From NCBI RefSeq assembly GCF_000008365.1, contig NC_006908.1, positions 510,001 to 542,000 on the forward strand: a DNA stretch of 32,000 nt, in the 5' to 3' direction. The notes beneath the pieces were generated by a model, which was given only the letters and a program-made list of their open reading frames with translations, was not told the origin of the DNA and searched no databases. Source of the stretch: Mycoplasma mobile 163K. GTDB lineage: Bacteria > Bacillota_I > Bacilli_A > Mycoplasmatales > Metamycoplasmataceae. A program made the translations under genes and the position numbers. Below are positions 1 through 32,000 of this stretch, in pieces (the first letter of the stretch is position 1; the number at the start of each line of letters is the position of its first letter).

Positions 1-1085
1 CATCCTCTAATTCCAAATCCTGGTAAAATGACAACTCCATCAAATTTTCCAAGAGTTAATTCAATATTATCTTCTTTAATATTTTCACTACTTAATCAAG
101 TAAGCACTACTTTTACATTTTCATAAGTAGAAGAAACAAATAGAGCTTCTACAATTGATTTATAAGCATCTGGAAATTCTGTATATTTTCCTAACATTGC
201 CAATTTTATTTCTAAACCTTTTGGTTTATCGATTAAATTAACAAATTTTTCTCATTTTTCTAAATTAGGAATTGGATTTTCCATTTTAAAATGATCAAGA
301 ATAATTTTTGCGACATTTTGTGCTTCCAAATATAAAGGAATTTTATAAATTGAAGATGAATCTGGAATAGGGATAACATTTTCATATGAAAGTAAAGAAA
401 AAGTAGAAGCTTTTTCTCTTATGAAAGATGGTAGTTCTTTTTCACTTCTTAAAAAAAGCATGTTTGCATTAATTCCAAAACTTCTTAATTTTTCAAGTGA
501 AACTTGAGAAGGTTTTGTTTTTCATTCTTGTGAAGATTGCAAATAAATAATGTAAGAAACGTGAATAAAAAAAATGTCATCACGATTTTTTGCACCTAAT
601 TGTGCAATTGCATAAAAAAATGGATTTGATTCAATATCTCCGACAGTACCACCAATTTCGGTGATAATAAAATCAGGTTGATATTTATTTGCAGCATTTT
701 TTATAACTGCAATAATTTCATCAGTTACATGAGGAATTACTTGAACGGTTTTACCTAAAAATTCTCCTTCTCTTTCCCTTTGGATGATATTATTTAAGAT
801 ACTTCCTGAGGTATAGTTACTTTCTTTAGTGAATTTTGTATTAATAAATCTTTCATAATGCCCTAAATCTAAATCTGTTTCTCCACCATCTGAAGTAACA
901 AAAACTTCTCCATGCTCATAAGGTGACATTACACCCGGATCAACATTTAAATAAGGATCAAGTTTTTGAACAAAAATTGAAAATCCTCTTGCTTTTAAAA
1001 TATTACCTAAAGAAGCTGCTGAAACACCTTTTCCTAGTCCCGAAACCACTCCACCTGTTACAAAAATAAACTTTGTTTTTGACAT
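1..1085 (-). CDS. pyrG: CTP synthase (partial; C-terminal end lies beyond window start)
   Basis: Track ORFs 522-1097 and 252-461 and the open frame 1-251 share one frame and are joined by TGA codons. The N-terminus [66 protein letters not shown] is the CTP synthase synthetase domain. The sequence at the window edge reads ..[13 protein letters not shown], as in the glutamine amidotransferase domain. GGAGGA lies 4 nt upstream of the ATG at 1085, so MSKTK is preferred over the track start at 1097. Confidence 0.95.
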
Positions 1086-1481
1086 TTTTTCCTCCATTTT
1101 TACTTATGTTCTATATTATAAATTAAAAAAATAAATTAAAAAAGTATTTTCAATAATTAAAAAACAATTGAAAAAAGCTGCTTAAAAATCCATTAAATTA
1201 GTTTTTTCTTAGTTTTTAATTAACACTTTGATGTTGAATTGTAATAAATTACTTCTTAAGTTATAATATTTTTTGCATTAAGAATTTTTAGTCTTTTATG
1301 TATTTTAATTATGAATTTTTATAGTTAAAAACTTTAAATATTTTATGATTTTTAATTTTAATAATTATTCACAATATTTATTAAAATTAAAAAAATAGAT
1401 TAAAATTTATTTAAATAAATAAGTTATGAATCTTTAACCTCATTATTTCAATTTAAAAATAAAATAATTAAGAGAAAATCT

Positions 1482-1489
1482 TGTATAAT
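1482..1489 (+). promoter_or_regulatory. extended -10 box TGTATAAT directly upstream of the glycosyltransferase ATG
   Basis: TGTATAAT (TGnTATAAT class) ends 6 nt before the ATG at 1496. No purine-rich SD lies between them, which implies a leaderless or near-leaderless mRNA. Confidence 0.5.
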
Positions 1490-1495
1490 TTTTTA

Positions 1496-2413
1496 ATGGA
1501 AAAAAAATTAAGTGTTATTATTCCTTGTTATAATTGCGAAAAATTTATTGAAAAAGCAATAAATTCTATTTTTGAAGAAAATAAAAAAAACATTGACAAT
1601 ATGGAGGTTCTTATTGTAAATGATGGATCAAAAGATAATTCCGAAACTATACTTAACGAGTTGAAAGATAAATATCTAAATCTTAAAATTTATAAAAAAG
1701 AAAATGGAAATTGAGGAAGTGTTATTAATTTTGTAAAAAATAATAAATTAACAACAGGAAAATATTTATCTATTTTAGATGCTGATGATTGATATATAAA
1801 GGGTGCATTAGAAAAAATCTGACCTATTTTTGAAAAAAATTATGATTTAATTATAAGTGAATTTTCAAAATTAAAAAAGGGGAAACAAACAAGAAATAAT
1901 GTTGGATTTTTTAGAAAAACTGGGCGAATTTCTAAATATAGCGCACTTACTCCATGAAGTATGCCTTTAGGTAAGTTTGTTAGAAATGAAGTTTTTTACA
2001 AAACTGTTGAATTAAGGGAAAAAGTCAGTTTCCAAGATATGATTCTCTATAATGAAATTGTTTTTTTATCTGAAAAAATTTTCTTTTGGAATAAATCAGT
2101 TGGTGTGTGAAATTTGGAAAATGAAGGAAGTTCAACTAATTCACCATGAGATAAACAAAAAATTCAAGTTTTTATTGATAATTTTAATTACATTATTGGT
2201 AAATATAAAAATAAAGCGCACAATGGATATTGCTTGTATTATTATGTTAACTTAAAAAAATACTTAAAAATGTATGATTTTAGTATTGATCTTAAATGAA
2301 AAGATGTAAATTTATATTGATTAATGCCTATTATAAAATCTTTTTTTAAATTTTTTCTTTTCATTTATTTAAGAAAGCATTTTAAAAATAAAAATAATAA
2401 TAAAAGGTCTTAA
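1496..2413 (+). CDS. family-2 glycosyltransferase (GT-A fold), probably membrane-associated
   Basis: MEKKLSVIIPCYNCEKFIEKAINSI..LIVNDGSKDNS..KENGNWGSVINF..YLSILDADDW shows the typical GT2 N-terminal signature with a DxD motif (DADD). The frame runs through 8 in-frame TGA codons to TAA at 2411-2413 (305 aa). The C-terminus LMPIIKSFFKFFLFIYLRKHFKNK is hydrophobic and basic. Track ORF 2052-2255 is an out-of-frame artefact. Confidence 0.85.
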
Positions 2414-2466
2414 ACTCATAGTCATAAATAAGATACATTATTGCAATATATCATTAAAAATAAATT

Positions 2467-2493
2467 AAAAAAACTCATTTAATGAGTTTTTTT
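2467..2493. terminator. bidirectional rho-independent terminator between convergent GT2 and smc
   Basis: Perfect inverted repeat AAAAAAACTCATT / AATGAGTTTTTTT. The A-run on one side and T-run on the other give a U-tail on either strand. Confidence 0.6.
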
Positions 2494-2494
2494 C

Positions 2495-5419
2495 TTAATT
2501 TTTAATTAATTCTTTAGCTTTTTCTAATTCAACACCAAAGAATGTTGTAATTCCTCTTTTTTGCATTGTTGCTCCAAAAAGTTTATCCACTCTTGACATT
2601 GTCCCTTGACGGTGAGTTATAATAATGAATTGAGTTGTTTGTTTTAGTTGTTGTAAAAATTCTGCAAATCTTATTACATTTGTTTCATCTAAAGCTGCTT
2701 CTACTTCATCTAAAATACATAGTGGTAAAGGCTTAGCTTTTAAAATAGCAAATAGTAATGAAATTGCAATTAATGATTTTTCCCCACCTGAAAATAGTTT
2801 TAAATTCTTAATACTTTTTCCAGGGGGTTGAGCTATAATATCAATTCCTGATTCTAAAATATCATTTGGATTTTCATATTCAATTTCGGCATTCCCTCCA
2901 CCAAACATGATTTGGAAAACTTTATTAAATTCGACATTAACTAAATTTACTGTTGATCTCATTCTACTAATAATAATTTTATCCATTTCACTAATAGCAT
3001 TAATAATTGTTGCATGAGCATTTAATAGTTCTTCTTCTGAAGATTTTAAAGTATTATATCTTGTATTTACTTCTTCATATGATTCTATTGCATCTAAATT
3101 AATATTACCTAAAGCTTTAATTTCAGTCTGTAGAGTTTTAACTATTTCTCTTGCTTCTTCAATAGGTATTTCTAAAACATGAGTTTGTCTTGCGATTTCA
3201 AGAGTCATTTCATAATGTTCACCAAGTCTTTTTTGTAATGAAGAAATTAAAATCTCAAATTTATTTTTTTCATTTTCAGAAGCTGAATGAGTAGATTCGA
3301 AATTTCTTAATTGTTTTTCCTGATCAAATTTTTTAGTATTTAAATAACTAATTTCTTTAATTAAAGATTCGTTTTGTTCTCTTTTTGCATTAGCCTCAGC
3401 AAAAAGATTTGATTTTTCATATTTTAATTCTTCAATTGTATCTTTGTAATTAATTGTTGATTCTAAATCAATTTTCTTATTTGTAGTACTTTCATATTGA
3501 GTTTTTAATTTTTCAAAGGCATCTCTTAAATAAAATAATTGTTCTTTTGATTTTATTAAATTACGATTGTATTCTTGAATTAAATTAAAATCAATGTTTT
3601 TATCTTGTTCTAATTCTGCTAGAGCACGATTTTTTTCATTAACGGCATTTTGTAGTTGTGGTAATAAAGATTTTAAAACTTCTAATTGATTATCTAAACC
3701 TAATAAATTATTAGAATTTTCTTTTTCCCCTCCACTTAAAATTCCACCAACTCTAATTATGTCGCCATCTAAGGTTACAATCATATAACTATTTTCTAGA
3801 ACTTTACTCATTTTATTAGCAGCATTAATATCAGTTGCTACAATAATGTTTCCTAATAAAAAGTTTTTTAAAATGTCATATTTAGGATCGATTTTCACTA
3901 AATTTTCTGCAATATCTATAAATCCATCTAATGAAGGAAGCACATATAAATGATTTTCTCTAATTTTTTTAGGTTGTAATTTGTTAAGAGGAATAAATGT
4001 TGCTCTTCCACTATTATTTTTTTTCAAAAATTCAATTGCTTTAACAGCTACTTCTGATTTTGTAACAACTAAATGTTGTAAGGCGTTTTGCAAAACTGCT
4101 TCAATTGCTGGAACGTATTCATTATCAACTTCAATCAATTGAGTAACAGTTCCTACTAATCCATCAAAAACAGAAGCATTTTCTAAAATTGTTTTTGTAC
4201 CTTTGAATAAATTTGTTTTATTTTTTTGATAATCTAATAAAATTTCTATTTGTGTTTTTGTTTTATTATATTTTGCTTGAGTATTTGTTGATTCAACTCT
4301 TAATTTACCGATTTCAAGTTCTAAATTTGATTGAACTTCTTTTTTTTCTGAAATATCTTTAGTTAATTTAGTTTCAAGAGAATTAAGATGCATTATTTTT
4401 GAATTAAGAGCTTCTAATTGTTGTTTCATTGCTTCATTTTTTTCGCTACTTGAAGCATTTATTTGCCCACTAATCAATAATTCACGACGTTGCTCTTCTT
4501 TTTGCTGAGAAATTTCTAATTCTTGTAATTTTTCATTTAAAGAATTAATTTTTTGATCTATTTTTGACAATTCTGTTTCAAAATTAGAACGATAAGAATT
4601 TTTAACTTTTAACTCATTTTCAATTTTTTCTAATTCTGATTTAAGATCTTCTCTTGCTTCACTTGTTTGATTCAAACTTGTAGAAATTGAATCTAATTTA
4701 TTTGTAAATAAAACTAAATCTTCTACAATTAAAGCTACTTCAACACTTTTTAATTCTTTTGATTTTTCTAAATAAGTTTTTGCATTTTTTGCTTGCTTTT
4801 CTAAAGGTATTAATTGCTTGTTCAATTCTAAAACAACGGTTTTAACTTTGTCAAGCGCTTCTTTAGTTTTTTCTAATTTTCTTAAAGCTTCTTCTTTTCT
4901 AAGTTTGTATTTTGAGGTTCCTGCTGCTTCTTCAAAAATTTTTCTTCTTTCTTCAGGTGAAGCTTGGGCAATTTCGCTAATTGTTCCTTGACTAATGATT
5001 GCTAAAGACGACTTTGACATTCCTGATTCAACTGCAATATCTTTAATATCTTTATGTCTTGCTATTTCTCCATTAACAAAGTATAAATTATTACCCTTAC
5101 CTCTTTCGACAACTCTTGAAATAGTTATGGTTTTATCAAATTGTTTTAAAGAATAATCAGAATTATCAAAAGTTAATGTTACTTCTGCTTTATCTTGGGC
5201 TTCAGCTGTTTTTGATCCTGCAAAAATAACATCTTCCATATTATCTCCACGAAGAGCTTTAAAAGATTGCTCTCCTAAAACTCATCTAATAGCATCATTA
5301 ATGTTACTTTTACCTGAACCATTTGGGCCAACAATTCCAACAATTCCTCCATCGAAATTTAATGTTATTCCATCTGCGAATGATTTAAATCCTTTTGCTT
5401 CAATTTTAATTAATTTCAT
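2495..5419 (-). CDS. smc: chromosome segregation/condensation ATPase SMC
   Basis: The 914-aa track ORF extends upstream in frame across one TGA to the ATG at 5419 (974 aa). The N-terminus is MKLIKIEAKGFKSFADGITLNFDGGIVGIVGPNGSGKSNINDAIRW(TGA)VLGEQS, with a Walker A motif. It has long coiled-coil arms, a hinge (..GFIDIAENLVKIDPKY..), and a C-terminal signature LSGGEKSLIAISLLFAILKAKPLPLCILDEVEAALD. AGGAG SD lies upstream. Confidence 0.95.
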
Positions 5420-5428
5420 AGTATTAAT

Positions 5429-6169
5429 TTACTCCTTTTTTTCTGCTTTTATTGCTTTTTTAATTGTTTGTTTTGAAGGTGCCTTTAATGTTTCTAATGC
5501 CCTAGTTGCCGCTTCTTCTTCTGCTACTTTTTTTGTTTTTCCAAATCCAACACCATATGTAATTCCATTATGCATCAACTCTGCTTTAAATAATTCTGAT
5601 CTAAGTTCATTTTCTAATTGAGTGATTTTGTACTCGATTATTTCATTGCTATAAGATTGAATATACTCTTGAAAGCTACTTTTTGGATCTTTTATTGATT
5701 CTAAATTTGTAGTAGAAATATATGGGTAAAAAATTTCTTTCAAGAATTCTTCAAGTTTTTCATCTCCTAAATCTAAATAAATAGCAGCAACAAACGATTC
5801 AAACAAATCAGCATTTATTTTAACATTTTCTCTTAAGTGTTCAGAGCCTTTAGAAATCAACAATAATTTTGATAAACCTAATTTTTTTGAAAGTTCTGAT
5901 AAACCTGAAGAACATACATTTTTTGCCCTGATTAAAGAAGCTTCTCCTTCTGTAATATTTTGAAAATGTTGGAAAATAAATATTGAGCTTTTCATTTGTA
6001 AAATTGCATCTCCTATGAATTCTAAAATATCATAACTTTCAATATTTGCATGTTCATTAGCATAAGTTTTATGAGTTAAAGCTTGAATATAGTATTTGAT
6101 ATCTTTAAATATTATATTATTTAAGGTTAAAAAATTCTCAAGTCCTTCTATTTTTGTTTTTTTATTCAT
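5429..6169 (-). CDS. rnc: ribonuclease III
   Basis: The RNase III signature region reads ..ALTHKTYANE..NIESYDILEFIGDAILQ.. It has a C-terminal dsRBD-like end (..GVGFGKTKKVAEEEAATRALETL). Its position between plsX and smc matches Firmicutes. Confidence 0.93.
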   Translation of the reverse strand: MNKKTKIEGLENFLTLNNIIFKDIKYYIQALTHKTYANEHANIESYDILEFIGDAILQMKSSIFIFQHFQNITEGEASLIRAKNVCSSGLSELSKKLGLSKLLLISKGSEHLRENVKINADLFESFVAAIYLDLGDEKLEEFLKEIFYPYISTTNLESIKDPKSSFQEYIQSYSNEIIEYKITQLENELRSELFKAELMHNGITYGVGFGKTKKVAEEEAATRALETLKAPSKQTIKKAIKAEKKE

Positions 6170-6193
6170 TTGATTACTTTCAATAAATTTTAA

Positions 6194-7177
6194 TTATAAA
6201 ATTTCCTTAAAATTTTCGATTACATTATTTTCCACAGCAATTTTAATTTGATTAAATGCTCCTTTGAAAGCTTTTTCATCACTTGAACCATGGGCTTTAA
6301 CAGCTATACTATTAACACCAATTACTCAAGCTCCTCCAACATTTCTATAATCTAAATGTTCTTTAATTTCTTTAAAAGATTTTTTCAAAATAAGTGCTCC
6401 TATTTTTCTAAAAAAAGTTGAAGTTATTTTTCTTTTTATTAAAGAAGAAAAATCAATAACAGTTCCTTCAAGAGATTTTAAAACTAAATTACCACCATAA
6501 CCATCAGCAACAATTACATCAAAATTTCCCTTTAAAATATCTCTTGGCTCAACAAAGCCTTTGTAGTTCATTTCAGAAAGATTTGCTTCTTTTAAAATTT
6601 GATTTGCTTCTTGATGGTATTTAAAACCTTTAAAATCTTCTGTACCAATATTTAAAATTCCAACATTTGGTTTATCAATATTTCACATAATTTTTGCAAA
6701 AACAGATCCTAATTTAGCTCATTGAACTAAATATTCAGTATCAACTTCAATATTAGCCCCAACATCTAATAAAACAAATTTTTTATCATCAAGAATCGTT
6801 GGAAAAATTGGCATAAATGCTGGTCTTGTAATTCCTTCTAATCTTTTTAACTTAATTACACAAAGTGCCAAATAAGAAGCGCTATCACCTGCAGATAAAA
6901 CAACTTCTGCTTTGTTATCTTTTACCAAATCAATAGCAACGCTCATTGATGTTGTTTTTGATAAAACAGCCTTTAAATTTTCTCCCTTTTTAACTTCTAA
7001 AGGTTCATCATAAATTTCAATTCTTTCATTTTCGGAAACATATTTTGTAATTAAAGTTTTATCTCCAACAAGAATTATTTTATAATCTAAGTTTTTTTTA
7101 ACAAAATTAATAGAAGCCAAAACTGCAGGTCCTACTCCTTTATCGCTACCCATTACATCAAAAGCAATTATTTTCAT
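6194..7177 (-). CDS. plsX: phosphate acyltransferase PlsX
   Basis: [60 protein letters not shown](TGA)AKLG. Track ORFs 6719-7177 and 6326-6571 and the tail to TAA at 6194-6196 are one frame joined by TGA codons (327 aa). Confidence 0.92.
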
Positions 7178-8806
7178 TTATTCCTCCACACTTATATAGA
7201 AATGATACAATGGTTGTCCACCATATTCTACTTTTGATTCAATATCATATTTTGATTCAACATAATTTTTCAAATCTTTTGCATCAATTTCAGAAACTTC
7301 AGCACCATAATAAATAGTTGCAATTTCTGCATCTTCAGAAATTATTTTATCAATTACTTTTTTTGCTGTTTTTATCAATGATTTATTACTTATTACAACT
7401 TTTCTATTTGCAAGTCCAATAAATTCACCTTTAGTAACTTTAACATCATTAATTTTTGTGGTTTTGACAGCTATTGTAACTTCTCCTGTTTTTGTAGAGT
7501 CAATTGCATCTTCCATTTCTTCTTTATTATCTTCAAAATCTAATTCTTTATTGAAATTAAAAATTGCTGAAATACCTTCCATTTGTGTTTTTGTCGGAAC
7601 TACATAAACATTTTTATCAGTAACAATTTGAGCTGCTTGCTGAGCTGCTAAAATAATATTTGAATTATTAGGCAAAATAAAAATATTATCACTATTAACT
7701 TGTTTAATAGCTTCGATGAAATCTCCTGCACTTGGATTTGAACTTTGACCTGCTTCAATGATAAAATCACAACCATTTTCTTTCATGATATGAATAAGCC
7801 CTTGACCTGTATTGCATGAAATTAAACCGGAAGGATTTTTTACTAATGAAGAATTTGCAATTTGATGTTGTTTTTGATTTTCTCTATTTTCCTTTGTTTG
7901 TTCAGTCATATTTTCAGATTTTAATTTTAAAAACTCACCATATTTTTGAGCATAATTAAAAACTTTTCCGGGTTTTAATGTATGGATATGAACTTTAACA
8001 AGTGCTTCATTTTGAACAACTACTAAAGAAGTACCTAATTTTTCTATATGGGAAATAAAATTTTCTTTATTAAATTTTTTTGTTTTTTCTAAATCTAGAA
8101 GAAATTCAGTACAATATCCAAATTCTCCATCAAAAATTTCAGTATTACTAATAAAAGCTTCAATATTTGGATCTACTGGAACATCTAAAAAACTTACGGG
8201 ATTTCCTTCTAAATATTTTAACATTCCTTCAATTACCAAAACTAGACCTTCGCCACCTGAATCATTTACTCCTACTTCTTTTAAAATTGGTAATAAATTA
8301 GGTGTGTTATCACAACTTTTTCTCGCGTTTTTATAAGCTAAAGCAATAATTTCTTTGTTATTCATAGCGGGGGTCACATGTTTTGTTAAAGCTTCAGAAA
8401 CATCTTTAATAACAGTTAAAATAGTACCTTCTACAGGATTTAAAACTGATTTGTAAGCATATTCTTTTGCCTTTTCAAAACCTGCCACAAGTTCAAAGGC
8501 ATTAATTTCTATTTTGTTCTCAAAGCTTTTTGCAAATCCTTGAAAAATTTGTGAAAGAATTACCCCAGAATTTCCTCTTGCTCCTAAAAGCATTCCTCTT
8601 GCAATTTTTTTAGATACTTCACCAATTGTAGATTCATTCCCCAAATCTTTAACACCACTTTTAATAGTGTTGGACATATTGGAACCAGTATCTCCATCAG
8701 GAACAGGGAAAACATTTAATGAATCAATTCAATTTTTTTTGTTTATTAAATTATTAGCCCCTGACACAAGTGCTTTGCTTCAAATTTCGCTTGTGATTTT
8801 TTCCAT
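7178..8806 (-). CDS. fakA: DAK2-domain protein, YloV/FakA-like (fatty acid kinase ATP-binding subunit family)
   Basis: The track ORF extends upstream across 2 TGA codons to the ATG at 8806. The N-terminus is MEKITSEIWSKALVSGANNLINKKNWIDSLNVFPVPDGDTGSNM..ARGNSGVILSQIF, a DhaL/Dak2 motif. Length is 542 aa. The stop abuts the plsX start (TAAATG), and the start overlaps the Asp23-like stop (TAATG). Confidence 0.8.
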
Positions 8807-9111
8807 TACTTAACTCCTTGTACGAAAATATCAAGAGATTCAAGTTTTAAATTTTCGTTTTTTAAAGTATTGATAATCTCTTCTCTGATTTGATTTACTA
8901 TAATTTTAGTTCTTGCATTTAAAAGTAAAATAACACCCATTTTCAATCTTAAACCTTTTGCACCTTCATTGATTATAAATGCATTTGGAAGGTGTTCAAC
9001 TTCTAAATAATTTATTTCCCGTTTATCATCAAATAAACTTGCAAAATTTTGAAAACCTGGAACGGATGCTATTGTTTTTGCAAGTTTGCTAATGATTTTT
9101 GGATAATCCAT
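8806..9111 (-). CDS. Asp23/Gls24-family (YloU-like) small protein
   Basis: 101-aa protein lying directly upstream of and translationally coupled to the YloV-like gene, and divergent from rpmB. This is the same arrangement as rpmB / yloU-yloV in Bacillus. Its size and the ..KGLRLKMGVILLLNARTKIIVNQIREEI.. pattern fit Asp23-family proteins. Confidence 0.7.
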   Translation of the reverse strand: MDYPKIISKLAKTIASVPGFQNFASLFDDKREINYLEVEHLPNAFIINEGAKGLRLKMGVILLLNARTKIIVNQIREEIINTLKNENLKLESLDIFVQGVK

Positions 9112-9258
9112 TTGTCCTCTTTTTATTTAAAATAAATTTTATTAATTAATACTCTAAATTATACCAAAAAAATTTTTAAAAGTTATTTGAAAATTTATGA
9201 TTTTAATGTAAAATGATATTTATTATAAATGCATATAAATATAAAAGAGGAGGCTCAA

Positions 9259-9456
9259 ATGGCAAGAAGAGATGATTTAACAAATAAAGGCCCAATGAGT
9301 GGTAACAAACGCTCACATGCTTTAAATGCAACTAAAAGAAAATTCAATTTAAATTTACAAAAAATTTTAGTAACTCTTGAAAATGGATCTAAAGTAAAAA
9401 TTAAAGTTAGTGCAAAAACTGCAAAAACACTTAAAAAACAAGGTTTTGTTGCTTAA
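9259..9456 (+). CDS. rpmB: 50S ribosomal protein L28
   Basis: [35 protein letters not shown].. is a typical L28. A strong SD (AGAGGAGG) lies 5 nt upstream of the ATG at 9259. The track start at 9229 is upstream of the SD and was rejected. Confidence 0.95.
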
Positions 9457-9488
9457 AAATATTAGAGGAATCATTCCTCTAATATTTT
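9456..9488. terminator. rho-independent terminator after rpmB (also faces the convergent membrane-protein gene)
   Basis: 15-bp perfect stem AAAATATTAGAGGAA / TTCCTCTAATATTTT with a TCA loop, followed by T-rich sequence. Confidence 0.65.
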
Positions 9489-9510
9489 TATTAAATTAAC
9501 AACAAAATAT

Positions 9511-10317
9511 TTATAACTCAAAAAATCTTCCGCTTGCTAATACAATTGCATTTAAGGATAGAGAAACTAAATAAATAGTTAGAAATTGAATTCAAAAAGC
9601 AATTAAAGTTTTTGCTAAATTTTGTCATTTAAAAACATTAAAAATTCCTTGTAAAATTAAGAATGCAACTGATACAGTTAAAGCAAAAAGATAAAAATTA
9701 AATTTACTTGAAATTAGTAAAAGAATAAATATTATTGTAAGAGTAATTAAAACTTTATCAATGACTTCTAACCCATAAGTAATCACATCTAAATAACCTA
9801 TAAAACCTAATGAAACAACAAAGAAAAATTGAAAAATTATTTCTTTAATTGTATGTTTGCCAAAACTTAAGTGTTCTGTTTCGATTATTTTTCTTATTTC
9901 TATTTTGAAATTAGAATTAATTTTATCTCCAATAAAATTATAAAATGCATAAAACACAGCAATAAATAAAAGTGAACCAAGTAAAGCGCCAATCAATTGA
10001 AACCCAACAACATAAGGAATGGAAACAAATGTATTTTTGATAAAAGAAATTAAAATTACTGCTAAAGGAGTTACAATTCCAGCTGCTTGACCAAGTCCAT
10101 TAATAAAACCTCCTATTACTCATGCCATAATTATTGCAATAAAAAAAGAAATTGTAAAACCTAGAGAAAAAAGAATAAAACTATATTTTTTACTAAAAAA
10201 ATGAGCAACAAAATATCTTGTCATTAAAACTAAAAAAATCAAAGTTGTTGAACCGATCATTTCACTAATTGCAGTTCCTAAATTTCAGCTTGTTAAAACA
10301 ACTTGATTGATATTCAT
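9511..10317 (-). CDS. multi-pass integral membrane protein, function unknown (weak MIP/aquaporin-like pattern without NPA boxes)
   Basis: Track ORF 9625-9996 extends in frame across several TGA codons, upstream to the ATG at 10317 and downstream to TAA at 9511-9513 (268 aa). The protein is hydrophobic throughout, with at least 6 predicted helices by eye. See the findings for the MIP-like resemblance. Confidence 0.6.
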
Positions 10318-10419
10318 TAAATTATTTTAACATAATCCAGTAACTCAATTTTATTTTTTTCTAATAGAGCAATTTAAAGGTTAAAATTATTGTAAATAAT
10401 AAATTTAATGAGGTTAACT

Positions 10420-11769
10420 ATGAATAAAAAAATTATCAAACTTTTAGGAATTGGAACTTTAACTTTAGGTGCTGTAGGAACAATTGCAATTCCTGCAGGA
10501 ATTGTTTTAAATAGCAATTTGAACTCAAGAATAAGCATTGAACTAAATGAATTGAATTTGAACTTGGAAAATATTTTTTATAATGGAACAGACATTTTAA
10601 AAACAAATTCAATTTCTGATTATCTTTTAGAAACTAGCTATGAACTTAAAAAACCATTATTAACAAAAGACAATAAAAAAATTTCTTTGAGTGTTTCAAA
10701 AATTGAAACACCTGGAAATTTAGATAAAATAGAACTTACATATTTTTTAGAGATAAAAGATCAAAGTTTAAAAAGTGAAAACAAAAAATTATTAATAGAA
10801 AATTTTGCAGTTAAAGAAGCTTTCATAATTGATCCAAAATTGCAAATGGACAAAAGATCGAGAGTTTTAGAAATTGAAAATCTTTCGAGAACTCAAATTA
10901 CAAATCAAAATCAAAATTATTTATCTGAATACAAAACACCAATATTGACTGGAGGATATGGTGAAAATAGAAATATTTATGCTGGTTCAAAAATTAGAAC
11001 TCATCATCAATTTCATCTTGGCGAGGATGTTTTTTTAAATCAAGGTACTGAAGTTCTAGCTCCTTTTGATGGGGAAATTATTTCTTATTATTATTTACCA
11101 AATAATAGTATTGCAGAAGGTATAGGCACAAATCTTGTTATGAAAGTTTATAAAAAAGACTATACTTTAGGTGAAGAATCTTGGAATAATATTTTTGGAG
11201 AAAATAGTGAATTTTTTTACATTGCAATCATTCATTTAGATCATAGATTTATGAAAACTAAATTTGGAGAAAATAGAGTAAAAAGTATTTGAAACAGAAG
11301 TAGACATGTCATAGGAGTGCCGACTATTTCAGCAAAAACTCCACAAAAAGTTAAAAGAGGAGAAGTAATAGGTTTAGTTGGAAATATCGGAAACAATGGC
11401 GGATGAATACCACATTTACATGTAGAAATTCAAAAAAGTACAACACCAAATAATGGAATGCATAATGCAATTGATAGAAATGGTAATTTAATTAAAGATG
11501 CTGAAGGCATAATTAAAACTGAAAGGACTTCAGGCATTACTGATGCAAGAATTGAAAAATATATTCCAGAATTTATAAACGGTAAATGACAAGCAGATGT
11601 TTTTGATGCAAAAGCAACTGGTGTTCATATTGTCCCAATTAATCGAGATCCAAATAGAGATCCTATTTGAATTCTTTCTGAAAATAGATTTCAAGTTGTA
11701 GATCCAAGCAAAATTTTTAACTTTAGAAAATTTGCAAGCAAGAATATTCCTGTTAGAATTGGAGATTAA
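10420..11769 (+). CDS. membrane-anchored M23 (LytM/lysostaphin-type) metallopeptidase family protein
   Basis: The N-terminal helix is KLLGIGTLTLGAVGTIAIPAGIVL, with no lipobox Cys. The M23 motifs are HLGED (HxxxD) ..GTEVLAPFDGEII.. and GNNGGW(TGA)IPHLHVE (HxH). The frame continues across 4 TGA codons to TAA at 11767-11769 (449 aa). GAGG lies 5 nt upstream of the ATG at 10420. Confidence 0.8.
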
Positions 11770-11793
11770 AAGATTTAAAATTTGATTTTTAAA

Positions 11794-12531
11794 CTAAAGT
11801 TTTATTAGACTTAAATTTGGAAAATCAAATGGGGCTGTATAATCACTAACAACAAGAATAATTTTGTTTTTAGGAGTAAAATCATAAAAAGCTGAACTAT
11901 TAAATTTTTCTTTTTCAGCTAAAACAACAACTAAATCTGAATTATTTGCAATGTATTTTTTTACAACTCCTTCATTAATGTCATTTGCAGTTAAACTACC
12001 TTTTGAATCAATTCCATTAACACCTAAAAAAGCAATTTGGAATTTAAGATTATCAATCATTGTAATTTCTGACGAAACAGTCGAAAGAGATGCAGGTTTT
12101 AAATGACCACCAATAATATTTACATTCTTAAATCCTAAATCAATTGCATGAATTGCATTAAAAATACTATTTGTATAAAGATTAATATCTTTTTCTAAAA
12201 AATCAAGTACATAATAACAACTTGATCCACTACTAATGAAAACATTTTTGTAATCTTTTGCTAAAGAAGCAGCTTTTTTTGCCAGTTGTAATTTTACTGG
12301 TTTATTTTTTTCTACTTCTTGAGAAGCAATTCTATTTGAATCAATAAATCCTATATATTTAATTTGGCCAAAATTTCTTTCAATTTTTTTCTTTTCTTCA
12401 AGTTTTATTAAATATCTTCTTACAGTTGAACTCTTTAAACCAAAAACAGTTTCTAATGTTTTTGGTTTAACAATTTTATTTTCTTTTATGTATTCTAATA
12501 ACTTATTTTCTATTATTAACAAAATTTCCAC
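11794..12531 (-). CDS. DeoR-family transcriptional regulator
   Basis: The N-terminal HTH reads ..KPKTLETVFGLKSSTVRRYLIKLEEKKKIERNFGQI, and the C-terminal part is a DeoR-type sugar-phosphate sensor domain (..FLGVNGIDSKGSLTANDINEGVVKK..). The start is uncertain. The track uses GTG at 12531, but AAGGTGGA is better placed for the TTG at 12522. Confidence 0.8.
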   Translation of the reverse strand: MEILLIIENKLLEYIKENKIVKPKTLETVFGLKSSTVRRYLIKLEEKKKIERNFGQIKYIGFIDSNRIASQEVEKNKPVKLQLAKKAASLAKDYKNVFISSGSSCYYVLDFLEKDINLYTNSIFNAIHAIDLGFKNVNIIGGHLKPASLSTVSSEITMIDNLKFQIAFLGVNGIDSKGSLTANDINEGVVKKYIANNSDLVVVLAEKEKFNSSAFYDFTPKNKIILVVSDYTAPFDFPNLSLIKL

Positions 12532-12573
12532 CTTTTACATGATTATTATAGTATTTAATCATTTAAAATGAAC

Positions 12574-12600
12574 AAAAAAATGCAATATTTGCATTTTTTT
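12574..12600 (-). terminator. terminator downstream of tpiA
   Basis: AAAAAAATGCAA TAT TTGCATTTTTTT: a perfect inverted repeat flanked by A7 and T7. Confidence 0.55.
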
Positions 12601-12625
12601 GCATAAATTTTGAATTTTTGGATAT

Positions 12626-13354
12626 TTATTTAATTAAATCAATAAAATCTTTTACATTCAAAGAAGCTCCACCAACAAGAGCACCATCAATATCTTTTTG
12701 ACTTAACAATTCTTTAATATTATTTGGTTTTACACTTCCGCCATATTGAATAATTGTTTTTTCATTTGTTAAACTTCTAATGTACTTACACATTTCTTGG
12801 GCATATTCAACTGTAGCTGTTTTTCCTGTACCAATTGCCCAAATTGGTTCATAAGCAATAATAATCTTTGAAAAATCACTTAAATTTTTTAGTGATTTTT
12901 CAATTTGATTTTTTATAACTTCTTTAGATTTGTTCGAATTGTATTGTAGTTCTGTTTCTCCAACACAAACAATTGGGACTAAATTATTTTTAATTGCTTG
13001 ATGCATTTTCATGTTTACTATTTCATCAGTTTCATGAAAAAACTCTCTTCTTTCACTATGACCTAAAACAACCATTTTTACCCCTAGATCTAAAAGCATT
13101 TCTGCTGAAATTTCTCCTGTAAAGGCTCCACTATTATTTTGGTGAAAATTTTGTGCAGCAATAACTAAATTTGCAAAATTTCCTTCTTTTTTAATCCCTA
13201 ATGATGTGAATGGTAATGCTAAACCTGCAACTAAATTTTTGTCCAATTTCAAGTTTAACTCACTTGTAATTTTATTAAACTCTTTTACAAAATTTTCTGC
13301 TTCTGTTTTAGTTTTGTTCATTTTTCAATTACCAATAATAATTTTTTTTCTCAT
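12626..13354 (-). CDS. tpiA: triosephosphate isomerase
   Basis: The track ORF extends across one TGA to the ATG at 13354. This gives MRKKIIIGNW(TGA)KMNKT.., where the invariant GNWKMN Trp is encoded by TGA. Further motifs are ..VVLGHSERR..VCVGE..AYEPIWAIGTGKTA..YGGSV.. Length is 242 aa. Confidence 0.96.
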
Positions 13355-13401
13355 GAAAATTCTCCTTATTTGCTTTTATTATATTTTTAATTAATCTATG
13401 C

Positions 13402-13430
13402 TTAAGATTATATTATCTTTTTGCTATAAT
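13402..13430 (+). promoter_or_regulatory. candidate sigma-70-type promoter of the glf operon (-35 TTAAGA, 17-nt spacer, extended -10 TGCTATAAT)
   Basis: TTAAGA lies at 13402-13407 and TGCTATAAT at 13422-13430. The -10 box ends 9 nt before the ATG at 13440 and no SD intervenes. Confidence 0.5.
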
Positions 13431-13439
13431 TTAATAATT

Positions 13440-14609
13440 ATGGATATATTAATTGCAGGTGCAGGTTTAAGTGGAGCTGTTTTAGCTAATAAACTTGCAA
13501 AAGAAAACAAAAAAGTTTTAATTATTGAAAAAAGAAATCACATTGGGGGAAATGTTTTTGATTTAAAAACAAAAGGAGTGTTAGTTCATAAATATGGACC
13601 ACATATTTTTCATACATCTAATAAACAAGTGTATGATTACATGAATCAATTTTGAAAACTTAACAATTTTCAAAATATTGTTGCAGCTAAAATTAAAGAT
13701 GAAATTGTCCCTATTCCTTTCAACTATCGTGGTTTAGATGTATTTTTCCCTGAAAAAAGTGAAGAAATAAAAGAAAAATTAAACAAAAAATATGGATTTG
13801 ATAAGAGAATTAAAATTTTAGATTTAATTAAAGAAAATGATTTAGAACTTCAAAAAGTTGCAGACTTTATATATAAAAATGTTTTTGAAAATTACACTGT
13901 AAAAATGTGAGGTTTAAATCCAAAAGAAATTGATAAAAAAGTAACCGAAAGAGTTCCTATCATTAGTTCATATAATGATAAATATTTCAATGATTTGTTT
14001 GAAGGTTTACCTGAAGAAGGTTATACAAATTCAATAAAAAAAATGTTAGATCATCCTAATATTACTGTTGTCCTAGAAACCAACATTAAAGATTTAATTA
14101 AATTTAAAATTTCTAGTGAAGGAAAAAAAGCGATTTTTTTCAAAGAAAAAGAGTTGAAAGTTCCTTTTGTTTTTACAGGAGCAATAGATGAATTGTTTGA
14201 TAATGTTGACGGAATTTTAGATTATCGTTCTTTAGATATTAAATTTACAAATATTAATCAAACAAAATTTCAATCAAATGCTGTTATTAATTATCCAGCA
14301 CATTTTGATATCACGAGAATTACAGAATATAAACATATGACATTGCAAAATGATGTTACAAACACTATAATCTCAAGAGAATACCCAGGAAAATATGATC
14401 CAAATAGTGAAAGATTTAATGTGCCTTTTTATCCTTTGCAAACCGAAGAAGCAAATAAAAAATATTTAAAATATTTTGAAAGAACAAAAGCTTATTCTAA
14501 TTTATTTTTAGTGGGTAGACTAGCAAAATATAAATATATTAACATGGATCAAGCAATTGAAGAAGCACTGGAAATATTTCCACAAATTTTAAGTTATGAA
14601 TCAAAATAA
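13440..14609 (+). CDS. glf: UDP-galactopyranose mutase
   Basis: MDILIAGAGLSGAVLANKLAKENKKVLIIEKRNHIGGNVFD..VHKYGPHIFHTSN shows the FAD-binding GxGxxG and the Glf-typical GPHIFHT motif. Further motifs are ..YTVKMW(TGA)G.. and ..FLVGRLAKYKYINMDQAIEEAL. Track ORFs 13398-13655 and 13995-14609 are one frame joined by 2 TGA codons (389 aa). Confidence 0.9.
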
Positions 14610-15672
14610 TCACAAAATTTTGTTTACTTTTGTAATCCCTTCATATAATGCCGAAAAACATTTAGATATTAGCTTGCCTTCAATTTTAAACCAAACATTA
14701 TATGAAGCAAATGTTATGAATGATTATGAAATAATTGTTGTTAATGACGGGTCTAAAGATAAAACTTCTGAAGTTGCAAAACAATACATTAGAAAATGAA
14801 ATGCAAAAGTAAGACCAGATTTTGTTCTGTTAATTGAAAAAGAAAATGGTCAATATGGTTCTGTTATCAATCAAGCATTAGAAGTTGCAAACGGAATTTA
14901 TTTCAAGGTTTTAGATGCTGACGATAGTTTTGATACTAAAATTCTAATTGACATCATTAACATGATAAGAGGACAAAAAAAATTAATTGATGTTTTACTT
15001 GTTGATTATTCAATGGAAAAAGTTGCAAACAACAAAAAAATAATCATCTCTCACAAAAAAAACTTTCAACCTTATAAAATTTTAAGTTTAAGAAATTTAA
15101 AATTTCCTTACACAATAATTACAATGCATTCTATTTTTTACAGAACAAATTTTTTAAAAGATTTAAATTATAAGCAAATAGAAGGAATTTATTATAGTGA
15201 TTCTCAGTATTCGTTAATTCCTTTTTCTCAAGCAGAAACAATGTATTATATGAATGATGTTTTATATCGCTATTACATTGGTAGAAGCGAACAAAGTATT
15301 AATTTAAAAAATATGGTAAAAAATAGAAATCATCAATTTCAAGTTATTCATAAAATTTTAGAAACTATTAATATTGAAAAAATTAATTCTGATAGTTTTA
15401 AAAAATATACTTGAAATTTCATTAGACAAATGATTTTATGACAAATTATGTTAATTTCCTTTGATAGACAAATAAAAAATAAACGTGTGTACTTGTTAAA
15501 TTTCATCAAAGATATAAAAAGAAGATATCCTTTAATTAGCAAGCATATATTAAAAGGATTTTCGATAAAAACAATACTTTTTGTAAGAGGACATTTTATT
15601 TCTACTTTTGTAAAAATAGGTGTAAAAATATATTCAAAATTTGGTTTAAATATTTTAGCAGAATGGGAGTAA
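14596..15672 (+). CDS. family-2 glycosyltransferase, paralog of the gene at 1496-2413
   Basis: [60 protein letters not shown] (DxD). Track ORFs 14596-14799, 14962-15414 and 15448-15672 are one frame joined by TGA codons (358 aa). The start overlaps the glf 3' end by 14 nt. Confidence 0.85.
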
Positions 15673-15673
15673 T

Positions 15674-16942
15674 ATGAAATTTATAGATGAAGTCGAATTA
15701 GAACTAAGAGGTGGAAAAGGTGGCGATGGAGCCATTAGTTTTAGGCGTGAAGCTCATGTTGCAAATGGAGGACCAGATGGTGGAGATGGTGGAAAAGGTG
15801 GAGACATCTACTTTAGACCTAATTATGGAATTAACACTCTTTTAGATTTACAATTTAGAAAAATTATCCGAGCTGAAGATGGTGAAAATGGTAAAAGAAA
15901 AAATCAATATGGAAAAGGTGCTGAAGACACTATTATTGAAGTTCCTTTTGGAACACTTGTTTACGAAAATGATAAATTAATTGAAGATATTGTTGAAGAA
16001 AGGGATTATTTAATTGTCAAAGGTGGGCAAGGTGGAAGAGGAAATCTTAAATTTAAAACTCCAAGAAATGGTGCTCCTTTCATGAATGAAAATGGATCTT
16101 TTGGAGAGAAAAAAAGATTAAGATTGCAATTACAAATTTTAGCTGATATTGGTCTTGTAGGTCTTCCTTCAGCAGGTAAAAGTACTCTTCTTTCAGTTTT
16201 AAGTAATGCCAAACCAAAAATTGGAGATTATGATTTTACAACTTTAAGTCCACAACTTGGATTGGTTAAATCAAGTGATTCTTCTTACACAATTGCTGAT
16301 TTACCTGGGCTGATCAAAGGCGCAAGCGAAGGTAAAGGATTAGGCATCCAATTTTTAAAACATATTGAGCGTTGTCGTGTTATTGCTCATATTATTGATT
16401 TTGGATCAAAAGATAAAAATCCAATAAATGCTTATGAGCAAATTTTAGAAGAATTAAGGCTTTATGATGAGACTTTATTAGAAAGAACTCAATTAATTAT
16501 TGCCAATAAAGAAGATTTAGAAGATTTTGAAACAAATTTAAATCTTTTTAGAAAAAAATTTCCAAAACTAGAAATTTTTCAAATTTCAGCTCTTACTACT
16601 AAAAATGTAAATGGTTTGAAAAACAAATTAGGTGAAATTCTATCAAAAGCTAAGAGCTATAGAAAAAAAATTGAAAAAACTGAGACTACAATTGTTTTTG
16701 AAAAAGATTTTGAAGTTGTTAAGAAAAGTGAAAATTCTTTTGAAGTTGTTGGTAAAAAAATTACTGATTTAGTTCAAAGAATTCCTTTTAATACATATGA
16801 AAATTTGATGAGATTAAATAACAAATTGAAAAATTTAGGAGTTTGAGAAGAACTGATTAAATATAATGTCAAAAATGGAGATTATGTAAAAATTGGCGAA
16901 TTTGAATTAGAATGAAATAATGAAATTTCTACTTATAAATAA
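15674..16942 (+). CDS. obg: GTPase Obg/CgtA
   Basis: [47 protein letters not shown] is the Obg fold, followed by [14 protein letters not shown] (G1) and [12 protein letters not shown]. The frame continues across 2 TGA codons to TAA at 16940-16942 (422 aa). The ATG lies 1 nt after the GT2 stop, with a GGGAG SD inside the GT2 3' end. Confidence 0.95.
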
Positions 16943-16972
16943 AAAAATAATGTTCATATGAACATTATTTTT
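16943..16972. terminator. bidirectional rho-independent terminator (obg on +, small Cys-rich ORF on -)
   Basis: Perfect palindrome AAAAATAATGTTCAT / ATGAACATTATTTTT centred at 16957/16958, with an A-run upstream and a T-run downstream. Confidence 0.65.
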
Positions 16973-16984
16973 AACTATTAAAAG

Positions 16985-17110
16985 TTATTTTTTTGAACAA
17001 GAACGATTACTTTCTTTTGATTTACAAGAACTTGATTCTTTTGGTTTGCAAACACAAACTTTGCATGTGCAGCCTTCTTTTCCACATTGTTTTAGATCTT
17101 TTTGTTCCAT
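16985..17110 (-). CDS. small cysteine-rich protein, 41 aa (metallothionein-like composition; function unknown)
   Basis: ATG at 17110 is preceded by GGGAG (spacer TAAAT), and the stop is TAA at 16985-16987. Translation: MEQKDLKQCGKEGCTCKVCVCKPKESSSCKSKESNRSCSKK, with 7 Cys including CxC motifs. It is too short for the ORF track. An extended -10 lies upstream and a terminator downstream. Confidence 0.5.
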   Translation of the reverse strand: MEQKDLKQCGKEGCTCKVCVCKPKESSSCKSKESNRSCSKK

Positions 17111-17168
17111 ATTTACTCCCTGATTTTTAAGCATTAAATATATTTTGTTTATATAATGCTTTGATTAT

Positions 17169-17177
17169 ATTATAACA
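17169..17177 (-). promoter_or_regulatory. extended -10 box TGTTATAAT (minus strand) upstream of the 41-aa Cys-rich ORF
   Basis: The reverse complement of 17169-17177 is TGTTATAAT. It lies about 59 nt upstream of the ATG at 17110. An imperfect hairpin (GCATTA..TAATGC, 17131-17159) sits in the putative 5' UTR. Confidence 0.4.
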
Positions 17178-17223
17178 CAAAAACTCTTTTGAAAAATTGT
17201 AAAAAATAATACTTTAGTATTAT

Positions 17224-17286
17224 TTAAAGTTTAATTGCTTTTTTTGGTTTACAAACACAATTTTTTTCTTTGCAATCTTTTTCCAT
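17224..17286 (-). CDS. second, shorter Cys-rich micro-ORF, 20 aa (paralog or truncated copy of 16985-17110)
   Basis: ATG at 17286 is preceded by GGGAG (spacer TTTTT), and the stop is TAA at 17224-17226. Translation: MEKDCKEKNCVCKPKKAIKL. It shares the CVCKPK core and the DNA core TTTTGGTTT(G/A)CAAACACAA with the 41-aa ORF. A TTGTTA-17 nt-TATAAA promoter-like pair lies upstream on the minus strand. Confidence 0.3.
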   Translation of the reverse strand: MEKDCKEKNCVCKPKKAIKL

Positions 17287-17377
17287 AAAAACTCCCATAC
17301 GACACTAAAATTAATTTATAAGTATCTATTTATATTTTAACAATAATAATGAAATTTTTAAAAATTAAAAAAATAGC

Positions 17378-18142
17378 TTAGGGAATAATTACTTCAATTG
17401 GTTCTGTTGCAATTTTGCCTGAGATTGTAAATTCAACATTAACACTTATAGAATAATTTCCTGAAGTTATTTCTCCAGAGATTTTTTTAATGTAATAAAT
17501 ATTACTATTCAAATCTTTTTCAATAATAAAATCACTATTCATTAATAGGGCATTATTTAATTTAATTTCAACAAACGAAAAAGGATTTGATACATTTAAT
17601 AAATTTAAAGTATTCAACAATAAAGGAGCTTTAATTGCTGCTAAAATTTTTGGATCTGGATCTTTTTCAATACTAACTGGGAGTTTTGAAATATTAAAAT
17701 TTAAAGTTTGTGTTCCAATTAAATTAGTTCCTCTTTTGATTTCTACTTCAATGAAATAATTTCCAGGTTTTGCAATAAAGTTTTCTTTTAATTTTAAAAA
17801 AGACTTTGAAAGAGAATTAGCTGTCGAAATAGTTGAAGGTTCAAGCTTAAATTCATTTATTACATCTGATCCTTTTGTTGCACTTGCAATAGTTGTTGAA
17901 TCAAATTTTAAAGTTTTTAAAGCATAACTAATATCACTTGTTCCTGTATTTTGATTTATTTCAACAAAGTTTGTTTGAATACTTTGAATTGGTCCATATA
18001 GGTGAGCAAAGCTTTTAATGCTAAAAGTATTAGGAATGGAAGTTGTTGTTCCACAAGAAATTACAGCAAAAGAAATGGTTGATACTGATATTGAACCTAT
18101 TATTCCTATTAATCCATATTTAAGTTTTTTATTTATAATCAT
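17378..18142 (-). CDS. surface lipoprotein, function unknown
   Basis: The signal peptide carries a lipobox: MIINKKLKYGLIGIIGSISVSTISFAVIS-C-GTTT. AGGAGA SD and an extended -10 TGATATAAT lie upstream. The Ser/Thr/Asn-rich mature part has two segments ending in similar GNYFIEVEI / GNYSISVNV strands. Confidence 0.8.
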   Translation of the reverse strand: MIINKKLKYGLIGIIGSISVSTISFAVISCGTTTSIPNTFSIKSFAHLYGPIQSIQTNFVEINQNTGTSDISYALKTLKFDSTTIASATKGSDVINEFKLEPSTISTANSLSKSFLKLKENFIAKPGNYFIEVEIKRGTNLIGTQTLNFNISKLPVSIEKDPDPKILAAIKAPLLLNTLNLLNVSNPFSFVEIKLNNALLMNSDFIIEKDLNSNIYYIKKISGEITSGNYSISVNVEFTISGKIATEPIEVIIP

Positions 18143-18229
18143 ATTTCTCCTAATTTAATATCTATTATAAAAAATTATATCACATTCATTTTTTTATCTT
18201 TTTTTTGATTTTTTTTACATAATTAAAAC

Positions 18230-19153
18230 ATGCAAGAAAAAACTAGACTAGAAAAATATTTGGATAACAAATTAAAAAATGAAATTTGTTCAAGAGAAGA
18301 AGAAAGATTTTTAATAAAATTCAATGGCAAATTGCATTTTAAAACAATAATTAATTGAATTGCTCTTTCTTTTTGGATTATGAATCTATTAGTTTTTCTT
18401 TTTTTCAATTTTCAAAATAGAAATTTTTTGCAAAATTCAAATACTTTGATTAGTTTTATTAGTTTAATGTCTATTACCGGAATAACATTAGTTTTTAATT
18501 TATGATTTGCACTATTTTTTACAAATAAATTACTAAAAATTAAGTTAAAAATTCAAATGACTTTAGAAAAAGAGTTTAATTTAATAGAGTTTTTGAATTG
18601 GTATTTTGTTAACGATTTTTCTTTTGAAAATTACTCTTATACAAATGATAGAAATATTTCTAATTTAGTTAATAATGTTTATTTTTTAAATAAATTGATT
18701 AGAAATAGTTATGATATAAATTTAAAAATACAAGAAAAAGGCATAATTTTTTTAAATAACAATACAAATGTTAAAACAATTTTGAACTCTATTGAAGCAA
18801 ATAAATATTTGAAGGAAAATTTTTGAAAAAAAGCTTTGAAAAATATTTTTTATTTTTCTACTAAAAAGACAAATCTAAAATCATTAAAAGCAACTAATTT
18901 TGTTTTTACTTTTAAATCTCTTACTGAATTACAAAAAGAATCATTATTAAATAAAATAAAATTAATCAATACATCTAAAGAAGAAATTATTCACTTGGAA
19001 AATTTTGAAAATTTTACATATGTTGTTTTTGTAAATTTTTCTTATGATTTCAATAATTTTTCATATCAAAAATTAGATTTTACCAAAGGTGTTGAAAGTA
19101 CTTTAAAAAATGTTTTAAAAGAAATGATAAAAATTTTGAAAATTTTTAACTAA
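18230..19153 (+). CDS. hypothetical membrane protein (two N-terminal TM helices)
   Basis: ATG at 18230. The frame joins the unlisted 5' part with track ORFs 18557-18826 and 18836-19153 across 3 TGA codons (307 aa). The TM segments are WIALSFWIMNLLVFLFF and LISFISLMSITGITLVFNLWFALFF. The opposite-strand track ORF 18223-18408 is rejected as antisense noise. Confidence 0.65.
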
Positions 19154-22100
19154 AAGATTTAAAACCTAAAATACGTATATTCGTTTGATATTCTCTGCCA
19201 TTTATTTCCATAGTTTTAATTAAGATTTCTTTACCATTGTTTAATAGGCTTAAGTGAATTTTAAGTGTCTTAATATTTTGATCATTAATACCTAAGTCAA
19301 CTTTTCAAGCATTAATTCATTTTTGAGTATTTTCTCAAGTATGTTTTTCTAATTTTTCATTAATAATAACATTTGTATCATCTGATACATCATACAAAAT
19401 TGTAAAATCATTTGCAATTTTAGTTTTATTTACTAAATAATAACTATAATAAAAGCTCCCTCAATTAGTATTTCTACTTAAATATGTTGTATTTTTAATA
19501 TTTAATTCTTGAGATAATTCAAATTCCTTTTCAGGTAAAAAAACAATATAATTTTCTAAATTACCGTTTTTTAAGGAATTTATTAATACATCTATATAAG
19601 ATATTTGTCCAAAAAACTTTGCATATGCTCCTGATGGTTTTATCCCTTCTGACGAATCGTAGTAATATAAATATCATAAAATTTGATTTTTCTCAAAATT
19701 ACTATTTGAAGTAAATGAAAAAGAGTCACTTCCTACAATATGTTTGTTTACTAAATCAATTAAACCTGGAATTTTCGATAATCTTAACCCATCAATAATT
19801 GTTGCGCTTGCTGATAAGTTAGTAAAATTTCAAAATAGAGAGGCATTTGTAGAATATCTTCCAATTAATAATAAAGTTGTTGAAAACCTATATAAAGCTG
19901 AGTAATAAGGATTTTCTGTAATTGAACTTAGAGTGTTTTGCTTAGAAAAATCAAGATAAGAAGCATATAAACTTTTTGCAACTGAATTAACAATTGTTTT
20001 TAATTGTGATTGTAGATTGAATAAATTAGACAAATCAATTGCTGTTGAAGAACTAAAATTTTCCTTATTTTTTAAAGTCGTATAAAGAGGTGAATCAAGT
20101 CTAGATTTTTCAAATAATAAATTAATGAATTGACCTAAAGTATTTCCTTGGATCGTTCCTTTTTCAATACTTGTGCTTAATTTAAAAATTAAATTAATTC
20201 CATTTGATGCAAAATAACTTGAAACTTCTGATTTCAAAATTGAGATATCTATTTTACCTGCCAAAAAATTGAAAATATTATTTTTAAATAATTGAATTAA
20301 AGGTTCGGTTGCTACAAGAATTTCTTTGTTTTCAAATAAAGCTTTCATTAGTTGCTCAATCATTTGATTTAAAACTATTTCATCATTTTCATTAAGATTT
20401 TCCAGCACTAAAAATTCTTTCAACTTAGAACTCATCAAAAATAAATTAGAAGGTTTAAGAGCAATATCTTTTAAAAATGAAGTTAAAGAAATGAATAAAT
20501 TTTCATCATTTATAAACATATCAATAACATCTTTTAGAGCTTCTTCTAGTTTTGGATTATTTTTAATTAAATTAGTAACATCAAAAAGAAAAGAATTTAA
20601 ATTTGTAGAATCATTAAAAAAGTCTTGAAAACTACTAAAATCATTTCTTAACAAATCAGTAAGATTTTTTTTCAAAAATTTTATCAAAGGATTTTCTAAA
20701 GTAAAAATTTGACTTGAATTAAAAATTGCATCTAAAGATTCTTTTACAAAAATTTTCATTTTTTGATTTTGCACATCTGTTTTTTCATTAACTTTAATTG
20801 AACTAAAAATCAATGAAGTTAGAGAATTAAGAGTATTTTCAGTCACTATATAATTCTTTAAAAGTTTTCTTAAACTTGGATCTTCTATAAATAAATCAAT
20901 TATTTTTTCAAAACTTATATGTAAGTTTGAATTCTTTTCTAAAGCATTAGAAAAATAATTAAGTAAATAAACTAGATTTTCTTTTTGCAAAATAAAATCA
21001 GCAAAATTTTGAAAATCTCCGTTTGTTATATTTATGAAATTATTTTTTAAGTACTTTAAAATTGGATTTTCATTTTCAAAAAAAGAAGACTCTTCACTAA
21101 TTAAAGAATTTAGCATTTCTTTAATGAAATCTTTAAAAATATTTCTTTGTTCTTCGTTTAATTCAAGTTGGATTGAATCTTCTAAAAGTAAATTTAATTC
21201 AATTTCAATCAAACTTGAAAAGTAAATGTTATCAAAAACATTTTTAAAAATGCTTTTTATTGATTTTACTAATTTTGAATCGCTAAAATCAAAAACTTTG
21301 TTTAAAATATCAGAAAAAGAATTTGCCGCAATTAAAATTTTTGGATTTTCAAGCAATTTAGAAAATAAAATTTTAATCAATTCTTGAGAATCTGTATCAA
21401 AAATGACTTTTTCTAAAGGTTCAATAGCCAACCCTGTTAAACTTTTTAAATATCCAGTAATAAGTTCTTTACTAGCTTTTGAGCTATATAATAAGTCAAC
21501 AAAACCAGAAATGATATCGTTCAATAGATTTACTTCTTTTAGTAAATCAGTTTCAGAAATTGTTTTTATTGCAAGTCATAAAATTTCGCTTTTTGTAAAT
21601 GTTTTGATAAAAAAAGAACTTATAACGTCTTCTGTTAAAGGTGTATTGTTCTCATTAGAAAAAACTTGAAAAGAACTCAAAATTTCTACAAATAAATCAG
21701 ATTTAATTAATTTGCTTATAAAATCTTCAAAATTATTTTCATTGAAAATTAAAGAATTTAAATTTTTAAAAACTTCATCTAAAAGTTTTTCGTTGTCTGA
21801 ACCAAATAAATCATTAAGAACGCTTTTATTACTATTAAAAAAACTTTTGAAGAATTCTTTTAACCTAATTGAATTAGAATCTATAGAAATAAATTCACTA
21901 AAAAGTTCTTGTAAAGTTAAAATGCTTTGATTAGAATTTAAAATGTATTGATGATTTTGACTAATTAGTTTATTTTTTTCATCAAAAAGTTTAGTTTCAG
22001 AGTTTTCAAAAATAATTTTTAAAAATTCTTCTATATATTTTGAACTTTGATGTTGTTTATTAGTTTCAGGTTCTAATATTTCAAATTCAAATTCTTGAAA

Positions 22101-23528
22101 ATAAGAATCATAATTTCTTTTAAAAAATGTTTCATCTAACTTACCTAAAATATCTGATTCTGAAGACAATTTTAAAGAATCATAAGAATCAAAATTGTAT
22201 TTAGGTAATGCAAGTTTTAAAACTATTTCTTGAGCTATTTTTTGATAACCAAATGTACTTGAATGAATATCAAAAATATTTGCAGCTACTTTATTAGTAT
22301 TTTCTTTTCAAAATACTTCATCATAAACATCAAGAAAATTAATTCTTTTTTCAGTCTTATTTTGAGTCAGAGAATTAAAATTATTTACTGCTAGTTTTAT
22401 TGAATTATTTAAACTGGATAATAAAAAATCTGAACTAAATTCTTTTAGATTTAATTTTTCAAAAATAGAATCAATAAATGGAAGTAATTTTAATAAAGGG
22501 GCAGGATAAGAAATTACTTCAATGCTTGCATTTTTATTTGTTTTTCTTAATTCAGTAAATATTTTAATTAAATTGGTTTGAATCTCTTTTTGAGTTTTAT
22601 CTAAAAGTTTTTTTAAATCAGAAATGTTTAAATTTTTTGATGAAATTCCCAAAATAATTTTTTGAAGTTCATCAAAAAATGTGCTATCAAAAAAATCATT
22701 AGCACCTAAAGTAAGAGTTATCAAATTTGATTCTTCTAATTTGTTTATTAATTTTTTGTTCATTAATAATGGGTCGTTTTTTCAATTAGGAAAATTCTCG
22801 TTCAATCTATCTAATTGAGGATTGTTATTATTAGTTTTATCTCTTTTTTCATTATAAAAAAAATTTTCTTTTAAATTTTCATTATAAAATTCATCATATC
22901 TATTTGGCGATAATAAATATAATCAATTTTTAATTGTTGAACCTGATAAAGCAAAATTATCAAAAGAAGAAACAAAATCTTCATTGATGGATTGAATATA
23001 TTGAACTAAAAAAGAGCCATAACTTAGTCCTGATATCTCTTTTGTTTCTTGGTTAAACTTACCCGGCAAATCAAATGAATATTGAGCATTATAACCTGCT
23101 GATACACTATCGCCAATTGATAAAATCTTTAATGGACTTTGAGCATTAATCAGTTTTGAAGAATTATTCACATTAATTAATTTAGTTATTTCTTGATTAT
23201 CTATTTTAATTTTCAATTCAATATTAGTATCCAAAGACGAACGTGAAGGATTAGTAATGATTTCAAGTTCAATATCTTTGTCTTTAATAACTTGATTTGT
23301 TGAATTTTTAAAAGTAAAATATGATTTCAAAGTATGTGGAATCTCTTTATTAATATTTATAAAATCATTGTAAGTTAAAGTTTTTCCAATTTCGTTCAAT
23401 TCAATATCAAAAGTTTGATCAGAAGAAGTTTTAACATTTGAAGAACAAGCAATAACTACAGTAGGGATAATTCCTACTAAAGAAATTGCAGAAATGGTAG
23501 TGGATAAAAATTTTTTTTTCTTTTTCAT
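19146..23528 (-). CDS. very large surface lipoprotein with an N-terminal SGNH/GDSL hydrolase (lipase/esterase) domain and a long repeat-containing C-terminal region
   Basis: Track ORFs 22923-23528, 22308-22763, 21576-22169 and 19830-21524 and the tail to TAA at 19146-19148 are all in one frame. I checked the connecting gaps codon by codon and found only TGA between them (1460 aa). The lipobox reads MKKKKKFLSTTISAISLVGIIPTVVIA-C-SSN. The SGNH blocks are ILSIGDSVSAGYN (I), FALSGSTI (II), LTLGANDFF (III) and FDIHSSTFGYQKIAQ (V, DxxH). Confidence 0.85.
20060..21400 (-). repeat. intragenic degenerate tandem repeats (about 93-130 aa period) in the giant lipoprotein
   Basis: There are four recurrences of an ENP/EP-(I/L)(L/I)K-x-(L/F)K(N/K)N motif. 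The copies start at about nt 21350 (ENPKILIAANSF), 21071 (ENPILKYLKNNF..GDFQNFADF), 20696 (ENPLIKFLKKNL..NDFSSFQDF) and 20306 (EPLIQLFKNNIF). The intervening helical-looking sequence is similar between copies. Confidence 0.55.
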
Positions 23529-23639
23529 TTTGTCTGTTTCCTTAAAAATAACAATTTAAGTTATTAACTTAATTCTAACCTTTAAAAAATGATTTTTTTG
23601 TTATATTCACTTTATTTTAGAGAATATATTTTTAAAAAA

Positions 23640-25223
23640 TTAACCTATTGTTACATCTTCGGAAATATATTCATAAGCATAGCTTTTACTCTTTTTATTT
23701 CCTGCAACAAGAATTGTGGAAGAAATACCTAATTGACCAATAAACATTATAAAAATTAATAATATTTTAGAAAAAATATTTAATGAAGAAGTAATTCCTA
23801 AACTAAGACCTGTTGTTCCAAAGGCAGAAGTAACTTCAAAAATAGCATTTATAACATTTCTAGGTCCATTTGTTGTATTTGATAGACCTGTAGAAAATGA
23901 TGTTAAAACTCCAAAAATACCTATTGTACATAAAATTGTAGAAACTGCTAAAACAGTGCTTGCTCCTGATGAAGTTTCAAAAGGAAGTCTTCTTTTGAAA
24001 ACTCTAACTGAGCTTCTACCAGTTGCTCTAGCAATTATTGACAAAATAATTACTGCTAATGTAATTGTTCTAATTCCTCCTGCAGTTGAAGCAGGTGCAG
24101 AACCAATGAACATCATTATTGAAAAAACTAAAATTGAATTAGTTGTTAATTTATTTAAATCAAATGAAGAAAATCCCGCATTTCTAGTGGACATTGTATT
24201 AAAAATTATAGCCATAATTTTATCACCTTGAGAAATAGGTTGTCCATTTATTTCTTGTATTCCTCAAATTGTCTCTGGACTAGATGAAAATATTTCAAAA
24301 ATAAAAACTAAAAGTAGCCCAATGAAAGCAACAATTAAATATGTAGTAACACTTATTTTTGTAAATAAAGAAAATCGATGTCTTTCTTTATTTAGTCTAT
24401 GTTTTGGGACAATTTTATATTTCAATTTTGTGTATACATCAAAAATTACTGGGTAACCCATACCACCTATAATAAATAAAATTAAGAAAATTATTTGTAT
24501 AGTGTAATTTTTAAAATAGGGGGCAATACTATTTGCTCCAATAATATCAAATCCAGCATTATTTATTGCTGAAATTGAATGAAAAAATCCATATCTTATA
24601 GATAGTGAAATATCTCCTAGAGGATCTGCATTAGTATTACCTATAAAATTTCCGGGAACAAAGTAAAAATAAAAAGATAAAACTATTGCTCCTATTATCA
24701 TAATAATTGCAAGAATTCAAATACTTGAAAGAACAATTTTTCTTGTTTCTCCTACAACAGAACTGCCTCTTTCTGCGCTTAAAACATTTCTTTCGACAAG
24801 TTTCATAGAGTAATTTTTACCTTGTAAATTAGTTACGAAAAGATTAATAAAATAAGCTTTTAAAGCAAAAAAACCAAATCCCCCCAACAAAATTACTATA
24901 GCAATAATTGTTTGACCAAAAATATTATATGTTAAAGCTGTTGGTGAAACAGTCAAACCAGTATCACTAAAAGCACTAGCAGAAGTAAAAAGTGCATCAA
25001 TATAACTTACATTAGCACCTTGATTATGAGAAAATTTTCCTCACAAAAGTAAAGAAGTTATTATTGTAATAAGAAAATAAGTTAAGAAAATTCTTTTAGG
25101 AGTAGATAAATTTCTAAAAAAGTGAAAAAAACCATTTGAAATTTTTTTGTTATTTGTTCTATTGAATCTACTAAATCTAAAATTACTTCGTAATTTATTT
25201 TTAAAATAAGCTCTTTGAAACAT
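23640..25223 (-). CDS. ktrB: K+ uptake transporter membrane subunit, KtrB/TrkH family
   Basis: Track ORFs 25041-25223, 24717-24956, 24264-24701 and 23640-24215 share one frame and are joined only by TGA (527 aa). P-loop-like motifs recur four times: SAFSDTGLT, SAINNAGFD, NAGFSSF and SAFGTTGLSLG. The N-terminal 40 aa are unusually basic. Confidence 0.88.
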
Positions 25224-25300
25224 ATTAGAATTATAGAGAATTTTAAAGTTTTTTGGTATTTTTATTTTATTATTGCAAATAGTTTAAAATGATTATGTAT

Positions 25301-26158
25301 ATGAAAAAAGATATTTGTGTAATTGGAACAGGGAGATTTGGCCTTGCAATCATTGATCAATTAAGTAAAATGAAGCAATATTCAATTTTAGCTATTGACA
25401 AAAATGAAGCAACCTTATCTTCTGTTTCTCAAATTGTAACTTCAGTTGCAATTGCAGATGCTGCAGATTTAAGAGCTTTAAGTGGTTTGGGAGTAGCAAA
25501 TTTTGATACAGTCATTGTTGCTCTATCAGATAATATTGAAGTAATTGCAGCTCTTTTAGAATTGAATGTTAAAAATATTATCGCAAGAGCGAATTCAAAA
25601 AGACATGCTCGGGTTTTAAAACAAATTGGAGTAGATGTTATTATTAGACCTGAAGAAGAAGCCGGAATAAGAACTGCTTTAATTGCTACTAATCAAAGTT
25701 TTATTAAGTATAGTGAACATCTTCAAGAAGTTGGAGATGGTTATGTAATTGGTTCAATTATTTTAAGTAATTCTCAAATTTCTGACAAACCTTTAAAAGA
25801 TGTTAATTTTAATAATAAAGGTGTTAGTGTGGTTTTAGTAAAAAGAGGTGTTAGTTCAGTTCTTCCATCAGGAAATCTAACATTAAAATTAGGAGATATT
25901 ATTACTGTAATTGGTTTAGTTCAAAATGTTACTAATGTATTTACTTTGATTTCTACAGATAATGAAAAAACAACTAAAGTAATTTTAAGAAAACGTCGTG
26001 AATTTTCAATTTTTGGTAAAAAAAATAAAGAAAAAACAGAAAATGCTTTTAAAGCACAAGATAATGGACTTATTTCTAAAACTAATAAAACAACAGAATT
26101 AATTTCAACAAAAAATAAAATTGTAGCAAGTAAAATTAAACCAAAAAATACTCAATAA
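25301..26158 (+). CDS. ktrA: K+ uptake regulatory subunit KtrA/TrkA (RCK_N + RCK_C) with a Lys-rich C-terminal tail
   Basis: MKKDICVIGTGRFGLAIIDQL is a Rossmann GxGxxG motif. The sequence continues ..DTVIVALSDNIEVIAALLELNVKNIIARANSKRHARVLKQIGVDVIIRPEEE.. and then an RCK_C-like ..GDIITVIG.. I chose the ATG at 25301 over the track start at 25289 because it gives the canonical MKK..V/IGxGRFG N-terminus. The gene is divergent from ktrB. Confidence 0.9.
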   Translation: MKKDICVIGTGRFGLAIIDQLSKMKQYSILAIDKNEATLSSVSQIVTSVAIADAADLRALSGLGVANFDTVIVALSDNIEVIAALLELNVKNIIARANSKRHARVLKQIGVDVIIRPEEEAGIRTALIATNQSFIKYSEHLQEVGDGYVIGSIILSNSQISDKPLKDVNFNNKGVSVVLVKRGVSSVLPSGNLTLKLGDIITVIGLVQNVTNVFTLISTDNEKTTKVILRKRREFSIFGKKNKEKTENAFKAQDNGLISKTNKTTELISTKNKIVASKIKPKNTQ

Positions 26159-26159
26159 T

Positions 26160-26187
26160 AAAAAACAACCAATTATGGTTGTTTTTT
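26160..26187. terminator. bidirectional terminator between convergent ktrA and rplS
   Basis: AAAAAACAACC AATTAT GGTTGTTTTTT: an 11-bp perfect stem with A and T flanks. Confidence 0.7.
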
Positions 26188-26206
26188 ATTATGATTTCAC
26201 AAAAAC

Positions 26207-26557
26207 TTATTTTTTTAATTCTTTAAGTCTTGCTGATTTACCTTTTAAATCACGCATGTAATATAATTTTGAACGACGAACTTTATTTTTTCTAAGTACT
26301 TCGATTGAAACAATTACAGGAGAATTAAGAGGAAATGTTCTTTCTACACCAACACTATTTGAAATTTTTCTAACTGTGAAAGTTTTGTGTGTACTGTAAT
26401 TTTTAATAGCAATTACTAATCCTTCAAATGCTTGAATTCTTTCTTTTGCTCCTTCTTTAATACGTACAAGAACTTTAATATTGTCACCAGATTTAAACTC
26501 TGGTAAATCATTTCTTAATTGATCATTTTCAACAATGTCAAGTAATTTATTTTGCAT
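26207..26557 (-). CDS. rplS: 50S ribosomal protein L19
   Basis: [73 protein letters not shown] is a typical L19. It is the last gene of the rpsP-trmD-rplS cluster. Confidence 0.95.
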
Positions 26558-27217
26558 TATTTTTCCTTTCTATAAGATCTGGTCTATTTTTTAATGTTTT
26601 TTCGTAAGCTTTTTGCTCACGTCATTGTTTTATTTCTTTGTGATTTCCATTTAACAAAACTTCTGGGACATTCATATTTTTGTATGTTGCTGGTCTAGTA
26701 TATTGTGGATAATCTAGTAAATTGTTCTGAAAACTATCATTTTTATAGGATTCTTCTTTAATAACACCTGGAATTAGCCTAATTGTTGAATCTGCAATTA
26801 CCATCGAAGCTAATTCTCCTCCAGTTAAAACATAATCTCCAATTGAATATTCTTCATCAATTAAATTTCTAATTCTTTCATCAAAACCTTCATATCTACC
26901 ACAAATAAATGTTAAATTTTCTTCTTTGGATAATTTTAAAGCATCATCTTGAGTAAATGGTTTGCCTTGAGGTGATAAAAGAATTCTTTTACCTTTGGTA
27001 TTTTCAAGTGCTAAATCAATTGGCTCTATTTTTAAAAGCATTCCTGATCCGCCACCATATATTTCATCATCTACTTTTTTTTGTTTTCCATAAGCAAAAT
27101 TTCTAAAATCAATAATTTCAATATTTATCAATTTTTTATCAATTGCTTTTGCAATAATAGATTCGTTTTTAAATGGAATAAAATAATTTGGAAATATTGT
27201 TAAAAAAAAAGTTTCAT
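26547..27217 (-). CDS. trmD: tRNA (guanine37-N1)-methyltransferase TrmD; the canonical ATG is out of frame with the body across a T9 run (671 nt span)
   Basis: The body reads ..[74 protein letters not shown], a SPOUT/TrmD signature. The frame continues across one TGA to TAA at 26547-26549, overlapping rplS by 11 nt. In the body frame the expected N-terminus (..[23 protein letters not shown]) is open back to the rpsP stop but has no ATG. The ATG at 27217 is offset by one frame (see findings). Confidence 0.85.
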
Positions 27218-27221
27218 TAGA

Positions 27222-27485
27222 TTAATTTTTTTGCCTTTTTTGGTGATATTGTTCCATTATTTTTTCCTTTTTAAATAATGTTTTAGTTGTTTCAGTTGGT
27301 TTTGCTCCAAGATCTAATCATTTAAAAACTAATTCTTTTTCAATTTTTAAATCCTTAGAAAAAGGATTATAATAACCTAATTCTTCAATAAAACGCCCAT
27401 CTCTAGGTGCTCTTGCATCAGCTGCTACGATTCTATAAAAAGCATTAAATTTACTTCCCATTCTTTTAAGTCTTAACTTAACCAT
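27222..27485 (-). CDS. rpsP: 30S ribosomal protein S16
   Basis: Not in the ORF track because an in-frame TGA splits it below the length cutoff. ATG at 27485 follows AAAGGAGGAAAAAA. Translation: [56 protein letters not shown](TGA)[15 protein letters not shown].. The stop is TAA at 27222-27224 (87 aa). Confidence 0.93.
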
Positions 27486-27526
27486 TTTTTTCCTCCTTTA
27501 TAAGTAAATTAAAGTCATTTTATCAC

Positions 27527-27563
27527 AAAAAAATAAAGTTAAGTAGTTTTACTTAACTTTATT
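27527..27563 (-). terminator. rho-independent terminator of the ecf operon
   Basis: 14-bp perfect stem AATAAAGTTAAGTA / TACTTAACTTTATT with a GTTT loop at 27532-27563. On the minus strand it is followed by a T-run (plus-strand A-run 27527-27531). The ecfT stop codon lies inside the stem. Confidence 0.65.
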
Positions 27564-28476
27564 AAATATTTACTCAAGCTTGAATTCATCAAATTGGTAA
27601 AATATTTGGAAAATTTGTATTTATGACAATTAAGGCTATAAATGCAAAATATATAAATATTATAAAAGCATCTTTTCAAGATAAAGAAAGTTTTCTGTAT
27701 CTCATTCTCTTTTTATAAGGATCGTATCCTCGTGATTCCATTGCATTTGCTAAATCATCTGCTTTTGCAAATGCTGAAACAAAAAGCGGAATTATTAAAG
27801 TTATTGTTGATTTTACTTTTGCTTTTAAATTACCATTTTTAAAATCCACACCCCTTGAGGCTTGGGCTTTCATAATTCTACTTGTTTCATCTAAAAGAGT
27901 TGGAATAAAACGCAAAGTTATTGAAATAATCATTGAAATAATTTGGACTGGAAATCTTATTAATTTTAGTGGATATAAAATATTTTCTATGGCTACTGTT
28001 AAAAGTACAGGTTTAGTTGTATAAGTAAGAATGGTTGTGACTAAAATTAAAGCATAAATTCTTACAATAATTGAAATTGTTCTGATAATAGAAACATAAC
28101 TTAAAGTAAAAATTCATCAAGTTCCATAATTAATACTGTAAATATTACTTGCTAATAATCCAATAGGTAAACCAGAATTGTTTGGAGCAGTTGCAAGACC
28201 TCTCAAAGATTCTCCTGTAACAAGTCACATATTAATTAAAAATATAAAAATTCCGACATAAAGGGGTAGTCTAAAAATTCTTATCAATCCTTTTGGATTC
28301 TTTGTTGCTATTAAAAATGCAATAATAACAGGAATTAATAAAAATGCATAAACAATAAAATCATTAGCAATAAAAAATAAAACCAATAACAAAATATTCC
28401 CAATGAATTTAACTCTTGGATCTAATCTATGAAAAAAAGTGTTATCTTCAACATAACGACCAATTGTTACACGCAT
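27562..28476 (-). CDS. ecfT: ECF transporter transmembrane (T) component
   Basis: Track ORFs 28225-28476 and 27676-27933 are in one frame. I checked the gap triplet by triplet and found only TGA codons, including a WW pair. The frame continues to TAA at 27562-27564 (304 aa). N-terminus: MRVTIGRYVEDNTFFHRLDPRVK. The conserved EcfT C-terminal region reads ..ITLRFIPTLLDETSRIMKAQASRGVDF....AMESRGY. Confidence 0.88.
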
Positions 28477-28477
28477 A

Positions 28478-29404
28478 TTAATTATTTTCTTTCGTTTTGT
28501 TTTTCGTTTCTAAATATTGATTAATTTCCCTTGCAAAATCTTCAATAGAACGAACCTTACTAAGGTTAATACCTTTATCTTGTAATAATTTTTTTAAGAC
28601 TAATAATTTAGGGGGTTCCATCTCATTTTCTCTTAAAAAATCAACATCTTCTAAAACATCATAAGTTTTTCCATCTTTTATAACAAACCCATCATTAAAA
28701 AAAATTGTTCTATTTGTTCATTCTAAAGCATGATCCAAATTATGAGTAACAATGATAACAGTTTTTCCTTCACTATTTAGTTTTCCAAAAATTTCTAAAA
28801 TTTCTTTTGATCCTTGAGGATCTAAACCAGCAGTAGGCTCATCAAAAATTAAAAAATCTGGGTCCATTGCTAAAATACCAGCAAGAGCAACTCTTCTTTT
28901 TTGACCTCCAGAAAGCTCAAATGGACTTCTTTGTAAATAATTTTCTGGTAAACCAACAATTGAAATGTATTTTTTAGCTCTTTTATAAGCTTCTTCTTTA
29001 GAAATTCCTAATGAAATAGGGCCAAAAGCAATATCTTTTTCAATTGTAGATTCAAATAATTGATATTCAGCAAATTGAAAAACAATTCCAATTTGTCTTC
29101 TAATTTCTTTTATTTGTTTTATTTTTCTTTTTGTTTTTTGTAAAATTACTTCAGATTCAATAAGAACAGGATTTTTTTTATCTTTTTGATCTTTAAATTT
29201 TCCTTTAATAACAATGCTTCCAATAGAAGGTAAATTCAAAGCATTTAAATGTTCAATAAAAGTAGTTTTTCCGCTCCCTGTTGGACCAATTATTGAGATG
29301 AATTCTCCTTGTTCAAAACTTAAACTTACTCCTTTAAGAGCAGTAAATTCAATTGGAGATTTTGGCTCAAATACTTTTGATATATTCTTAACTTCTATTT
29401 GCAT
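28478..29404 (-). CDS. ecfA2: ECF transporter ATPase component A2
   Basis: Walker A is GPTGSGKTT, the ABC signature is LSGGQKRRVALAGILA, and Walker B is FLIFDEPTAGLD. The frame extends across one TGA to TAA at 28478-28480 (308 aa), 1 nt before the ecfT ATG. Confidence 0.9.
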
Positions 29405-30219
29405 ATCTCACCAATTAATTTGTCTTGGTCATAGGTAGGATCAACATTTTTTAATAATTTTGAAACTCTATAAATAAAAGGAGAATCAATTTTTGCAATT
29501 TCAATGACTCTTTCATTTTTTAATATTTCCAAAGGATCTCCGCTAGCAATTAATTCGCCTTCAGCTAAAACAAGAACACGATCTGCTAAAATTGCTTCAT
29601 CCATATCATGAGTAATTGAAATCAAAGTTTTTTTTCTTGTTTGTTGAATTTCTCTAATTAATTTTAAAACTTCTTTTTTACCTTTTGGATCAAGCATTGA
29701 AGTTACTTCATCAAAAATTATAATTTCAGGATCTAAAGCTAAAATTGAAGCAATTGCAACTCTTTGCTTTTGACCTCCAGATAAATATTGAGGTTCTCTA
29801 TCTAAATATTTATCCATTCCTACTCTTTTTGAAAGGTCCAAAATAATTTTTTTCATTTCATTTCTAGGTATTAACTTATTTTCTAAGCCAAAAGCAATGT
29901 CATCTTCTACAGTTGCTCCAATAAATTGGTTATCTGGATTTTGAAAAATAATTCCAATTTTCTCTTGAAGTTTTCTTAAAGTAGATCTTTGCAATTTAAT
30001 TCCATCAATATAAACATCTCCTGAAGTCGGTTTATAAAGTCCAGCAATTATTTTGCTTAAAGTACTTTTTCCAGAACCATTATGACCTAGAATTGCTGTA
30101 TATTTTCCTTGCGGGAAATTAATACTAACATCATTTAAAGCAAATGATGTTCCTGTCGAATATTTAAATTTGACATTTTTTAATTCGATCATTGGTGTAT
30201 TAATATTATCTGTACTCAT
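29395..30219 (-). CDS. ecfA1: ECF transporter ATPase component A1
   Basis: Walker A is GHNGSGKST, the ABC signature is LSGGQKQRVAIASILA, and Walker B is IIIFDEVTSMLD. The stop is TAG at 29395-29397, overlapping the ecfA2 start by 10 nt. Confidence 0.9.
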   Translation of the reverse strand: MSTDNINTPMIELKNVKFKYSTGTSFALNDVSINFPQGKYTAILGHNGSGKSTLSKIIAGLYKPTSGDVYIDGIKLQRSTLRKLQEKIGIIFQNPDNQFIGATVEDDIAFGLENKLIPRNEMKKIILDLSKRVGMDKYLDREPQYLSGGQKQRVAIASILALDPEIIIFDEVTSMLDPKGKKEVLKLIREIQQTRKKTLISITHDMDEAILADRVLVLAEGELIASGDPLEILKNERVIEIAKIDSPFIYRVSKLLKNVDPTYDQDKLIGEICK

Positions 30220-30239
30220 AAAATCCTTTTGCTTATATA

Positions 30240-30800
30240 TTATAGTTTATCTAAATACTCTTGGTTAAAAACACCTATAAAATCAATGTTTCTTAATTTT
30301 TCCTTTACATCTAAACCATAGCCTGCAAGAAATTTATTTGGAACTATAAATCCTGCTTTATCAACTTCAAGTTTATTTTTACGATTTACTCTTTTGTCTA
30401 ATAAAGTTAAAATTTTTAATGATTTTGGTTGCTTCATTTTAAGCATTCCGACAACTTTTTCTAAAGTAATTCCACTATCAACAATATCTTCAATAATCAG
30501 TACATCTTTATCAAAAATATTTTGTTTTAAATCCATAACCACTTTAACATTTCCTGATGATTCGGTTGAACCTGAATAAGTGGAAAGAGTCATAAAATCT
30601 CAAATATGTTCAACAGTCACATTTTTTGCAAGATCAATTAAAAACGGTAAACAACCTTTTAAAAGTCCAATAAAAATTAAATCCTTACTATTTTTATAAG
30701 TTTCATTTACTCAATTTGCTAATTCTTTTACTTTGATTTGAATTTCTTCAGATGTAAATAGAATTTCTGTAAAACGTGGGTCATTAGATTTGTGCTTCAT
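30240..30800 (-). CDS. hpt: hypoxanthine(-guanine) phosphoribosyltransferase
   Basis: The track ORF extends across 2 TGA codons to the ATG at 30800 (186 aa). The sequence is MKHKSNDPRFTEILFTSEEIQIKVKELANW..LIFIGLLKGCLPFLIDL.. with the PRPP-binding motif VLIIEDIVDSGITL and ..FIVPNKFLAGYGLD. Confidence 0.88.
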
Positions 30801-30817
30801 AATAGAATTTTAAAGAA

Positions 30818-30849
30818 AAAAATATTATTTTTACAAAAATAATATTTTT
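30818..30849 (-). terminator. AT-only hairpin downstream of greA (weak terminator candidate)
   Basis: 15-bp A/T-only inverted repeat AAAAATATTATTTTT / AAAAATAATATTTTT around an AC centre. On the minus strand it is followed by TTTCTTT. The absence of any G:C pair makes function uncertain. Confidence 0.3.
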
Positions 30850-30875
30850 AAAAATTAAAATTAAAAAAGAGAAAA

Positions 30876-31400
30876 TTAATTGTCTAAAAATTTAAGAATT
30901 TCTACTTCATATTTAGTTGGGGCATTTATTTCACGAACATCTCCAATTTTAGATCCCATAATTCCTTGAGAAATAGGGGATGAATAACTAATTTTATTTA
31001 AAAAAGGATCAGTTTCAAGAGTTCCTACAATTTTTACTTCAAATTGCTTTTTGTTATCAATTCTTTTTAATAATACTTTTGAACCAATAGTAACTTTTTT
31101 ACTTTTAGAAGCATTTTGAATTTCAGTATAATTTTCTAGAATGTATTCGATTTCTTTAATTCTATCTTCAATTTGACCTTGCTTTTCTCTTGCTGAGTCA
31201 TACTCTGAATTTTCAGATAAATCACCTTGAGCTCTTGCATCTTTAATTTCTTCAATGATTTTTGGTCTTTCAACATTAATAAGATTATTTAATTCTGTTT
31301 TATAAGTTTCAACACTTTCTAAAGTTAAATATAATTTACCATCATTAACTTGTGCATCAAATTCATTTTTATTGATTGGATCATTTTTTATTTTTGTCAT
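30876..31400 (-). CDS. greA: transcription elongation factor GreA
   Basis: ..LTLESVETYKTELNNLINVERPKIIEEIKDARAQGDLSENSEYDSAREKQGQIEDRIKEIE is the coiled-coil finger with the acidic tip. The C-terminal globular domain reads ..SYSSPISQGIMGSKIGD. AAGGAAA SD lies upstream. Confidence 0.93.
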   Translation of the reverse strand: MTKIKNDPINKNEFDAQVNDGKLYLTLESVETYKTELNNLINVERPKIIEEIKDARAQGDLSENSEYDSAREKQGQIEDRIKEIEYILENYTEIQNASKSKKVTIGSKVLLKRIDNKKQFEVKIVGTLETDPFLNKISYSSPISQGIMGSKIGDVREINAPTKYEVEILKFLDN

Positions 31401-31430
31401 ATTTTCCTTTTTGAATTATTTTTTTGTTAT

Positions 31431-32000
31431 TAAAAAAATTCCATTATTTATTTTTATCTCTTCAAAATAAGCTTTAACTAATTTTAAATGATTAATAAAA
31501 TTTTTCTTAGTTTTTTTATTTATACTAAAATCATAAATTATAATTAAACCATTTTTTTTCAAATTTTTGAAATATTTTCCATAAAGATCATTTCAATTTT
31601 TTAAATCATCATTAAAAATAATAATGTCAAATTGTTCTTCTAAACTTACTTTTTCAATTACTTCTAGCTTATAAGTTATATTTTTTTTAAGTTCTAATAA
31701 TTCTTGATATTTTTGTTTATTTAAATCTTTTTCTAAAATTTTAAAAGAAGCTTTTGTTTTATTTGAAAAAGAAAGAGGTTCATATCCGTTTGTTTTTCCT
31801 AAATAAAGACCATTTTTAAAATCATTTCTTAAAATTGTATTAATTGTAAATTCCACATACAAATCATTTAAAGCATTAGGGGATTTAGTTTTTCAATCTT
31901 CATACAATTCTCCTATATCTTCTCTTTTTAAAATTAAATTCATTCCAATTTTATTATCTTTCAAATTAATTTCAAGGATTTTTCTTCTCAGTTTTCTTAT
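31431..32000 (-). CDS. putative class I SAM-dependent O-methyltransferase (family-3, YrrM/TrmR-like); 5' end outside window
   Basis: Track ORF 31593-31862 extends in frame across TGA codons to TAA at 31431-31433 and upstream to the window edge. ..LYLGKTNGYEPLSFS..FKILEKD....FDIIIFNDDLKNW..YGKYFKNLKKNGLIIIYDF resembles the GxGxG-like, FDxxFxDxxK and LxxGGxxxxD blocks of family-3 O-methyltransferases. A methyltransferase near greA is also seen in Bacillus (yrrM). Confidence 0.45.

Follow-up and report, generated by a model that had tools for sequence, protein, structure and literature searches.

A cysteine-rich micro-ORF and its truncated tandem copy between obg and a lipoprotein gene of Mycoplasma mobile: a candidate young, metallothionein-like gene

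What, if anything, is encoded in the largest intergenic gap of the 32-kb stretch of the Mycoplasma mobile genome analyzed here (hereafter, the window), and what might the product do? The window is typical of a compact genome, with an intergenic share of about 7% and a GC content of about 25%, and the gap in question (435 bp, 16943-17377) extends from the end of obg on the plus strand to the stop codon of a lipoprotein gene on the minus strand, at 17378. The size of 435 bp, which was already given in the initial annotation, holds when TGA is translated as Trp in obg, so that the gene extends to 16942. Two tandem cysteine-rich micro-ORFs had been described on the minus strand of this gap, and both are found exactly at the positions assigned to them, namely ORF1 at 17110-16985 (41 aa, MEQKDLKQCGKEGCTCKVCVCKPKESSSCKSKESNRSCSKK) and ORF2 at 17286-17224 (20 aa with 3 Cys, MEKDCKEKNCVCKPKKAIKL), each preceded by GGGAG located precisely 5 nt upstream of the ATG (17120-17116 and 17296-17292, respectively). 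The presence of two GGGAG-led micro-ORFs and their duplication are confirmed. The locus is not unannotated, because the NCBI pipeline already calls ORF1, which is 100% identical to the RefSeq protein WP_269076314.1, annotated as 'hypothetical protein [[Mycoplasma] mobile]'. There is no entry for ORF2 in protein collections. In addition, a public 1,009-nt Logan contig (SRR4046664_6161) is identical to positions 16867-17875.

Judging by its sequence, ORF1 looks like a working stand-alone gene, which would be transcribed and translated on its own. Its ribosome-binding site, GGGAGTAAATATG, is nearly identical to that of obg, GGGAGTAATATG, and a search of both strands of the window finds the arrangement GGGAG-N4-8-ATG at just three sites, the starts of obg and of the two micro-ORFs. 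The -10-like box reported upstream of ORF1 is present as the extended -10 element TGTTATAAT (17177-17169), and a second element, TATAAT (17169-17164), overlaps it; together, they form a predicted promoter on the minus strand (17164-17177) with a 10/12 match, and TTCAAA at 17193-17188 is a possible -35 hexamer. The window contains five copies of the extended -10 sequence TGNTATAAT, three of which are located 32-59 nt upstream of a gene start on the same strand, those of the lipoprotein gene, a gene of the Asp23 family and ORF1. Where the ORF1 transcript is predicted to begin, there is an inverted repeat on the minus strand, AAGCATTATATA / TATTTAATGCTT (17129-17161, 92% complementary), which appears in both the minimum-energy and the centroid folds and could be either a stabilizing stem-loop or a repressor operator.

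On the opposite side, a perfect 15+15 nt palindrome (16943-16972, 100% complementary) with T-runs on both sides starts 12 nt past the ORF1 stop codon and folds into a 12-bp stem in both the minimum-energy and the centroid predictions. We interpret it as a bidirectional terminator that is common to obg on the plus strand and ORF1 on the minus strand; the terminator scan missed this element because the scan requires at least three G-C pairs. The terminator is ancestral, given that an equivalent hairpin is present 3' of obg in the closest relative (see below).

Several features point to coding capacity of ORF1. Among the ORFs of the window with a ribosome-binding core, an ATG and a length of 20 codons or more, no more than three lie entirely between genes: ORF1, ORF2 and a 65-aa ORF at 9259-9456, which is rpmB (ribosomal protein L28), a real gene that serves as a positive control. 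The GC content is 30% in ORF1 vs 16% where the gap is free of ORFs, and 7 of the 8 TGY triplets within ORF1 are in frame (P=0.003). The ORF1 frame has the top codon-usage score among the three frames, and this score (6.8) lies between the off-frame 95th percentile (-5.8) and the 5th percentile of real gene segments (13.9; mean 24.9); the low value is due in part to the extreme rarity of Cys codons in the real genes of this region.

The predicted product of ORF1 is a basic protein of 41 aa (4,544 Da, pI 9.1) that contains 7 Cys, 10 Lys and 7 Ser, with 11 basic residues in total, and no F, W, Y or H. The cysteines occupy positions 9, 14, 16, 19, 21, 29 and 38, with a CxCxxCxC core at C14-C21 that comprises C14xC16, C16xxC19 and C19xC21. 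Mollicutes use very little cysteine. The 17% Cys in ORF1 (7/41) compares with 0.24% (22/9,292) in the 26 neighbor genes. The metallothionein-like composition that had been proposed for this ORF is apparent in the Cys content, the CxC and CxxC pairs, the Lys and Ser residues and the lack of aromatics. Metallothioneins are operationally defined as proteins with a mass below 10 kDa, a high content of Cys in CxC, CxxC or CC arrangements, few or no aromatic residues, and a large amount of metal bound in metal-thiolate clusters; as regards composition, the mass of the ORF1 product is well within this limit, aromatic residues are missing altogether, and its Cys content falls at the low end of the range. 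Thus, ORF1 resembles the vertebrate metallothioneins (PF00131) and the bacterial SmtA/BmtA in its small size, CxC/CxxC pairs, richness in Lys and Ser, and lack of aromatics, and the CxCxxCxC spacing of ORF1 is also found in human MT2A, as CKCKECKC. However, vertebrate metallothioneins contain about 30% Cys, and ORF1 shows no detectable sequence relationship with metallothioneins.

Family searches were uniformly negative. No Pfam family, including PF00131, matches ORF1 at E-values up to 10, whereas the control, human MT2A, matches PF00131 at 81 bits; the direct BLASTP comparison of ORF1 with MT2A yields E=1.4 and a score no better than those of shuffled sequences. Likewise, no NCBIfam model matches at E-values up to 10, including that of MymT (NF052418.1, for which at least 80 bits are required), which recognizes the MymT control at 99.6 bits. 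In a pairwise comparison with MymT, the Cu(I)-binding 53-aa protein of Mycobacterium tuberculosis, 8 of 17 aligned residues are identical (E=4e-4, P=0.004 vs shuffles). The two are alike in size and in being encoded by a stand-alone small gene, and they resemble each other locally in the motif C-x2-E-G-C-x-C-[KR]-V, close to the cluster of N-terminal cysteines. However, MymT possesses His ligands and later CHC and CTC pairs that ORF1 lacks, the two bacteria come from different phyla, and nothing points to a common regulator. Because MymT was chosen for comparison after the fact and the cysteines dominate the alignment, we regard this resemblance as a lead, not as membership in the family. Given that ORF1 matches no metallothionein family at all, 'metallothionein' is used here for a possible mode of action and not as a family assignment.

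Homology checks across proteins and genomes found no relative of ORF1 anywhere. A word-indexed search of 5.8 billion proteins returned ORF1 itself alone, and a phmmer search against 1.84 billion representative proteins returned ORF1 and one chance match, to a eukaryote-like repeat protein. An alignment-based motif scan of 185,579 species genomes matched 53 stretches, none of which is a relative, although these negatives are not absolute, in that the M. mobile locus itself was not recovered in the genome scans and may be masked or filtered. Motif-based scans of JGI metagenomes and viral contigs detected no relatives, and neither did searches of phage DNA and plasmid protein collections. The DNA pattern encoding KxCVCKPK occurs at 120 loci or more; among the matches listed, none is from a mollicute, and all but one are out-of-frame chance occurrences. 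The exception is a secreted Cys-repeat protein of an Anaeromyxobacteraceae genome that is unrelated to ORF1. By these searches, ORF1 is an orphan that appears restricted to its lineage.

The most informative comparison involves the closest relative. The nearest Obg homolog (75% identity) comes from a Logan contig of 6,957 bp (run SRR26596586), in which the genes for a DeoR-type regulator, TpiA, Glf, a GT2 glycosyltransferase and Obg are followed by a lipoprotein gene on the opposite strand and then a hypothetical gene, the last two being, respectively, 36% and 40% identical to their counterparts in the window. At the DNA level, this contig is 77% identical to the window over 11839-16972, the alignment breaking off precisely where the terminator hairpin stops (16972) and resuming at 18117. 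The lipoprotein stop codon in the sister locus overlaps the terminator, so that the obg-lipoprotein gap is about 10 nt vs 435. There are no micro-ORFs in the sister obg-lipoprotein locus, and tblastn of the SRR26596586 contig yielded no match. The initial annotation had turned to orthologous gaps for evidence of conservation: in this single sister locus, the gene order is retained but the micro-ORFs are not, an outcome that in part counts against conservation. Because the sister, with the same gene order, has a gap of only about 10 nt, the 405-bp segment from the terminator to the lipoprotein stop codon (16973-17377), which contains both micro-ORF cassettes, is specific to the M. mobile lineage. 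Neither elsewhere in the window nor in the sister contig is there any sequence significantly similar to it. A 13-nt match between the 3' end of obg (16916-16928) and 17345-17357, which was considered as a trace of the origin of the gap, is at chance level in AT-rich DNA. The outgroups, M. zalophi and Mycoplasma sp. 480, encode Obg proteins about 57% identical and have no common gene order around obg, so that gain in M. mobile and loss in the sister are indistinguishable. As the micro-ORFs are absent from the sister syntenic locus, there is no sign of purifying selection.

The two micro-ORFs have a DNA core of 19 nt in common, of which 18 are identical (17039-17057 vs 17242-17260; the limits reported initially were about one base off), and this core lies within a 48-nt repeat with 75% identity and a 203-nt spacing. 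A second repeat, of 19 nt, spans the ribosome-binding site and the start codon of both cassettes, including the GGGAG of ORF2 (17292-17296). The gapped local alignment of the cassettes has a score of 44 vs 24.7 +/- 3.7 for dinucleotide shuffles, a value reached by 2 of 500 shuffles. Furthermore, the CVCKPK-encoding pattern occurs at two sites in the window, one in each micro-ORF, vs 0.18 expected, and the sole difference between the copies in this 18-nt core is synonymous (TGC/TGT). Beyond KPK, the cassettes align for about 30 nt more, solely via frame-breaking indels, and for this reason the best reading of ORF2 is that of a duplicate of the ORF1 cassette that has been truncated and is decaying. 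Local duplication thus stands, and the description of the two ORFs as tandem paralogs of equal standing fits less well.

The sequence TTGTTA-17 nt-TATAAA noted previously upstream of ORF2 is present on the minus strand at 17343-17315 and is a possible, weakly supported promoter; promoter-like sites around it are in no excess (7 seen vs 8.7 expected in shuffles). Alternatively, ORF2 could be read from the lipoprotein transcript, because there is no hairpin between the two. An A/U-only hairpin on the minus strand followed by a U-run (AAUAAUACU-AAAG-AGUAUUAUU, 17198-17225, 100% complementary, present in the minimum-energy and centroid folds) opens at the ORF2 stop codon (hairpin 17225-17204, then the U-run), and no other hairpin lies between it and the lipoprotein gene. 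It is a weak terminator for ORF2 and probably ends the upstream lipoprotein transcript as well.

Starting from what is observed, namely the anatomy of the gene, its duplication, its composition and its restriction to one lineage, we propose that ORF1 is a real, young gene for a metallothionein-like micro-protein, with transcription, translation and metal binding predicted from the sequence and the function, specifically, from composition. We hold this reading at somewhat below even confidence. According to this proposal, ORF1 would be an independently transcribed gene of the M. mobile lineage only; the CxCxxCxC core at C14-C21 and the remaining three cysteines would supply the thiolates that bind soft metal ions (Cu(I), Zn(II) and Cd(II)); and the peptide would act as a metallothionein-like metal/thiol buffer in an organism in which the other proteins are nearly free of Cys. 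ORF2 would be a truncated tandem copy, the hairpin of which now probably ends the upstream lipoprotein transcript. The coincidence on ORF1 of the extended -10 element TGTTATAAT, the 5' hairpin, the obg-type GGGAG site and the common terminator supports the proposal; the lack of any relative, the absence from the sister locus and a codon score below the 5th percentile of real genes speak against it. A stronger version is a more doubtful conjecture: ORF1 would be the first metallothionein-type protein of Mollicutes, of recent origin (de novo or by very fast divergence) within the segment that the sister lacks, serving as a Cu/Zn/Cd thiolate buffer in this fish-gill mycoplasma, with ORF2 recording duplication and decay.

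The most serious competitor takes the ORFs for a young proto-gene or for sequences devoid of function: the signals would be present by chance in the 405-bp segment, transcription or even translation might occur, but any product would not be under selection for a function, and ORF2 would already be in decay. The orphan status of ORF1 in every search and the absence of the micro-ORFs from the closest relative with the same gene order leave a real chance of this, as do the intermediate codon score, the frame-breaking indels that cut ORF2 and the lack of excess of promoter-like hexamers in the region over shuffles. Indeed, ORF1 resembles orphan or de novo small ORFs of bacteria in being short, confined to one species and located in an intergenic segment that the sister lacks, but it differs from these in an unusually complete array of expression signals and a strongly non-random, function-suggestive composition. 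The coincidence of a complete set of strong signals on ORF1, the frame-locked Cys codons and the raised GC over ORF1, and the synonymous nature of the core difference between the copies weigh against this reading; moreover, only about 7% of the window is intergenic, yet this gap is the biggest in it. On balance, we consider this reading possible but somewhat less likely than the proposal above. Less likely still is that ORF1 encodes a real micro-protein built around one structural zinc, in the manner of a zinc knuckle or mini zinc ribbon, that binds RNA, DNA or the ribosome instead of buffering metals. A pI of 9.1, the 11 basic residues and the C16-x2-C19 pair would fit such a role, and the AlphaFold2 model obtained without an alignment is compact, with short beta elements and a moderate pLDDT of 71.8. 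Foldseek, however, found no match for this model in the PDB. ORF1 is weakly similar to the HIV-1 nucleocapsid knuckle, CGKEG[H/C]...C (E of about 1-3; P=0.026 vs shuffles), and the CGKEG-x-...-C string lies in a basic peptide context as in the CCHC knuckle of NCp7, but with E above 1 the similarity is not significant. Further, the first Cys ligand of the knuckle is missing, Leu6 occupying this position in ORF1, and neither the CX2CX4HX4C pattern nor a match to Pfam zf-CCHC is found. Seven cysteines also exceed what one site needs.

Two other explanations seem far less probable. The locus might act at the RNA level, either with ORF2 and its hairpin as a Cys-codon leader for read-through into ORF1, or with the transcript of ORF1 (about 200 nt) as a small regulatory RNA in which the ORFs are incidental. 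A ribosome terminating on ORF2 would cover the hairpin, because the hairpin starts at the ORF2 stop codon, and the ORF1 transcript is predicted to fold more stably than its shuffles (z=-2.4), but this z-score comes from its terminal hairpins, the ORF2 region does no better than shuffled sequence (z=-0.2), and no Rfam 15 covariance model matches 16943-17377 even at E-values up to 10. A leader-peptide attenuator in particular was rejected, given that the terminator hairpin is the only structure in the fold, with no alternative (antiterminator) pairing predicted, and that ORF1 has its own strong promoter with an extended -10 downstream of the ORF2 hairpin; the frame-locked Cys codons likewise favor coding. 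We accordingly deem an RNA-level role quite improbable. The precursor of a modified or secreted Cys-rich peptide (of the SCIFF or lanthipeptide type, or a bacteriocin) is the most strongly disfavored reading, with very little probability. SCIFF precursors contain six Cys in about 45 residues, and ORF1 is similar to these in size and Cys count, but there is no match in NCBIfam, which presumably includes a SCIFF model, and ORF1 has no signal or leader region. As noted in the initial annotation, no modification or export gene is adjacent: the neighborhood encodes Glf, the GT2 glycosyltransferase, Obg, the lipoprotein, a hypothetical membrane protein, TrkH and TrkA, and thus includes neither an exporter nor a radical-SAM enzyme, dehydratase, cyclase or protease that could serve as a maturase. 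This speaks against modification or secretion of the peptide.

If ORF1 is made and binds metal, as we hypothesize, it would represent a new metallothionein family without a sequence relative. Our literature search found no metallothionein described in mycoplasmas, in line with the earlier remark that no such protein is characterized in Mollicutes; as far as this search shows, ORF1 would then be the first metallothionein in these wall-less, near-minimal organisms and would add metal/redox defense to their known repertoire. No transcriptome of M. mobile was found in the literature search, the one candidate being a tracrRNA paper in which the M. mobile RNA is a purely computational prediction. 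Trypsin would cut ORF1 into peptides of no more than 7 residues, so that the protein would be missed by standard shotgun proteomics, and its absence from a proteome would be uninformative because such peptides are too short to be seen.

A functional ORF1 would also make the locus a clear example of how a streamlined genome has recently gained a gene, with the sister locus representing either the 'before' or the 'after' state and the truncated ORF2 pointing to turnover of the cassette. If the ORFs are non-functional, the locus would simply hold an orphan ORF called by the NCBI annotation pipeline. As a minor observation on the same gene neighborhood, the DeoR-type gene of the window (at about 11794-12540) is intact.

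The closest relative of the M. mobile locus, in which the micro-ORFs are missing, is the Logan contig L122 (SRR26596586_1023, 6,957 bp), with DNA identity to the window of 77% across 5.2 kb, conserved gene order and an Obg protein 75% identical to that of M. mobile. On sequence grounds, the source of this contig is a close, uncultured relative of M. mobile. The lipoprotein and the next hypothetical protein are only 36% and 40% identical, respectively, between the two, indicating a much higher rate of evolution for this pair of genes than for the adjoining housekeeping genes. From a second public sequencing run comes L001 (Logan contig SRR4046664_6161), a 1,009 bp contig that covers the micro-ORF locus and is identical to positions 16867-17875 of the window. 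Complete obg is absent from the assembly of this run (SRR4046664), so the coverage of M. mobile in it is only fragmentary.

As the positive control for the test that combines a ribosome-binding core, an ATG and an intergenic ORF, we used rpmB, a 65-aa ORF (9259-9456, plus strand) encoding ribosomal protein L28 (Pfam PF00830, 67.5 bits). It is located in a 399-bp gap between an Asp23-family gene and a membrane-protein gene, and its ribosome-binding site, GAGGAGG, is a strong one. An extended -10 box (TGCTATAAT; 13422-13430, plus strand), i.e., a promoter element of the same type as that upstream of ORF1, lies just inside the longest ORF reading of glf (UDP-galactopyranose mutase), which starts at 13398. 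This position suggests that the true glf start is the ATG at 13440; the protein predicted from this codon begins with MDILIAGAG, a FAD-binding motif.

The scan for DNA encoding KxCVCKPK also yielded a match in an Anaeromyxobacteraceae MAG contig (DASTGH010000046.1, minus strand, around 1072-1095), which is a chance match. The protein from this contig has a signal peptide-like N-terminus followed by repeats of the type KGCKGKCAGG..DC.C.KGECKC. Unrelated to the M. mobile micro-ORFs, it is probably a repeat protein that binds metal outside the cytoplasm.

Elsewhere in the window, a 453-aa protein (10408-11769, plus strand) combines a lipoprotein-like N-terminus with a Peptidase_M23 domain (PF01551, E=4e-10). 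The usual targets of M23 peptidases are peptidoglycan cross-links, which are absent in the wall-less mycoplasmas. A hypothetical gene (18230-19153, plus strand) and the gene for a 1,460-aa lipoprotein (19146-23528, minus strand) are convergent, and their 3' ends overlap by 8 nt (19146-19153), so that no terminator can fit between the two. Finally, a weak Rfam match to the potC RNA (16377-16447, minus strand; E=0.01, with 27.7 bits where the gathering score is 44) lies inside obg, antisense to the coding sequence, and is most likely due to chance.
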